Source of the DNA: an uncultured virus (IMG/VR IMGVR_UViG_3300037067_013648)
Taxonomy: Duplodnaviria; Heunggongvirae; Uroviricota; Caudoviricetes
Reading direction: 5' to 3' (one strand)
Length of the DNA stretch: 63,712 bases
IMG/VR virus record: IMGVR_UViG_3300037067_013648
The notes beneath the pieces were generated by a model. That model searched no databases. It was not told where the DNA came from and saw only the letters and a list, made by a program, of their open reading frames with translations. The first letter of the stretch is position 1; the number at the start of each line of letters is the position of its first letter. This document shows positions 1 to 63,712 of the stretch, in pieces. Position numbers and translations under genes: made by a program.

Positions 1-1
1 T

Positions 2-130
2 GTTTCTAATGAAACTGAGGAACCTGGATTACCAGAAGAACCTGGATTACCAGAAGAACCTGGATTGCCAGAAGAACCTGGATTACCAGAAGAGATTGAA
101 AAACCTGGATTACCAGAAGAGCCAAAGTAA
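2..130 (+). CDS. 3' end of a gene running off the window; acidic Pro-rich EEPGLP repeat tail
   Basis: Frame 2 reads VSNETEEPGLPEEPGLPEEPGLPEEPGLPEEIEKPGLPEEPK, stop TAA 128-130. Confidence 0.75.
   Translation, partial: VSNETEEPGLPEEPGLPEEPGLPEEPGLPEEIEKPGLPEEPK
17..124 (+). repeat. 18-bp coding tandem repeat GAAGAACCTGGATTACCA (4 tandem copies plus 1 offset)
   Basis: Directly visible. Confidence 0.9.
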
Positions 131-1342
131 TTAATATTCTCCTGGTATTTCTACTAAATCACCCCATACATTTTTATTATTTTTAAAAAAATTGTAGTTT
201 TGTGATCCAATTATTCCCCATATTACACTGTAATTTCTTTTATTTGGCATATTACATTCACCATCAGTTAAAATAAGATTGGCATTGGCTACTAAATTGT
301 TTTCTTCAATATATTTTAAAACTGATTCAAAACAAGTTCCGCCACGACCAAGTATTTCAATTTTTTGCCAATCTCCTTTATGATAATTAGTGACTTTTTG
401 AACCTTGCTATCAAATTCAATCAATGTTATTTTAAATTTTTGAGATATTGATTCAATTTCGCCAAATATTGTTTCTAACATTTTAGTATACATAGATGCG
501 CTTACATCAACCATTATTGTTAATTTGCTTCCTCCATGTGATGAAGTTCCTTTTATACCAAACTTCATTCTTTTTCTATTAATCCTTGCATATGTTTTTC
601 TTTTTTGTCCTATTGTTCTACCAAGTAAATTTCTTAAATAATGAATATAGTTAACTTTTGATACTTGTATTTGTTTAATATATTCTGATAAATGTCCAGG
701 TGTACTACCTGCAGATTTTGATGCTGTTTTAACTATTTCTTTGATGGTTTGACGTGCTTCATCTTTTGATGCATCACTTTTTTTCCAAATATCATGATTA
801 TCGTGTAACGATACATGAATTGTGTTACCGTTTGATAATTTTAATAACCAACCATTATTGCTATTTATTATTTTAGAGTTTTTAATTATCCATTCTGCTA
901 CTTCTTCACTTGAATAATTAATAGTATTAAAAAATGATAAATCTATATTTTTCCATTTATCATCATTTGGATCAGGTATGAACATTCCACTGTCTGGAAG
1001 GTTTTCTATTGATTTACTAGTTTTACGTCCATTTATTAACATATCCTGAGATATGTTGTTTATTACATGATGTTTTTCACTTGATCCTATTGGCCTATAT
1101 AAATGCATTCTTACTATATGTTCAATTTCATGTCTTATTACTGCTATTAATTCATCTACAGATAATTTGTTGCACCAATCTTTATTGTAAAAGCAATTTA
1201 TTCTACCACCCCTTTTTATTGCTACTCCCATTGTTCCTACAGTTTCATCCTCGATCCAATCTATTCTATTAGAAAATACACCATACCATGGTTGTGTGAT
1301 TTGTATTTTACATCTTGCATTCATTAACTTATCTTCATTCAT
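131..1342 (-). CDS. DUF2201-type metallopeptidase-like + VWA domain protein
   Basis: HEIEH (HExxH) N-terminal; DVSASM MIDAS, GRGGT, LTDG C-terminal; adjacent to MoxR ATPase. Confidence 0.85.
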   Translation of the reverse strand: MNEDKLMNARCKIQITQPWYGVFSNRIDWIEDETVGTMGVAIKRGGRINCFYNKDWCNKLSVDELIAVIRHEIEHIVRMHLYRPIGSSEKHHVINNISQDMLINGRKTSKSIENLPDSGMFIPDPNDDKWKNIDLSFFNTINYSSEEVAEWIIKNSKIINSNNGWLLKLSNGNTIHVSLHDNHDIWKKSDASKDEARQTIKEIVKTASKSAGSTPGHLSEYIKQIQVSKVNYIHYLRNLLGRTIGQKRKTYARINRKRMKFGIKGTSSHGGSKLTIMVDVSASMYTKMLETIFGEIESISQKFKITLIEFDSKVQKVTNYHKGDWQKIEILGRGGTCFESVLKYIEENNLVANANLILTDGECNMPNKRNYSVIWGIIGSQNYNFFKNNKNVWGDLVEIPGEY

Positions 1343-1344
1343 AA

Positions 1345-2709
1345 TTAGCCTTTATTTAAACTTATTTCTTTACCCCATGAAGTTATTTGAACATCCTTTG
1401 CTAATTCTGGATCTTTAATAATGTTATCATACCAAATTCTTGGTTTAGATTGTTTACTTAATAATCTCTGAATTGAAGGATTTATTAGTGCTACACCCCT
1501 TAAGCTTGAATCAAGTTCGTTATTGGTAATGGCACGACAGAATCCAACTGCTAAATCTTTATAGTTATTGTTATTTATTAACCATTTACAGAATGATAAA
1601 GCATTTCTAATTTGTTGTTCAGTTGGATCTTTTATTGACGTAGCCATGTTAGCTACACCATACATAAGACCTTGAACTTCTTGACGTTGCATACTATGTA
1701 ATGATTTACTAACTCTGGTATTAATACCTTCATTCATTATATCTTTTGGATAAATATCTGATGACCATGATTTATACGCTTCAGCTATAGCGTTACCAAC
1801 TAATCCTTGTAATAATTCAGTTCTTATTTTATTTTTATTGATATCATCTTTAAATATAGTAGAATTTTTAATAGCTGTTTCTATTCGCAATACAAATTCC
1901 CATGATCTTGGATTTGGTTCAATAATTAATTCTTCTGCTCCATCTTCTGTTTGAATTAAATGTTCTATATTACCGGCACAAAATTGACTTATTTTGTCTG
2001 ATATATCGCTATTACTAATTTTCTTTATATATTGCATCCATTCCATAGTATAATCAGTGTCAATTTCAATTTTGACATGACACCAACGAGATGTAAATGC
2101 AGCGTCAGATATGAATGTATTTGTACGATATCTAGTTCCAGACGGATTACCAGCAGCAACAATTAAGATATGTGATGGCAATTCATAACTGCCAGTTTTC
2201 TTATCAAGAATAAGTTCGAATAATGCTTGTAATACATCATCTTCTGCTCTGTTTACTTCATCAAGGAATAGAATACCTTTATGATATTCAACTGCTCCTT
2301 TTAATGGCCATTTTTCATCAACTTCAGTTTTAAAAGAACCATTTTCTTTGTATTTGTCAGATTCAATTATTTCAGTATAAAATGGAGATACTTCAGGTTT
2401 TTTATCAGAATTTTTACCCCAAGTATTACCATGTTCATCTATGAAATTGCCATGAGGTAAATCAGAAGGAGGAAGATAAATGAATTTATCACCGTCTTTA
2501 TCTGGAAGTCCTCTTAATTCAGATGCCTCCATTTGTGCTGCACGCATATCCCTATAAAAATAGGGTATAGATTCATTAAAATGAAATTTGTTTAAACAAT
2601 ATGTCTTAATAGACTTGCTTTTGCCAGTTCCGCGTGGTCCCCATATAAATAATGGGACATCAGCATCATGACAAATATTAATTGCTCTAACAATATCTGA
2701 AAAAATCAT
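1345..2709 (-). CDS. MoxR-like AAA+ ATPase
   Basis: Walker A GPRGTGKS, Walker B ILFLDEVNRA, AAGNP sensor I. Confidence 0.88.
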   Translation of the reverse strand: MIFSDIVRAINICHDADVPLFIWGPRGTGKSKSIKTYCLNKFHFNESIPYFYRDMRAAQMEASELRGLPDKDGDKFIYLPPSDLPHGNFIDEHGNTWGKNSDKKPEVSPFYTEIIESDKYKENGSFKTEVDEKWPLKGAVEYHKGILFLDEVNRAEDDVLQALFELILDKKTGSYELPSHILIVAAGNPSGTRYRTNTFISDAAFTSRWCHVKIEIDTDYTMEWMQYIKKISNSDISDKISQFCAGNIEHLIQTEDGAEELIIEPNPRSWEFVLRIETAIKNSTIFKDDINKNKIRTELLQGLVGNAIAEAYKSWSSDIYPKDIMNEGINTRVSKSLHSMQRQEVQGLMYGVANMATSIKDPTEQQIRNALSFCKWLINNNNYKDLAVGFCRAITNNELDSSLRGVALINPSIQRLLSKQSKPRIWYDNIIKDPELAKDVQITSWGKEISLNKG

Positions 2710-3155
2710 TTTGAACCCTCCATTTTCTTGTAACCTTTCTTTTTTAATTTCTCTGTTTCTTTTTCAATATTGGATAACTTATAGCTTTTTACATTGCTAT
2801 TATTAAATTTATCGTTATATATATTAATAGTTTTATAAGTACTATTATCGTGATTTATTATAACAAATGATTTTAATACTATTGAACTATTAAATTTAGA
2901 TTGTTTGATCCATACTTCACCATTACTAAGATCTTGCCATGGATTAAAATTACTATTTTCTATTTTTGGTATATTATTTGACTTATTTTTTTGATCTAAT
3001 GATCTAATTCTGTCATGGTAAATCCTGGATATTTCGCCATTTGGTTTTTTTAATTTGACAGTTTTACCATTATCACATATTTCTATTATTTCACATATTT
3101 CATCACTTATAATGTTGTTATGTGACAAAAATTTTACTTTATCATGTAATTCCAT
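2706..3155 (-). CDS. hypothetical protein (N-terminal SH3/KOW-like beta domain possible)
   Basis: ORF with GAGG RBS, overlaps start of ATPase gene. Confidence 0.6.
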   Translation of the reverse strand: MELHDKVKFLSHNNIISDEICEIIEICDNGKTVKLKKPNGEISRIYHDRIRSLDQKNKSNNIPKIENSNFNPWQDLSNGEVWIKQSKFNSSIVLKSFVIINHDNSTYKTINIYNDKFNNSNVKSYKLSNIEKETEKLKKKGYKKMEGSK

Positions 3156-3222
3156 ATTATTTCCTCATATTTTTATAACGACCTTTAAAAATTTGTAAAG
3201 ATTGTTATAAAGAATTATAATT

Positions 3223-3822
3223 ATGATACCGTTTATAGCACCAGATAAGCCGATAAGGACCTCAGTTGAATTTTTAAATGATCTTGATATAGAAGATTGG
3301 TCTATTGAAATGAAGCTGGACGGATATAGAATAGAAATTAGTAAAGATAATAATATTGTGACTGCTCGTAGCCGTCATGGTTTAATATTGAATATTGATA
3401 GTTACTTTTATAATTATTTTAATAAAATTATGGATAATGGATGGGCAATTGATGCTGAATGGGTAAATCATAATAGAATTAAAGCAATAAATAAAAATCT
3501 TAACTCTGATTTACCATTAATTGAATGTATTGGAGTTCATGATATAACTTGGATGAATGGAAAGTATGTTGGCAATTTAACTCTTAAAGAACGTAGAAAT
3601 TGTGATTTATATAATATAATACCATTTTCAGAAATTAGTAATTTATCTATATTCAGAATACCTATATTATCTTCTGGAAGTATTTTAAATTTCTATAATA
3701 TGCAAGCTGATATTAAAATGAGTGAAGGAATTGTTATTAAAAAATTAAGTTCCAAATTAATTGGATCTAAAACTCAATCTGTTAAAAACCCTAGCTGGTA
3801 TAAAATTAAATACCGCAACTAA
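3223..3822 (+). CDS. ATP-dependent DNA ligase-like nucleotidyltransferase, adenylation domain only
   Basis: Motif I EMKLDGYR, III IDAE, IIIa VHDI, IV EGIVIK, V WYKIK; ends 3 aa after motif V. Confidence 0.8.
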   Translation: MIPFIAPDKPIRTSVEFLNDLDIEDWSIEMKLDGYRIEISKDNNIVTARSRHGLILNIDSYFYNYFNKIMDNGWAIDAEWVNHNRIKAINKNLNSDLPLIECIGVHDITWMNGKYVGNLTLKERRNCDLYNIIPFSEISNLSIFRIPILSSGSILNFYNMQADIKMSEGIVIKKLSSKLIGSKTQSVKNPSWYKIKYRN

Positions 3823-3835
3823 TCATGGAGATTTT

Positions 3836-4639
3836 ATGAGTCTAGCTAATTGTTCGGCTATTATGCCTCATCTGACACATTCAGATGAGCAATTATTTGC
3901 TGAATTAATGCCATCAATAAGAAGTTTATATAATAAAGTTTTCAATAGTAGTCCAAAATATACTTTGGATGATGCTATATCTGATGCATGGGAAGGTTAT
4001 ATAAAAGCTAAAGATCATGATAATAAACCGCCATCTATAGCTGGAAAGATAATTAAGTGTCCAAAATGCCATCATGACAATAAAATGCCAGAAATAATGG
4101 AATCTGATAATACTGCTATTGCTTCTAATGATAGAACATTTAATTTGAAATGTACTGATTGTGGTAGTACATGGGAACATGTAGTTAGAAAGTCTCAATT
4201 TTCAACTTGTGTATATCACTTTATGAGGGGCGAAATTCAGCGTGGAGCACGTGATAGTCGTAGATGTGGTATGACTAGAGGAAAGAAATCGAAAGGTGAT
4301 TTTAAAAATAAATTTAGTGTTAATTCTGTAATTAGTATTGATACATTTAGCGATAATTCTGATCATATATGTAAAGCTATAGCAATAGATAATAATCAAT
4401 ATGGTATAAGTAATGAAGCAAAAAGGCGTATTAATGCTTACATTAGTAAGTTACCAGAACGACATCAAGAAGTAATTTGCAGGATGTTTGGATTTGAATA
4501 TCATGGAGAAATAATGGGAGAAATGACGCAAGCACAAATAGCAGATACACTAGGCATAACACGTCAACGTATATGTGCTATTATTAATTCTGCTTTTGAA
4601 AAATTAAGACAGGAATTAAAAGAATGCTACGACTTTTGA
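3836..4639 (+). CDS. phage sigma70-family RNA polymerase sigma factor with Zn-ribbon insertion
   Basis: Region 2-like DDAISDAWEGYIKA...FSTCVYHFMRGEI; region 4 HTH LPERHQEVI...MTQAQIADTLGITRQRI; ATG 3836 after GGAG. Confidence 0.82.
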   Translation: MSLANCSAIMPHLTHSDEQLFAELMPSIRSLYNKVFNSSPKYTLDDAISDAWEGYIKAKDHDNKPPSIAGKIIKCPKCHHDNKMPEIMESDNTAIASNDRTFNLKCTDCGSTWEHVVRKSQFSTCVYHFMRGEIQRGARDSRRCGMTRGKKSKGDFKNKFSVNSVISIDTFSDNSDHICKAIAIDNNQYGISNEAKRRINAYISKLPERHQEVICRMFGFEYHGEIMGEMTQAQIADTLGITRQRICAIINSAFEKLRQELKECYDF

Positions 4640-4857
4640 TCCCTGTTTTTGATTTCTGACCAAATTTTATTACCAATTATATTTACAAAATCTTGTGAAT
4701 CATAATCAGAAAGATTTTGTAAATCTTGTATTTTTTCAAGTGAGATATTGAATTCAATTTTTAATTGTGGTTCAAATGAATTATCAATTAAAACTTTTGA
4801 TACTTTAATATCTTTAATTAAATTTTGTATTAAATTTTGTATTAGTTCTTTATTCAT
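4627..4857 (-). CDS. hypothetical protein
   Basis: ORF track; class C-like motif upstream. Confidence 0.55.
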   Translation of the reverse strand: MNKELIQNLIQNLIKDIKVSKVLIDNSFEPQLKIEFNISLEKIQDLQNLSDYDSQDFVNIIGNKIWSEIKNRDQKS

Positions 4858-4872
4858 ATTGTATATACTTGT

Positions 4873-5364
4873 GTGAATATGGATAAAATTTTAAAAAATT
4901 TGGTAAAAATAAACTCTGACAGATTAGGAGCATTAAAAAATACTACTGCTATATTATGTAAAAGCGAATCAGGTTCAATATACAAATTATTAAATGGTGA
5001 ATCAAATAATTGGTGGTGGAGATCAATAAGTGGTAGTGAAATTAGTCCAGAATATTATGCAATTGTTATGTTTGTTAGTTATATGAATGCTGGGAAAATG
5101 GTATCAATACCACAATTTAGATTGTTAATTAATAATACTATAAGTAATACAAAGACACCTATATCTTCAACTATAACAGGATTGTTAATAGGTAACATAT
5201 TATTTATAAAAGATGCTTATTATGATCCAAATTATAAACTTGATTTTCAAATAGAGGTTGAAAATAATATTAAATTAAAATATAGTAGATTAACAAATAA
5301 TGTATGTTTTAGAGGAATTTTTGATATTAGAACATGTTGTTATTATCATTATGTTTCCGGTTAG
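4873..5364 (+). CDS. hypothetical protein
   Basis: ORF track. Confidence 0.55.
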   Translation: MNMDKILKNLVKINSDRLGALKNTTAILCKSESGSIYKLLNGESNNWWWRSISGSEISPEYYAIVMFVSYMNAGKMVSIPQFRLLINNTISNTKTPISSTITGLLIGNILFIKDAYYDPNYKLDFQIEVENNIKLKYSRLTNNVCFRGIFDIRTCCYYHYVSG

Positions 5365-5384
5365 TTCGACAAATATATAGGGTA

Positions 5385-8300
5385 GTGACTAACAATCCGT
5401 ACTTTAAACTCTTTCCTCTTAATAATGCACGTACTGGTTATAAACCATATGCGATGCCAATTATATATATAGAAAGGAACAGACTATCTCCAGATGGTTT
5501 AGCAATAGGTGATTCTGCTACACAAAAAATAAGGTATTATATTGTTAATGCACCAGATCAATCAAAAGTTGCTGGACCGTTTAACACTAATTTACGTGTA
5601 CCAAATTTTGCATTATATGAAGTTGATTTAACTGAACAACAGTTATTGGAAAAGAAAATTCAAGTAAGCAATTTTCAATTTTACAGTAAATCTATCGATT
5701 CATCAGGCAATATAGTTTATACTGCTAAAGATTTTTCTGATGTTGTAGATGGTGATTATTTTGACTATACCTTAAGTTATAATAATGTAACAGATAAAGT
5801 AGAATATTATTCTGATGCATATTACTATGATCTTTCAGATATAGAAATATCTGTTGATAATTTACCAAAACCAAAAAGATATTACTTTGTTTGGGAAGCA
5901 ACATTTTTTAATAGGATATCAACTAGTAATGGTAATATGAAATGTATTGGCGCTGAACCAGGAATGGTTAATAGTATTTTAGAAGTTAATCATCCTGGTG
6001 AAGTCCATAATTTAATAGTAAAAAGTACTCCATCGTTATATTTTAACTATGAAGGATTTAAAGAAACAACAGATCCTACTATTGAATTTTATAGACCGTT
6101 TGCTGATTTATTACAGGACATTTTTGATGAGCAGGAATTATTAGACGGCATCAATAGAATTGATACAATACCAGTAGCATTTATACCATATTTAGCTTAT
6201 CTAATTGGCTGGGATTTACCAAATTATCCAGGAGTATCAGATAATCTTAGAAGACAAATATTGAAACGTGCTGTTCATTTACAAAAATTAAAAGGATCAA
6301 AAAGAGTAATAAATGAATTATTTGAAATGTTTGGATTTACTATTGATATAGTTAATTTATGGGCTGATAAAAATGGTGACAAATTATTAGGAATGAATGA
6401 CGGACTTAGTTCAGAATTAACAGTACAAGTTGATCAATTAGTATCAAATTATGATGGATCAGGATACAGTGTTGGTAATATACCGATAACATTCGTTCCT
6501 GATAAAAATGTTCAAGTATCAATATATGCATATCAAGTTAAAATAGGTAGTGAAGATTATACAAAATTAATAAATTTTTCAAATAATTTATCATCTAATC
6601 TTGAATACTATAATGATAATATTGTTAGATACGATATAAATAATAATATCATTACAGAATCAATTAATAATTTAAATCATTCATTTACTAAGGGATTAAT
6701 TAATTCTAATAATATATTGATAAATGGTGACACTTATAGTTTAACTGGTAGAAATATAATAAGTTCAACTAATGTTTCATATGATAAAAATAAAAATATA
6801 ATATTTTTAAATTTTGATCATGAATTAAGTGTTGATGGCGGAAAAATATTTGTATTTGCAATATATCAAAGAACTAAAATTGTTATTCCAAGCGATATTA
6901 AAAACACAAGATCAAGTAAATTCGATGTACAAATACTAAATAAAAATGATAGTCCAGTAGATTATAATTTATTAATATATTTATTGTCGTTCATATTTAA
7001 ATTAAAATCATTCCATTCATTATTAAGAAAAATAAAACAAGATTCTAATACTTATGAAGTTTATAATGTTACTGACTTTTGTTTATCAGTTACAGACACA
7101 TTAAAACCGAATACTGATTTAGGAGATTTACAAGTACCTCCAGCAATTATACCAACTGAAGATAATAATTGTGTTGATACACAAAGAGGGTTTAAACAAA
7201 CAGATATAAATTTAAAAAATATAGTGTATAATGGATTAGAAGAAGAATTTAATAGTTGGAAAAATCAAAGAACAAAAGATGCTAATGGCAATATTATAGG
7301 TGATAATTGTTCTCTGACTCCAGAAGGGCAAGATAGAGTACTACCAACTACTACTGATTTTGATCAAAATATTGACAATAGACAGACATATTGTGAAGAT
7401 AGCAAGTTAAAACCAGATTTTTGCTATAAAGGAAGAGTAATTGAAGAATTATCTATTAATAATGAAACAATATTGGAAGAATCATATAATAACGTACCTT
7501 GTTCTTTAAAATTAGGAAATGGAACTTATTGGGAAGAATATTCAAAAACTGAATTAAATAAACAAAAAAATTGTTTTTTAAGTTCAAGATTAAAATTTGT
7601 AAAAAATGATCTTAAAACATTACATTATAGTGCTTATCCATATTTTAAATTAGATAATAGTCAGAATACACTGGCTCTTAACCCAGCCTCACTTAATATA
7701 GAAAAAGAACACTTAGGATTCCCATCTCATAGATTTTTATCATTAGCATATTTATATAATGATTATAATTATACTCAAGATAATATTTCACTTGGATATG
7801 ATTTAGTACGCAAAAGACCATGGGATATAGATAGAATTTGTGGAATATATAATAATGAACTAAATGCAGTATTATCAAATATTGAAGGAATACAGGTAAG
7901 AATTTATTATGATGGATCAACTTATAACATTTATGATTTAATCACTGGATTATTAATAAAATCTGGACTTATTAGTTATTCTGACGCTGAAACATATGTT
8001 TATAGTAATGGATTATTTGTTCAACAAACAATTTCATGGGATAATTCTGATCTTGTATTAACTGGCAACAAAATTGAATCTGAAATGAATTTAAATGATC
8101 ATACTATTACAACAGGTGATGATAGGTTAATAACACATAATATTTATCAAAATACTACTATTAATCCATATGTACAAGATGATTTTACTATAACTTCTAG
8201 TTCAAAAATATCAACTAGTGGTAATTTTGGAGAAATATTTAGTAGTGCATGTAATAATGAGGATTTTATTGATGGATATCCATCAGAATATAATACTATT

Positions 8301-9185
8301 CCAATAAGTTGGAATTATAGATATGATTCACCTGATCTTAGCGGATTTATAGATCGTTCGGCTATAGCTTCTGGAATAGGATTAGGTTTAGGCACATTAC
8401 AAACTAGTGCTAGATTTTTTGGTAAATCAATGATATTCGTTGATAAGTCTAATACCATTGAATACAATAGAGTTGTGCCGTATAGACTTGATTGTAGTTG
8501 TAAAGTTAGTAGTTGTGATCCTAGTGATGTCACATCGTTGTCGTTAAGTTACTGTGATGATGATCCATTATTTGATAGTTCTGGTAATCTTGATCCATCA
8601 CCAGATAAAATTGAATTTGATTTTGCTGCTGTATTAATTGAAAATATATCAACTTGTACAAGACTTTCCAATCATGAAATAGAAAATTTATTCTGTCTTA
8701 ATTCTGGTTGTTCATTGCCATCTACTGGATCTTTTAAATATAAAGATGATTATGATATTATTTATGAAGTATCATGGGTTGTTGTAGAAGGAATAACTGA
8801 TATTATTACTGTCACAAAAGATCCAAGAATACCAGGAATTGATTCATCTGGATATGTAAAAGATGGTGCTGTTTATCGTAAAGGTGTCATAACTACCATT
8901 AGACAAATTATTGTTAATAATATTGTAGAAGCTGAAGGCACTGAGCAGATTGTAGGATACTATCAATCTAATTTGAAATGTGGTGATGTAAGATTTGAGA
9001 ATCCATTTGCATATGGTATTGATTGTGCATTCCAAGATAATGTTGAAGTGTTTGTATCAAATGGTCCTAGATGGATAGATCCTTCAACTATAGGGTCTGG
9101 TGTTGGATCAGTATGGTCAGATCCTTCTATTACTGGCACTGGTTCTGATGATTCATTAATATGGATAGATTTTGTTACTCCATAA
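5385..9185 (+). CDS. large baseplate wedge/tail protein with P2 gpI-like domain
   Basis: IPVAFIPYLAYLIGWD...LRRQILKRAVHLQKLKGSKRVINELFEMFG resembles Tail_P2_I; likely start GTG 5385 after CAAATATATA. Confidence 0.72.
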   Translation: MTNNPYFKLFPLNNARTGYKPYAMPIIYIERNRLSPDGLAIGDSATQKIRYYIVNAPDQSKVAGPFNTNLRVPNFALYEVDLTEQQLLEKKIQVSNFQFYSKSIDSSGNIVYTAKDFSDVVDGDYFDYTLSYNNVTDKVEYYSDAYYYDLSDIEISVDNLPKPKRYYFVWEATFFNRISTSNGNMKCIGAEPGMVNSILEVNHPGEVHNLIVKSTPSLYFNYEGFKETTDPTIEFYRPFADLLQDIFDEQELLDGINRIDTIPVAFIPYLAYLIGWDLPNYPGVSDNLRRQILKRAVHLQKLKGSKRVINELFEMFGFTIDIVNLWADKNGDKLLGMNDGLSSELTVQVDQLVSNYDGSGYSVGNIPITFVPDKNVQVSIYAYQVKIGSEDYTKLINFSNNLSSNLEYYNDNIVRYDINNNIITESINNLNHSFTKGLINSNNILINGDTYSLTGRNIISSTNVSYDKNKNIIFLNFDHELSVDGGKIFVFAIYQRTKIVIPSDIKNTRSSKFDVQILNKNDSPVDYNLLIYLLSFIFKLKSFHSLLRKIKQDSNTYEVYNVTDFCLSVTDTLKPNTDLGDLQVPPAIIPTEDNNCVDTQRGFKQTDINLKNIVYNGLEEEFNSWKNQRTKDANGNIIGDNCSLTPEGQDRVLPTTTDFDQNIDNRQTYCEDSKLKPDFCYKGRVIEELSINNETILEESYNNVPCSLKLGNGTYWEEYSKTELNKQKNCFLSSRLKFVKNDLKTLHYSAYPYFKLDNSQNTLALNPASLNIEKEHLGFPSHRFLSLAYLYNDYNYTQDNISLGYDLVRKRPWDIDRICGIYNNELNAVLSNIEGIQVRIYYDGSTYNIYDLITGLLIKSGLISYSDAETYVYSNGLFVQQTISWDNSDLVLTGNKIESEMNLNDHTITTGDDRLITHNIYQNTTINPYVQDDFTITSSSKISTSGNFGEIFSSACNNEDFIDGYPSEYNTIPISWNYRYDSPDLSGFIDRSAIASGIGLGLGTLQTSARFFGKSMIFVDKSNTIEYNRVVPYRLDCSCKVSSCDPSDVTSLSLSYCDDDPLFDSSGNLDPSPDKIEFDFAAVLIENISTCTRLSNHEIENLFCLNSGCSLPSTGSFKYKDDYDIIYEVSWVVVEGITDIITVTKDPRIPGIDSSGYVKDGAVYRKGVITTIRQIIVNNIVEAEGTEQIVGYYQSNLKCGDVRFENPFAYGIDCAFQDNVEVFVSNGPRWIDPSTIGSGVGSVWSDPSITGTGSDDSLIWIDFVTP

Positions 9186-9204
9186 CATCAAAGATAACTA
9201 AGAT

Positions 9205-9630
9205 ATGAGTAAAATAAGTTCAAGATTGCAGATTGTATTAGAAGATATCAAAATGACTCATGATCATTGTGATAATATATCTAAACAATGTGCTAATATT
9301 AAAGAATTAGAACAAAATGTAATTAATCTCAGAAAAGAATTAGCTTATAGTAGAGATGCACTTTGTGCCGACTTGGCAAAAGAAATCAGAAAATTACAAA
9401 AAGATTTGAATGTTACAATTACAAGACTTGGATGTAATGTTGGATATAGGGCAAAATATATAACTTGTGAAGTAGTCCCATTTGATAATAAATGGAGTTT
9501 TTCTGCTACTGATTTTGGAAGAATGTTTTCTAAAAGATATCCAGAATGTTGCAAATTAGATTGTCCTATTACTACTTTAGCTAAATGCTTATCTGAATTT
9601 TTCTCTAATCAATATAGGTCGTTAAACTAA
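9205..9630 (+). CDS. hypothetical protein
   Basis: ORF track; within structural block. Confidence 0.6.
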   Translation: MSKISSRLQIVLEDIKMTHDHCDNISKQCANIKELEQNVINLRKELAYSRDALCADLAKEIRKLQKDLNVTITRLGCNVGYRAKYITCEVVPFDNKWSFSATDFGRMFSKRYPECCKLDCPITTLAKCLSEFFSNQYRSLN

Positions 9631-9875
9631 TGACATTTACAACTACTGGTGTGCCAATGGTAGGAATGTATTCAATACATACTGGTGCAAAGTACATTGA
9701 TCCAAAATCTAAAATAAAAAAGAGAGCTACTACAAAAACTACTAGATCACCATTTATGAATAAAGTTGATGCCGAAAAACAATATATCACTGGAGAAATG
9801 GATAATTCTGGCAAGAAAAAATCAAAAAAGTCGAAAATTGAAGAGAAGATAGATAATAAGGTAAAGGGTTATTAA
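9630..9875 (+). CDS. small basic hypothetical protein
   Basis: TAATG coupling to upstream gene. Confidence 0.55.
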   Translation: MTFTTTGVPMVGMYSIHTGAKYIDPKSKIKKRATTKTTRSPFMNKVDAEKQYITGEMDNSGKKKSKKSKIEEKIDNKVKGY

Positions 9876-10517
9876 ATGACTGATTTAGATAATAGAATTA
9901 GGCTTGATGAACCAATTGTTGATTTTACTAAATCTGGTTTAACTGGTCAGTTACATGATGATTATCCATTTCCTAATACTCAGGCAAGATTCGACTTGAT
10001 GAGGACATTTTTAATAGGTCTTTTAGCTAATCAAAGCTGTGATGAAGATATTCATGGAGAACCAGCAGAAAAAAGAACTGGTTCTTTATGGTTCAAAAAG
10101 AAATCTGCATTGTTAGAATTATATAATGGATCAAAATTTGATAATTTATCTAAATATATAGGTATAACTGTTGACGATGTTAAAGTATCTATTGAATCTG
10201 TTTTATTAAATATTTTATCTAATTTAAAATATTCTGCTCCTAAGGTTATATGGTGTGGTAGGTTTATTTTTGGAACTGATATGACAGTTATTGCCGTACC
10301 AGAGGCATATCAAGGATATGCCTCAATTAAAGACATACATCCTATTTTATATGTTGAAGGTAAATTAATAGATCCTAGAGATACTGTAATAGATGGAGGA
10401 AATCCATATTTTATTAGAATAAATGGTAATTTTGTTCCTTCAGCCAATCAGAAATATACAGTATTTTTAGAACATGTTACAAGTATCACTCAAGAAGATA
10501 TATTAAATCAAGGATAA
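9876..10517 (+). CDS. putative virion structural protein
   Basis: Context between baseplate-like genes. Confidence 0.55.
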   Translation: MTDLDNRIRLDEPIVDFTKSGLTGQLHDDYPFPNTQARFDLMRTFLIGLLANQSCDEDIHGEPAEKRTGSLWFKKKSALLELYNGSKFDNLSKYIGITVDDVKVSIESVLLNILSNLKYSAPKVIWCGRFIFGTDMTVIAVPEAYQGYASIKDIHPILYVEGKLIDPRDTVIDGGNPYFIRINGNFVPSANQKYTVFLEHVTSITQEDILNQG

Positions 10518-10520
10518 AGT

Positions 10521-11618
10521 ATGAATACCTTAAAATTTGAAGAATTTTATAATGGATTAAATGCAGATGATAAGAAGGGATCTGTAGGTATAATAGAACT
10601 TATTTTTAAAGATAGGAATGGTAAAGTAATTGATCATCGCATTGAAAAGAATATTATCAAAATATTTGCTAAAGAAATGTTATCACATAGATTACCAAGT
10701 ACTAAAATTTGGAATAAAGATGCTAATGGTGGTTTAGGGGCTTGGGAATCGTCTGATATTGATGTTGATGAAGAGTATTCAGCTAGATATATATTATTTG
10801 GTGCTTCCTTTGATAGTAACGGTCTTCCTCTTGATGTAAATGATTCAAGATTTTATACTATAGATACTGTGACTGGTCAATATATACCTATAAAACTCAA
10901 TCCTAGTGCAGATTATAATGGTGGATTAATTAACGCTATCCCAATTTCTGAACCTGATAGACCTCTTAAGAGAGTTGAAAGTATTAGTTTTAGATCATCT
11001 TATCAACCATCTGGTTCACCATTGATTGATGAAAATGTTAGAGCTATTAATAATATAGTATGTTTGGAAACTACGTTATTAGCTGATGAATATAATGGCT
11101 TTGGTATTAGTGGTGGTGATTTCTTTACTATTACTGAAATTGCACTTGCTGGTGGCAGATTATTTGATGGTGTTTTAAATTGTGATATCAATCCTATTAA
11201 TTTATTCTTACAAGGTTTACCAAGTTCTGGAAGTACTGGTATTACTGGATCTGAAGTTGCTGTTAGTGCAGTAGCTAATGGTACTAACGTTGTAACTATT
11301 GCTCTTGACGAACCAACTGCTGTTGTTGAATTATTTAAGAAAGGTGATCAAATTAAAATAGTTAATGATGGTGGAACTCAGACTGATTTTAGCATTTTAG
11401 ATCAGATAAATTCAAATTATCTTGTTACTGAATTTACTGGTGGACGTGATGTTCAGTTAGATAGAGTTCCGGTCGATAAGAATGGTAATCCTTTAACTGG
11501 TAATATTGGATTATTCCGTGATACACTGAAGATTTTTAGTCATAGAGTTTTATCATCACCAATTCGTAAATCAGATATCTTTGAAATTACTGTAAGATGG
11601 TCTTTGGTTTTATCTTGA
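10521..11618 (+). CDS. putative baseplate / tail-fibre attachment protein
   Basis: KNIIKIFAKEML, FTITEIALAG and FSHRVLSSPIRKSDIFEITVRWSL resemble tail-collar/baseplate domains. Confidence 0.6.
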   Translation: MNTLKFEEFYNGLNADDKKGSVGIIELIFKDRNGKVIDHRIEKNIIKIFAKEMLSHRLPSTKIWNKDANGGLGAWESSDIDVDEEYSARYILFGASFDSNGLPLDVNDSRFYTIDTVTGQYIPIKLNPSADYNGGLINAIPISEPDRPLKRVESISFRSSYQPSGSPLIDENVRAINNIVCLETTLLADEYNGFGISGGDFFTITEIALAGGRLFDGVLNCDINPINLFLQGLPSSGSTGITGSEVAVSAVANGTNVVTIALDEPTAVVELFKKGDQIKIVNDGGTQTDFSILDQINSNYLVTEFTGGRDVQLDRVPVDKNGNPLTGNIGLFRDTLKIFSHRVLSSPIRKSDIFEITVRWSLVLS

Positions 11619-11620
11619 TT

Positions 11621-13333
11621 TTATGGTGTATATTGATTTACTTCTGATGATACAGCCAATCCAGTCCATCCATTGCATATATAACCTAAACTATTTAAAC
11701 TGAAACCAGTTAATCCATATCTTCCAGTTCCACCGTTAGCTTTAGTAGCCCAAGTGTTAGTTGAATCATTGTATTGATTGACTTCACTTTGATAACCTAA
11801 GCCATTCTCACCATTACATATATAACCATGGTTTATATCAAAACTAGCTAGATAACGTCTTGCAGTTCCACCAGCAGCTTTATTTGACCATGAATTAGTT
11901 GAATCATTATATTGATTAACTTCACTTGAATATGATCCAGTATCTCCATCACATATATAACCGTAACTGTTTAAACTAAAACCAGTTAAAGCATGTCTTG
12001 CAGTTCCACCAGTAGCTTTAGTTGTCCAAGTATTGGCTACATCATCATATTGATTAACTTCACTTGAATATGCACTTCCATTACAAATATATCCATAATT
12101 ATTAAAACTAAAACTGGCTAATCCATTTCTAGCTGTTCCACCAGTAGCTTTAGTTGTCCAAGTATTAATTGAATCATCATATTTGTTAACTTCACTTGAA
12201 TTTATTCCAGTATCTCCATTACAAATGTATCCATAACTATTTAAACTAAAACCAGCTAACCATAATCTTTCTGTACCACCAGTCGCTTTATTTGACCATG
12301 TATTAGATGAATCATTATATTGATTAACTTCGGAAGAATTTGTTCCTGTATAACCATCACAGATATATCCAAAACTATTTAAACTAAAGCCAGTTAATCC
12401 ATATCTAGCTGTGCCACCACCAGCTTTAGTAGTCCAAAAATCGCCAGTGCTAGATGAAGATAAAGAAGATCCTGAATTAGAACTTATAGATTGAGAACTT
12501 ATAGATTGAGAAGATAAAGATTGAGAAGAATTAGAAGAACCTGAAGAGTCAGATAACGATTTGGAACTAGCTGATGAATTAGATGTGACTGATGAATTAG
12601 ATGTAACTGTTGATTCAGAACTAGATAAAGATTTAGATGATTCACTTGAAATAATATCTGGAGAAGATTCAGAAGAATTAGATGAATTAGAAGATGAAGA
12701 TGATTCATCTTCAATTAAACATGGGGCATCACCTTTCATAAGTCTAATTAATTGAACAATAGTTTTAGGAATTTTATTACCAGTAATGTTATATCCATCT
12801 ACTTTATCAAATAATTCAGGATTATTCAAATTGTTACTACATAATATTATCTCTCTAATATATTCAATATCTATAACTTTATTCCATAGACCAATATCAG
12901 AAACAGTCATTTGAAATGAAGAAGTACCAATAAAATTTTTATATATCCATATTTGTCTATCATGTTCATCACCATAAACTATATTATATAATAAGGTATA
13001 TTTCTTTAATTCACCGTTAACATAAAATTTAAATAATATTCCATCCCAGGTAAATGCTAAATGATACCATTCATTATTAATTATTGGAATATCGCAAACT
13101 AACTTAGTAAGACCAATCTTAGCAGTTAAATGAGAATTTTTCTTTATCGGAGTTAAACCAAATGAAAATCCTAGATTTTTATGTCCACAAATATGTTTTT
13201 CTATATGACTATTTTTTCCTTTAAACCAGCACATAAAAGTAATAGCATCAATCGGAGCATAATCATAAGAATTTTCAGGAGTTAAAATTCTAAACTCATC
13301 ACTATAATTTTTAAATAAGACATTATTTGACAT
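11621..13333 (-). CDS. LamG/concanavalin-like domain + Ser-rich linker + six Kelch-like repeats
   Basis: WYHLAFTWDG..FYVNG LamG signature; poly-Ser linker; 6 x ~46-aa repeats W..KA.GGT.R..L..F.....GYIC.G....SSEVNQY. Confidence 0.82.
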   Translation of the reverse strand: MSNNVLFKNYSDEFRILTPENSYDYAPIDAITFMCWFKGKNSHIEKHICGHKNLGFSFGLTPIKKNSHLTAKIGLTKLVCDIPIINNEWYHLAFTWDGILFKFYVNGELKKYTLLYNIVYGDEHDRQIWIYKNFIGTSSFQMTVSDIGLWNKVIDIEYIREIILCSNNLNNPELFDKVDGYNITGNKIPKTIVQLIRLMKGDAPCLIEDESSSSSNSSNSSESSPDIISSESSKSLSSSESTVTSNSSVTSNSSASSKSLSDSSGSSNSSQSLSSQSISSQSISSNSGSSLSSSSTGDFWTTKAGGGTARYGLTGFSLNSFGYICDGYTGTNSSEVNQYNDSSNTWSNKATGGTERLWLAGFSLNSYGYICNGDTGINSSEVNKYDDSINTWTTKATGGTARNGLASFSFNNYGYICNGSAYSSEVNQYDDVANTWTTKATGGTARHALTGFSLNSYGYICDGDTGSYSSEVNQYNDSTNSWSNKAAGGTARRYLASFDINHGYICNGENGLGYQSEVNQYNDSTNTWATKANGGTGRYGLTGFSLNSLGYICNGWTGLAVSSEVNQYTP

Positions 13334-13358
13334 TTATATAAATTTGATATAAAAAATA

Positions 13359-13637
13359 TTATTTAGATCTATTAGATAACATATTTCTTATATTTTTTAA
13401 TCTTAAAATTCTATTATCAATATTATTACATTTTTTAATTCTAATTGGATATATTCCGTTGTTTATTAATAATTTTATTAATTCATTTTCAGAAACAGCA
13501 CTAGTAACTCCATTAACTATTGGAATAGAATTAAGTATAACTTTAATTTCATCTTTTGATAATTTTTTAGAATCTTCCAAAAAATTATTTGGTAATTCTG
13601 ATAAATTACACCCAAAATATAGCCATTTAGTATTCAT
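13359..13637 (-). CDS. hypothetical protein
   Basis: ORF track. Confidence 0.5.
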   Translation of the reverse strand: MNTKWLYFGCNLSELPNNFLEDSKKLSKDEIKVILNSIPIVNGVTSAVSENELIKLLINNGIYPIRIKKCNNIDNRILRLKNIRNMLSNRSK

Positions 13638-13655
13638 ATTTTGTTTTATTGTGTA

Positions 13656-13678
13656 TAATTAAATACTGTATTTAATTA
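13656..13678. promoter_or_regulatory. palindrome TAATTAAATAC-T-GTATTTAATTA made of two back-to-back class B motifs
   Basis: 11-bp perfect arms between divergent genes 13637(-) and 13696(+). Confidence 0.6.
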
Positions 13679-13695
13679 AAAGGAGATTAAGAAAT

Positions 13696-14412
13696 ATGAT
13701 TAAAAAAGGATTAGTTACAGTATTAGCTGAAAAGACACAAAAAGAATTAAGTATTGATATAACTAAATTAAGTCCATATTCTAATGAAAAAGTATACATG
13801 GAATGTTCAAGATGTGGAGAAATATATTTAAGAGAATATGCTAATATTAACCAGTTGCATAATTGTAAAAATATTGATATAGATGATTATAACAGCATTG
13901 CTATAGATTTAAAAAATATTCCAGATGATAAATTAAAAGAACTTAATTCATTCATTAATTTAATAAATTATATCAATGAAACTCCTATAAGATTAGAAGC
14001 TAAATTAATACATCCTGATGCAAAACTTCCATTTAGAAAAAGAATAACTGATGCCGGTCATGATATCTATTCAATAGAAGATGTTGTAATAAAAGCACAT
14101 GATATGATTGATGTAAGGACTGGATTAATAGTATCAGCACCATCAGGATATTATATAACAGTTGATGGAAGGTCAGGTATGTCATTGCATGGTGTTATGC
14201 CATTTAGAGGAATAATAGATTCTGGATATTGTGGAGAAATGAAAGTAGCGTTAATGAACGTGTCAAATAAAGATTATCACGTTAAAAAACATGATAGAAT
14301 AGCACAAATTATACTTCATAAGCATTATCAATTTGATGTTACTGAAGTAGAAAATTTTAGTAAAGATTATAATACTCGCGGAGATGTTGGGTTTGGATTT
14401 AGTGGACGATAA
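13696..14412 (+). CDS. dut: trimeric dUTPase with N-terminal Cys-containing extension
   Basis: DAGHDI, GRSG, GIIDSGYCGE, DRIAQ, RGDVGFGFSG motifs. Confidence 0.92.
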   Translation: MIKKGLVTVLAEKTQKELSIDITKLSPYSNEKVYMECSRCGEIYLREYANINQLHNCKNIDIDDYNSIAIDLKNIPDDKLKELNSFINLINYINETPIRLEAKLIHPDAKLPFRKRITDAGHDIYSIEDVVIKAHDMIDVRTGLIVSAPSGYYITVDGRSGMSLHGVMPFRGIIDSGYCGEMKVALMNVSNKDYHVKKHDRIAQIILHKHYQFDVTEVENFSKDYNTRGDVGFGFSGR

Positions 14413-14437
14413 TACTAATACCATCAAGGAGAATACA

Positions 14438-14896
14438 ATGACTAATTTTCTTTTTTATATATTAGTATCAGAACAGCAAAAAGAACCAAAAGTAAAAATG
14501 TTACAAATGCGTGGACCGTTTATTCATATGAAACCAATTGAGATAGTAAAATCAGAATATCAAAGATATTTAATAAGTAACGAAGAATTATTAAGTGAAA
14601 AAAGATTTATAACTAAAAAATTCCAATCAGAAATTCCATTGTGGTATAATATATTAGTACCAAATAAGATTTCGTTAATTATTACAACATGCAAAAAATG
14701 TGGTGTAATACAACATAATTCGGATGATTTATCCAATACATTAGTAAAATGTACAAACTGCAAAACAGAAAATAAATTACCATATTTCAATACTAAAAAT
14801 TATGAAGAATTTAAAAAAGATATGTTTTATAAAGCAGAAAAATTTTTAAAAGGAAAATTTGAAACAATGATTGATAATTATCAAATGTGTACATAG
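14438..14896 (+). CDS. hypothetical Zn-ribbon protein
   Basis: CKKC...CTNC; ATG 14438 after AGGAG. Confidence 0.6.
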   Translation: MTNFLFYILVSEQQKEPKVKMLQMRGPFIHMKPIEIVKSEYQRYLISNEELLSEKRFITKKFQSEIPLWYNILVPNKISLIITTCKKCGVIQHNSDDLSNTLVKCTNCKTENKLPYFNTKNYEEFKKDMFYKAEKFLKGKFETMIDNYQMCT

Positions 14897-14908
14897 TATT
14901 TTATTAAA

Positions 14909-16024
14909 ATGACATTAGCTAATATATTAAGGCCAGAAACATTATCAGAAATTATAGGTCAAAAACACTTATTAGGAGAAAACAAAGCGATATATGCTAT
15001 GGCGAAGTCTAAGAAATTATCTAGTTTTATATTATGGGGACCACCAGGATGTTCAAAGACAACTATAGCGAGATGCCTCGCTGCTGATGCTGGATATGAA
15101 TTTAAAGAGTTAGATGCCACAGAAGCTAAAATAGCAGATTTAAGAAAAATAGTAGAAACAGCAGAAGCAAGATTAAGGTTGGGAACAAAATACTTATTAC
15201 TAATTCAAGAAATCCATCGGTTCGCGAAAAACGTGCAGGACGTGTTACTTCCAGCTATTGAAGAAGGAATTATAACTATAATTGGAACAACTACAGAAAA
15301 TCCATCATTTGCTGTTAATTCTGCTATTATGAGTAGAGTATTAAAATTCGAAACAACAATTTTAAATAAATCTGAAATGGTTCAAGTAATACAAAGAGTT
15401 TTAAAATATTACAAAGATAAAAATAAAATATTAACAATAAATCAGGATGCAGCAATTAGATTATTAAATAGATGTAGTGGAGATCCTAGAAAACTAATAA
15501 CTGTATTAGAGACAATTTCTGAAACATTAATTGAAGGGAATGGAGATATAACCATAGATATGGTTGAATTAGTAATACCATGTAAACACTTATATATTAC
15601 ATCAAATGGTAATGAGCACTACGATCATGCATCAGCATTTCAAAATAGCATACAAAATAGTGATGTAGATCAAGCTCTTTATTTTCTTGGTAAATGGATG
15701 TTAAGCGGCGAGGAAATGCCTTTTATAGCTAGGAGGTTACTTACGTCTGCATCTGAAGATTCCCCCCATAGTCAGATGGCTCAGATTTGTGCTTTGAATG
15801 CTTATATAGCAGCTAAAGAAATAGGTTATCCAGAATGCAAGATTCCAATGGCTTTAGCAACTATTGAAATAGTTAAGTCTAAGCGTGATAAGTTTGCAAA
15901 TGATGCAATTAATAAGGTTATTTATGATATTGAAAATGGTGTTGATGTTATGGTTCCACAAGAATTACGTGCTGGTAATCATGGTGAATATGTTAAAGTT
16001 ATAAACAAGAAATACTTAGTTTGA
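14909..16024 (+). CDS. rarA: RarA/MgsA replication-associated recombination AAA+ protein (degenerate Walker motifs)
   Basis: LRPETLSEIIGQKHL, IGTTTENPSFAVN, HYDHASAFQNSIQNSDVDQALYFL, ARRL..ASED. Confidence 0.88.
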   Translation: MTLANILRPETLSEIIGQKHLLGENKAIYAMAKSKKLSSFILWGPPGCSKTTIARCLAADAGYEFKELDATEAKIADLRKIVETAEARLRLGTKYLLLIQEIHRFAKNVQDVLLPAIEEGIITIIGTTTENPSFAVNSAIMSRVLKFETTILNKSEMVQVIQRVLKYYKDKNKILTINQDAAIRLLNRCSGDPRKLITVLETISETLIEGNGDITIDMVELVIPCKHLYITSNGNEHYDHASAFQNSIQNSDVDQALYFLGKWMLSGEEMPFIARRLLTSASEDSPHSQMAQICALNAYIAAKEIGYPECKIPMALATIEIVKSKRDKFANDAINKVIYDIENGVDVMVPQELRAGNHGEYVKVINKKYLV

Positions 16025-16060
16025 TATGTTTGATATATTTAAAAATGATTTAATAATATT

Positions 16061-16070
16061 CAAATATATA
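16061..16070 (+). promoter_or_regulatory. class C motif (C/T)AAATATAT, representative copy; candidate late promoter
   Basis: Also at 5370, 35095 (+) and with 5' base at 13346, 35479, 50442, 58091 (-), 12-16 nt before start codons. Confidence 0.5.
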
Positions 16071-16075
16071 TTACG

Positions 16076-17227
16076 ATGTGCAATTTTGTCCAAATTAATA
16101 CATCAAATTACAAAGCAATTACACTCAGAGTAGTAAATGACAAGGTAGTAGTATCATCAAATGTTTTTATAGATATTCAAAAAGTTTGTGAAGCTCTTGA
16201 CATAGAAACCAAAATTGTAAGTATTACTGATGAAGGTATTTTGTTTAATAGACAAATTGGCGATATATCTTTAAAAAAGAATATTTCACCAGTAAAAACT
16301 TTGGATATTACTAAAGTTAATAGAAAATATTTGGTGTTATTTGAATTAAACAAAAATAGTTTTAATTTAAATTCAGCATGTCATAAATTAATGGATTTAC
16401 TTGTTGATTCTGAATCAGATAATCAATCATTAAATTCAGAATCGTCGATATCAATTATACATGATGAATCAAGTGTTTCTACTAATAGTTCAGAATCAAG
16501 TAATTCAGATTCAAGTAATTCAGATTCAAGTAGTTTAGAATCAGATAGCTCAGAATCAAATAGCTCAGAATCAGATAGTTCAGAATCAAATAGCTCAGAA
16601 TCATTTACTTGCTTAGCACCTGTTTTTGATGTTAGTATTACAACAATAGATACTGCAATTGGAAATTATATTCAGTTCAATTTAACTGTTAATTCTAATC
16701 CACTTAATCCACCACAATTTGAATTATCTAATTTGCCAAATGGAATTAATAGTTATCAATATTCTGGCGGAGATTTTATAATATATGGTAATCCAGAAGA
16801 TGTTGGTAATTTTGTTATAGATGTTACAGCTTATTATTCTGATTGTCCGGAACTTCAATCGCAAATTCAATTATATCTTAACGTATCAACAGCTTGTTAT
16901 AGAGTTTCTGGTACAAATACTGATTATGATGATTTATATATTCCAGATCAAGTAGGATATGTTTATTATGATTATGATCAATTAACTACTATAATATCAA
17001 ATAGTCCATCACCAAGTGGTACTAAATATATATTCAGAAGTCAAAATAATAGTAATTTAGCGATATTTTTCCATGAGACATATCAAATATGGGCTATTTC
17101 TGATTTGTCAACATATAATTCAGGGCCTCCTGATGCTGGGCTTATTAATGGTAATAATGGAGCGCCACCAACTGGAAACTGGTATTCACCAACATATTCT
17201 ACTGCAGTATCAGAAGAATCTTGTTGA
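16076..17227 (+). CDS. Ser-rich linker protein with putative Ig-like domain
   Basis: SSESN/SSESD repeats; LSNLPNGI...IYGNPEDVGNFVIDVTA resembles putative Ig domains. Confidence 0.6.
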   Translation: MCNFVQINTSNYKAITLRVVNDKVVVSSNVFIDIQKVCEALDIETKIVSITDEGILFNRQIGDISLKKNISPVKTLDITKVNRKYLVLFELNKNSFNLNSACHKLMDLLVDSESDNQSLNSESSISIIHDESSVSTNSSESSNSDSSNSDSSSLESDSSESNSSESDSSESNSSESFTCLAPVFDVSITTIDTAIGNYIQFNLTVNSNPLNPPQFELSNLPNGINSYQYSGGDFIIYGNPEDVGNFVIDVTAYYSDCPELQSQIQLYLNVSTACYRVSGTNTDYDDLYIPDQVGYVYYDYDQLTTIISNSPSPSGTKYIFRSQNNSNLAIFFHETYQIWAISDLSTYNSGPPDAGLINGNNGAPPTGNWYSPTYSTAVSEESC

Positions 17228-17231
17228 GATG

Positions 17232-18176
17232 TTATAATTTTATTATTTCTTTTTGACATTTATCCATTAAATCTATAAATGGTCTACTATCTACGGCATC
17301 TTTTATCATGAATTCTTTTGCTGTATTTGGATTTTTATTAACTAAGTTTTTTACGGTTTCGTATAATGATCCTTTTGTTAATCCATGAACTATTAATCCT
17401 GCTAAAATATATTTAAGAATACATTCTTGTTTAGTTTTTAAATAAATATATAACATATCTGAATAATTGCAATAATGGCAATATTTTGTTAAGTTGCAAT
17501 ATATTATGTCCTGTGGTTTTAATTTTTTGATAAATTCAGAAACATTATTTATACTGTTTATATCTATTATTTTGGATTTTATTGCGTCTATTAATTCTTC
17601 ATAACTGAATGCGTGTGGTGATAATGGTAATCCTTTTCTTACGCATAATGTATTTATTTCATTATAACAATCAGTTGGATCTTTTCCTAATCTTCCTATT
17701 ATTTTTAAATTGTTGTTGTCGTTTATTGCTATGCATAAGATACTTTCTTGATCATCTATTAATATCCATCCTTCTTGTGTTCCTGAATGTACTTCTCTTA
17801 GATCATCTGAACAGTCATATAATATTTTATGTATTACTCCATTACAATCTTCTTTATTTATTTTATGCCATTCTTTACCATTTTCGAAATGTATAATTGG
17901 ACTTTTGAAATTTATTTCTGCATTTCTATCAAAATTTGTTTTTTTAATTGAGTTTAAATAGCTGTCTGCTAAGTGTAGTGCTGATTTGAAATCATAATTT
18001 TCTAAATTTGGGTTTTTTTCATCTACCCATTTTATTATTTTGCTAAAATCATTTTTTGACCAATGTCCTAATTCGTGATTTCTTTTTATCCAACCTGCTA
18101 TATGTGGTTTGTTACATGATTTAGCAAATGATTCTGAATCTAATCTTGAATTAATTGTTTCGTTTATCTTTTTCAT
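17232..18176 (-). CDS. hypothetical protein
   Basis: 314-aa ORF. Confidence 0.65.
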   Translation of the reverse strand: MKKINETINSRLDSESFAKSCNKPHIAGWIKRNHELGHWSKNDFSKIIKWVDEKNPNLENYDFKSALHLADSYLNSIKKTNFDRNAEINFKSPIIHFENGKEWHKINKEDCNGVIHKILYDCSDDLREVHSGTQEGWILIDDQESILCIAINDNNNLKIIGRLGKDPTDCYNEINTLCVRKGLPLSPHAFSYEELIDAIKSKIIDINSINNVSEFIKKLKPQDIIYCNLTKYCHYCNYSDMLYIYLKTKQECILKYILAGLIVHGLTKGSLYETVKNLVNKNPNTAKEFMIKDAVDSRPFIDLMDKCQKEIIKL

Positions 18177-18364
18177 ATTTTATATTTTATGAATTTATTT
18201 ACTTTTAATAATTGTTTATGTTGTAGTGTTAATTTATATTTAAAAGTTTTTTAGCTAGGAAAAGATAAGATCAGCGATGATAGATGTCATTAAAATTTTA
18301 GTAGTATTTAATAAGCCGATTTTTGGTGTGCTAAATTTGCATAAGTAAACAGAAAGGCTGACAA

Positions 18365-20461
18365 ATGACGAAAACTCTGAGTAATTCAGAGGAAGTAAAT
18401 TCTTCTTCAACTCATAATGAGGCAATGTCTGATTATGTTATTACTACAAGATATGCTAGATATGATACAAAGAAGAAAAGGAGAGAAACTTGGAAAGAAA
18501 TGATTTATCGTGTTAGGGACATGCATAAATTTAGATATGGAACTAAAGGACTTGATAAAGATATAGATTGGGCATTTGAACAAGTACTTCAAAAGCGTAT
18601 ACTTCCTAGCATGAGATCATTGCAATTTGGTGGTGATGCGATTATTGCTAATGATGCTAGAATTTATAATTGTTCTTTTTCTTTAGCTGATCGCCAAAGA
18701 TTTTTTAGTGAAGCGTTATGGTTATTATTAAGTGGTGTTGGTGTTGGATTTAGTGTTCAAAAACAACATATTGCTAAGCTTCCTAAACTTATTAAACATG
18801 CTGATGCTTCAGAAAAGGAAGTAACAACTTATGTTGTTGGTGATACTATTGAAGGATGGGCTGATGCTGTTGAAATATTAATGAATTCTTATTTTGTTGG
18901 TAATCCATTGTCTGGTAAAGAAGTATTTTTTGATTATTCAAAAATTCGTCGTAAGGGATCTTGGCTAAAGACAAGTGGTGGCCGTGCTCCTGGTCCTAAG
19001 CCATTAATGAAAGCTATTAAACATATAAAGAAATTATTACATGATGCTGTAGAAATTGGTCAAGAACAATTAAAGCCTATCAATGTTTACGATATTACTA
19101 TGATAGCTGCTGATTGTGTTTTAGCTGGTGGTATTCGTAGATCAGCAACTATTTGTTTATTTTCAGAAGATGATGATGAGATGATGCAAGCAAAAAGTAT
19201 TGTAGTGCGTGGAAAATTATTATCATGTAATTCTAAAGATGATACTTGGCTTACAGATCATGGAGAAGCTATAAATATTAATGGTGACAATTTAAAATCT
19301 GGTGATGAAGTTGATCTTGGATGGTATAATCTTTATCCATGGCGTGCACGGTCTAATAACTCAGTTGCTTTACTTAAAGATAATTGCAAATATGAACAAT
19401 TTCAGAGGATAATTGAAAATACTAAAAAATTTGGTGAGCCAGGATTTATTTTTTTGAACAATCTTGATCATGGATATAACCCATGTAGTGAAATAGGTCT
19501 TAATCCGGTTGATGTTACCGGCATTACTGGATGGGGATTTTGTAATTTATGTGAAATTAATGGTGGCAAAATTAGTAACATTGATGATTTTAAAATTGCA
19601 GTTAAAGCAGCTTCTATAATTGGTACTTTGCAAGCAGGATACACATATTTAAACTATTTAACAGATGCAACTAGAAATATAGTAAGAAGAGAAGCTTTGT
19701 TAGGTATTTCTATTACTGGACTTATGGATAATCCTGACGTTCTTCTTAATGATAATTATCAAAGAGAGATGGCTAAATATGCTGTTGAAATAAATAAAGA
19801 ATTTTCTGATAAGATTGGTATTAATCAAGCTGCAAGAGTAACATGTGTTAAACCTAGTGGATCAACTTCATTAGTTCTTAGTACTGGATCTGGAATTCAT
19901 CCGCATCATTCAAAATATTATTTCCGTAGAATTGTGGCTAACACTGTTGAACAACCATTAAAATATTTTGAATTGCATAATCCAAAAATGGTTGAGAAAT
20001 CAATTTGGGGTTCTAATGATAAAGTAATAACATTTTGTATTAAAGCACCTGATAATGCCATTATTAAAGATGATTTAAATGCTATTCAATTTCTTAAAAA
20101 TGTAAAAAACACTTATGAAAATTGGGTTGTTCATGGTACTGCTAAACCAGATTCAAGCCCTGGTTTAACACATAATGTATCCAATACTATATTAGTTAAT
20201 GATAATGAATGGGAAGAAGTTACTAAATATATTTTTAAAAATCGTCATTGTTTTTCTGGTATCAGTTTATTACCTAAATGTGGTGATAAGATATATATGC
20301 AAGCACCATTTGAAAGAGTTGAATCAGATAAAGATATTAAGAAATGGAATGAGTTGACAAAAGATTATACTAATGTTGATTGGTCTTTATTTGAAGAGAA
20401 TGAAGACTATACTGGTCATAAAGATATTATTGCGTGTGCAGGTGGTGCTTGTGAGAGATAA
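18365..20461 (+). CDS. nrdJ: class II (adenosylcobalamin-dependent) ribonucleotide reductase
   Basis: YNCSF, GGIRRSA, NPCSEI, TCVKPSG, C-terminal ACAGGACE. Confidence 0.92.
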   Translation: MTKTLSNSEEVNSSSTHNEAMSDYVITTRYARYDTKKKRRETWKEMIYRVRDMHKFRYGTKGLDKDIDWAFEQVLQKRILPSMRSLQFGGDAIIANDARIYNCSFSLADRQRFFSEALWLLLSGVGVGFSVQKQHIAKLPKLIKHADASEKEVTTYVVGDTIEGWADAVEILMNSYFVGNPLSGKEVFFDYSKIRRKGSWLKTSGGRAPGPKPLMKAIKHIKKLLHDAVEIGQEQLKPINVYDITMIAADCVLAGGIRRSATICLFSEDDDEMMQAKSIVVRGKLLSCNSKDDTWLTDHGEAININGDNLKSGDEVDLGWYNLYPWRARSNNSVALLKDNCKYEQFQRIIENTKKFGEPGFIFLNNLDHGYNPCSEIGLNPVDVTGITGWGFCNLCEINGGKISNIDDFKIAVKAASIIGTLQAGYTYLNYLTDATRNIVRREALLGISITGLMDNPDVLLNDNYQREMAKYAVEINKEFSDKIGINQAARVTCVKPSGSTSLVLSTGSGIHPHHSKYYFRRIVANTVEQPLKYFELHNPKMVEKSIWGSNDKVITFCIKAPDNAIIKDDLNAIQFLKNVKNTYENWVVHGTAKPDSSPGLTHNVSNTILVNDNEWEEVTKYIFKNRHCFSGISLLPKCGDKIYMQAPFERVESDKDIKKWNELTKDYTNVDWSLFEENEDYTGHKDIIACAGGACER

Positions 20462-20466
20462 GATGT

Positions 20467-20940
20467 ATGTTACAAAACATGGTAAAATGTACAAAATATA
20501 CAATAGTATTAGCTGAAGTACCAAATGAAGTAAGTATAGGATTTAATATAACTGGTTGTCCTCATAAATGTAAAAATTGTCATTCTCCAGAACTTCAAAA
20601 TGAAAATAATGGTGAATATTTGTCAGATCAATTAATTACAAACATTATTTCAAAATATAATAATTTTGTTTCATGTGTATGTTTTTTTGGTGGTGAATGG
20701 AAACAAAATTGGTTGATTGATAAATTAAATATTATAAAGAATAATTTTAAGTTAAAAACATGTTTGTATACTGGGCTTGATAAATTGCCAAATGAAATTT
20801 TAAATAATTTAGATTATGTTAAATATGGAAGATATATAGAAGAATTTGGCGGATTATCTAGTAAATTTACTAATCAAAAATTTTTTCATGTTCCAACAAA
20901 TTCTCTTCTTAATCATCTTTTTATAAAGGAAAGCATGTGA
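20467..20940 (+). CDS. nrdG: anaerobic RNR activating enzyme (radical SAM)
   Basis: GCPHKCKNCHS, FFGGEW, LDYVKYGRY, TNQKF. Confidence 0.92.
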   Translation: MLQNMVKCTKYTIVLAEVPNEVSIGFNITGCPHKCKNCHSPELQNENNGEYLSDQLITNIISKYNNFVSCVCFFGGEWKQNWLIDKLNIIKNNFKLKTCLYTGLDKLPNEILNNLDYVKYGRYIEEFGGLSSKFTNQKFFHVPTNSLLNHLFIKESM

Positions 20941-22718
20941 TCAGGTTAACTGAGGCTCAATTAAACAACAAAATAAAGTTCATAAATGATTATATAAAAG
21001 CTGAAAATGCCTCAACTGGTTCTGTAGTTGATCCAAATGCTAATATAACAAGTAAGAATATAGGTACATTAGAAGCTGAATTACATAAAGACATTAATAT
21101 TCAATTAAATAGAAGATTACTTTGCAATAAAATTAAAGAATCATTTGGTGAAGAATTAGCTAACCAATATATTTCTGATTTAGAATCTCATCTTATTTAT
21201 TGTCATGATGAAACATCTCTTAAGCCATATTGCGTATCGATTTCGATGTATCCTTTTTTGTTTGATGGATTGAAGACTTTAGGTGGTGAATCTATAGCTC
21301 CTTGTCATTTAGAATCGTTCTGTGGTAATTTTATTAATTTAATTTTTGCAATAGGTGCACAGTTTGCTGGTGCTGTTGCCACTGTTGAATTTTTGGCATA
21401 TTTTGATCATTTTGCTCGTATCGATTATGGTGATAATTATTTATTAGAAAAAGAAGAAATAATTAAAAATCATTTTGAACATGTAATATATGCATTAAAT
21501 CAACCAGCCGCAGCTAGAGGCCATCAGTCATTATTTTGGAATATTTCAATATTTGATAAATCATATTTTAAATCATTGTTTGAGAATTTTGTATTTCCTG
21601 ATGGTAGTAAAATGGAATGGAAAACTTTAAAGAAATTACAGAATTATTTTATGACATGGTTTAATAAAGAACGTAAGCGTGCTATACTGACATTTCCTGT
21701 TGTTACGGCAGCATTTTTAAATGATGGTAAACAAGCCATTGATAAAGAATTTAAAGATATGCTAACTAAAGAATTATCAGAAGGAAATTCATTTTTTATG
21801 TATTTGTCTGATTCAGCAGATTCATTAGCCTCATGCTGTAGATTACGTAATGAAATGTCCGATAATACTTTCAGTTATTCACTTGGTGCTGGTGGTGTAG
21901 CAACTGGAAGTATTAATGTTATAACTTTGAATATGAATAGATTGGTACAAAAAGGAATTGATTTAAAAGAACAAATTATAAAAATGCAGAAATATCAAAT
22001 AGGATATAGAAAATTAATTGAAGATTTTTTGAATGCCGGAATGTTATCTGTATACAATGCTGGATATATAACTTTAGATAAACAATTTTTAACTATTGGC
22101 ATTAATGGAATGGTTGAAGCAGCAGAATCATTGGGAATTATTCCTGGAAATAATGATGAGTATAAAAAATTTGTTTCTGAAAAATTGAAAATTATTTATG
22201 ATCAAAATAAGAAAATGCGTTCAGAAACAGGATATATGTTCAATACTGAATTCGTTCCTGCTGAAAATCTTGGTGTAAAATTTGCAATGTGGGATATTAA
22301 AGATAAATTAAAAGTTAAACGTTCATGTTATAATTCTTACTTCTTTCCAGTTGAAGATGAAAATATCAATATAATAGATAAGTTTGTATTACATGGCAGA
22401 GAAATCAATAAATATTTAGATGGTGGATCTGCACTCCATTTGAATTTGGAGCAATATTGTACTAAAGATGGGTATGATAAATTAATAGATATAGCTATAA
22501 AAACTGGAACAAATTATTTCTGTACTAATATATTAATAACATATTGTGAAGACTGTGGATTTATAGATAAAAATACTCAAGATCATTGTACTAAATGTGG
22601 GTCAAAGAATATTAGTCATGCTACTAGAATTATTGGATATCTTAAGAAAATAACATCTTGGTCATCTATGCGTAAAACAGAACATGTACAGAGACATTAT
22701 CATAAAGAATTTATATAG
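20937..22718 (+). CDS. nrdD: class III anaerobic ribonucleoside-triphosphate reductase (no ATP cone)
   Basis: TFPV, SCCRL, VPAENL, CxxC..CxxC, glycyl-radical loop TRIIGYL. Confidence 0.95.
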   Translation: MIRLTEAQLNNKIKFINDYIKAENASTGSVVDPNANITSKNIGTLEAELHKDINIQLNRRLLCNKIKESFGEELANQYISDLESHLIYCHDETSLKPYCVSISMYPFLFDGLKTLGGESIAPCHLESFCGNFINLIFAIGAQFAGAVATVEFLAYFDHFARIDYGDNYLLEKEEIIKNHFEHVIYALNQPAAARGHQSLFWNISIFDKSYFKSLFENFVFPDGSKMEWKTLKKLQNYFMTWFNKERKRAILTFPVVTAAFLNDGKQAIDKEFKDMLTKELSEGNSFFMYLSDSADSLASCCRLRNEMSDNTFSYSLGAGGVATGSINVITLNMNRLVQKGIDLKEQIIKMQKYQIGYRKLIEDFLNAGMLSVYNAGYITLDKQFLTIGINGMVEAAESLGIIPGNNDEYKKFVSEKLKIIYDQNKKMRSETGYMFNTEFVPAENLGVKFAMWDIKDKLKVKRSCYNSYFFPVEDENINIIDKFVLHGREINKYLDGGSALHLNLEQYCTKDGYDKLIDIAIKTGTNYFCTNILITYCEDCGFIDKNTQDHCTKCGSKNISHATRIIGYLKKITSWSSMRKTEHVQRHYHKEFI

Positions 22719-22725
22719 TATTTAA
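22717..22725 (+). promoter_or_regulatory. class B motif (A/T)GTATTTAA, representative copy
   Basis: Also at 13667, 18303, 40740, 46765, 59638 (+) and 27063, 36884, 39392 (-). Confidence 0.65.
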
Positions 22726-22730
22726 AAATT

Positions 22731-23684
22731 ATGAAACAATACGTTGACTTAATTAATCGTATATTGGAAACTGGAACTCAGCATAATGATAGAACTGGAA
22801 CAGGTACTATAAGAATATTTGGTGCACTTGAGAGATTTAATTTGCAGGATGGTTTTCCTATTATTACTACAAAGAAGATGGCAAAAAAGACTATGTGGGT
22901 TGAATTAATTGGATTTGTTAGAGGCATAACAAATAATATGTGGTATACAGATCATGGATGTAATATTTGGACAGCTAATCAAAAAGCTTTTGCTGCTAAG
23001 TATGACACAAAACATCAAGATAGTCCATGGCCTGAGGAAGAAATGGGTCCAATTTATGGTGCACAATGGAGAAGTTTTGATGGGAAATATAATATCAATA
23101 ATCCTGCAGGAGAATGCCCAACAATTATTAAAGGTGAAGTTGAAGAAACCAAAAATATTAATTATTTAAATCATAGAGGCGTTGATGGTTTTGATCAGCT
23201 TAAATGGCTTGTTAACGAAATTAAGACTAATCCTAATAGCAGACGAATGATAGTATCTGCATGGAATCCAAATCAATTTGGTATTATGTGCTTACCACCA
23301 TGTCATATTATGTGGCAAGTAATAGTTAATAATGGTAAACTTAGTTTGATGTTTTATATTAGATCTAATGATATAGGATTAGGATGGCCTTTTAATATAG
23401 CTTCATATGCTACTCTTGCTCATATGTTAGCACACTGTACTGATTTGCAAGTTGGTGAATTAGTATGGACATGTTGTGATGCTCATATTTATAATGATCA
23501 TATTGAAGCATTAAAAATTCAAATATCTAGAAAACCGAGAGCCTTACCAAAATTTAAGATTAATACTGATATTAAAGATATTAATAAAATAAATTGGACT
23601 CATTTTGAATTAACTGATTATAATCCATGGGATGAAAATGATCCCGATACTGTCCCAATGCCAAAAATGAAAATGTCAGTATAA
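22731..23684 (+). CDS. thyA: thymidylate synthase
   Basis: DRTGTGT, GPIYGAQWR, LPPCH, RSNDIGLGWPFN, DAHIYNDH. Confidence 0.95.
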   Translation: MKQYVDLINRILETGTQHNDRTGTGTIRIFGALERFNLQDGFPIITTKKMAKKTMWVELIGFVRGITNNMWYTDHGCNIWTANQKAFAAKYDTKHQDSPWPEEEMGPIYGAQWRSFDGKYNINNPAGECPTIIKGEVEETKNINYLNHRGVDGFDQLKWLVNEIKTNPNSRRMIVSAWNPNQFGIMCLPPCHIMWQVIVNNGKLSLMFYIRSNDIGLGWPFNIASYATLAHMLAHCTDLQVGELVWTCCDAHIYNDHIEALKIQISRKPRALPKFKINTDIKDINKINWTHFELTDYNPWDENDPDTVPMPKMKMSV

Positions 23685-23695
23685 AGGAATAATAC

Positions 23696-24103
23696 ATGAA
23701 AAAACAAAAAGAAAATATTGTCAAAATTGCAGCAAATAATGTTGTACAAATTAAAGGAGTTGGCTGGGAACATATTAAAATTGAAGGACCTATTTCAGTT
23801 TTATCTGATAAAATAAGACAAATAAATAAAAACAATGGTTGGAATGTCACTGTTGTAAAAGACTGGGATGATAATGAATATAAAATACCTGCTGTTCTTG
23901 CTTTGATTCATTCTGAAGTATCAGAAGCTTTAGAAGATTTTCGTAAAAATAATAGAGAACATTTTGCTGAGGAATTAGCAGATGTAGCAATTCGTTTATT
24001 TGACTTAGCTGGTGGATTAAACATTGATCTTGATGAAGAAATTAATAAAAAACTAGAGAAAAATAAAATGAGAGGATATAAACATGGTGGAAAGAGAATA
24101 TAA
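23696..24103 (+). CDS. MazG-like nucleotide pyrophosphohydrolase
   Basis: LIHSEVSEALE...EELADVAIR. Confidence 0.8.
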   Translation: MKKQKENIVKIAANNVVQIKGVGWEHIKIEGPISVLSDKIRQINKNNGWNVTVVKDWDDNEYKIPAVLALIHSEVSEALEDFRKNNREHFAEELADVAIRLFDLAGGLNIDLDEEINKKLEKNKMRGYKHGGKRI

Positions 24104-24293
24104 AATATGGCATGGTGAACACCAGACTTTTGCAACAGCAAAATCTATCTCAGCTATATCACCAAAAGAAGCCATGAAAAGTATCTCTGATTCTAAATTT
24201 AAAATAAATAAAACAATTGACGACAGATGGATAGCTATAAATGAATCACAAAATGATGATTACTATTTTATAGTTAAACAAAACAAGGAATAA
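24084..24293 (+). CDS. hypothetical protein
   Basis: ORF with GAGG RBS. Confidence 0.55.
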   Translation: MVEREYKIWHGEHQTFATAKSISAISPKEAMKSISDSKFKINKTIDDRWIAINESQNDDYYFIVKQNKE

Positions 24294-24294
24294 A

Positions 24295-24564
24295 ATGGAA
24301 TCTAAAACTAAACTAGTATGGTTCATTGACTGTTCTGGAATGAAAGATTATGAAATAAATGCTAAATTAAAACAACTAATGAATTATACTAACGCCAATA
24401 GATTCTTTAGTACATTTCAACTATTAATTATACCAGCAAAAGAAAATAAATTCCAAATATTAGATAGCGATATAGAAATTAATAAAGATCCAAAAGAATT
24501 AGAAAATTGGTTGGAATCTATAAAGAATAAATTAAAAAATTGCTTAACAGTTTATTTAAAATAA
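24295..24564 (+). CDS. hypothetical protein
   Basis: ORF with AAGGA RBS. Confidence 0.6.
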   Translation: MESKTKLVWFIDCSGMKDYEINAKLKQLMNYTNANRFFSTFQLLIIPAKENKFQILDSDIEINKDPKELENWLESIKNKLKNCLTVYLK

Positions 24565-24582
24565 AAATAAAAAGGAAACTAA

Positions 24583-24822
24583 ATGTTCTTCAATAGCAAA
24601 AAGAAAGTCTCAACATATATCATCACTGTAATGACTAAGAATGGCAGCTTTGATGTTAGTTATCAAGATGGCAGAGAAAGAGATGGTGATTATTTTAGGA
24701 TGCAAAATGCTTTAAATAAAGAAATTATTCCAAAAACCATTGATATTTTTCAAAATCAAATCGCTATTGTTACACCTGAGATTGTATTCTTTACTAGATC
24801 AGAGAATGTACAATATGTTTAA
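24583..24822 (+). CDS. hypothetical protein
   Basis: ORF with AAGGA RBS. Confidence 0.6.
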   Translation: MFFNSKKKVSTYIITVMTKNGSFDVSYQDGRERDGDYFRMQNALNKEIIPKTIDIFQNQIAIVTPEIVFFTRSENVQYV

Positions 24823-25105
24823 TTGGGTTAAACCTCCTTGTTATCCTGATGAAAAATCATTTGGGAAATATATTATTTTTACATCTAATTGCCAATATCT
24901 TTTTGCTAATTTTAATGGTAATTGGTTAGTAGGTAAAAAAACTATTTCTAAAAGTCATATTATAGCATGGTCGAAAGTTGATATTACTAACAAAAATAAT
25001 ACTTTAGAATTAGCCAAACAAAATGGTCCAAAATATTCAAAAATTGAAGTTTGTTTAAGAGAAAGAGATTTTATTTATGACCAGATACCTATCACTCAAT
25101 TATAA
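24815..25105 (+). CDS. hypothetical protein
   Basis: Likely ATG 24815 overlapping upstream stop. Confidence 0.55.
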   Translation: MFNWVKPPCYPDEKSFGKYIIFTSNCQYLFANFNGNWLVGKKTISKSHIIAWSKVDITNKNNTLELAKQNGPKYSKIEVCLRERDFIYDQIPITQL

Positions 25106-25125
25106 CAAATTAATATTTAAAAAGT

Positions 25126-25344
25126 TTATTTATTGCCAGATATAGTTTTTAATAATTCTGTACTTAATTCACTTATTTGATTTGCTAATTTTATAGACTT
25201 TTCACTATTAAATAAAATTTTTTCTATATAACTTATGAACATTAATATTTGTACTATTATAAATAATATTGGTATTATTATTATACATCCTATTAATATT
25301 GTAAATACTGCTCTTATTAATTTTGCTAATCTTGTTAATCTCAT
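25126..25344 (-). CDS. small membrane protein
   Basis: Long hydrophobic stretch after basic N-terminus. Confidence 0.55.
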   Translation of the reverse strand: MRLTRLAKLIRAVFTILIGCIIIIPILFIIVQILMFISYIEKILFNSEKSIKLANQISELSTELLKTISGNK

Positions 25345-25384
25345 GTAAAGTTAATTTTGCATCTAAAATATAAACTATATAAAA

Positions 25385-26029
25385 TTACGGCATTTTAATA
25401 TTTAAATCTATATATTTTTGTCCTCTATTTGTTGTATATTTATCTGGATTTAAAATTTTATTTTCAACACACCATAATATAACTGATTCAGGTTTATCTT
25501 TATGGTCAATTTTTATTGGTAATAATTTATAATTATATCCATCGTGTAATTCTGTATGACAATTATGACACATTAAAGAACATTTGTTTAATTCGTCTAT
25601 TATCTTGTCTAAATTATAAGTTAAAACCATTCCTCTTATATTAAATATTTTCATTGTTTGATCAATATGATGAAAAGTTAATGATGACATACACCTGTTA
25701 TAACCACAAACGCAACATTTACCTCCTGATTTATATATAGCCCATGCCTTAACAGAATCTCTTAATATTAATTTTCTAATGTTGTTTTTCGATTTACTAC
25801 TAATTTGTCGTGTTATATTATTTTCCTTGTCTGTGATCATCTTATTAGTTAATATTTTTATTTTAATTTTATCAATATTATTTTTAATATTTTCATTTTC
25901 AGTTAAAGAATTACACCATTTAGATATTGTTGACTTTGAAAATCCAGTTATTTTCTTAATTTTTCTGCATCCAAGACCTTGTTTTCGTAATTCTATAATT
26001 TTGATTGCTTGTTCTGAATATTGAAACAT
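25385..26029 (-). CDS. HNH (homing) endonuclease with N-terminal HTH
   Basis: GLGCRKIKKITGFSKSTISKW HTH; CCVCGY...LTFHH...CSLMCHNCHTELH. Confidence 0.85.
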   Translation of the reverse strand: MFQYSEQAIKIIELRKQGLGCRKIKKITGFSKSTISKWCNSLTENENIKNNIDKIKIKILTNKMITDKENNITRQISSKSKNNIRKLILRDSVKAWAIYKSGGKCCVCGYNRCMSSLTFHHIDQTMKIFNIRGMVLTYNLDKIIDELNKCSLMCHNCHTELHDGYNYKLLPIKIDHKDKPESVILWCVENKILNPDKYTTNRGQKYIDLNIKMP

Positions 26030-26071
26030 ACGAACCTCCAGACATTAAATTTGCCTGGAGGTTCGTATGTT
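26025..26071 (-). promoter_or_regulatory. 17-bp perfect hairpin occluding GGAGG and ATG of the HNH gene
   Basis: AACATACGAACCTCCAG (26025-26041) pairs with CTGGAGGTTCGTATGTT (26055-26071); 13-nt loop. Confidence 0.85.
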
Positions 26072-26073
26072 GA

Positions 26074-26154
26074 TGGAACCAAGGGAGGGGCTCGAACCCT
26101 CATTTTCATCCAATTACGTTACTCGGACTTAGAAGGACCGGACGATACCTTGGC
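26074..26154 (-). tRNA. atypical tRNA-like RNA, anticodon UCU (Arg), no D-arm, long extra region, encoded CCA
   Basis: GCCAAGG/CCTTGGT acceptor; CGGTC-CTTCTAA-GTCCG anticodon arm; GAGGG-TTCGAGC-CCCTC T-arm; TCCA end. Confidence 0.8.
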
Positions 26155-26180
26155 AGGACATGTTTTTATATATTTTTTGT

Positions 26181-26555
26181 CTACGTGATATTATTTTCTT
26201 GTTCGTTTTTTAGTTTTAAAATATTTTCAATGCCATATATTATTTTGGTGTTTTTTAATGTATATAAGAAGCCGTTTTTACCTACCATTATTTCTACATT
26301 AGATAGGTCGAATGTTTTATCGATTTGACTTCCTAAAAGTGATGCTATGGAATCTATTAATTGTTGTGGTAGTTTGTTGGATGTTAATAATCCAATTATT
26401 TTATTTGTTTCTATTCTCTGAGCTTTTACTGAATTAGGAACACTTTCTTTAATATATGTAGGATTTGGGTATATTACACATCCTTCTATAGGAATGCAGA
26501 TGATTGTATTTTGTTGTATATCAATGCCGGTTATATATGCAGTGTTATCAGTCAA
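26181..26555 (-). CDS. hypothetical protein
   Basis: ORF track. Confidence 0.6.
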   Translation of the reverse strand: MTDNTAYITGIDIQQNTIICIPIEGCVIYPNPTYIKESVPNSVKAQRIETNKIIGLLTSNKLPQQLIDSIASLLGSQIDKTFDLSNVEIMVGKNGFLYTLKNTKIIYGIENILKLKNEQENNIT

Positions 26556-26784
26556 TTTCTACCCTTTCGTAATCGCAATATGACCATGTACTAACGTATG
26601 CTCCGTCTTTTTTTTGTGCCATTGTAAAATTGCATGGTGGTGAATTTATTCCTAGTTCTATATGTAGTTTATGAGCGAAGTTTTCTTTAATTGGTATTAA
26701 TGACCATGCTGTTACTTCTGTAATACCATTTCCTAAATATTTTTTATGGTATTTTGGTTCATCATTAATAAAATTTTCATTCAT
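26548..26784 (-). CDS. hypothetical protein
   Basis: ORF track; class A motif at 26801-26809. Confidence 0.6.
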   Translation of the reverse strand: MNENFINDEPKYHKKYLGNGITEVTAWSLIPIKENFAHKLHIELGINSPPCNFTMAQKKDGAYVSTWSYCDYERVEID

Positions 26785-26814
26785 AATTTATCTCTATTAT
26801 TTTATAACACGATT

Positions 26815-27057
26815 TTATTTTTCATTAATAGATTTTATAAATTCTTTTAGTTTAGTCAAATCATTATTTTGTATGAACCATGATATTTTAGTATTATTAT
26901 AAATAATACTACTTATTAATTTTCCGCTATGGCTGAATTTATATTCGGTATTTGGCATATTGTTAATTTTTAAAAATATATATTTTTCTGTGTGTCTAAG
27001 GTAGGTGGCTTTTATATCTAATTTTGATAATCCTATTGATATTAGTTGTACTTCCAT
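26815..27057 (-). CDS. hypothetical protein
   Basis: Class B motif 5 nt before ATG. Confidence 0.6.
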   Translation of the reverse strand: MEVQLISIGLSKLDIKATYLRHTEKYIFLKINNMPNTEYKFSHSGKLISSIIYNNTKISWFIQNNDLTKLKEFIKSINEK

Positions 27058-27070
27058 TATGTTTAAATAC

Positions 27071-30000
27071 TTATCTAACTATAAATTCTGGTGATCCTCC
27101 TGGGCCTATTTGCATTACGCCTATTCCATCATTTGCTGATGATGTACTTGATGATCCACCAACTGGGGCTGCTGATGATAATGATGATTCAGATGTATTA
27201 GAAGATATAGTAGAAATTGAGCTTGTTGATGATGAATTGCTGCTTATAGATGATATAGAACTAGCTGATGATAGTGAATTAGTGCTTGCTGATGTTGCAG
27301 TTGATTGTGAACTTAATGATTTACTGCTTGATGATGAACTTGATTGGGAGCTAACTGATGTAGGAGTGGATTGTGAACTTATTGATTGGGAGCTAACTGA
27401 TGTAGGAGTGGATTGTGAACTTATTGATTGGGAACTAACTGATGTAGCAGATGTAGGAGTGGATTGTGAACTAGCTGATTTACTACTTGATGATGAACTA
27501 TTACTTTGTGAACTTAATGATTTACTGCTTGATGAACTTGATTGAGAACTAATAGATGTAATAGTCGACTGAGAACTAACTGATTGAGAACTAACTGATG
27601 TATCTGATGTAGGAGTTGATTGAGAACTAACTGATTGAGAACTAACTGATGTATCTGATGTAGGAGTTGATTGAGAACTAACTGATTGAGAACTAACTGA
27701 TGTTAATGATGTAGGAGTTGACTCAGAACTAGATGAACTACTTTGAGATGTATCTGATGAAATAGTTGATTGAGAACTTATTGATTCAGAACTAATTGAT
27801 GTAGCAGATGTAGCTGTTGATTGAGTACTTTCTGATTCATTAGTTTGAGACGAAACACTACTAATTGAAGTTGGAGATGAAGAACTAGAATTATCTGATT
27901 GAGAACTAACTGATGTAGCAGATGTTGGAGTTGATTCAGAGCTTATTGATTGTGAACTAATTGATGTAGCAGATGTAGGAGTTGACTGAGAACTTACTGA
28001 CTGGGAGCTAACAGACTGGGAACTAACTGATGTAGGAGTGGATTGAGAGCTAACTGATGTAGGAGTGGACTGTGAACTAACTGATTGGGAACTAACTGAT
28101 GTAGCAGATGTAAGAGTTGATTCAGAACTAACTGATTTACTACTGGATGATGAACTGTTGCTTTGTGAACTTAATGATTTACTGCTTGATGAACTAGATT
28201 GTGAACTAATAGATGTATCAGATGAAATGGTTGATTGAGAACTAATTGATTCAGAACTTACTGATGTTATTGATGTTGCTGTTGATTGAGTACTATCAGA
28301 TTCACCAGTTTGAGATGAAACACTACTAATAGAAGTTAAAGAAGTTGGTGAAGAAGATGAAGAACTAGAATTATCTGACTGAGAACTATTGGACTGAGAA
28401 CTTATAGAAGAATTAGAAGTATCAGATGTAGGAGTAGATTGTGAACTAATTGATTGAGAACTTGCAGATGATACTGATGTTGCTGTTGATTCAGAACTAG
28501 ATGATGAACTGATTGATGCCAATGATGTAACTGTGGATTGTGAACTATCAGATATAGAACTGATGGATGTATCAGATGAAATTGTAGACTGAGAACTTAT
28601 TGATTGAGAACTAACAGATGTATCAGATGTTGCTGTTGATTGAGTACTGTCAGATTCACCAGTCTGGGATGAAACGCTACTTATAGAAGTTTGAGATGAA
28701 TCAGAAGAAGATGAAGAACTAGAATTATCTGATTGAGAACTTGCAGATGAGTTAGAAGTAATAGATGAAGGAGTTGATTCAGAACTTATAGATTGTGAAC
28801 TAGCTGATGTAGCAGATGTTTGAGTTGATTGTGAACTTATAGATTCAGAACTAACTGACGTAGCAGATGTTGGAGTGGATTGTGAACTTACTGATTGAGA
28901 ACTAACAGATGTTGCAGATGTTGCTGTAGATTGAGTACTATCAGATGCACCAGTTTGAGATGAAACACTACTTACAGAGGTTTGAGACGAATCAGAAGAA
29001 GATGAAGAACTAGAATTATCTGACTGAGAACTTATAGAAGAATTTGAAGTAGCTGATGAAATAGTAGATTGTGAACTAATTGATTGTGAACTAATAGATG
29101 TATCAGATGTAATAGTAGACTGAGAGCTTATTGATTGTGAACTAATTGATGTATCAGATGTAATAGTAGACTGAGAACTTATAGATTCAGAGCTTACTGA
29201 TGTAGGGGTAGATTGTGAGCTAACAGATTCAGAACTAACTGATGTGGGAGTAGACTGTGAACTAACAGACTGAGAACTAATAGATGTATCTGATGAAATA
29301 ATAGACTGAGAACTTACCGATTGAGAACTTACTGATGTTATTGATGTTGCTGTTGATTGAGTACTATCAGATTCACCAGTCTGAGATGAAACACTACTAA
29401 TAGAAGTCAACGAAGTTGGAGAAGAAGATGAAGAACTAGAATTATCAGACTGGGAACTTACAGAAGAATTAGAAGTAGCAGATGTAGGAGTAGACTGAGA
29501 ACTTACAGATTCAGAACTAACCGAAGTAATAGATGATGGTGTAGATTGAGAACTAATTGACTTACTACTAGATGAACTAGACTGAGAACTAACTGAAGTA
29601 ATAGATGTTGGAGTAGACTGTGAACTAACCGATTGAGAACTAACAGATGTTAATGATGTAGGAGTAGATTGAGAGCTAACAGACTGAGAAGATAAAGATT
29701 GAGAACTTATAGAACTAATAGAAGTATTAGATGATGGTGTAGAATAAGAACTTGCTGACTCACCAGAAACAGAACTCAATGATGAACTAGTTGATTCTGA
29801 TAAATTAGTACTAATTGATGTTCCAGATACAGCACTTAATGATGAATTACTAGAAATAGAAGAATTAGTAGATGGAGATGAGTTAGAACTTTGTGAAGTT
29901 GATTCTGAAGAATTAGTAGATTGAGACGATTTTGAACTAGATGAAGATGAATTAGTTGATTGAGAAGAATCAGAACTAGATGAAGATGAAGAGCCAGAAG

Positions 30001-30547
30001 AATTAGAAGAAATAGAAGTAGCAGATGAAATAGATGAACTTGAAGTATCAGATGATACTAAACTCATAGTTTGAGATGAATGTGATTCATTAGAAACAGT
30101 ACTAATACTTGAAGAAGAAGTTGAAATAGAAGAATTACTAGAATTACTTGATATAGATGATTCAGAAGTATCTGAAGAATTAGAAGATAATGATGATTGA
30201 GAATCATAAGAATTACTAGATTCAGAACCAATAGTTTGTTCTGTAATTGGAATAATTTGCTTAACTTTGGGTTGTCCAAAAGCATCTGCAGTTCTGAATT
30301 CAACTAATACTATTTCACCACAATATATGTAATGCCTGTTATTTCTTTCATTAACGTGAAGCTTAACATCATTAGTCCATAATCTTATATCATCAGGAAT
30401 AGCAAGAATTAATTTTCTATAACTAAAATATATAGTCCTACATATAATACCATTAATCATACCAGTAATATATGTCTTATCTAAACCAGTACCAACAATT
30501 TCCAATGCAGAACCAACCTGCTTCAAAGAATATATAGTAATGCTCAT
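27071..30547 (-). CDS. giant Ser/Thr-rich repeat protein (mucin-like stalk), probable virion fibre
   Basis: ~105-aa globular N-terminus, ~1000 aa of S/T/Q/V/I/D repeats, C-terminal GIGVMQIGPGGSPEFIVR. Confidence 0.8.
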   Translation of the reverse strand: MSITIYSLKQVGSALEIVGTGLDKTYITGMINGIICRTIYFSYRKLILAIPDDIRLWTNDVKLHVNERNNRHYIYCGEIVLVEFRTADAFGQPKVKQIIPITEQTIGSESSNSYDSQSSLSSNSSDTSESSISSNSSNSSISTSSSSISTVSNESHSSQTMSLVSSDTSSSSISSATSISSNSSGSSSSSSSDSSQSTNSSSSSSKSSQSTNSSESTSQSSNSSPSTNSSISSNSSLSAVSGTSISTNLSESTSSSLSSVSGESASSYSTPSSNTSISSISSQSLSSQSVSSQSTPTSLTSVSSQSVSSQSTPTSITSVSSQSSSSSSKSISSQSTPSSITSVSSESVSSQSTPTSATSNSSVSSQSDNSSSSSSSPTSLTSISSVSSQTGESDSTQSTATSITSVSSQSVSSQSIISSDTSISSQSVSSQSTPTSVSSESVSSQSTPTSVSSESISSQSTITSDTSISSQSISSQSTITSDTSISSQSISSQSTISSATSNSSISSQSDNSSSSSSSDSSQTSVSSVSSQTGASDSTQSTATSATSVSSQSVSSQSTPTSATSVSSESISSQSTQTSATSASSQSISSESTPSSITSNSSASSQSDNSSSSSSSDSSQTSISSVSSQTGESDSTQSTATSDTSVSSQSISSQSTISSDTSISSISDSSQSTVTSLASISSSSSSESTATSVSSASSQSISSQSTPTSDTSNSSISSQSNSSQSDNSSSSSSSPTSLTSISSVSSQTGESDSTQSTATSITSVSSESISSQSTISSDTSISSQSSSSSSKSLSSQSNSSSSSSKSVSSESTLTSATSVSSQSVSSQSTPTSVSSQSTPTSVSSQSVSSQSVSSQSTPTSATSISSQSISSESTPTSATSVSSQSDNSSSSSPTSISSVSSQTNESESTQSTATSATSISSESISSQSTISSDTSQSSSSSSESTPTSLTSVSSQSVSSQSTPTSDTSVSSQSVSSQSTPTSDTSVSSQSVSSQSTITSISSQSSSSSSKSLSSQSNSSSSSSKSASSQSTPTSATSVSSQSISSQSTPTSVSSQSISSQSTPTSVSSQSSSSSSSKSLSSQSTATSASTNSLSSASSISSISSNSSSTSSISTISSNTSESSLSSAAPVGGSSSTSSANDGIGVMQIGPGGSPEFIVR

Positions 30548-30582
30548 CTTATTTAGTTTTGAATAATATATATTTATTTAAT

Positions 30583-30771
30583 TTAATATTTATGATATTT
30601 AACTTTATAGTTCATACATTTAGGAACGTAATTTTTTATTAAATTCATAAATGCATTATTGCTTGTTGATTTTAATCTAAGATATAATCCAGTACCATAT
30701 TGTGATTTACCAATTGAAGATTCAATATTAAATCGTAACAATAATGACTGTAATAATAGATTTTTGAATAT
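30583..30771 (-). pseudogene. C-terminal remnant of a LAGLIDADG-family homing endonuclease
   Basis: Open frame with no start: IFKNLLLQSLLLRFNIESSIGKSQYGTGLYLRLKSTSNNAFMNLIKNYVPKCMNYKV. Confidence 0.62.
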
Positions 30772-30801
30772 TTATTTAATTAAATAATTTGTTATAAAAA
30801 T

Positions 30802-32715
30802 ATGGAGAATAATATGATTAAACAGATAATAGATACTCTAAATAAAGCTGATGATGCATATTATAATACTGGTGAGTCGTTGATGAGTGATGCTGATTAT
30901 GATAAGTTAAAAGACAAACTTAAGAAACTTGATCAAAATAATATTTATTTTAATAAAGTAGGTGCATCAGTACATCGCGGAGAAGAAAAGCTTTATATGC
31001 ATATGGGTAGTCAAAATAAGGCTACTACTGATGAAGAATTTTTAAAATGGTATACTAAAATAGGTGGACCAGTAGTTATTTCGGATAAGCAAGATGGTTC
31101 TTCAATGGAAATAACATATGAAGATGGTAAATTATCTAGAGTAGTTTCTAGAGGCGATGGCGTATCCGGGTTAAATCTGACAAAAAATGCTTTTTTATGG
31201 AGTAATATTCCAAAGACAGTTAAAGTTAAGGGCCGTTTAATTGTTCGTGCAGAAGCTTATATGAAAATAAGTATATGGAAGGAATATTTTTCAGATTCAG
31301 CCAATCCACGTAATTGTGCAAACGGGTTGGTTTCTCGTAAGACTGATGAGAAGAAAGATAACCAATATATATCAATTGCTGCTTTTGATATTGTTCATCC
31401 AACTATAAAGTTTTCCACTCAAACTGAGAAGTTTGCTACACTACAATCTCTTGGGTTTGATGTTGTGCGATATCATCGTTGTGAAAATATTGATGAAATC
31501 AAGGATATCAGAAAGCAATATATTGATGGTCGTTCTAATCTTGATTATGAAATTGATGGAATGATTGTAGCGTTTGATGATTTAAAAATTCAGGAAGAAT
31601 TAGGATATTCAGATGGTGGTACGAGGCCATTAGGGCAACTGGCTTGGAAGTTCGAATCTGTTGCTGTCATAACGGAAGTAATTGGTATGACCATAACTAT
31701 TGGCTCGACGGGAGCGATTATACCAACGGCAGTTTTAAAGCCTGTTTATTGTGGTGGTGTAACTGTTAGTAATGTATTGCTTAATAATTTTGAATATATT
31801 AATGATCTTAATATTAATATCAGTGATGAAGTTAAGGTTGAGCGTTCAGGGGATGTGATCCCCCACATAAGTGAAGTAGTCAAGAAGAATTCTGATGGAC
31901 CATACCCTCGTCCAACACATTGTTATGTATGTGGTGAGCCATTAAAAATTGATGGTAGATTTACTCTTTGTGTCAATGAATCTTGCCCTGGTAAAAAGGT
32001 TGAATTAATTCGTAATTGGATTAATAAAACTAATATTAAGCATATTGGTGATGAAGTTCTTAGTGCATTTACATCAAGTCCTCAAGCCTCTCCAGATGGT
32101 GTTAATCCGTTAGTTAATAGTATATCTGATCTTTATAAACTTACAGTTGATAATATTAAAAGTATTATAGTTGGAAATGGCGAACTTGGTAAATCAAATG
32201 CTACAAAAATAATTATGGAAATTGATAAGACTCGTAATATGGAAATAGATTTATTTATGGGATCTCTTGGAATTAAATTCCTTGGACGATCAATGGCTAA
32301 ACATATTGGGTATACTAAGCCAGAAGATTATATTAATGCTGATGAAAATGATCTTGCAACAAAAGATAATATGGGTCCAAATAAAGCTCGTGATATGAAA
32401 GCATCTATTTTAATGTTTAAGAATGCTATATTGGATTTGCAAAATGTTATTAAAATTAAGGAAGTTAATAATAAAATAAACACCAATGGTAAATTAGCTG
32501 GTAATTCTTTCTGTTTCACAGGAATTAGACCAACAGATGATGAACGTGATGTTATGGCTAAACTTGGTGCTATTGAGAAATCTTGTGTTTCTAAGGGTCT
32601 AACATATTTAGTCCAAAAAAATAAAGATAGCACATCTGGTAAGACTGAAAAGGCTCTTAGTTATGGTACAAAAATAATTGGATATGATGATTTTCAGGAT
32701 ATGATTAAGGAATAA
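30802..32715 (+). CDS. ligA: NAD-dependent DNA ligase (start may be ATG 30814)
   Basis: AYYNTG..MSDADYD, KQDG, SRGDG, DGMIV, ERSGDVIP, C4 Zn finger, BRCT. Confidence 0.95.
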   Translation: MENNMIKQIIDTLNKADDAYYNTGESLMSDADYDKLKDKLKKLDQNNIYFNKVGASVHRGEEKLYMHMGSQNKATTDEEFLKWYTKIGGPVVISDKQDGSSMEITYEDGKLSRVVSRGDGVSGLNLTKNAFLWSNIPKTVKVKGRLIVRAEAYMKISIWKEYFSDSANPRNCANGLVSRKTDEKKDNQYISIAAFDIVHPTIKFSTQTEKFATLQSLGFDVVRYHRCENIDEIKDIRKQYIDGRSNLDYEIDGMIVAFDDLKIQEELGYSDGGTRPLGQLAWKFESVAVITEVIGMTITIGSTGAIIPTAVLKPVYCGGVTVSNVLLNNFEYINDLNINISDEVKVERSGDVIPHISEVVKKNSDGPYPRPTHCYVCGEPLKIDGRFTLCVNESCPGKKVELIRNWINKTNIKHIGDEVLSAFTSSPQASPDGVNPLVNSISDLYKLTVDNIKSIIVGNGELGKSNATKIIMEIDKTRNMEIDLFMGSLGIKFLGRSMAKHIGYTKPEDYINADENDLATKDNMGPNKARDMKASILMFKNAILDLQNVIKIKEVNNKINTNGKLAGNSFCFTGIRPTDDERDVMAKLGAIEKSCVSKGLTYLVQKNKDSTSGKTEKALSYGTKIIGYDDFQDMIKE

Positions 32716-32718
32716 CAT

Positions 32719-32934
32719 ATGAGTAATTGCCCTTGTTCTGAATTAGAAGAAGCAAGGAAACATAGTCCTACTGGATATGTTCATAAGCAATTATATAATC
32801 AAATTACTGAACGATATAATGATGCAATTAAATTACTTAAGGAGATAGAATCTCCAGGGGTTGTCATTGATGGTCAAGTGTTTGTTAATTACGACTTAAA
32901 AGATCGTATTAAAGAGTTTCTTAATAGTATTTAA
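32719..32934 (+). CDS. hypothetical protein
   Basis: ORF with AAGGA RBS. Confidence 0.6.
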   Translation: MSNCPCSELEEARKHSPTGYVHKQLYNQITERYNDAIKLLKEIESPGVVIDGQVFVNYDLKDRIKEFLNSI

Positions 32935-32946
32935 TAAAATATTCAT

Positions 32947-33435
32947 ATGGAAACGTTATTAGAATATAGTCCGACGATAGCTGAGGCTTCAATTGAAGTT
33001 CCAGACTATTCACATAATAGATTTATGGCTATTGATGAAAATAAAACATCTATAAGACCAATTGTAGATAGAAATTTATTGGATATTAATGTATATAAAA
33101 CAAGTAAGCCTATCAATCATAAATTTTGGGTAATAGGTAATAATACTGATTTTCGTAGCGCTTTATCAAAAAATGATTTAGCAGATACTAATAATATAGT
33201 TGGAATTGGGTGCTTTGTACATGAAATAGGTAGTAATAAATATTTTACGTTTAATTTAAATGATGTAATATTTTATGGTCCAGCTATATTTCCAAATGGC
33301 GGAACATATATTAGTCTATATAACTGGAAAGTAATACATCAAGGAATTGTACCAAATAAAGATTATAATATATTAAAATCATATTTATCAGATATTTCAA
33401 ATGTAAAATATTGGGATTTTGAGAAACATTCATAG
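32947..33435 (+). CDS. hypothetical protein
   Basis: ORF track. Confidence 0.6.
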   Translation: METLLEYSPTIAEASIEVPDYSHNRFMAIDENKTSIRPIVDRNLLDINVYKTSKPINHKFWVIGNNTDFRSALSKNDLADTNNIVGIGCFVHEIGSNKYFTFNLNDVIFYGPAIFPNGGTYISLYNWKVIHQGIVPNKDYNILKSYLSDISNVKYWDFEKHS

Positions 33436-33465
33436 TATATAAATATCAAGGAGAAGATAATACAA

Positions 33466-34131
33466 ATGCGTAAATTGATAGTTTTGGAATCAATCAACGG
33501 TTTCGGCAAGACGACCATTATAAATAAATTAATAAGTCATTATCCTGATGCAATTATAACTAGTCATCCAGGTTCAACCGATATAGGTAAAGAGCTTAGA
33601 AAATTATTAAAATTTGGTAATTTTAATATTTGTGGTGAACAAGAACTAGCATTATTTGCAGCAGATGCGATAGGATTTTATAAAGAATATATAGAAGATA
33701 AAGATGATAATAAATTAGTAATTTGTGATAGGTTAAATTTAATTGGTGCAGTTACTTATCAAAGAGCTAAGGGAGTTAATCTTTCTGTTATAGATAGTAT
33801 GTATAATATGTTAGTTCATTCTGGATGGACTAAGAAAATCGATAAATTATTAATATTTAACGCACCATATGAAATTATTCAATCAAGAATTAAAAAGCCT
33901 ACTTTAGTAGATCAGGATAAAGTACAAGGTGATAAAAAAGACAGATTTGAGTCTGCTGGTGATGAATATATGAAACTTGTTTATAAATATTATCAATGTA
34001 TATTATATGATAATAATATTAGATCATTGTTAAAAAGATTTGTTAAGCCGGATAATATATATCAAATAAATGCTGCAAAAACAATAGATGAAGTATTTGT
34101 TGATGTTAAAAATGTTATAGATCAAAATTAA
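33466..34131 (+). CDS. tmk: thymidylate (dTMP) kinase
   Basis: ESINGFGKTT, HPGST.IGKELRK, ICDR, DRFE. Confidence 0.85.
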   Translation: MRKLIVLESINGFGKTTIINKLISHYPDAIITSHPGSTDIGKELRKLLKFGNFNICGEQELALFAADAIGFYKEYIEDKDDNKLVICDRLNLIGAVTYQRAKGVNLSVIDSMYNMLVHSGWTKKIDKLLIFNAPYEIIQSRIKKPTLVDQDKVQGDKKDRFESAGDEYMKLVYKYYQCILYDNNIRSLLKRFVKPDNIYQINAAKTIDEVFVDVKNVIDQN

Positions 34132-34406
34132 TGTCAAGGTATAATATGCCTAAAATTAAATTGAATAAAACAAAGTCTAATAAAAAATCTGATAAAATTA
34201 TTTGTGAAGAATGTGGTGTTAATGTTGTTTCAAATGAAAGATTTAAATTGATAGGTAGAGCTATATGTGGAGAATGTTCAGATAAAGGCCAATTAGAAAT
34301 AATGGCAGTAAATGATTGTGATAAAGATGGAGTATCTGAATTTAATTTAGTTGATGCTAAAACATTTCATGCTTATTCTTCTACTACTAAATCGTTAAGC
34401 GACTAA
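34131..34406 (+). CDS. C4 zinc-finger protein, TraR/DksA-like spacing
   Basis: CEECG...ER......CGEC. Confidence 0.55.
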   Translation: MSRYNMPKIKLNKTKSNKKSDKIICEECGVNVVSNERFKLIGRAICGECSDKGQLEIMAVNDCDKDGVSEFNLVDAKTFHAYSSTTKSLSD

Positions 34407-34889
34407 ACTTGTTGACATTAAATTGTTCATACATATATCTATCATATCTTTATAAATTTCAGATTCTCTAAATTGATCAATAAATTCTTGTGAATGAGGT
34501 TTAAATTCTGCAGTAATTTCTTTTGCGTCATATTCATTTGTATCAATTCGTGTTACTTTATTAGTTGAATTAATGTATTCTCTTAATTCTTTTAAAGTAC
34601 CAGATTTATTTAAAAATTGCATTAACATTATTTGTTTTTGCTGATCACTTAAATTAGACCAATTTGATGATTCTGTATCAAATCCATGTCCCCATATATT
34701 TATTTCATCAGTATTGATAATGTCTTTAATCAATTGTATTTGTATATAATTCCAATTTACTATTGATTCAATTAAATATTTATTAGTTTCAGTTATAATA
34801 TTTGATTTATCAATATAAAGGTCATATGGATTTTTTCCTTCAATAATTGTTGTTATTAATTTAAGATTGTATTCCATAATGACTCTCAA
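34395..34889 (-). CDS. hypothetical protein
   Basis: ORF track. Confidence 0.6.
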   Translation of the reverse strand: MRVIMEYNLKLITTIIEGKNPYDLYIDKSNIITETNKYLIESIVNWNYIQIQLIKDIINTDEINIWGHGFDTESSNWSNLSDQQKQIMLMQFLNKSGTLKELREYINSTNKVTRIDTNEYDAKEITAEFKPHSQEFIDQFRESEIYKDMIDICMNNLMSTSLVA

Positions 34890-35052
34890 GTAAATTTGAT
34901 ACTTTTATCCATATCATTGGTCTTTTTTCAATTGGTATTGGGTTATTAGAGTAATATTCTTCAAGATAAAATTCTAATAGGTTATCGGTATATATTTTAT
35001 TAAGTTTAATAAACCCATTCACTATTTCATTTATCTGGCTATTATGTTTCAT
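34861..35052 (-). CDS. hypothetical protein
   Basis: ORF track. Confidence 0.5.
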   Translation of the reverse strand: MKHNSQINEIVNGFIKLNKIYTDNLLEFYLEEYYSNNPIPIEKRPMIWIKVSNLLESHYGIQS

Positions 35053-35106
35053 ATATTAGTTACTGTTTATGATTTATCGTAATATATTAATACACAAATA
35101 TATTAT

Positions 35107-35262
35107 ATGAATATATTTAAAATATTTCTTATAATATTGAATATATTGGCTTTTTTATCTGCATTGAATTGGTATTTTGATCAGCACAATAAAAATAAAT
35201 TAGTATTAGATATTATTATTGCTATTTTTGTTGTTATGTTAGTTATAACTATATTTATCTAA
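35107..35262 (+). CDS. 51-aa two-TM membrane protein (not in ORF track)
   Basis: MNIFKIFLIILNILAFLSALNWYFDQHNKNKLVLDIIIAIFVVMLVITIFI; CAAATATATTAT directly before ATG. Confidence 0.55.
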   Translation: MNIFKIFLIILNILAFLSALNWYFDQHNKNKLVLDIIIAIFVVMLVITIFI

Positions 35263-35467
35263 TTATTGAATAATTTTGACCTTTTTTACAAATAATTTCT
35301 TTTTTTACTAAATCATTTATTACTGATGTTATTTTTTCAAAATCTACTGGCTGTAAATTTTTACTATAATAGCTATGAATTTTAACAGCTAAAGCAGTTG
35401 GACTTACATCATCTTTATTTTGAATATTAAAAACATAATCCTCAACGGTAATAGATCTTAAATTCAT
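35255..35467 (-). CDS. small winged-helix-like hypothetical protein
   Basis: INDLVKKEIICKKGQNYSI wing-like end. Confidence 0.55.
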   Translation of the reverse strand: MNLRSITVEDYVFNIQNKDDVSPTALAVKIHSYYSKNLQPVDFEKITSVINDLVKKEIICKKGQNYSIIR

Positions 35468-35499
35468 AATATATATTTGCGTGAAATAATTTAATTATA

Positions 35500-36153
35500 T
35501 TAACGTTTGATAATTATATAGCCATTTTCATCAGTACTACTAACAATGTTTTTATTACTAAGATATAAACTTAATTCAGTAGCTATCGTCCATGGTAGGA
35601 TAAATTTTATATGGAAGTCATCATAACTATTTTCATCTTTAATTTCTGATTTTAATTCATAATCTACTGATTGTGATAAAAAACCAGCTAAATCATTTAT
35701 TCTGAATTTATTATCATTAATTTTAGATATAGTTATAAAATTTGAAATTTTCTTTGATGTTTTTATTGCTGACCACCATTTAATAAATTCAGAAAAAATA
35801 TTTTCAGGAGTAGTCTTTATTTCTTTTTGAAATTCTGATGCTTGTTGACATCCGTTCAATGCCCAATGTAATCTAAAATATAAATTTCCTAAATGACCGT
35901 GAATTATTGATAAATAGTTTCCATAGCCATCAAATAATTTATTGTTGTTATATAATAATGGTACACATTTTCTAATATTGATATGTTTTAAATAATCTTG
36001 AGTTATAATAAATTTATTGTTTGTATTTATTACTTTAATAGAATTATCGCTAAGTTTTTTTATAAAATCTTGCCATTCTGTTTTATTTAAAATTAACTTA
36101 GTTAATTTTAAATCTTTTTTTCCATCATTAAAAGAATAGTCTTTTGAGTCCAT
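35500..36153 (-). CDS. hypothetical protein
   Basis: ORF track. Confidence 0.6.
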   Translation of the reverse strand: MDSKDYSFNDGKKDLKLTKLILNKTEWQDFIKKLSDNSIKVINTNNKFIITQDYLKHINIRKCVPLLYNNNKLFDGYGNYLSIIHGHLGNLYFRLHWALNGCQQASEFQKEIKTTPENIFSEFIKWWSAIKTSKKISNFITISKINDNKFRINDLAGFLSQSVDYELKSEIKDENSYDDFHIKFILPWTIATELSLYLSNKNIVSSTDENGYIIIKR

Positions 36154-36156
36154 TAA

Positions 36157-36369
36157 TTATCCTTGTAAAACTTTTTCTTTTGCTTTTGCTTTTTTTCCGA
36201 TTACTCTCCAGTACCTATTAGTAATTGGATTTTTCTGAAAATCGATTGATTCATGTTTTATATATTCACAACTAACAATATTAATACCATCATCATATAA
36301 TTTATTTAATTCCTTTTCTAAATCTTCTGGACCGACATTACCTTTAAAGTCTTTTACAACGTAAGTCAT
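36157..36369 (-). CDS. hypothetical protein
   Basis: ORF with AAGGA RBS. Confidence 0.6.
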   Translation of the reverse strand: MTYVVKDFKGNVGPEDLEKELNKLYDDGINIVSCEYIKHESIDFQKNPITNRYWRVIGKKAKAKEKVLQG

Positions 36370-36378
36370 TTTAGTTCC

Positions 36379-36867
36379 TTAGTTTGAGTAGATGTATACG
36401 TTATTTATGTGTGGCTGCCAAATTTCTTTTATTAAGTATTCTATAAATTCCCAATCACCACCAGCTAAGCCTGATCCAAATTTTGGACAATGTAATTCAA
36501 AATCTGGCTTTAATATAGTTTTGGCAGCCCTCATCGCATCAACAAGTGCGGTATATTTAATTGGTGTTTTATTTGAAGGAGATTTAACACCATTCTGGGC
36601 TATAGCATTAATAACAGTTAAATTTTCATCAATTGGGACGACTACTATTTTGCCAAGTAAAAATTTTTTACTATCGGGCCAAGCTGAAAATTTTGAACAA
36701 AATTCTCTATATCTTTCTTCTGGTTCTTTATTAAATTTAGTAAGATTTTTGGTGAAACCAGCACCCCATTTGTTAATATTATTGCATATATGTAATATAT
36801 ATTTATTTTTAGCTTTCCCAGTTTTTCCAATTAACTTAAATAAATCACCATCAACATACTTTAACAT
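36379..36867 (-). CDS. macro domain (ADP-ribose processing) protein
   Basis: YVDGDLF, HICNN..WGAGF, NAIAQ, PKFGSGLAGGDW. Confidence 0.88.
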   Translation of the reverse strand: MLKYVDGDLFKLIGKTGKAKNKYILHICNNINKWGAGFTKNLTKFNKEPEERYREFCSKFSAWPDSKKFLLGKIVVVPIDENLTVINAIAQNGVKSPSNKTPIKYTALVDAMRAAKTILKPDFELHCPKFGSGLAGGDWEFIEYLIKEIWQPHINNVYIYSN

Positions 36868-36911
36868 GACTTCTCCAGTTATTTTAAATACTCACTTAAA
36901 GTATTAAAATA

Positions 36912-37508
36912 TTAAGGTTTTTTATATATAGATACACCGTGAAATTTTGATGGTTTTGATAAATTTATAACTGGTATTGGTCCAAACATATATTTTATAC
37001 CGTTATAAACTCTTTTATAATTAGCATCATGCATTATTAAATAACCACCACTTTTTACAGTTTTAAGACTATTTTTTATATCAGTTATTACTTGGTTTGT
37101 TCCATGTCCACCATCTATGAATGATAAATCATTATCATTGTCTTTTAAAATTGGCAAAACATCTGTACTAGATTTTTCTATTCTTATTATTTTAATATTT
37201 TCGTCATTATATTCTAATTTATTATTAAATTTAATATCTATACATATTAATCTACCACCACCTAAATATTTTAAAGCAGTTAAAAAAGCTAAGCTACTAG
37301 TATGATTAAACGATCCTATTTCAACAATATTTTTCAATTTGTTTTTTATTACAAATCTGTATAATCCAGCCCACTCTTCTATTTTGATAGCTAAATGAAA
37401 ATTAGAAACAATCTTCTTAGCTATTTCTAAATCATTTAATTCATATTCAAATCTGTTATTTAATTCTTTATGCAAATCATCTGTCGAAACTAAACTTAAA
37501 TCAATCAT
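36912..37508 (-). CDS. class I SAM methyltransferase (Methyltransf_24-like)
   Basis: IVEIGSF, CIDI, FIDGGH, GGYLIMHD. Confidence 0.85.
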   Translation of the reverse strand: MIDLSLVSTDDLHKELNNRFEYELNDLEIAKKIVSNFHLAIKIEEWAGLYRFVIKNKLKNIVEIGSFNHTSSLAFLTALKYLGGGRLICIDIKFNNKLEYNDENIKIIRIEKSSTDVLPILKDNDNDLSFIDGGHGTNQVITDIKNSLKTVKSGGYLIMHDANYKRVYNGIKYMFGPIPVINLSKPSKFHGVSIYKKP

Positions 37509-37537
37509 TATATAGATTTTATTAATAAATCAATTTA

Positions 37538-38275
37538 TTATACCTGGGTTTTCTTTTTTATTTCTGTTAAAATTAATTTCTTTTTAAAATCATCTAAATA
37601 TTCGTTCCAATAACATATATGTTCCTTACTTAAAGAATTAATAAAATTATCAAAATTATAAAGATTTTCTTTTGATGATTTATCTACAATTTCTTTTCTA
37701 AGTAGTTTTTGAACAACTTTTGGTAAATCTATTGAAGTAGATTTTTTAATATCATGATCAGAAATTTTATCTATATCATCTTGTTTAATTACTATATTAT
37801 CTAATATTTTTGGTTTATCTATAGTTGATACTTGATCAACATCAGGATTTGGCAAATCACACATAGATATAGGATTATTATTATTTCTTTGTTTTTGAAT
37901 TTTTGCAGCCCAATTTTTCTGATATCTAGCAGTAACAAATACACCAGACATTCCTTTAATACCATTCATTGTATCAACTGATTTAGCAGTATAAATTAAA
38001 ACTCCTAAAGCGTGTCTAAGATCATCTTCGGTATGATTTGGAAAAGCTTTTTTAATTTCATCCATAGTAGAAGGACCGTTTTTATCCAAAAATTGATACA
38101 TTTCATTATCTGTACAATATGGTTCGTTTCTTTTTAATTTCCAACCGTTATTAATTAAAAATTTAAATTCATCCGACTCTTTATTAGGAGAATCGATTCT
38201 AGCCACCATATCATTTTTAATTAACCAATACCTATTCATTTTGAATCCTTTCGTTATATTTATATATTCAAACAT
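37538..38275 (-). CDS. hypothetical protein
   Basis: ORF track. Confidence 0.6.
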   Translation of the reverse strand: MFEYINITKGFKMNRYWLIKNDMVARIDSPNKESDEFKFLINNGWKLKRNEPYCTDNEMYQFLDKNGPSTMDEIKKAFPNHTEDDLRHALGVLIYTAKSVDTMNGIKGMSGVFVTARYQKNWAAKIQKQRNNNNPISMCDLPNPDVDQVSTIDKPKILDNIVIKQDDIDKISDHDIKKSTSIDLPKVVQKLLRKEIVDKSSKENLYNFDNFINSLSKEHICYWNEYLDDFKKKLILTEIKKKTQV

Positions 38276-38301
38276 TTAATTATAAATTATCGGAGAATTT
38301 T

Positions 38302-38760
38302 ATGGGCGATATAGCTGATTATTATGTTGATCTTGGTATGAATGAAGATAACAATATTGAATTAGGTATAGATAAAGGTGATATGGAAGATGAAACAGAA
38401 AGAAATGTAAACCAATTTGGAACTAAATTAGTTAGATGCAAATACTGTGGAAAATCAGAATTACATTGGGAAATGACCAATAAAGGATATAGATTATTCA
38501 GTAATGATGGAGTAATACATGACTGTTATATTAGGGAAAATTCATTTGGATTAACTCCATTTGATTATTTCAAAGATGAAAATGAAGTAAATTCAAGATC
38601 AAATAAAACAACAAATGATCAATCAATATTTTATGACTGGAATGAAGCTAAGCGAACTGCAATATCAAATATTAAACCTGGACAATATTCAGAAATTAAA
38701 ACAACAGTTATAAATAATAGAATGACTTATATATTAACAATTAAAACTAAAAAATATTAA
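38302..38760 (+). CDS. hypothetical protein
   Basis: GGAG RBS; CKYCG. Confidence 0.65.
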   Translation: MGDIADYYVDLGMNEDNNIELGIDKGDMEDETERNVNQFGTKLVRCKYCGKSELHWEMTNKGYRLFSNDGVIHDCYIRENSFGLTPFDYFKDENEVNSRSNKTTNDQSIFYDWNEAKRTAISNIKPGQYSEIKTTVINNRMTYILTIKTKKY

Positions 38761-39386
38761 ATATTAGTTAATGTTCTAAGATTTTTTCTAGCAAAAGATT
38801 CTAATTCTTTTGCTTTATAAAATATTTTTACTCTGCCAAGTAATTCTAATGCCCAACGAGATCTTTGTGACTTAAATTCACAATCATTTATATTAAGATA
38901 TTCTAACCTAATATCTTGACAATATTTGTTAAATATTGGTTTGCTTGATGCAAGTATACTCATATCAGCATCAAGCAATTCTTCATTTCCAAAAAGATCA
39001 ATCGATATATGCTGTTCAGTCGATAAAATATGTTTTGATATTTTAAATATTGTGCTTGATTTTATACCGAATAAAGATAAATGATTGGCGCATAATTGTG
39101 CAGAACAATATTCGTTCATACTAGATCCAGGTACATATATAATATCATGATAAATAGCTGCTAGAACAACTTCTGGGTTATTAGTTATTAATTTATTTAA
39201 AACATGTCCGATATGATCAATATTGTGGTAATGTCTATGAGGTTCTGAATATCTATTAATAATATTATCAAATAGTTTCATATAATTATTTTTATTATTA
39301 TCAGTTAACTTAAATCCGACAGCTTTTAAAGCTAAAATGAAAGATTTTGAAATTGAATTTATTGTCTTTGGGTTTATATTATGCAT
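38757..39386 (-). CDS. HD-superfamily metal-dependent phosphohydrolase
   Basis: RYSEPHRHYHNIDH, YHDIIY, LLDADMSIL, IRLEY; start refined to 39386, 5 nt after class B motif. Confidence 0.85.
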   Translation of the reverse strand: MHNINPKTINSISKSFILALKAVGFKLTDNNKNNYMKLFDNIINRYSEPHRHYHNIDHIGHVLNKLITNNPEVVLAAIYHDIIYVPGSSMNEYCSAQLCANHLSLFGIKSSTIFKISKHILSTEQHISIDLFGNEELLDADMSILASSKPIFNKYCQDIRLEYLNINDCEFKSQRSRWALELLGRVKIFYKAKELESFARKNLRTLTNI

Positions 39387-39438
39387 ATAATTTAAATACA
39401 TTCATAATTTAATCAAAATATATTGTAGGGATATATTT

Positions 39439-39864
39439 ATGAAAGTTGCATTCTTTAAAGGAACTGGAATAATAGATTTATTAATAAGATTTTATACATT
39501 TAGTAAATACAGTCATTGTGAATTATTATTTAATGATGGATCATGGTTTGGTTGTAAGCCAAATGGTGATACTAAAACTAATTATAGAAGTAGAATAATA
39601 AATGATAAATGGGATTTTATTGAATTAAATATAACACCTGAAGAAGAAAAGAAAATAAAAATTTGGTGTGACAATGAAGTTGGTTGTAGTTATGATTGGA
39701 AAGGAATTTTTCTATCACAAATTTTACCATTTGGTGAACAAAGTAAAGATAAATGGTTTTGTAGTGAAATATGCGTAGAAGCATTGCAAGTAATTGGTAA
39801 ATTGTTAGGAATCACATCATGGAAAATTTCACCAGGAAAATTATATAAATTACTTACTAAATAA
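39439..39864 (+). CDS. permuted papain-like (YiiX/NlpC-P60-like) amidase
   Basis: YSHCEL...YDW...WFCSE...SPGKL (His before Cys). Confidence 0.78.
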   Translation: MKVAFFKGTGIIDLLIRFYTFSKYSHCELLFNDGSWFGCKPNGDTKTNYRSRIINDKWDFIELNITPEEEKKIKIWCDNEVGCSYDWKGIFLSQILPFGEQSKDKWFCSEICVEALQVIGKLLGITSWKISPGKLYKLLTK

Positions 39865-40063
39865 TTTTTGTAACATTAGTTCTGTTTTTAATATAATTAT
39901 CACATGATTTAATTGGCCAAGTATATCCATCATGTAATTTATAACACTTTACTTCGCCAAGATGTCCACAAAATCTACTTGAAAATCCTATAATTTTATG
40001 CCATACTCCATTATCTTCTTTTATTTCGTCACCTATTTTTAATAATGGATTACCATTATTCAT
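39857..40063 (-). CDS. hypothetical protein
   Basis: ORF track. Confidence 0.5.
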   Translation of the reverse strand: MNNGNPLLKIGDEIKEDNGVWHKIIGFSSRFCGHLGEVKCYKLHDGYTWPIKSCDNYIKNRTNVTKII

Positions 40064-40088
40064 ATTAATATTTACTCAAAAATAGCTT

Positions 40089-40739
40089 ATGCGGGCTACA
40101 ACCTTACAAGATATTATTATTGATAGCAATGGTATAATCATTATTGAATCTGGAACACATGTAATTATAACAGAAGAAATAATATTAGAAAGTTTCTTAT
40201 CTAAAATAAAATCAATTATAGATGTTATTAAAAATCCAAAAATGTTCAATTCAAGAGCAGCAACTAATATTAATGATATAATTAATAAAGTGATTGCTGC
40301 AGAAAAAGATAATACTATTGAAAAAAATACTATCGTAAATCATAATTTAGATAAAAATTCCGCTGAAGCGTTTACAACTATAATTAAAGGTCCAACTAAA
40401 TTTATTAAAAAGTTGTTTAGATATTTTAAACACAAAACAGAATATTCTTGTACGTTTGTTCCTGGGTATGTATATGATATCGATGATTTAGCAGCATTAA
40501 AACATAAAGCTCCCAAAGATGAAATTGGTCCATTTTCTAAATTGTATATTAGTCATTTAACTCAATCTGATTATGATAAAGCTGCTAATTTAAAACAAGG
40601 ACAAGAGGAACAAGACGAGCAGCAAGATCAACAAGAACCAATAGAACAAAATGATCAACAAGATATAAAACCTAAACATAAAGAAACTTCTTATAAAGAT
40701 TTAGATATAGAAATAAAAGAACCTGTATTCAGCAATTAA
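40089..40739 (+). CDS. hypothetical protein with acidic Gln-rich tail
   Basis: ORF track. Confidence 0.6.
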   Translation: MRATTLQDIIIDSNGIIIIESGTHVIITEEIILESFLSKIKSIIDVIKNPKMFNSRAATNINDIINKVIAAEKDNTIEKNTIVNHNLDKNSAEAFTTIIKGPTKFIKKLFRYFKHKTEYSCTFVPGYVYDIDDLAALKHKAPKDEIGPFSKLYISHLTQSDYDKAANLKQGQEEQDEQQDQQEPIEQNDQQDIKPKHKETSYKDLDIEIKEPVFSN

Positions 40740-40753
40740 TGTATTTAAAATGA

Positions 40754-41701
40754 ATGCGGCATAATATAAATTTAATAGGTGGAGATACTTTTAATCATTG
40801 TGCATCAATAACAATAATTAATAATACCCCTATAATAGTTGGATATTGTGGACAAGAATGCACAGATAAACAAAGAGTATTTATTTATCATAATAATGAA
40901 TATATATACCTAGAAAATAAAACTGGTAATCCAATAATATGGAATTATGAAGATAAATTAAATATAATATATTCAAAATTTGAAGATAAAGATAAAAATG
41001 GAAATTATCCATTGTATCCGGTTGAAAGATGGAAGTATTGCTCAAATCATCATATTCAATTATCGTTGGATAATATAAAATTAAAAGAAATACCAAAATC
41101 AAAAGAAATACCAGAAATGTTTGGTCTTTTGGCAAGATGTCAGCCAATAATGTTTAATAATGAATGTTTAATACCAATGTATAGAGAAAAGAACCCAAGA
41201 TGTGAAATATGGTCATTTGATGGAAATGAATTTACCAATAAAAGTATATTTGGAGAAACTGACCATATATCTAATTTGGGACGTGGTTGTGCTATACAAC
41301 CAACATTAATGATTGAAAATAATGAATTAATTGCACTGTGTAGAAATGTTGCACAACCACCTTTTAATAAAGCATGGTTTAGTAAATCTCCAGACGGTGT
41401 AATTTGGAGCGAATTAGAAGAATCGAATATTCCAAATATGAATAATTCATTAGTTTGTATAGGTTACAATAATACAAATTATGCTGTATACAATCAGGAT
41501 AGATCTAGATCAGATATAATATTACGTGATTTACATAAAGCAACATCAACACAGTTAGGAATCGGACGAGCAAATAATTTATTAAGTTATAGTTATCCTA
41601 ATTATGCTTTAGATGGTGAAAATTTACATATTGTTCATAGTAATAGTAAAATGATAGCGCATCATATTTTTGATAAAGAATTTTTAGATTGGGTATTATG
41701 A
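40754..41701 (+). CDS. sialidase/BNR-like beta-propeller protein
   Basis: NHCASI, GNPII, IQPTL, Asp-box SKSPDGVIWS, YSYP..LHIVHS. Confidence 0.72.
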   Translation: MRHNINLIGGDTFNHCASITIINNTPIIVGYCGQECTDKQRVFIYHNNEYIYLENKTGNPIIWNYEDKLNIIYSKFEDKDKNGNYPLYPVERWKYCSNHHIQLSLDNIKLKEIPKSKEIPEMFGLLARCQPIMFNNECLIPMYREKNPRCEIWSFDGNEFTNKSIFGETDHISNLGRGCAIQPTLMIENNELIALCRNVAQPPFNKAWFSKSPDGVIWSELEESNIPNMNNSLVCIGYNNTNYAVYNQDRSRSDIILRDLHKATSTQLGIGRANNLLSYSYPNYALDGENLHIVHSNSKMIAHHIFDKEFLDWVL

Positions 41702-42048
41702 ATATAATAAAACAACTTATAATATTGTCTAAAAATAAAATACCATATGAAAAAGCAATTAAAATAGGATTAAACATAAATGAACTTAAAAGTAAAGGAT
41801 TTATAATAATAAAAACTATAAAAAATAAAAATTATGAAATTCCAAAAAATGTTCCAAAGTATGCAATGCGTTTTGCATTTACAAGAAAGAAGTATGGTAT
41901 TAATCAATCAATAATAGAAAATAAAACATTAAAAATAACTAAAAAAGGAATTGATTATATTAAAAACTCGATTAAGAAAACTAAAGAAATTGAAGAAACC
42001 GTTGAAAAACCAAGACAAATAGAGATAGAAGATGAAATACAAAATTAA
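41689..42048 (+). CDS. basic hypothetical protein
   Basis: ORF track. Confidence 0.55.
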   Translation: MGIMNIIKQLIILSKNKIPYEKAIKIGLNINELKSKGFIIIKTIKNKNYEIPKNVPKYAMRFAFTRKKYGINQSIIENKTLKITKKGIDYIKNSIKKTKEIEETVEKPRQIEIEDEIQN

Positions 42049-42598
42049 TGATATATATAGTATTAATAGTGATGATATAACTAGAATATCTTATTCAATA
42101 ATAAGAAAATACATCAATAAAAATAAAACTGAATCAGAAAAAGCCCAAGCATTCTTTCCGTATATTAATAGTGATATGCTTAGTTATGTTAATAAAAACA
42201 TTCAAGATGAAACTGGAAATTTTCAAAAATTATTTTGTGCTTATAACGAATTTGATAAAATATTAGACAATAATAATCTTGATTTTAAAAAAGATATCAA
42301 ATTTTATATAGATAACTTTCATTATATAGAATATGATAATGGAACATATGTATTGTATGCACATAAAAATTTGTATGGCGCACCAACACCAGAAAATATT
42401 GGAAAACAACCAGTACCAATTAAGGACAGAGTAAAGCCAAAATGTTATCCATCATCAATAAAAAATTCATTTAAATATTGTTTTAATCAATCAATAATTG
42501 ATAGTGATGTAGAAGATGATGAATTAATTAAATATATACAAGAGTTAATTAATAAATTACTATTAAAAGTCAACGAAATCAAGGTGTTATTAAAATGA
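42032..42598 (+). CDS. hypothetical protein
   Basis: ORF track. Confidence 0.6.
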   Translation: MKYKINDIYSINSDDITRISYSIIRKYINKNKTESEKAQAFFPYINSDMLSYVNKNIQDETGNFQKLFCAYNEFDKILDNNNLDFKKDIKFYIDNFHYIEYDNGTYVLYAHKNLYGAPTPENIGKQPVPIKDRVKPKCYPSSIKNSFKYCFNQSIIDSDVEDDELIKYIQELINKLLLKVNEIKVLLK

Positions 42599-42957
42599 CA
42601 AATAAAATTAAATTACCAGAATTAACTGATGATTATATAAAACAAGTAAAATTAATGCGTAAAGATTATTCATTTGCTAAAAATGAATGTTTAAAATTAT
42701 TAGAAACTAAAGAAAAAATAGGTATTGCTGATGGTGAAATATTAAAAAAATTAGCTAGTAATTTAAGATTAAATGATAAAAAATTAACTGTTGGAAACGA
42801 TTATTGGGTATTATCAACTCAGATTCGTGAATTATTAAGTGATAGATCAAAAGAAGTTTTTGTATCAATGAATGATATAATAATGCAAGCTATATTTTGG
42901 GATGAAAGAGTACTTGATGATGAAAAGTGTTTGGAACTGCCACCAGTATTTTATTAA
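42595..42957 (+). CDS. hypothetical protein
   Basis: ORF track. Confidence 0.6.
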   Translation: MTNKIKLPELTDDYIKQVKLMRKDYSFAKNECLKLLETKEKIGIADGEILKKLASNLRLNDKKLTVGNDYWVLSTQIRELLSDRSKEVFVSMNDIIMQAIFWDERVLDDEKCLELPPVFY

Positions 42958-42958
42958 T

Positions 42959-43171
42959 ATGCCAAAAACATTTATAGAAAAGTGTATTTGTGGGGAAGAG
43001 TTAATATCTAAAATAAATAATTATGTGGCTGATTGGCATAATTCTGATAATAAACAATTATTATCAGAATATTTAGGGATGACTGATGATGAATTTTTTC
43101 AATTCATAAAAAGTGAAAATAATTTAGTTAATATAATAGAGAGTAGAAAAAATAATATTAAAGGAAAATAA
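42959..43171 (+). CDS. hypothetical protein
   Basis: YVADWH....LSEYLGMTDDEF; start refined to ATG 42959. Confidence 0.6.
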   Translation: MPKTFIEKCICGEELISKINNYVADWHNSDNKQLLSEYLGMTDDEFFQFIKSENNLVNIIESRKNNIKGK

Positions 43172-43172
43172 A

Positions 43173-43319
43173 ATGGATTACCAATTTTGGTGGGATAATT
43201 TCAACAGGTTGTTAACATCTATTACACTTATAAGTTCAATAATTGCTATACGTATGACTTTAAAAAATCAAGCTAAATCAATTATAAAGAATATAGAAAA
43301 AGATATTAAGAATCTTTGA
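43173..43319 (+). CDS. 48-aa putative membrane protein (not in ORF track)
   Basis: AAGGA RBS; MDYQFWWDNFNRLLTSITLISSIIAIRMTLKNQAKSIIKNIEKDIKNL. Confidence 0.5.
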   Translation: MDYQFWWDNFNRLLTSITLISSIIAIRMTLKNQAKSIIKNIEKDIKNL

Positions 43320-43322
43320 GAT

Positions 43323-43976
43323 TTACCATTCAATATTAAGTAAAAATCTTCCATAATTTTCTTTAAGTTCTGATTTATATTTTATATTTCTTCCATTTAA
43401 AAAACTTTCATATATTAATTTTTCATGTTTAGCAGTATCAATATCATAATATAAGCGTCTAATTATTTCATCATCAAACAATTTAGTATTATATCCGCAT
43501 ATCCATTCTTTTGAAGTAATATAATTTTCATTTACTGGTGATTTTATCAAAACTTCAATATTACAATCATCTTTAATATTAAAAATATTTTCATCCCAAA
43601 TCTTTTCTTTCATTGGTTCCAGTGATTTTATAAGTTTGTCATATTCATTATCAGATATATTTAATAAGTCTTTATCTTTACAATAAGGATAATTGTTGAT
43701 TACACAATCCCAAACCTCTGAATTTATTATTATACATTCACTATCAGGAACATCTAAATACCAAACTACATTTTCAACTCCATGCCTTAAATAATTCCGA
43801 CAATTATCAGACTTATTTATATAACACCAAATAAATTTATTATTATTTAGTTTTTTGAATAACCAATTGTATGATCTTAAAAATATATCATCAAAATATA
43901 AATTTAAAGATTTGTTTATATCTGATATATTGTTACAAATATCAAATCCATGTGGTTGAAAAGTTACCAATTTCAT
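43323..43976 (-). CDS. hypothetical protein, DUF3841-like
   Basis: KLVTFQP...SYNWL...FIWCY...LDVPD...WDCVINN pattern. Confidence 0.5.
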   Translation of the reverse strand: MKLVTFQPHGFDICNNISDINKSLNLYFDDIFLRSYNWLFKKLNNNKFIWCYINKSDNCRNYLRHGVENVVWYLDVPDSECIIINSEVWDCVINNYPYCKDKDLLNISDNEYDKLIKSLEPMKEKIWDENIFNIKDDCNIEVLIKSPVNENYITSKEWICGYNTKLFDDEIIRRLYYDIDTAKHEKLIYESFLNGRNIKYKSELKENYGRFLLNIEW

Positions 43977-44011
43977 ATTAATTTATAAGATAAATATTCA
44001 AAAATAAATGT

Positions 44012-44944
44012 ATGAAATTAAATAGTTTAAATAAGTCGAAAATTAGAATTGGAGTTGTTGGGTATTCAACTAAATATTTTAATAAAAAAGAAGCTGAGTC
44101 TAAATTAAAAGAATTAATTAATAAAATAGTTAAAAATAGCAAGTTACCTATTACTATAGTTTCAGGATTAACAAATATAGGTATTTCAGCAATTGCTTAT
44201 AAAATAGCCAAAGAATATGGATATAAAACTGCTGGATATGCATGTGAAAAAGCTAATGAATTTGAATTATTTGATGTAGACCATAAAAAGATAATTGGAA
44301 AAAATTGGGGAGATGAAAGTGAAGAATTTCTTAATAATACAGACTATTTAATAAGAATTGGTGGTAGTGAACAATCAGAAAAAGAAATTAATAATGCAAA
44401 AGAATTAGGAATCAAAACTTATGAATATAATATAGAGCCTAAGGTATCATATTGTTTAATGGGATATATTGATAAATCTTGTGCTAATGATATTCATAAA
44501 CAAGTTAAATCATTTAAAGCTAGAGAGATCAAACCAATTAATAGTTATCATACTACTATTAGATATTGGCTTTCTGATGTTGATAAATCTATATCAAAAA
44601 TTATTGATTATTTAAATAATAGATTTAAGTACCAAACTATATTAGAAGCTGAATTCAATGGTGAAATTGAAACTTTTGGTAATGAGAAATCATATGTATT
44701 ATTATTGAATAGCGATTTATTAATGGCATTTCAAAAAGATATTGATGAAAATTTGCAAAAATTTGGAGCGCCACCATCTGATTTTTCAGATTACAAACCA
44801 CATATTACTGTAGCAGAAGGTGTGACTAAAGATAAAAAGATTGATAATTGTAAAGTTATTATTAATAAATGGATTTTAACAACTAATGATGACTCAACTA
44901 AAGATTCTGAAACAATATGGGAGAAAGAGTTTAAATTAAAATAG
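44012..44944 (+). CDS. SLOG-like domain fused to 2H phosphoesterase
   Basis: N-term IGVVGYS, IVSGLTNIG, IRIGGS; C-term YHTTI and PHITV (two HxT). Confidence 0.7.
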   Translation: MKLNSLNKSKIRIGVVGYSTKYFNKKEAESKLKELINKIVKNSKLPITIVSGLTNIGISAIAYKIAKEYGYKTAGYACEKANEFELFDVDHKKIIGKNWGDESEEFLNNTDYLIRIGGSEQSEKEINNAKELGIKTYEYNIEPKVSYCLMGYIDKSCANDIHKQVKSFKAREIKPINSYHTTIRYWLSDVDKSISKIIDYLNNRFKYQTILEAEFNGEIETFGNEKSYVLLLNSDLLMAFQKDIDENLQKFGAPPSDFSDYKPHITVAEGVTKDKKIDNCKVIINKWILTTNDDSTKDSETIWEKEFKLK

Positions 44945-44999
44945 TTTATTACTATATAATAAAGTTTAAAAAATTATAGGTTCTAAGTTAAAATAAGAC

Positions 45000-45416
45000 A
45001 TGTCAATCCATAATAATTCTGTATTATCACTTGAAGAATCTAATCCAGAAAAGCGTGAAGAAATTGTTTTAGGTATATTTAGGGATTCTTTAGTTCCCTT
45101 AACTGATAGACAGGTAATGGAAAAATTTGGAAGTCAAGATCCAAATTCTGTTAGACCGGCTATAACTAATTTGATAAATAATAGATATATTCATGAAGTT
45201 GGGAATGTCATATGCAAAGTTACTAATCGTCAAGTCAGGATTTGTACTTGTTGCGATTCTAATACAGAACCAAAAATTAAACAATATATTATGAATTTCA
45301 ATTTGGATGGTTCTGCGAACAAGGATGAAGTATTAAAAATATATAATGTAATAAGAAATTATCTCATTGAAAAATTCAATAAAAATAATCCAAGAAGTAA
45401 TTTAAAATTAAAATAA
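45000..45416 (+). CDS. winged-helix DNA-binding protein
   Basis: LTDRQVM...PNSVRPAITNLINNRYIHEVG. Confidence 0.6.
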   Translation: MSIHNNSVLSLEESNPEKREEIVLGIFRDSLVPLTDRQVMEKFGSQDPNSVRPAITNLINNRYIHEVGNVICKVTNRQVRICTCCDSNTEPKIKQYIMNFNLDGSANKDEVLKIYNVIRNYLIEKFNKNNPRSNLKLK

Positions 45417-45435
45417 TTTAACACAATTCATAATC

Positions 45436-45444
45436 TGTTATAAA
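45436..45444 (+). promoter_or_regulatory. class A motif TGTTATAAA (extended -10-like), representative copy
   Basis: Also at 3203, 30790, 48749, 58092, 58497, 60151 (+) and 26801-26809 (-). Confidence 0.7.
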
Positions 45445-45449
45445 ATAAT

Positions 45450-45974
45450 ATGAACTATTGGTTCTTGGCAGATACCCATTTTCACCATAAAAATATCCTA
45501 AAGGATAGGTCTGAATTTTCTTCGATTGAAGAAATGAATGAAAAATTGATCGAAAACTATAACAAAGTTGTTAAATCTAACGATATTGTATTCCATCTTG
45601 GTGATGTTAGTTTTAAAATAAATGAGGTTGAGCCTCTTATTAAGAAGCTAAATGGTCAAATTAATCTAATTATTGGCAATCATGATTATGATAATGAAAA
45701 CAAGTATAGGAAGATGAATAAATTTAATTGGATTAAATCATATCATAAATTTAAAATTAATAATAATAAAATTATTCTTTTCCATTTTCCTATAGCTAGT
45801 TGGGATTGCATACATCATGGCAGCTATCATTTTCATGGCCATAGTCATGCACAATATCAAGGAAAAGGATTAAGTTTAGATGTTGGTGTTGATATGGCCA
45901 GGAAAATCCTTGGTGAATACCGTCCATTTAATTATGATGAAATTATTTCATATTTAACAAAACCAATCATTTAA
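45450..45974 (+). CDS. calcineurin-like metallophosphoesterase
   Basis: ADTHF, HLGD, GNHD, HFP, HGHSH. Confidence 0.9.
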   Translation: MNYWFLADTHFHHKNILKDRSEFSSIEEMNEKLIENYNKVVKSNDIVFHLGDVSFKINEVEPLIKKLNGQINLIIGNHDYDNENKYRKMNKFNWIKSYHKFKINNNKIILFHFPIASWDCIHHGSYHFHGHSHAQYQGKGLSLDVGVDMARKILGEYRPFNYDEIISYLTKPII

Positions 45975-45983
45975 GGAAGACAT

Positions 45984-46244
45984 ATGTTCTGGCCATTCAA
46001 TAAAAAGAAAACAACTCGTACCATTAATGTATCTTATAAGAATAATGAACAAATTAAAATAACAGTTGAAGGTAAAACTTCTATAGTTGTTTGTTATATA
46101 GCTGGTAAAATTGAAAAATTATTTCAGCAAAGCAATAAAAAAGATAATTTACAGATAAATAAAGAAGATTACGATGAAGTAATGAATGGATTTGATAAAG
46201 TAATGAATGAATTTGATAAAGTAATGAATTCGAAATTTAAATAA
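45984..46244 (+). CDS. hypothetical protein with heptad repeat end
   Basis: 21-bp repeat encoding (E/K)VMN(G/E)FD. Confidence 0.55.
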   Translation: MFWPFNKKKTTRTINVSYKNNEQIKITVEGKTSIVVCYIAGKIEKLFQQSNKKDNLQINKEDYDEVMNGFDKVMNEFDKVMNSKFK

Positions 46245-46260
46245 TTATCAAAGTTATTAT

Positions 46261-46773
46261 ATGATTTTTCTCGATATGGATGGCGTTATAGCTGACTTTA
46301 CAACTGCATATCTTGAATTAGTTAATTCTAAATTAACACATGATGATATAAAAGACTGGGATATCTACAAATATACTAATCAAACAGAATTAGAATTTTG
46401 GGTATCAATTAATGAAGCAGGTGAAGATTTTTATACAAATATTCCATTATATCCATGGTCATTATCATTAATTAAAGAATTAAGATCAAAAGATGATGTT
46501 GTTATACTTACTGCTGTTTCTGAATTAGCTCCTGATGCTGCTGTTGGTAAAATTAAATGGTTAAATAAATATGTAAAGCCAATGATACCAATTATTATAG
46601 ATAGTGAAAAATATAGATATGCATCGTTGAATACAATATTAATAGATGACAAACCAGATAATATAAAAAGATTTATTAATAATGGCGGTAAAGCATTATT
46701 ATTTAAACAACCATGGAATGAATCTGAAACTGATTTACCAACATATGAAGGGTTGTTCAGTTTAAGTATTTAA
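46261..46773 (+). CDS. HAD 5'(3')-deoxyribonucleotidase
   Basis: DMDGVIADF, ILTA, KIKWL, LIDD, PWN. Confidence 0.88.
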   Translation: MIFLDMDGVIADFTTAYLELVNSKLTHDDIKDWDIYKYTNQTELEFWVSINEAGEDFYTNIPLYPWSLSLIKELRSKDDVVILTAVSELAPDAAVGKIKWLNKYVKPMIPIIIDSEKYRYASLNTILIDDKPDNIKRFINNGGKALLFKQPWNESETDLPTYEGLFSLSI

Positions 46774-46779
46774 GTAAAC

Positions 46780-47331
46780 ATGGCTGATAGATTAAAAACA
46801 GCTTTAGTTGGTGGTGGTAGTGGTAGTGGTAAAACATTGATTTCTAAAATGTTCAAAAATGCATATGTATTGTCAATGGATAATTATTTTCGTGGTCCAT
46901 TTAAGATGTTAGATGGTGGTGTTCCAGATTGGGATAATCCAAAATCTATAAATTTTAATGAATGGATAGATGATTATCATAAAATAAGTTACTCTATATT
47001 ACATAATACTAATACTACAATAGCACAATATAATTTTATAACACATAAAGTTAAAAAATCGAAGTTTATAGGATCAAATTATAAATGGATTATTTTTGAA
47101 GGATTATTTGCATTAGATAAACGATTGCATCAATTTGCTGATATTAAAATATTTGTGGAGGCACCATTTAGTGTTAGAATATCACGTAGACTTAAGAGAG
47201 ATACTAAAGAAAGAAATTCAGATATTAAATTTATATTAAACCATTCATATTATACTGAAATTAGTTACAAAAAATATATCGAACCTACCAAAGAATATGC
47301 TGATATAATAATTCCAAATTTTGAATATTGA
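46780..47331 (+). CDS. udk: uridine kinase
   Basis: GGSGSGKT, MDNYF, WDNP, FEGLF, RRLKRD, YIEPTKEYADIII. Confidence 0.85.
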   Translation: MADRLKTALVGGGSGSGKTLISKMFKNAYVLSMDNYFRGPFKMLDGGVPDWDNPKSINFNEWIDDYHKISYSILHNTNTTIAQYNFITHKVKKSKFIGSNYKWIIFEGLFALDKRLHQFADIKIFVEAPFSVRISRRLKRDTKERNSDIKFILNHSYYTEISYKKYIEPTKEYADIIIPNFEY

Positions 47332-47380
47332 TTTAGTAATATATTTCCATAAAAAATATTATACAAAGGAATATTCAGCC

Positions 47381-48472
47381 ATGCGCAACTTCGTTATTTT
47401 GTTAATGGTCTGTCTTGCTATTACAGCTTGTCATAAACATAAAAAGCACCATCATGGCGGTCATGATAGTAATATTGGTACTTTACAATTTTCATCTCAT
47501 ACCGCTAATGTTGCTCCAAATGTCGAACTTGCTCCGCTTGCCAAAAATAATGATCCAGAAATCAGGTTAGATGGTGAACCGCTTAATGTTGATTTTAATA
47601 TGGGTTCTCTTAATAAAACTAGTACGTATTTGTTTGAATTAGTTAATACTGGAAGCACTGATATGACAAATATCAGTCTTGAGACTAATAATGCTGCGGT
47701 TACTATATCTCCATCTATTATTAGTGTTCTTAGTCCATCAAATTCCGGATCTGTAGTTCCAATTATCCAAGTTACTGTTCAACATGGTCTTTCAGCTAAT
47801 GGTATTGGTACTGCACCTACTTTAACTGCTGGTGAATTAGCATTTAATATTTATGCAACTACGTTGGGGGCTAATGCAAGTACACATCCTGATAATTATG
47901 ATGGTGGTATTATAACAGATTATGAAGCTTATGGTGGTGAAAATCCATCAGCAACTAGTTCTATTGGTGTTAATGTTAAAATTGCTAGTTTGGTTATGAC
48001 AACTGGATTCCAAGCTGGTCCTGGAGTTGTTTGTAATTATACTAATATTTTCGGTGAACAACCAACACTTACAGATACTAATGGTGTAGTAACTGTTCAG
48101 GGTTGGCATCTTGATAATATTCATTTTTGGGGCGATGAATTGCCACCTGATGTCCAGCAAGGCGGGCAAATTCAGATTGTCAACAATGGTAATACAACAC
48201 TGACAGTTGATATTTATGATTTTCCTCTTCCTGGTGATCAGATTATTTTTAATAAATCAGTTACTACATATACTATAGCTCCTGGAGCTGCTCAGATGAT
48301 CGATCCAGTTATAAAATATCAGCAGCCACTTGATGTTAACTATCAATATAGTGAAACTTTAATGAGGATTCGTGGAACTGGTGCTGTATTTTCAAGTGAT
48401 TCACTGCAACCAGATTCAACTGGTACATTATGGGTTGAAGTCATGGCAGGGTGCATTGTAGCTGCTGGTTAA
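47381..48472 (+). CDS. predicted lipoprotein with His-rich linker and Ig-like folds
   Basis: MRNFVILLMVCLAITA-C lipobox; HKHKKHHHGGHD; ATG 47381 after AAGGA. Confidence 0.7.
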   Translation: MRNFVILLMVCLAITACHKHKKHHHGGHDSNIGTLQFSSHTANVAPNVELAPLAKNNDPEIRLDGEPLNVDFNMGSLNKTSTYLFELVNTGSTDMTNISLETNNAAVTISPSIISVLSPSNSGSVVPIIQVTVQHGLSANGIGTAPTLTAGELAFNIYATTLGANASTHPDNYDGGIITDYEAYGGENPSATSSIGVNVKIASLVMTTGFQAGPGVVCNYTNIFGEQPTLTDTNGVVTVQGWHLDNIHFWGDELPPDVQQGGQIQIVNNGNTTLTVDIYDFPLPGDQIIFNKSVTTYTIAPGAAQMIDPVIKYQQPLDVNYQYSETLMRIRGTGAVFSSDSLQPDSTGTLWVEVMAGCIVAAG

Positions 48473-48494
48473 TAATTTTTTGTAAATCTAAATT

Positions 48495-48740
48495 ATGAGT
48501 AATTTAGATTTTTGTGATCATGTAAAAGATCTACTTCAAGTAGAAAGTAGAGTTATTAAACGTCATATTGATAGACATAAATGGTTTCAACATATAAGAG
48601 ATAAAAACGAAGCAGTTAAAGATTTTATAGAAAAATATGGTTGGTTAATGAGAGAAGTATATTGTGAGAATATGTGTTCTAAAAAGGATACATGTAAGGT
48701 ATACAAAAAAGTTATGATAAATGATAATATTAATAAATAA
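48495..48740 (+). CDS. hypothetical protein
   Basis: ORF track. Confidence 0.6.
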   Translation: MSNLDFCDHVKDLLQVESRVIKRHIDRHKWFQHIRDKNEAVKDFIEKYGWLMREVYCENMCSKKDTCKVYKKVMINDNINK

Positions 48741-48762
48741 TTATTTTTTGTTATAAAATGTT

Positions 48763-48999
48763 ATGATAGATCTTGAAACTATAGCTGACTTCACTTGGAA
48801 TTATCATTCTGAATTCTTACTTGAAACAAATAATGGAAATTATATCTGGTCAGATCCAGATTATAATGGTAATAATACTATTAAAAAGTATAATGGTACA
48901 TATAAAGAATGGTGTGAAGTTAACAACATACCATTTGGTAGAGAAAAAGGTGTTCATAAAATTTCAGAATATTGTGGAACTGACGTAAAATTCATATAA
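48763..48999 (+). CDS. hypothetical protein
   Basis: Class A motif 5 nt before ATG. Confidence 0.65.
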   Translation: MIDLETIADFTWNYHSEFLLETNNGNYIWSDPDYNGNNTIKKYNGTYKEWCEVNNIPFGREKGVHKISEYCGTDVKFI

Positions 49000-49014
49000 A
49001 TTAAGGATTTACAA

Positions 49015-49344
49015 ATGCCTAAAACTATCATTCCATTTGGTGCTACCAAAATTTATTTTGTTTATACATCGACAAAAGGCAATGTTGGATCAGTATATGC
49101 ACGACAATTTATACCATCTAATAATAGAGTAATATTATGGGGTAAAACTGCTAAAGACAATTTTGGATGGATGAATTTAGACCATTGTTTTTTAACTAAA
49201 GAACAAGCACTTAATGATTGGCGTCGTAGATCTAATGCAGAATCTAAAGAACATGTTGAAGCAATACGTACAGCAGGCTATAAACTTATTGAAATGGCTG
49301 ATTCAATTAAAGTACGTGAATTAGATGATTGGCATAATTTATAA
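49015..49344 (+). CDS. hypothetical protein
   Basis: AAGGA RBS. Confidence 0.6.
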   Translation: MPKTIIPFGATKIYFVYTSTKGNVGSVYARQFIPSNNRVILWGKTAKDNFGWMNLDHCFLTKEQALNDWRRRSNAESKEHVEAIRTAGYKLIEMADSIKVRELDDWHNL

Positions 49345-49619
49345 TGTTTGATATTAATAGTATTGATTATACAGTGTTAATTTTAAAAATTAATACATTG
49401 CATAAAAATTATAGACATGAATTAAGACTTGATCAATATATTCGTGATATTTATATTGAATATCAACTACAAGACGGTTTTTTAGATAAAGTTGACAAAA
49501 TAGTTGAAATAATTACTAAAATCGATGATAAATTAAATTTTTATAATAAAAATCATACTGAAATTAGTGATTATATTCCAACAATTCTTTCAACCAATCA
49601 ACAGCTTTATCTGGTCTAA
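49344..49619 (+). CDS. hypothetical protein
   Basis: ORF track. Confidence 0.5.
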   Translation: MFDINSIDYTVLILKINTLHKNYRHELRLDQYIRDIYIEYQLQDGFLDKVDKIVEIITKIDDKLNFYNKNHTEISDYIPTILSTNQQLYLV

Positions 49620-50430
49620 AATAATTTTCCCATATTTCTTTACTTTTATTACTATATTTAGTTGTGTCAGTAATTAATATTTTTTCAAGATCATCTGGAG
49701 TGTTTAATTTAAAATAATGCTCATTAGGAAGAAATGGAAAACTGTAAACTGGTTCATAATTTAAAGCTAATGGCATAAAATTAGATATGAATTCATATTC
49801 ACGAGTATTTTTTTCATTTCTAATTGATAGTGATATTCCCCAATTAGATTTTTTAAGTTTTTCTAAATAAGTTGGTTGTGGAATTTTAATACAAATTTCA
49901 AAACAATTATTTGATGTTTTAATTCCATAATTATTTAATTTACTACTTATATTATTTAGTTGATCCATTTTTTGGCACCAATTTTTACGTTTCATTACTA
50001 TCATACTATTTTGACTTGTTGCATAAACATTATAAATCGAATTTAATGGTTTATATTCAAATTTGTTAACTAATGTTAGTCCAGCAGGAAACATTATCCA
50101 GCTTCTTACTTTACATCCAATTTTTTGTTCTAATTCATTATCAGGTTCTAATTTTATATAAAGATCTGGTTTAATATCGTTAAATAAACCTATTTTAATT
50201 TGTTCATAACTTCTGCTTTTATCAAATTGTGTATCAAGTAATATTAATTTGTTATTAATAATAACTGGTGATATTGATCCCCATTTATGTTTTTGAGTTT
50301 TTAAATATTCAGATAATATAGTATATTCTTTTATTTCTTTATAAATAATATTGTGTCCACTTATTTTAAAAATGTCATTATATGCTGCATTAAAACTATG
50401 GTGTGGACGAGGGTCTAAAATAATGTCCAT
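49564..50430 (-). CDS. putative glycosyltransferase (GT-B-like C-terminal domain)
   Basis: YLEKLKKSNWGISL...NTREYEF...FLPNEHYF...WENYFRP resembles Glyco_trans_1_2-type domains. Confidence 0.6.
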   Translation of the reverse strand: MDIILDPRPHHSFNAAYNDIFKISGHNIIYKEIKEYTILSEYLKTQKHKWGSISPVIINNKLILLDTQFDKSRSYEQIKIGLFNDIKPDLYIKLEPDNELEQKIGCKVRSWIMFPAGLTLVNKFEYKPLNSIYNVYATSQNSMIVMKRKNWCQKMDQLNNISSKLNNYGIKTSNNCFEICIKIPQPTYLEKLKKSNWGISLSIRNEKNTREYEFISNFMPLALNYEPVYSFPFLPNEHYFKLNTPDDLEKILITDTTKYSNKSKEIWENYFRPDKAVDWLKELLEYNH

Positions 50431-50485
50431 ATAATATATTTACTAATTATAATAAATTACTATAAATATATTAAAGAGAAACAAT

Positions 50486-50863
50486 ATGTATACATGTCAA
50501 AAGTGCGGATCTAAAAATATTAATAAAATATTTCGTAGAGCAAATGAAATATTCATTGGAACGATTGTAAACAATATTAGTACAGAATTTGTTAATCGTT
50601 CTATATGCAGATTTGAAGTATTGAAAGATTGTATAATTAATAATTGTAGAGAATGTCAATATTCATGGGATTGTGCTCCGCTTGATAGTGATACTTCAAT
50701 TGATAAACTTAAAAAATTAAATAATAAATTATTTTTAGCTTATATTGATGAGTTACTTATAAATATTGAATCAGATAAATCTAAAGAATTATTAGAAGGA
50801 GTCAGGCCGTTATTACAAAAATTATTAAATATAATTGAATTGAAATCTATCAATAGAAATTAA
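50486..50863 (+). CDS. Zn-ribbon hypothetical protein
   Basis: CQKC...CREC. Confidence 0.55.
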   Translation: MYTCQKCGSKNINKIFRRANEIFIGTIVNNISTEFVNRSICRFEVLKDCIINNCRECQYSWDCAPLDSDTSIDKLKKLNNKLFLAYIDELLINIESDKSKELLEGVRPLLQKLLNIIELKSINRN

Positions 50864-50924
50864 AATAAATATTTATTATTTTGTTATTTAAATTATAAAG
50901 TGATAACAAACTAAGGAATTAGTC

Positions 50925-51344
50925 ATGTCAAAAACTAGAAGAGTAGGTGAACCAAAAGATATTAATGATGTTTTTAATGAGTCAAATTCAGAATTGATTG
51001 GCAATTTAATGAAGGGGATTCATCTTGATGGTGGTGGTAAACTTACTTATTATAAAGATAGAGCCAAAGTAATTATTAATGCTATACAATTTTCTGCTCT
51101 TGATTCCAATAATAAAGTTAATATAGAAGAAATAACTAATAATGTTGCTAAAGTATTACATTGTTTTGATTATGAACGCTTAACTGCTGTTAGATCATCA
51201 ATGCTTAAGAGAAGTGTTCTCTTAAAATTAAGATTTAATAACAATGGGAAAAATGTTGATCTAAATTATTACGAATTAACTTTAAAAGAAGCTTTAAATG
51301 AAACTAAAAATCATTCTAAAAAATTATTAAATAGTATTTCTTAA
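50925..51344 (+). CDS. hypothetical protein
   Basis: AAGGA RBS. Confidence 0.6.
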   Translation: MSKTRRVGEPKDINDVFNESNSELIGNLMKGIHLDGGGKLTYYKDRAKVIINAIQFSALDSNNKVNIEEITNNVAKVLHCFDYERLTAVRSSMLKRSVLLKLRFNNNGKNVDLNYYELTLKEALNETKNHSKKLLNSIS

Positions 51345-51363
51345 TATAACAACAAGGACACCA

Positions 51364-51852
51364 ATGCAAAATTTAATATTTTGGTACACTGGACTTATAA
51401 TTTGGATAGTTATAGCATGTAGTGTTGCATTATGTACATTAATAGCAATAATTATTGCTATATCTAAAATATATTATGCGACACTTAAGTGGAATGCTAT
51501 ATGGAAGTTCATTTATATAACAGAAGAAGAAAGAAGTGCATTATTTAATTCTGTTCATAAAGCAGGAATAAATAAAGAAGAATGGAACAAATTCTTAAGA
51601 TTAATATCAATACATAAAGCTAATTTAGCAACAATGTCTAAAGGACCAATATTACATATTGAAATGGATAATTGGTATGAATTAAATGATGGAACTATTG
51701 GCAAAATAGTGCGAGCATCACTTTTAGATTTAAACACTTTTACACAGTATGAAATGAGAACAAAACACAACGAATTAATAACAATAAAAGCAGATGGAGT
51801 ACTACTAAATAATCCTACTATTCGTGTAATCAAAAAAGTTAACGTTCTATAA
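51364..51852 (+). CDS. membrane-anchored hypothetical protein
   Basis: N-terminal TM segment. Confidence 0.6.
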   Translation: MQNLIFWYTGLIIWIVIACSVALCTLIAIIIAISKIYYATLKWNAIWKFIYITEEERSALFNSVHKAGINKEEWNKFLRLISIHKANLATMSKGPILHIEMDNWYELNDGTIGKIVRASLLDLNTFTQYEMRTKHNELITIKADGVLLNNPTIRVIKKVNVL

Positions 51853-51863
51853 CAAGGAAGCAT

Positions 51864-52085
51864 ATGCGTAAAAAATTACCAGTCACCATATCAATATCTG
51901 GTCCAATTGGATCATGTAAGACAGCTATAGCAAAACGAATAATGAAATCGTTATTAAAATTAGGGATTGACATACCAATAAATGACTTCTGTATAAATGA
52001 TATATCAAATAAAGAAGCCAAAAAGATTCTTATAGAGAATAGCAGAAAAATCAATTTAAAAATTGAAATAACCAATACAAAATGA
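51864..52085 (+). CDS. small protein with P-loop-like motif
   Basis: ISGPIGSCKT. Confidence 0.5.
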   Translation: MRKKLPVTISISGPIGSCKTAIAKRIMKSLLKLGIDIPINDFCINDISNKEAKKILIENSRKINLKIEITNTK

Positions 52086-52462
52086 ATTTGAAATACGAAG
52101 AATGGATCAATAATTGGAATATAAATAATGATCCATATGGAAAATGTTCAGAAGTCACTCTGGAAATGCAAAAAATATTTCCAGAATTAATACGCGTTCG
52201 TGGTCATTATTGGGATGCGATATGGGGAGAAAGAGAACATTGGTGGCTTATTGATCCTAGTGGAGAAACTATAGATCCAACTAGTAAACAATTTCCAACC
52301 AAAGGACATGGAGAATATATTCAATGGAATGAAGGAGATCCAGAACCAACTGGAATATGTCCTAATTGTGGTGATCATTGTTATCATGGTAATTATTGCT
52401 GCTCAGAAAAATGCAATATTGAATTTGCTGCGTCAATGGGTATTTCATACAATAAAGGTTAA
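52082..52462 (+). CDS. hypothetical protein, possible transglutaminase-like C-H-D triad + Zn finger
   Basis: GKC...EHWWL...IDPT; CPNC...CC..C. Confidence 0.55.
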   Translation: MNLKYEEWINNWNINNDPYGKCSEVTLEMQKIFPELIRVRGHYWDAIWGEREHWWLIDPSGETIDPTSKQFPTKGHGEYIQWNEGDPEPTGICPNCGDHCYHGNYCCSEKCNIEFAASMGISYNKG

Positions 52463-52464
52463 AT

Positions 52465-52692
52465 ATGAGTATTGATAAACATATCAACGAAGCAATTAAA
52501 TTAATAGGTGATGATACTGTTAATGGTATTCAGGACATGAAATTTGAAGATTTAATAAGATTACATCATAATATTGGCAGAAAAATCAGAAACGGACTTA
52601 AGCTATGGATGATTGACCTAAATGGAGAACATCCAGACAATTATTCTCAAAAAATAATTGAAGAAATATGGAAAATTAAAAATGTCAAATAA
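52465..52692 (+). CDS. hypothetical protein (DUF6794-like)
   Basis: LHHNIGRKIRN..KLW...HPDNYSQKII. Confidence 0.5.
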   Translation: MSIDKHINEAIKLIGDDTVNGIQDMKFEDLIRLHHNIGRKIRNGLKLWMIDLNGEHPDNYSQKIIEEIWKIKNVK

Positions 52693-52885
52693 TATAGAAA
52701 ACTCTTTAAAAGAATTAATGGAATATCATTATCCAAATAAATGTGAAACATGTCAATATTATGTAGAAAAAGATGAAATATGTATAGGTAATGTTGCAGT
52801 TTCAATACATGTTAATAAAGAATATACATGCAAGCATCATGAATTAAAAATTAATAATCAAAATGAAGGTGAACCACCGTTTTAA
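52658..52885 (+). CDS. hypothetical protein
   Basis: ORF track. Confidence 0.5.
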   Translation: MKKYGKLKMSNNIENSLKELMEYHYPNKCETCQYYVEKDEICIGNVAVSIHVNKEYTCKHHELKINNQNEGEPPF

Positions 52886-52890
52886 TTAAT

Positions 52891-53208
52891 ATGAATAAAT
52901 TAAAAATGCATATAGTGATCAGACCAGATATATCAATAGAAGCAGCTATAATAGCTGTATCGCATGCATCATTAGGGACTTATTTAACATTCGAAAAAGA
53001 CGAAGTAATGCAAAATTGGAAAAATAATTCATTTGTAAAAATAATTCATAAAGCAATTAACCGTGAACAATTTATATCGTGTCGTAATATAGGACCACAT
53101 CGCGTATTCACAGAAAGTACACTTGATAACTTAGAAGTAAGTGTTGGATTTAAACCAATGATAATTGATAGTTATAAATTTAAAGATATACCATTATGGA
53201 TATTATAA
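52891..53208 (+). CDS. peptidyl-tRNA hydrolase type 2-like
   Basis: KMHIVIRPDI..AVSHAS...W...FVKII...VSVGFKP. Confidence 0.7.
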   Translation: MNKLKMHIVIRPDISIEAAIIAVSHASLGTYLTFEKDEVMQNWKNNSFVKIIHKAINREQFISCRNIGPHRVFTESTLDNLEVSVGFKPMIIDSYKFKDIPLWIL

Positions 53209-53489
53209 ATATTGATTATGAATGGCTTATTTCAGAACTGGAAAAGAAGATTGTTGAAGGAGTAAAAATAGAAAGAAGATTTCATTTACAACGTGAAATT
53301 AAAGGCTTAATTAAAAAATCAACAATTGAATATGATCTTGAAGATATTTATAAAATAATGATAATAATATGTGAATTATCGCCAAAATTTAAAATAATTT
53401 GTACTAAACATGATATAGTAGATGATCAACCAATGACAGCAATTGGTATGAAACATTATATTAAATGGAAATATGGTAAAAATGTATAA
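53196..53489 (+). CDS. hypothetical protein
   Basis: ORF track. Confidence 0.55.
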   Translation: MDIINIDYEWLISELEKKIVEGVKIERRFHLQREIKGLIKKSTIEYDLEDIYKIMIIICELSPKFKIICTKHDIVDDQPMTAIGMKHYIKWKYGKNV

Positions 53490-53527
53490 AATTATTAACT
53501 TTTAAATGATTAGCTTTATAAAATAAT

Positions 53528-53755
53528 ATGACTCTAAATCAAATAATCGTATTAACACAACTTTATATCTTTCCTGATTATCATCGTAGCCAAAAACAAC
53601 AATGGGAATTTAATGCTATAAGTGATCTTCTTAAGAACGATTTTATTGTAAAAAACGATCTTAGTAAAGAATATGATATAACCGATAAGGGTAAATGTTT
53701 TATTGAACATCTTAATAATTTACCCCATCCAGTCAGATCTTGGAAAATACCATAA
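53528..53755 (+). CDS. small winged-helix-like protein
   Basis: YDITDKGKCFI end. Confidence 0.55.
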   Translation: MTLNQIIVLTQLYIFPDYHRSQKQQWEFNAISDLLKNDFIVKNDLSKEYDITDKGKCFIEHLNNLPHPVRSWKIP

Positions 53756-53799
53756 TGTCTGATCTTAATACTTTAGGATAGACAAAAGAAAGACTAACA

Positions 53800-54441
53800 A
53801 TGAAAAAGCAATGTTCTTGGCGTAACGATGATGGAGTTTGGAAAACCGAATGTGGTTTAACATTGAATAATATTAGTGATAATCTTAAAGATAATAATAT
53901 TAATTTTTGTCCAAAATGTGGTCTAAAAATAAGTGAAATGTTTCCAAAACAAATCGAAGATAAAATTGATAATTGTAAAATATGTGATATGTGCAGTGAT
54001 AAAGGAAAAATCTATCGTGATAACGATGGATGGTTTAAACCAACACATTGCGATTGTTGTGGAAAAATTGGACCACAACTTGATGCAGATATATTAAATG
54101 TAAACGAAATAGAACGTAATAAAGGATTTTGGTTTAATAGGGTAGAGTTTAGTATCCATGAACAAGCTTATTATGAAGTTTGGGCTGATCAAAATCGTCC
54201 TCGTCCAGGACTAAATGGTACAATCTCAATGGTTCAATTATTAATTTCCAGAGTAATTCAAAACAAAATGTTTTCTGTTTATGGCTTGAAATCAATTCCA
54301 GAAAATGAAGTTGCTACTGAACGAGATTATAAAGTTGCTGCAACTATTATCCAATTTCTTGGAACTAATGGTGGACGATTCTTCCTTGATGAAGTAAAGA
54401 AAAAAATTAAAGAACTTGAGAAAATTAAAGATATTAAATGA
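53800..54441 (+). CDS. Cys-rich hypothetical protein
   Basis: Multiple CxxC motifs. Confidence 0.6.
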   Translation: MKKQCSWRNDDGVWKTECGLTLNNISDNLKDNNINFCPKCGLKISEMFPKQIEDKIDNCKICDMCSDKGKIYRDNDGWFKPTHCDCCGKIGPQLDADILNVNEIERNKGFWFNRVEFSIHEQAYYEVWADQNRPRPGLNGTISMVQLLISRVIQNKMFSVYGLKSIPENEVATERDYKVAATIIQFLGTNGGRFFLDEVKKKIKELEKIKDIK

Positions 54442-54466
54442 CTTAATATTTGTAATATAAAATAGT

Positions 54467-54817
54467 ATGAAAAATACTTTTATGAAAAAACAGATGAAGA
54501 AACTCACTCCTGCCCGTCGTGCAGAAGTTAAGAACAGAAGCTTGCAACTGCAGCTTTGTAGTAAACTTGTCAGTCTTCGCGAAGGTATGGGTATAACGCA
54601 AAAGCAAGTTGCTAAAAAGATGTATGTTACGCAACCAGTTATTTCTCAGATAGAACAAGGTCAAAATATAACTGTATTAACATTAATTAAATATTTAAAA
54701 GCTATAAATTGTGGACTATCTATAAAAATAATAACTGATAAGCCATTCAAAATAATCGATAATGGTAAAGTAATATTCGAAATGAATTTACTTAATCAAT
54801 CTTATATAACTGTATGA
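54467..54817 (+). CDS. XRE-family HTH protein
   Basis: LREGMGITQKQVAKKMYVTQPVISQIEQG. Confidence 0.85.
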   Translation: MKNTFMKKQMKKLTPARRAEVKNRSLQLQLCSKLVSLREGMGITQKQVAKKMYVTQPVISQIEQGQNITVLTLIKYLKAINCGLSIKIITDKPFKIIDNGKVIFEMNLLNQSYITV

Positions 54818-54984
54818 AATATGAACTAAATTTGGGAGAAAAACCTATTCAAATTTTGATTTGGCGTATATGGCCTGGATTTGGGTGGTGGTGTCATTCA
54901 AGATTTGGGTGGTCATTATTTTACAGTACAGCATTTTATAAGGTTGTTAATTATGCTATTAAACAGTCTACAAAAGTTGCATAG
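54814..54984 (+). CDS. 56-aa Trp-rich protein (not in ORF track)
   Basis: ATGA overlap with XRE stop; MKYELNLGEKPIQILIWRIWPGFGWWCHSRFGWSLF... Confidence 0.45.
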   Translation: MKYELNLGEKPIQILIWRIWPGFGWWCHSRFGWSLFYSTAFYKVVNYAIKQSTKVA

Positions 54985-55027
54985 ATGAAATACCTAACCA
55001 TTAAACTTTCATCAGAAGGAAATAAAC

Positions 55028-55390
55028 ATGGCAGTTGAAGATATACGTAACATATTTGGATGCTGTCATGGATCATCAGTAATTGAGTGTTCATGTGGAC
55101 GTACCAATTATTGTGATAGTGAAAATATGGATGAAGGCGAATTTGAAAAATTAGAAGCCGAATAGAAAAATAATCCTCAATGGTATTGTTGTCATAATGG
55201 TGACGATTCGGTTGTAGCCTGTGGATTTAATGGTGGAAATTATGTGTTTGGTTGTGATTGCAAATGGGAAGAAAAATTAGAAAAATTATTGATAACCCAT
55301 CAAACAGAATTTGTTACTTATTATAAAAATAAAATTGCTCGTGATCTTAAGAAAGCACAAGAATCAATTGCTAACTTAGCAGAATTATAA
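55028..55390 (+). pseudogene. 120-codon Cys-rich ORF interrupted by one in-frame TAG (55163-55165)
   Basis: AAGGA RBS, ATG 55028; frame continues 74 codons past TAG to TAA 55390, overlapping next ATG. Confidence 0.65.
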
Positions 55391-55614
55391 TGTATCATGA
55401 TTTAAATTATGAAGAGATAATTTTAGAAGCTAGAAATATTATTCAAGAACGAAGAGTAGGATCTATACGTGAAAGTATTTTTTCAGCTTTTGAAGAAAAA
55501 ATATTTAAACCTAAAGGTATTAAAGCACATGAGTCAGAACAAATTATAAAAATAATATGTGCACTAGATGAAACTATAAAAACAGTAGTAACATTAAATA
55601 AATATGGTATTTGA
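55390..55614 (+). CDS. hypothetical protein
   Basis: ORF track. Confidence 0.55.
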   Translation: MYHDLNYEEIILEARNIIQERRVGSIRESIFSAFEEKIFKPKGIKAHESEQIIKIICALDETIKTVVTLNKYGI

Positions 55615-55630
55615 ATAAAGTACATATTAT

Positions 55631-55861
55631 ATGAACATCATAGAAGAAACTATCGAAATACTAAACAGTTTAAAAAGTATTAGAAATTCATTTATAAATG
55701 AACAAGAAAATTTGAATATCAGAAAAATTAATATTAAAAGACTATATGAAGAGGATATATCATTGATCAACAATCTAATAAATAAAAACAATATCAGTAT
55801 CAAAGAAATAGAAGAAACAATAGTTGAAACTGAAGAATTGCTTAAAAACCTAAAAAATTAA
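55631..55861 (+). CDS. coiled-coil hypothetical protein
   Basis: ORF track. Confidence 0.55.
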   Translation: MNIIEETIEILNSLKSIRNSFINEQENLNIRKINIKRLYEEDISLINNLINKNNISIKEIEETIVETEELLKNLKN

Positions 55862-55866
55862 TAAAT

Positions 55867-56187
55867 ATGATTGAACTGCAACTTGATTTTGAATTATTAT
55901 TAGAAGATATTAAAAATGATACAGAATTTCAAAAATATAAATATCTAGACCTGCTAATTTATAAATATGTAACCAAACAATTATTAAAAGAACAACCATT
56001 TTATCGAACATTTAACGAAAAATTAAAAATATATCAATACAATAACGAATTAATAACACAATATAAAGAGATTTTAAAAAATTTAGATCAAGAATTTTTT
56101 AATAATATTGAAAAACAAAGTGTAATACCAATAAATGACAAAAATGAAATAAGATGCGATCTTACAAAGCTCTTTAGTATAACCTGA
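55867..56187 (+). CDS. hypothetical protein
   Basis: ORF track. Confidence 0.55.
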   Translation: MIELQLDFELLLEDIKNDTEFQKYKYLDLLIYKYVTKQLLKEQPFYRTFNEKLKIYQYNNELITQYKEILKNLDQEFFNNIEKQSVIPINDKNEIRCDLTKLFSIT

Positions 56188-56192
56188 ACTAT

Positions 56193-56543
56193 ATGAACAT
56201 ATCTTCACATGATTTAGATTATGAAAAATTAATAGAATTATTAAAATGTATAGATTATTATGGTTTAAATATATCAAACATTATTGATATATATTGTGTA
56301 TTAAATTATAAAATACCAGCAACCGGAATAATAGTAAAAGAAAGTATAAAAATATTACATGGTTTAGATAAAAAACAATTTAAAAAAATATTTAATGAAT
56401 TTGATATATTATATACAAGATCTAGGAAATCATACTACCAAAAAAGAGACAAAAAGATTATAGAGGCATATACTAAAGTAGGAATAACAAATTTAGATAA
56501 AAGAATGTACCCGTTTTACAATTTAAATAACGAATCTAGATAA
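56193..56543 (+). CDS. hypothetical protein
   Basis: ORF track. Confidence 0.55.
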   Translation: MNISSHDLDYEKLIELLKCIDYYGLNISNIIDIYCVLNYKIPATGIIVKESIKILHGLDKKQFKKIFNEFDILYTRSRKSYYQKRDKKIIEAYTKVGITNLDKRMYPFYNLNNESR

Positions 56544-56569
56544 AAGAATGTATTCATTTTATAATTTAA
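56494..56569 (+). repeat. 33-bp imperfect direct repeat, period 43
   Basis: TAGATAAAAGAATGTAcccgTTTTAcAATTTAA vs TAGATAAAAGAATGTAttcaTTTTAtAATTTAA. Confidence 0.8.
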
Positions 56570-57083
56570 CTAACCAGCTACTATCACAATAAATCTTTTT
56601 AATTTTAAATAATTCATCAACAGCTTTAGTAACACCAATATGTTTAGTGCCATAATCGTGCCCACCAATAAAACCATTCGGCTTAATCTTATTTTTCCAT
56701 AAATTAATATCATTAATAACAGAATCGTAATTATGGTTAGCATCAATATAAACAAAATCAACTAATTCATCAACTTTTAAAATAGCATTAGTACTAAAAT
56801 CTTTAAGCTTAACAACATTATTAAACTTAGAAATAACTTTATCAAATTCTTTTTCAGCTAATTTTAAATCACTGTTACTAGCTAAATCATTGTCATCATA
56901 ACCACTAACCCATGGATCAATAGCATAAAATTTTGAAATTTTACCACTATTAAGAAAAATATTAGTAGACTCACCAGCATAACATCCAATCTCTACCATC
57001 GAAAATTTATTGGGAAGATCATTAACCAAATTTTTTAAACCATTAACAGTACGAACACTGAAACGCATTTTTATAATCGACAT
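56559..57083 (-). CDS. class I SAM methyltransferase (Methyltransf_24-like)
   Basis: MVEIGCYAGES, IDPW, FVYIDANH, GGHDY. Confidence 0.88.
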   Translation of the reverse strand: MSIIKMRFSVRTVNGLKNLVNDLPNKFSMVEIGCYAGESTNIFLNSGKISKFYAIDPWVSGYDDNDLASNSDLKLAEKEFDKVISKFNNVVKLKDFSTNAILKVDELVDFVYIDANHNYDSVINDINLWKNKIKPNGFIGGHDYGTKHIGVTKAVDELFKIKKIYCDSSWLVKL

Positions 57084-57367
57084 GGCGAATTAGATACAAT
57101 AGTTTCAAGTTTACTAACACTACCATTCTCAATTATTTTCTTATCCTCATAAGGACCACAAATCATCCTATAAAATTCTAATTTACAACATTCAAGCATA
57201 CCAATAACCTCATTAATATTAGAGTATTTCAATCCCTTCTTATCAAGATAAGAATGAATAATTAATGATATAGCATAATTAAGATCACCAGCACAAACAG
57301 CATCATTAGCAATATTTTTAGCTGATGCCTCAAACTTTATCCTGTCATCCTGCTTAATATATGGCAT
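57071..57367 (-). CDS. conserved phage protein (DUF6899-like)
   Basis: MPYIKQ..R, GDLNY, IGMLECCKLEFYR, PYEDKKI.ENG. Confidence 0.65.
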   Translation of the reverse strand: MPYIKQDDRIKFEASAKNIANDAVCAGDLNYAISLIIHSYLDKKGLKYSNINEVIGMLECCKLEFYRMICGPYEDKKIIENGSVSKLETIVSNSPCRL

Positions 57368-57370
57368 ACT

Positions 57371-58078
57371 TTAATTACTTTTATTTAAAACCTTGCCAAG
57401 ATATTTCTGAACATTTACATTTTCAATACAATAAGAACAAATATCAAAATGTCCAAATTTGACATTATTGAACTTATTTAAAAAACCAACTTCAACTTTA
57501 GATTTAAAACTAGAAACATCTAAATTGTATCTTTTTTCAATTTCAAAAATTTCACCACATACTGATATCTCATCTCCAAGCAATGATAAAAATTGGCAAA
57601 CACATTCACCAGGAACAGAATCAATAACCTTATCTTTTGGCCAAGGATAAAACTTGTCTTTATTCTTTAATTTAAATTTAACTCCAAACTCAATGCATTT
57701 TTGTTTAATTTCCATAATATTATCAATATCTGATTCCCTATATAACGATATTATTAGTTTATTAATATTTTTTAATATATTATCATTTATTGGTCTGGTA
57801 CCATTGCTAAATAAAGTAATAGTTTTAATCATTCCTTTATATTCTTTAAATAATTCTAAACAAGGCTCCAAATCTTTCCAAATAGTTGGTTCGCCACCAC
57901 TTATTATTAATTCTTTAATATTATAATCACTCAATTTATTTATATCTAATAATTGTTTAACTTGATCAATACTTATTTGATATTTTTTATCATTATTTCT
58001 CCATGATCCTTGTCCACAATGTTCACAAGATAATGTACAGGCTGATATGACGTTTAGTATTAAATTATACCATTGCAT
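57371..58078 (-). CDS. radical SAM protein with C-terminal Cys cluster
   Basis: CTLSCEHC, ISGGEP, FSNG; extra Cys (ECVC, C, CSYC). Confidence 0.85.
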   Translation of the reverse strand: MQWYNLILNVISACTLSCEHCGQGSWRNNDKKYQISIDQVKQLLDINKLSDYNIKELIISGGEPTIWKDLEPCLELFKEYKGMIKTITLFSNGTRPINDNILKNINKLIISLYRESDIDNIMEIKQKCIEFGVKFKLKNKDKFYPWPKDKVIDSVPGECVCQFLSLLGDEISVCGEIFEIEKRYNLDVSSFKSKVEVGFLNKFNNVKFGHFDICSYCIENVNVQKYLGKVLNKSN

Positions 58079-58105
58079 ATATGTATATTTGTGTTATAAA
58101 ATAAT

Positions 58106-58477
58106 ATGGTAATAGAAGTCAATATAACCAAATCATATATCTGTACAATATGTGGATATTCTAAAACTATATCTGATAATGAAAAAGCTCCAACTATATG
58201 TCCAGCATGTAACGATGGCCATGTAAAATCATGGATACCAAAACAAGAATTTCCAAAACATGTTAAAATTTCTATGGTTGCTAATTTTATTTTAAATAAA
58301 GCAATTTGCACAAATGGTAATATTTTTTTTGCAAATGGTAAGGGGTTTTGTCTTTTGTGTAATTCTCATTCTAGATCTTTCAATGACACTGATCGTAAAG
58401 CTTTACTTGATTATTTAGCTAATAAAGGATATCCTAATAGTGTAATAGATAAAAATTTTCTTTTTTTGAAAAAGTAA
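58106..58477 (+). CDS. rubredoxin-like Zn-ribbon protein
   Basis: YICTICGY...CPAC. Confidence 0.6.
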   Translation: MVIEVNITKSYICTICGYSKTISDNEKAPTICPACNDGHVKSWIPKQEFPKHVKISMVANFILNKAICTNGNIFFANGKGFCLLCNSHSRSFNDTDRKALLDYLANKGYPNSVIDKNFLFLKK

Positions 58478-58510
58478 TTTATTATTATAATTGACTTGTT
58501 ATAAATTATT

Positions 58511-58705
58511 ATGAAGTTTTATAAAACACGACTTTGTATTTTTTGGCTTATTATAGGATTAATAGCAGGGTTTATTATTTATAATATAGCTAAAGAATTT
58601 CGTCAATTATATTTCATAATATTATTTAGTGAACTAATAGTAATAAGTATAATTATAGCTTTATGGTTAATCTACCCTTGTAATAAAAAGAATAAAAATG
58701 AGTAA
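58511..58705 (+). CDS. small two-TM membrane protein
   Basis: Two hydrophobic segments; class A motif 5 nt before ATG. Confidence 0.6.
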   Translation: MKFYKTRLCIFWLIIGLIAGFIIYNIAKEFRQLYFIILFSELIVISIIIALWLIYPCNKKNKNE

Positions 58706-58728
58706 ACCAATATCAAAAGAAGGATAAT

Positions 58729-59259
58729 ATGTACATTGAACAAGCATCTGTTTTTATTAAAGAAATTTTAGATTCTCAAATAAAGAATTCTACTAATTGT
58801 CATATTGATTATCCGTTAAATAATTGGGAACTTGATTTTATAGCTACAATTTGCCGTATTGGAGCGTCTGGTAAAATAACTGAATTAACTGATGCTCAAG
58901 CAAATAGTTTGATGTCAACTTATTTTAGACATATATTACTTAGAAAATGTCAAACTGTTATAAGGGCAAGTGAATATAAATGTGAATCTTGTGTTAATGG
59001 AATTATTAAAGATAAAACTGGACCAGTTAGATGTAAAGAATGTGATGGTTATGGTTATTTTAAGGAAAATAAAAATGGCTATATTAAACATAAAGAAAAT
59101 TGTAATCATGGTTTTATTACAGATAAAGATGGTGATCATACTTGTCCTAAGACGGTTATACAGGAAGGCCAAGTCAAAACCGGTGGATCAAATAAAACAA
59201 ATCCTCCGCCGCGTCCACCGCAAAGCCCTCCAGGAAATCAACAAAAGCCATCCAAGTAA
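58729..59259 (+). CDS. hypothetical protein with DnaJ-type CxxCxGxG finger
   Basis: CESC..G...CKECDGYG. Confidence 0.55.
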   Translation: MYIEQASVFIKEILDSQIKNSTNCHIDYPLNNWELDFIATICRIGASGKITELTDAQANSLMSTYFRHILLRKCQTVIRASEYKCESCVNGIIKDKTGPVRCKECDGYGYFKENKNGYIKHKENCNHGFITDKDGDHTCPKTVIQEGQVKTGGSNKTNPPPRPPQSPPGNQQKPSK

Positions 59260-59340
59260 TGATGAATAATATCAATCAGGAAACTTTATAACATGGTATT
59301 ATAACAAAAATATCAATAAAAAAGCGAAAGAACAACCAAT

Positions 59341-59589
59341 ATGAAAGTAGAATATCCAAAAACAGAATGGAAGCCGTTTACACAACTACCAAATTCAAAT
59401 GATGAAACAATAGGCCCATCTGGAAGTAATCTATGGATATGGAGAAAGAAAGATAATATAATTTACGATTATATAAATTGGAATAATTGGTCAACAAAAG
59501 ATTATCAAAAAGAATACATATTAAATGGAGATATGTGGACTTATGCAATTAAACCATTACCACCAAAAATAGATAAGGATAACCAATGA
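59341..59589 (+). CDS. hypothetical protein
   Basis: ORF track. Confidence 0.55.
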   Translation: MKVEYPKTEWKPFTQLPNSNDETIGPSGSNLWIWRKKDNIIYDYINWNNWSTKDYQKEYILNGDMWTYAIKPLPPKIDKDNQ

Positions 59590-59664
59590 AAGTAAGTGAA
59601 GCAAAAATGGCTGATAAATTGTTTAGAATTACACAATAGTATTTAAAAATTAAGAGAATAAACC

Positions 59665-60135
59665 ATGGGCAGCATGTCTAGTCCTGTTCGTAAAATTGAT
59701 AACATGGATTTTAAGCCAATTCCAGATTGGTTAAAAATTGAAGGCAAAATTTTTAAATCACATGGAACTATTGTAATATTAGGTAAAAAAGGTGGACTTT
59801 ATACCAATTGTATTCCATTAAACAGAAAAGTATATTGTAGTGGTATTAATACTTGGGCAGTTGAAATTTTTGAAGCATTAAAAAGCTTCGGTCTTTTAAC
59901 CAAAGAAGAAACTGATATTCATGCTGATTATTTAAATAGGAAGCTTGAACAAAATAGAATATCGTCAATGATGTACAATATTCATAATGTTTCAGATGGA
60001 ACCAACCCTGCTTTGTCAGTTAATTATGATACATGGCTTGAACTATGGAACAAACTTGATTATTACCATCAGAAAGACAATATTAAATATAAGCCTGCTA
60101 ACGGAAAGATGAAGCGTAAACCTAGATTATATTAA
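59665..60135 (+). CDS. hypothetical protein
   Basis: ORF track; class B motif at 59638. Confidence 0.6.
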   Translation: MGSMSSPVRKIDNMDFKPIPDWLKIEGKIFKSHGTIVILGKKGGLYTNCIPLNRKVYCSGINTWAVEIFEALKSFGLLTKEETDIHADYLNRKLEQNRISSMMYNIHNVSDGTNPALSVNYDTWLELWNKLDYYHQKDNIKYKPANGKMKRKPRLY

Positions 60136-60186
60136 TTTAATAATTTTTATTGTTATAAAATATGTGAATAATAAGGACATTCAATT

Positions 60187-60510
60187 ATGAAACCAATACA
60201 TCCTGGTGAAATACTCAAAGAAGAGTTTATCCATGACAGTTCATTAACTGCACTTGCAACTAATTTAGGTATATCTATTAGATATTTATCAGAAATCATT
60301 AGAGGTAAACGAAATATAAGTATACCAGTAGCCTATAAATTATCAGCCTATTATGGTAACAGTCCTAAGTTCTGGATAAATTTGCAGCTTGAATATAATA
60401 TTCAAAGATATGAACAGGCACTCGGTATCATAACAAGGATACCAATCAAACCGCGTTCAATACCGCTGGCCAGAGTAATACGAAGAAAAATCAAACGTCA
60501 TGAAAAATAA
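60187..60510 (+). CDS. higA: HigA-family antitoxin (orphan)
   Basis: PIHPGEILKEEF..LATNLGIS..LSEIIRGKRNIS..A.KLS..YGNSPKFWINLQ. Confidence 0.88.
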   Translation: MKPIHPGEILKEEFIHDSSLTALATNLGISIRYLSEIIRGKRNISIPVAYKLSAYYGNSPKFWINLQLEYNIQRYEQALGIITRIPIKPRSIPLARVIRRKIKRHEK

Positions 60511-60730
60511 ACCGTCGTTGGCTCAGATAATACAGATTGATGAGCGGATCATTTGGCATAAGTATCCAGAAGAAAAACCATCTGAACATCAGTTGCACAT
60601 GGGCAGAGCGCCAGCCATTGATGAAATGGGGTTCCTAGTAACTGCTTTATTTCATCATGGCGAAGCGATATGTTTAGATGTACCAATTATCATGTGGGCA
60701 GAGATTAATTTACCAATCATCAAGGTTTGA
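60500..60730 (+). CDS. hypothetical protein
   Basis: WHKYPEEKP...MWAEI; not RelE/HigB-like. Confidence 0.55.
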   Translation: MKNKPSLAQIIQIDERIIWHKYPEEKPSEHQLHMGRAPAIDEMGFLVTALFHHGEAICLDVPIIMWAEINLPIIKV

Positions 60731-60811
60731 GGGTTGGTGTAGGAAATAAGATTACGGTAATACATAATATTGACCGTCTTGAATCTACTTTGAAAGCGAC
60801 TAAGGAACGAT

Positions 60812-61375
60812 ATGAATGATATCATCATCAACTGTGAAAAAGTCATCAACGAAACTGTCAATGGTATTATCACATCTGTAATCGGATGTAGTACAATTAC
60901 TCCAGACATCGCACGTCAGATCGTACAGATTGGTATAACCGATAAAACGTATCGTGAGCAACGTTTAATTATAGCGACAAAGATACTAGCTGGATTGGTC
61001 GGGAACCCTGGAGGACCATACCAAGAAAACCCAAGGTCAGGTTGGGGCCTATGCAACTGCAATCATTCTCAAATAGCTAACGTAGCAATTACCTTAGCTG
61101 ATTCACTACTTACTGCAAATGAAATTACATCACTTCCGAATGACGCCAAGGACACTATACCACAAAAATTTAGTCCAACAGATAATGGCAAACATATACC
61201 AACAGTCAATCAAATTACAACCATAAAAGCACTTGATAAACTCAATAAAGAATATTTTTTAATACAGGAAACATTAGATAGCTTGACAGATGAAGAAAGA
61301 CTAACTTTAATATCACATTATTGTAAACATTGCGGCAGAAGAAATTCTAACTGTCAATGCCAAAATGATGAATAA
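60812..61375 (+). CDS. hypothetical protein
   Basis: AAGGA RBS; C-terminal CKHCG..CQCQNDE. Confidence 0.6.
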   Translation: MNDIIINCEKVINETVNGIITSVIGCSTITPDIARQIVQIGITDKTYREQRLIIATKILAGLVGNPGGPYQENPRSGWGLCNCNHSQIANVAITLADSLLTANEITSLPNDAKDTIPQKFSPTDNGKHIPTVNQITTIKALDKLNKEYFLIQETLDSLTDEERLTLISHYCKHCGRRNSNCQCQNDE

Positions 61376-61386
61376 TATTAATCAAT

Positions 61387-61405
61387 AGTTTCCTCTTAGG
61401 AAACT
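61387..61405. terminator. palindrome AGTTTCCT-CTT-AGGAAACT (terminator or operator)
   Basis: 8-bp arms followed by T-rich tract. Confidence 0.5.
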
Positions 61406-61420
61406 TTATATATTTTTAAA

Positions 61421-61885
61421 ATGAAAACAGAATATATCACAATAGAAGAATTAATAAATATAACAGGCATCACTGCATATCAACTAGCACAACTAAGACA
61501 ACATTACAACTGGCCACGACCAATAAAATATTGCAAAAAATATGTATTCAACAAAATAATAATATACCAAATAAAACAAATATTATTATCACAAAAATTA
61601 GGACAAAAAATAGCAGACATAATACCAAAACCACCACCAAAACCACTAAAGAAACCAATTACAATACTGCCAGAACAAATATTCATACCCCCTCCAAAAC
61701 CAAAAACAATAAAACAACCAACAACACCATACAAAACAGAACAAGCAAAAGAACTACACAAAAAACTAACAGAACTAATATTAAAACAATCAAAAAACAT
61801 AAACCAAATAATAGAAACATACCTACCACTAATCCCACCAATAGACAGACAAACCATAAAAGAATTTATCAAAATAAATAAATAA
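61421..61885 (+). CDS. Pro/Lys-rich protein with N-terminal excisionase/MerR-like HTH
   Basis: ITIEELINITGIT..QL....WPRP. Confidence 0.55.
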   Translation: MKTEYITIEELINITGITAYQLAQLRQHYNWPRPIKYCKKYVFNKIIIYQIKQILLSQKLGQKIADIIPKPPPKPLKKPITILPEQIFIPPPKPKTIKQPTTPYKTEQAKELHKKLTELILKQSKNINQIIETYLPLIPPIDRQTIKEFIKINK

Positions 61886-62026
61886 CATGAAATACGAAAT
61901 AGACAACATAGGATTTAATCCGCCGTCAAATCTTGATCATCAAATTCATAATCAAGTTAAATTCATAAAATTAATGGTTGAATTAAAAGAAGAATATGCT
62001 CAAAGACCTAACGATGTAGTTGTAAT

Positions 62027-62299
62027 ATGAATAGCTTAGAAATCGATTATGAAGAAATGATAAAAGAAATCAAGGAACAAAATCCTAATAACTATACTGA
62101 ATTAATCTACTCAATACTGGCAATAACTGGTGTTGGATGGAAAAGAAAACATGTTTGGAATACTCTTAAAATAATAGAAATGATAAAACCACTTGATGAA
62201 CAACTACGTAAAATAACCTATATAAAAGGAGAATTAATAGGACATAAATCAAGGTCTGACTATAATAGAACTCACAATATAAAAATAGATTTATCTTGA
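62027..62299 (+). CDS. hypothetical protein
   Basis: ORF track. Confidence 0.55.
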   Translation: MNSLEIDYEEMIKEIKEQNPNNYTELIYSILAITGVGWKRKHVWNTLKIIEMIKPLDEQLRKITYIKGELIGHKSRSDYNRTHNIKIDLS

Positions 62300-62322
62300 A
62301 TCTAAGAAATGTATAAAACAAT

Positions 62323-62616
62323 ATGAAAACCACATGCCCCCAAAACTGTAAATGCAAAAAAATATTACCAATGTATATAGACGACAACCAATCAGTCTAT
62401 ACATTAGACTTCCACAACGATAAACAAATAATGGCAAAAGCTATTAAAACAGCTTATACAGAACTACGCAAAAAATACACTATATGGCAAATCCAGCATA
62501 TGTTATTAGAAATAATTCAAAGCACTTCAACATTTGAACAAATATTAAAAGCAACACCAACAAAAGCTATGGACTTTGTAATAAAATCAAAACATGGTGG
62601 ACATTATGATAAATAA
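62323..62616 (+). CDS. hypothetical protein
   Basis: ORF track. Confidence 0.55.
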   Translation: MKTTCPQNCKCKKILPMYIDDNQSVYTLDFHNDKQIMAKAIKTAYTELRKKYTIWQIQHMLLEIIQSTSTFEQILKATPTKAMDFVIKSKHGGHYDK

Positions 62617-62791
62617 CCTAAATGAATATGAAGTAGCAGGACACTTCATACGCAGAAAAGACGCATCACCACAAAAACCATCCCCATTATATTCAACAGC
62701 AGATCTATTCAAAATACTACAACAAGAACACAACCTACGAATCAAAATAGAAAAAGAACTACAAAATCTTTTAAATAAGGAAATAAAATAA
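62594..62791 (+). CDS. hypothetical protein
   Basis: ORF track. Confidence 0.5.
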   Translation: MVDIMINNLNEYEVAGHFIRRKDASPQKPSPLYSTADLFKILQQEHNLRIKIEKELQNLLNKEIK

Positions 62792-62793
62792 AT

Positions 62794-63036
62794 ATGGCTA
62801 AATTACTTAATACTGCATGGGATACATACGCTAAATGTGTTATTCCAAGTGATGCTTCTGAAATTCAACATATTGAATGTAAACGTACTTTTATGGCTGG
62901 TGCATATGCGTTCATAACGGAATTGAAAAAATCTACACCTGGCATTTGCGGTACTAATACTGAAGATGTAGTATGGAATGGCATGGATAGAGAAATAAAA
63001 GAATTCTTAAATGATGTTAAGAATGGTAAATCATAA
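62794..63036 (+). CDS. hypothetical protein
   Basis: AAGGA RBS. Confidence 0.6.
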   Translation: MAKLLNTAWDTYAKCVIPSDASEIQHIECKRTFMAGAYAFITELKKSTPGICGTNTEDVVWNGMDREIKEFLNDVKNGKS

Positions 63037-63051
63037 GTTAGATTATACCAA

Positions 63052-63068
63052 GTTTCCTCCAAGGAAAC
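63052..63068. terminator. palindrome GTTTCCT-CCA-AGGAAAC between convergent genes
   Basis: Same arms and 3-nt spacer as 61387. Confidence 0.5.
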
Positions 63069-63140
63069 ATACAGAATATATTAAGAAAAACACTCAAACT
63101 ATATTAAAAATATTCAAATAATACTCAGATAACAGAAGTC

Positions 63141-63359
63141 TCAAGAAATAATATTTTTAGCTTTCCTATCAACTCTCATCTCAAGATCAGCACCAAAACC
63201 ATCACTCATACTCTTAATAAAGCCAGGAAACCTATCCTCGGCAGCCAAAATAACATCAACATTAATAGTAACAATACCATCACAACAATTCTTAAACCTC
63301 TTCCCACTACCACAAGGACAAGGTTCACGACGAGGAAAAAGAGAAACAGGCTCACCCAT
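63141..63359 (-). CDS. SEC-C motif protein
   Basis: RREPCPCGSGKRFKNCC. Confidence 0.8.
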   Translation of the reverse strand: MGEPVSLFPRREPCPCGSGKRFKNCCDGIVTINVDVILAAEDRFPGFIKSMSDGFGADLEMRVDRKAKNIIS

Positions 63360-63364
63360 TGAAA

Positions 63365-63712
63365 TTATTTCCTATTAATAATTGGTTTACGTACTGAAGT
63401 AGCCCAAGCTTGTTCCTTGGCTATATCGTTAGCAGTAGAAGCATCACCTTCATTATACGGTATCAATGATGCAATCTTGGATTTTAAAATTGTACCAGCA
63501 AGACCTGGAACAGTTAATGGTACATCAACAATATCATCCAATTTATCAGAACCATCTAACTTATCCAAAGTATTAAAAATAATCTTATCACCACAAAAAA
63601 CAGAATAAACAGAAATACCAATTTCACGCGTAATATTTTTAGCTAATAATTTAGCCTTAATATCAGAATCAGCAGAAAACTTAACAAACTCAGAATCACC
63701 CCACTTAATAGA
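63365..63712 (-). CDS. 3' part of a hypothetical gene starting beyond the window
   Basis: Frame open from the window edge (SIKWGDSEFVKF...). Confidence 0.6.
   Translation of the reverse strand, partial: SIKWGDSEFVKFSADSDIKAKLLAKNITREIGISVYSVFCGDKIIFNTLDKLDGSDKLDDIVDVPLTVPGLAGTILKSKIASLIPYNEGDASTANDIAKEQAWATSVRKPIINRK

What the first reader, a model, noticed from the sequence alone, without database searches (positions are those of the whole stretch)
26074..26154. tRNA-like RNA with no D-arm and a D-loop motif displaced to the variable-arm side
Seen: 81 nt, GCCAAGG-TATCGTC-CGGTC(CTTCTAA)GTCCG-AGTAACGTAATTGGATGAAAAT-GAGGG(TTCGAGC)CCCTC-CCTTGGT-T-CCA. Acceptor, T-arm, a 7-nt UCU anticodon loop and CCA are intact, but only 7 nt link acceptor and anticodon stems. 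The 22-nt segment after the anticodon arm contains AATTGGAT, a typical D-loop string. Known: G18G19 dock on the T-loop and A20 is an ArgRS identity element. Inference: TA(T)CGT pairs with ACGTA to lengthen the anticodon helix and the GGA builds the elbow from the opposite strand, giving a rewired tRNA. It could be a working Arg tRNA or a decoy for anticodon nucleases. The U discriminator is atypical for Arg.
Basis: partly seen in the sequence, partly recalled or inferred. Interest (0 to 1): 0.78.

Follow-up and report, generated by a model that had tools for sequence, protein, structure and literature searches.

The report
Phage tRNA with strand-swapped core
This is most likely a working arginine tRNA from a widespread, overlooked class of phage tRNAs whose chain is threaded in a different order from the textbook cloverleaf yet appears to rebuild the same L-shaped core, with matching arginine and isoleucine versions.

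Summary
Real; minus strand, 26074-26154. It belongs to a large family: 438 distinct copies among 803 fetched loci, from uncultured and cultured phages and bacterial tRNA arrays. The segment order is acceptor-U8A9, positions 22-26, anticodon arm, positions 10-21, U48, T arm: the D-arm halves have swapped sides of the anticodon arm. The swapped helix covaries (two pairs 87/87, 30 double changes each). The tertiary Levitt pair covaries: A15 gives U48 in 86/87; G15 gives C48 49, G48 13, U48 5 of 67. Anticodons cover all six Arg slots plus GAU/UAU/CAU. A20 tracks Arg (233/236 versus 5/196) and A73 tracks Ile/Met (195/196). Records with a rewired UCU gene rarely hold a canonical one (3/33 versus 10/14). 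Best reading: a decoding tRNA-Arg(UCU) of a non-cloverleaf class. Caveats: no RNA or charging data; this copy alone of 87 has a U30·U40 mismatch. Nine literature searches found no description. The scan noted this Arg-UCU class before on other DNA (e1-4040161); the Ile series, Levitt covariation and slot test were obtained here.

The parts
26074..26154 (-). Strand-swapped (non-cloverleaf) tRNA-Arg(UCU) gene with encoded CCA
   Evidence: model R1 score 81.5 bits (the window copy is in the training set)
26148..26154 (-). Acceptor stem 5' strand (1-7); pairs with 26084-26078, G1·U72 wobble
   Evidence: sequence; helix 99.5% paired in family
26146..26147 (-). U8 A9
   Evidence: 87/87, not part of the first search pattern
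26141..26145 (-). Relocated D-stem 3' strand: U22, C23 G24 U25, C26
   Evidence: pairs 23:12 and 24:11 87/87, 25:10 57/87
26124..26140 (-). Anticodon arm; anticodon UCU at 26133-26131; U30·U40 mismatch in this copy
26120..26123 (-). Linker from position 43 to position 10 (stands where 44-47 would be)
   Evidence: parse; numbering is inference
26116..26119 (-). Relocated D-stem 5' strand: A10 C11 G12, U13
26108..26115 (-). Relocated D loop: A14 A15 U U G18 G19 A20 U; A20 at 26109
   Evidence: A20 tracks Arg anticodons; the same loop string is in 36/114 canonical Arg genes and at most 6 of any other isotype
26102..26107 (-). Linker ending in A21-like (26103) and U48 (26102), the Levitt partner of A15
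26085..26101 (-). T arm, 5 bp plus 7-nt loop
26074..26077 (-). Discriminator U73 and CCA
   Evidence: sequence; PMC9976931 Table 1 passage
26025..26071 (-). 20-bp hairpin starting 2 nt after CCA; buries GGAGG (26039-26035) and the start codon of the next gene
   Evidence: -33.5 kcal/mol, z -9.95, 0/200 shuffles; same arrangement described for T4 homing endonuclease genes (PMC2988022 passages)
25385..26029 (-). 214-aa HNH endonuclease ORF with weak N-terminal HTH; a neighbour, not an obligatory partner
   Evidence: phrog_2255 E 8e-21; HTH_23 E 0.009, below cut-off; endonuclease neighbours at 10 of 65 UCU loci

Best explanation
The element is a tRNA-Arg(UCU) gene of a distinct structural class. 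A canonical tRNA runs A(1-9) B(10-21) C(22-47) D(48-76); this class runs A C B D. The three backbone crossings 9-10, 21-22 and 47-48 become 9-22, 47-10 and 21-48. The secondary structure is a three-way junction: acceptor stem, one long D-plus-anticodon helix, T arm. The D-loop bases sit in the junction and rebuild the usual core (U8-A14, Levitt 15:48, G18/G19 on the T loop, A20 at the corner). Shown by comparison: the swapped helix, the Levitt pair, identity elements that follow the anticodon, and replacement of the canonical gene. Inferred: it is transcribed with the upstream minus-strand genes, trimmed at the 5' end by host RNase P, charged by host ArgRS and reads AGA, the main Arg codon here. 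Also inferred: the class arose from tRNA-Arg by a block swap, then spread to other anticodons by duplication and anticodon change, dropping A20 and fixing A73 for Ile. Why phages keep it is open; my leading guess is escape from enzymes that recognise the canonical tRNA or its gene.
For: Swapped helix: 87/87 and 87/87 paired, four Watson-Crick types each; three-pair helix 88.5% versus 27-41% for slid partners, 0/500 shuffles. At fixed register both pairs hold in 220/221 Arg and 195/197 Ile/Met copies, with seven dinucleotide types shared by both groups. Levitt pair: A15 fixed, 48 free gives U48 86/87; G15 fixed, 48 free gives C 49, G 13, U 5 of 67; 48 forced non-U gives G15 in 75 of 83. A21-like base 56/57 where the pattern did not require it. 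Anticodons among 435 copies: UCU 140, UAU 87, GAU 78, ACG 47, CAU 31, UCG 28, CCU 11, CCG 7, GCG 3, UAC 2, CCA 1. A20 233/236 Arg versus 5/196 Ile/Met; A73 195/196 Ile/Met; in scans that did not require A20, 120/122 Arg. These match published identity sets. Slot filling in arrays of >=10 canonical anticodons: canonical UCU 0/17 with versus 17/37 without a rewired UCU; ACG 0/24 versus 15/30; whole records 3/33 versus 10/14. Phage Mildred21 has four rewired genes (UCU, UCG, ACG, GAU) and only CCU as canonical Arg in 62-110 kb. AGA is 209 of 343 Arg codons in 29 window ORFs.
Against: No expression, processing, charging or structure data. This copy has U30·U40, unique among 87, and nearest-neighbour energies favour another fold (-24.2 versus -17.2 kcal/mol for the proposed one). 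Exclusion is not absolute: canonical Arg-UCU lies within 1.5 kb of 4 of 60 copies; GAU co-occurs in 2/9 arrays; UAU, UCG and CCU tests were not significant; one control anticodon (UUC, 6/17 versus 27/37) was also skewed. Loci are related, so p values are overstated. The third pair (25:10) is broken in 30/87. Search patterns fixed G18, G19 and the T loop, and in most scans A14, so their conservation is not independent evidence.
Confidence: 0.78

Rival explanations
1. Decoy: a tRNA-shaped RNA that soaks up host anticodon nucleases or other tRNA-targeting defences and does not decode.
For: Found mostly in phages and mobile tRNA arrays; the anticodon loop is highly conserved; some genomes keep both forms (3/33 records, 4/60 loci).
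Against: A decoy should accompany the tRNA it protects, but this gene usually replaces it. Synthetase determinants outside the anticodon loop (A20, A73) switch with the anticodon, and all six Arg slots are used.
Confidence: 0.08
2. The class is functional but this copy is decaying.
For: U30·U40 is unique among 87 copies; Rfam scores 10 of 20 other members above the tRNA cut-off but not this one; an alternative fold is lower in energy; an HNH gene abuts it.
Against: Acceptor 7/7, T stem 5/5, swapped helix 3/3, A20 and CCA intact. Contigs from two other studies cover it with 0 and 2 differences (X5 record 22, X6 record 29), which shows the sequence is not an assembly error but says little about selection.
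Confidence: 0.08
3. Charged but non-ribosomal: an aminoacyl donor for a transferase or another pathway.
For: Identity elements are kept, which fits any charged RNA; only Arg and Ile/Met series are common.
Against: A non-ribosomal donor has no reason to cover each codon-box slot or to replace the canonical isoacceptor; no fixed partner gene is adjacent (65 neighbouring ORFs, mostly without a family or unrelated to each other).
Confidence: 0.04
4. A scrambled precursor that is cut three times and religated into a normal cloverleaf.
For: Segment lengths would give a near-normal tRNA if reordered. RNA ligase genes occur near some members (Pumpernickel; Mildred21; weak hit at window 44012-44944).
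Against: No conserved cut motif at the junctions, whose linkers vary in length and sequence; I know of no three-cut reordering (own knowledge); the unprocessed order already satisfies the core contacts.
Confidence: 0.02

Closest known systems
Canonical bacterial and phage tRNA-Arg (Rfam RF00005; identity set in PMC9976931, passages read)
   Same: 7/5 acceptor and T stems, 7-nt anticodon loop, U8, A14, R15:Y48, G18 G19, A20, A21, C35, U/G36, same D-loop string as canonical Arg genes
   Different: No D hairpin; the D-stem strands flank the anticodon arm in swapped order and the D loop joins the T stem directly. ARAGORN called 2 of 60 and 1 of 132; RF00005 scored 10 of 20 at 29-42 bits.
Mitochondrial D-armless tRNAs, e.g. 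mt-tRNA-Ser(AGY) (PMC7609411, passages read)
   Same: Short link between acceptor and anticodon stems, no D hairpin
   Different: Those lack the D arm and are described as flexible; here all D-arm elements are kept, relocated and covarying, in phages and bacterial arrays.
Allo-tRNAs, 8/4 and 9/3 (Mukai et al., PMC5389517, passages read)
   Same: Non-standard tRNAs from metagenomes and phages, with Arg and Ile anticodons among them
   Different: Allo-tRNAs keep a D stem-loop and a long V arm and alter the acceptor branch; this class keeps 7/5 and alters chain order.
Permuted tRNA genes of red algae (recalled, not read here)
   Same: Gene order differs from the canonical 5'-to-3' order
   Different: Those are whole-molecule circular permutations processed back to a cloverleaf; here the ends are normal and an internal block is swapped.
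tmRNA tRNA-like domain and bacterial Y RNA YrlA (recalled)
   Same: Acceptor-like stem plus T arm without a standard D arm
   Different: They have no anticodon arm; this class has one. No tmRNA call by ARAGORN and no Rfam match at this place.
T4-type free-standing homing endonuclease genes with RBS-burying hairpins, e.g. segB (PMC2988022, passages read)
   Same: Applies to the neighbour: endonuclease gene beside a tRNA, with a hairpin hiding its ribosome-binding site
   Different: HNH here, GIY-YIG for segB; no late promoter was identified here; not part of the tRNA class (10 of 65 loci).

Membership tests
Canonical cloverleaf tRNA | 7-bp acceptor stem, 5-bp T stem with T loop, discriminator and CCA | tested here: met
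Canonical cloverleaf tRNA | D hairpin (10-13 with 22-25 closing the D loop) between acceptor and anticodon arms | tested here: not met
   link of 7 nt in 77/88 and 8 nt in 10/88; helix formed across the anticodon arm instead
Canonical cloverleaf tRNA | 5-bp anticodon stem with 7-nt loop, U33, R37 | tested here: inconclusive
   family 90.6% paired; this copy has 4 of 5 pairs, U30·U40
Canonical cloverleaf tRNA | Levitt pair 15:48 | tested here: met
   A:U 292, G:C 100, G:G 30, A:C 7, G:U 5, A:A 1 of 435 pooled over scans with different constraints; one-sided tests
Canonical cloverleaf tRNA | G18/G19 docking on the T loop and L shape | not testable with these tools
   bases invariant and fixed by the search patterns; no RNA 3D tool
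Canonical cloverleaf tRNA | RF00005 score at or above 29 bits | tested here: not met
   window copy: no match at E<=1; 10 of 20 other members pass weakly
tRNA-Arg identity (bacteria) | A20, C35, U/G36, A/G/U73 | tested here: met
   window copy A20, UCU, U73; 233/236 A20; set from PMC9976931 Table 1
tRNA-Arg identity (bacteria) | Arginylation by ArgRS and decoding on the ribosome | not testable with these tools
   needs bench work
Allo-tRNA | 8/4 or 9/3 acceptor branch with Sec-like D stem-loop and long V arm | tested here: not met
   7/5 branch, no D hairpin
Mitochondrial-type D-armless tRNA | D arm lost | tested here: not met
   D stem pairs, D-loop bases and Levitt pair retained in new positions
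tmRNA or other Rfam family | Match to the family model | tested here: not met
   (three chance-level matches at E 0.29-0.42, none a tRNA-clan family)

The most novel reading that the evidence does not exclude
A second way to build a ribosomal tRNA: a naturally evolved, widespread, non-cloverleaf class in which the chain crosses the core in a different order, which host synthetases charge and ribosomes use, which has diversified into full Arg and Ile/Met isoacceptor series, and which phages favour because the altered variable-loop face or gene sequence escapes tRNA-targeting defences or homing endonucleases.
Probability: 0.6. Interest if true: 0.93.

Novelty: new variant of a known kind. Interest (0 to 1): 0.86.

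Why it matters
The cloverleaf is treated as near-universal outside mitochondria. This class suggests that the cell's machinery reads the folded core and not the chain order, which can be tested directly because cultured phages carry it (Streptomyces phage Mildred21, Microbacterium phage Pumpernickel, Pseudomonas phage Bitten). It also means phage tRNA inventories are miscounted: members are unannotated or mislabelled (in Mildred21 one as tRNA-Phe, one as 'OTHER', two absent), which affects work on why phages carry tRNAs. A natural scaffold with identity elements that move with the anticodon is also of use for tRNA engineering.

Tried and rejected
Local deletion pseudogene: rejected by the family. 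Rival helix pairing positions 22-27 with GGA and the following bases (6 bp, -20.2 kcal/mol in this copy): not conserved, at most 5 of 6 pairs, mostly 2-3, in 418 copies. RNAalifold did not predict the swapped helix on its own; it was named by me and then counted. Fixed tRNA-HNH module: rejected, 10 of 65 loci and several families; no relatives of the window's HNH and no loci returned for the upstream ORF, so the orthologous slot could not be compared. Expression: no RNA holder listed; laid DNA contigs only. Promoter scan: 24 sites versus 19.9 +/- 4.7 in shuffles, uninformative. Anabaena trn array, whose tRNAs were shown charged in vivo (PMC8421152, passages and section 21): no rewired member, best 29 bits, canonical Arg genes. 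Plasmid collection: no match for two queries. Isotypes with G35 or U35: 13 loci, 2 finder hits, one CUU and one neighbouring CCA. Phage T5's annotated tRNA-Arg is canonical. No whole genome is held for the window, so whether this is the phage's only tRNA is unknown. Rows dropped: L016, L044, L088 unparsed and L098 deviant before alignment A1; three canonical false positives; L375 missed by the finder; L447 as duplicate; two records not held; the G042 match judged chance. Pope et al. 2014 on mycobacteriophage tRNAs was not held and may bear on novelty.

Full report
Observation. The quoted RNA is the minus strand of 26074-26154. It sits in an AT-rich (27.7% GC) phage-like window with tail, virion and clamp-loader hits, at the end of a run of minus-strand ORFs. 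ARAGORN and Rfam miss it.

Family. Parsing gave 88 distinct sequences with the window copy; 3 loci did not parse and one deviant was dropped, leaving 87. Features not in the pattern were conserved: U8 A9 87/87, U before the T stem 86/87, A before that 85/87. Later scans relaxed the anticodon, the D loop and position 48. A stricter finder over all 803 loci gave 438 distinct copies, 435 with both core pairs; the window copy fails that finder because of its mismatch. In GTDB 40 of 50 matches passed, mostly inside dense tRNA arrays. Cultured phages carry members: Pumpernickel, XacN1, Bitten and Mildred21; partial BLAST matches in others were not checked.

Structure. The three bases after U8 A9 N pair with the three before U-A-R-Y-Y-G-G. 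Two pairs are 87/87 with 30 double changes and four pair types each; the third is 57/87; slid controls give 27-41%. At fixed register both pairs hold in 220/221 Arg and 195/197 Ile/Met copies, with seven types shared between the groups, which relatedness alone would not give. These are the canonical D-stem pairs 12:23, 11:24 and 10:25 with the strands on opposite sides of the anticodon arm. The sharpest test was tertiary. If the displaced loop is the D loop, its second base should be Levitt position 15 and the base before the T stem position 48. With A15 fixed, 48 was U in 86/87. With G15 fixed and 48 free in metagenomes, 48 was C 49, G 13, U 5 of 67 (120 loci, 90 with a finder hit). With 48 forced non-U in viral contigs, 15 was G in 75 of 83 (118 loci, 93 with a hit). 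R15 and Y48 as semi-conserved bases, G15-C48 as the Levitt pair, and the 10-25-45 and 13-22-46 triples are in PMC10424219 (passages). That the new links 9-22, 47-10 and 21-48 join bases that are neighbours in the folded core is my inference from recalled tRNA geometry; no 3D model was run. Energy models favour another fold for this copy.

Function. Anticodons are not random: all six Arg slots and GAU, UAU, CAU make up 432 of 435. A20 is in 233/236 Arg and 5/196 Ile/Met copies; A73 is in 195/196 Ile/Met copies, the other being cut off, and 66/236 Arg. The first scan required A20; in scans that did not, it was 120/122. These are the published determinants, and U73 is listed for bacterial Arg (PMC9976931, passages). 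CAU copies could be Ile2 or Met; not resolved. In 54 arrays with at least 10 canonical anticodons (of 107 loci after collapsing duplicates), canonical UCU was in 0/17 with a rewired UCU and 17/37 without; ACG 0/24 and 15/30; GAU 2/9 and 31/45; UAU, UCG and CCU not significant; eight of nine control anticodons were level or higher in the rewired group and UUC was lower. Over 47 whole records, canonical Arg-UCU was in 3/33 with and 10/14 without (G015 added because the pattern missed it, so the pattern is not fully sensitive; ambiguous 8-nt loops not counted; many records are fragments). Against strict exclusion, 4 of 60 loci hold both within 1.5 kb. AGA is 209 of 343 Arg codons in 29 window ORFs.

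Origin and purpose (inference). The loop string is that of canonical Arg genes (36/114, against at most 6 in any other isotype), Arg and Ile copies share linker types, and tandem or same-genome paralogues are common, so an Arg origin followed by duplication and anticodon change is the simplest path. In G034 a 3'-half stub of a canonical Arg-UCU gene follows the rewired gene, as expected after replacement. The common isotypes are substrates of class Ia synthetases, which by recalled textbook geometry bind away from the variable-loop face that is rewired here; my patterns were seeded on Arg geometry, so this may be bias. Escape from anticodon nucleases or from homing endonucleases are both untested.

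Neighbour. Two bases after CCA a 20-bp hairpin (z -9.95) buries the ribosome-binding site and start codon of an HNH gene, as described for T4 homing endonucleases (PMC2988022, passages). Endonuclease genes flank 10 of 65 UCU loci (6 of 36 downstream and 4 of 29 upstream ORFs), so it is a passenger.

Novelty. Nine full-text searches listed no description of this topology. In the review of non-canonical tRNAs, 'phage' and 'permut' occur 0 times (PMC7609411, term search and passages); allo-tRNAs differ (PMC5389517, passages); PMC3121705 was irrelevant (passages). The library lacks most subscription papers, one relevant paper was not held, and I read no supplements, so prior description cannot be excluded. 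Later look-ups returned nothing.

Verdict. It works like a tRNA-Arg and fails the cloverleaf membership test on the D hairpin. New variant of a known kind; interest 0.86; confidence 0.78 that this copy is a decoding tRNA of the class.

Noticed in passing
L527:17430-17504 (-), phage T5 NC_005859 41429-41503; also L526:6970-7044: Inside T5's 'RNAX, stable RNA with unknown functions' lies an unannotated tRNA-shaped piece: acceptor stem, a canonical-looking D arm, then the rewired class's 3' half (D strand, D loop, T arm), with no clear anticodon arm. Possibly a hybrid of the two forms.
   Followed up: partly
L528:29368-29446, 24380-24457, 11704-11783, 32858-32937: Phage Mildred21 has four rewired genes; GenBank labels one tRNA-Phe, one tRNA-OTHER and omits two.
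   Followed up: yes
L547 around 1350-1540 (G034): Rewired Arg-UCU gene followed by only the 3' half of a canonical Arg-UCU gene.
   Followed up: partly
family-wide, e.g. L620, L622, L687: 30 of 435 copies have a G15:G48 Levitt pair, a rare type known from tRNA-Cys.
   Followed up: no
L441, L518, L239, L290: Single or rare copies with CCA, CUU and UAC anticodons.
   Followed up: no
L044:1469-1572, L136:274-363, L098: Damaged or deviant copies: T arm cut off by other DNA, a short duplication in the anticodon arm, and a copy without U8 A9 or the swapped helix.
   Followed up: no
L556 (G017), L537 (G035), L533 (G031), L013:26-101, L022:599-671: Canonical-type tRNAs with 8-nt anticodon loops or stop-codon anticodons (CUA, UUA) in phages that were examined.
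   Followed up: no
window 27071-30547 (-): 1158-aa ORF made mostly of Ser/Thr/Gln repeats, no Pfam match.
   Followed up: no
window 18365-23684 (+): By inspection of the translations, two ribonucleotide reductase classes, an activase and thymidylate synthase lie side by side; names recalled, not searched.
   Followed up: no
window 44012-44944 (+): Weak RNA ligase hit (phrog_755, E 2e-7).
   Followed up: no
window 26074-26130, run X2 record 12: A 1108-nt contig matches the tRNA's 3' part with 5 differences and has other DNA past the CCA; it may be a relative without the hairpin and HNH gene, or another phage's copy.
   Followed up: no
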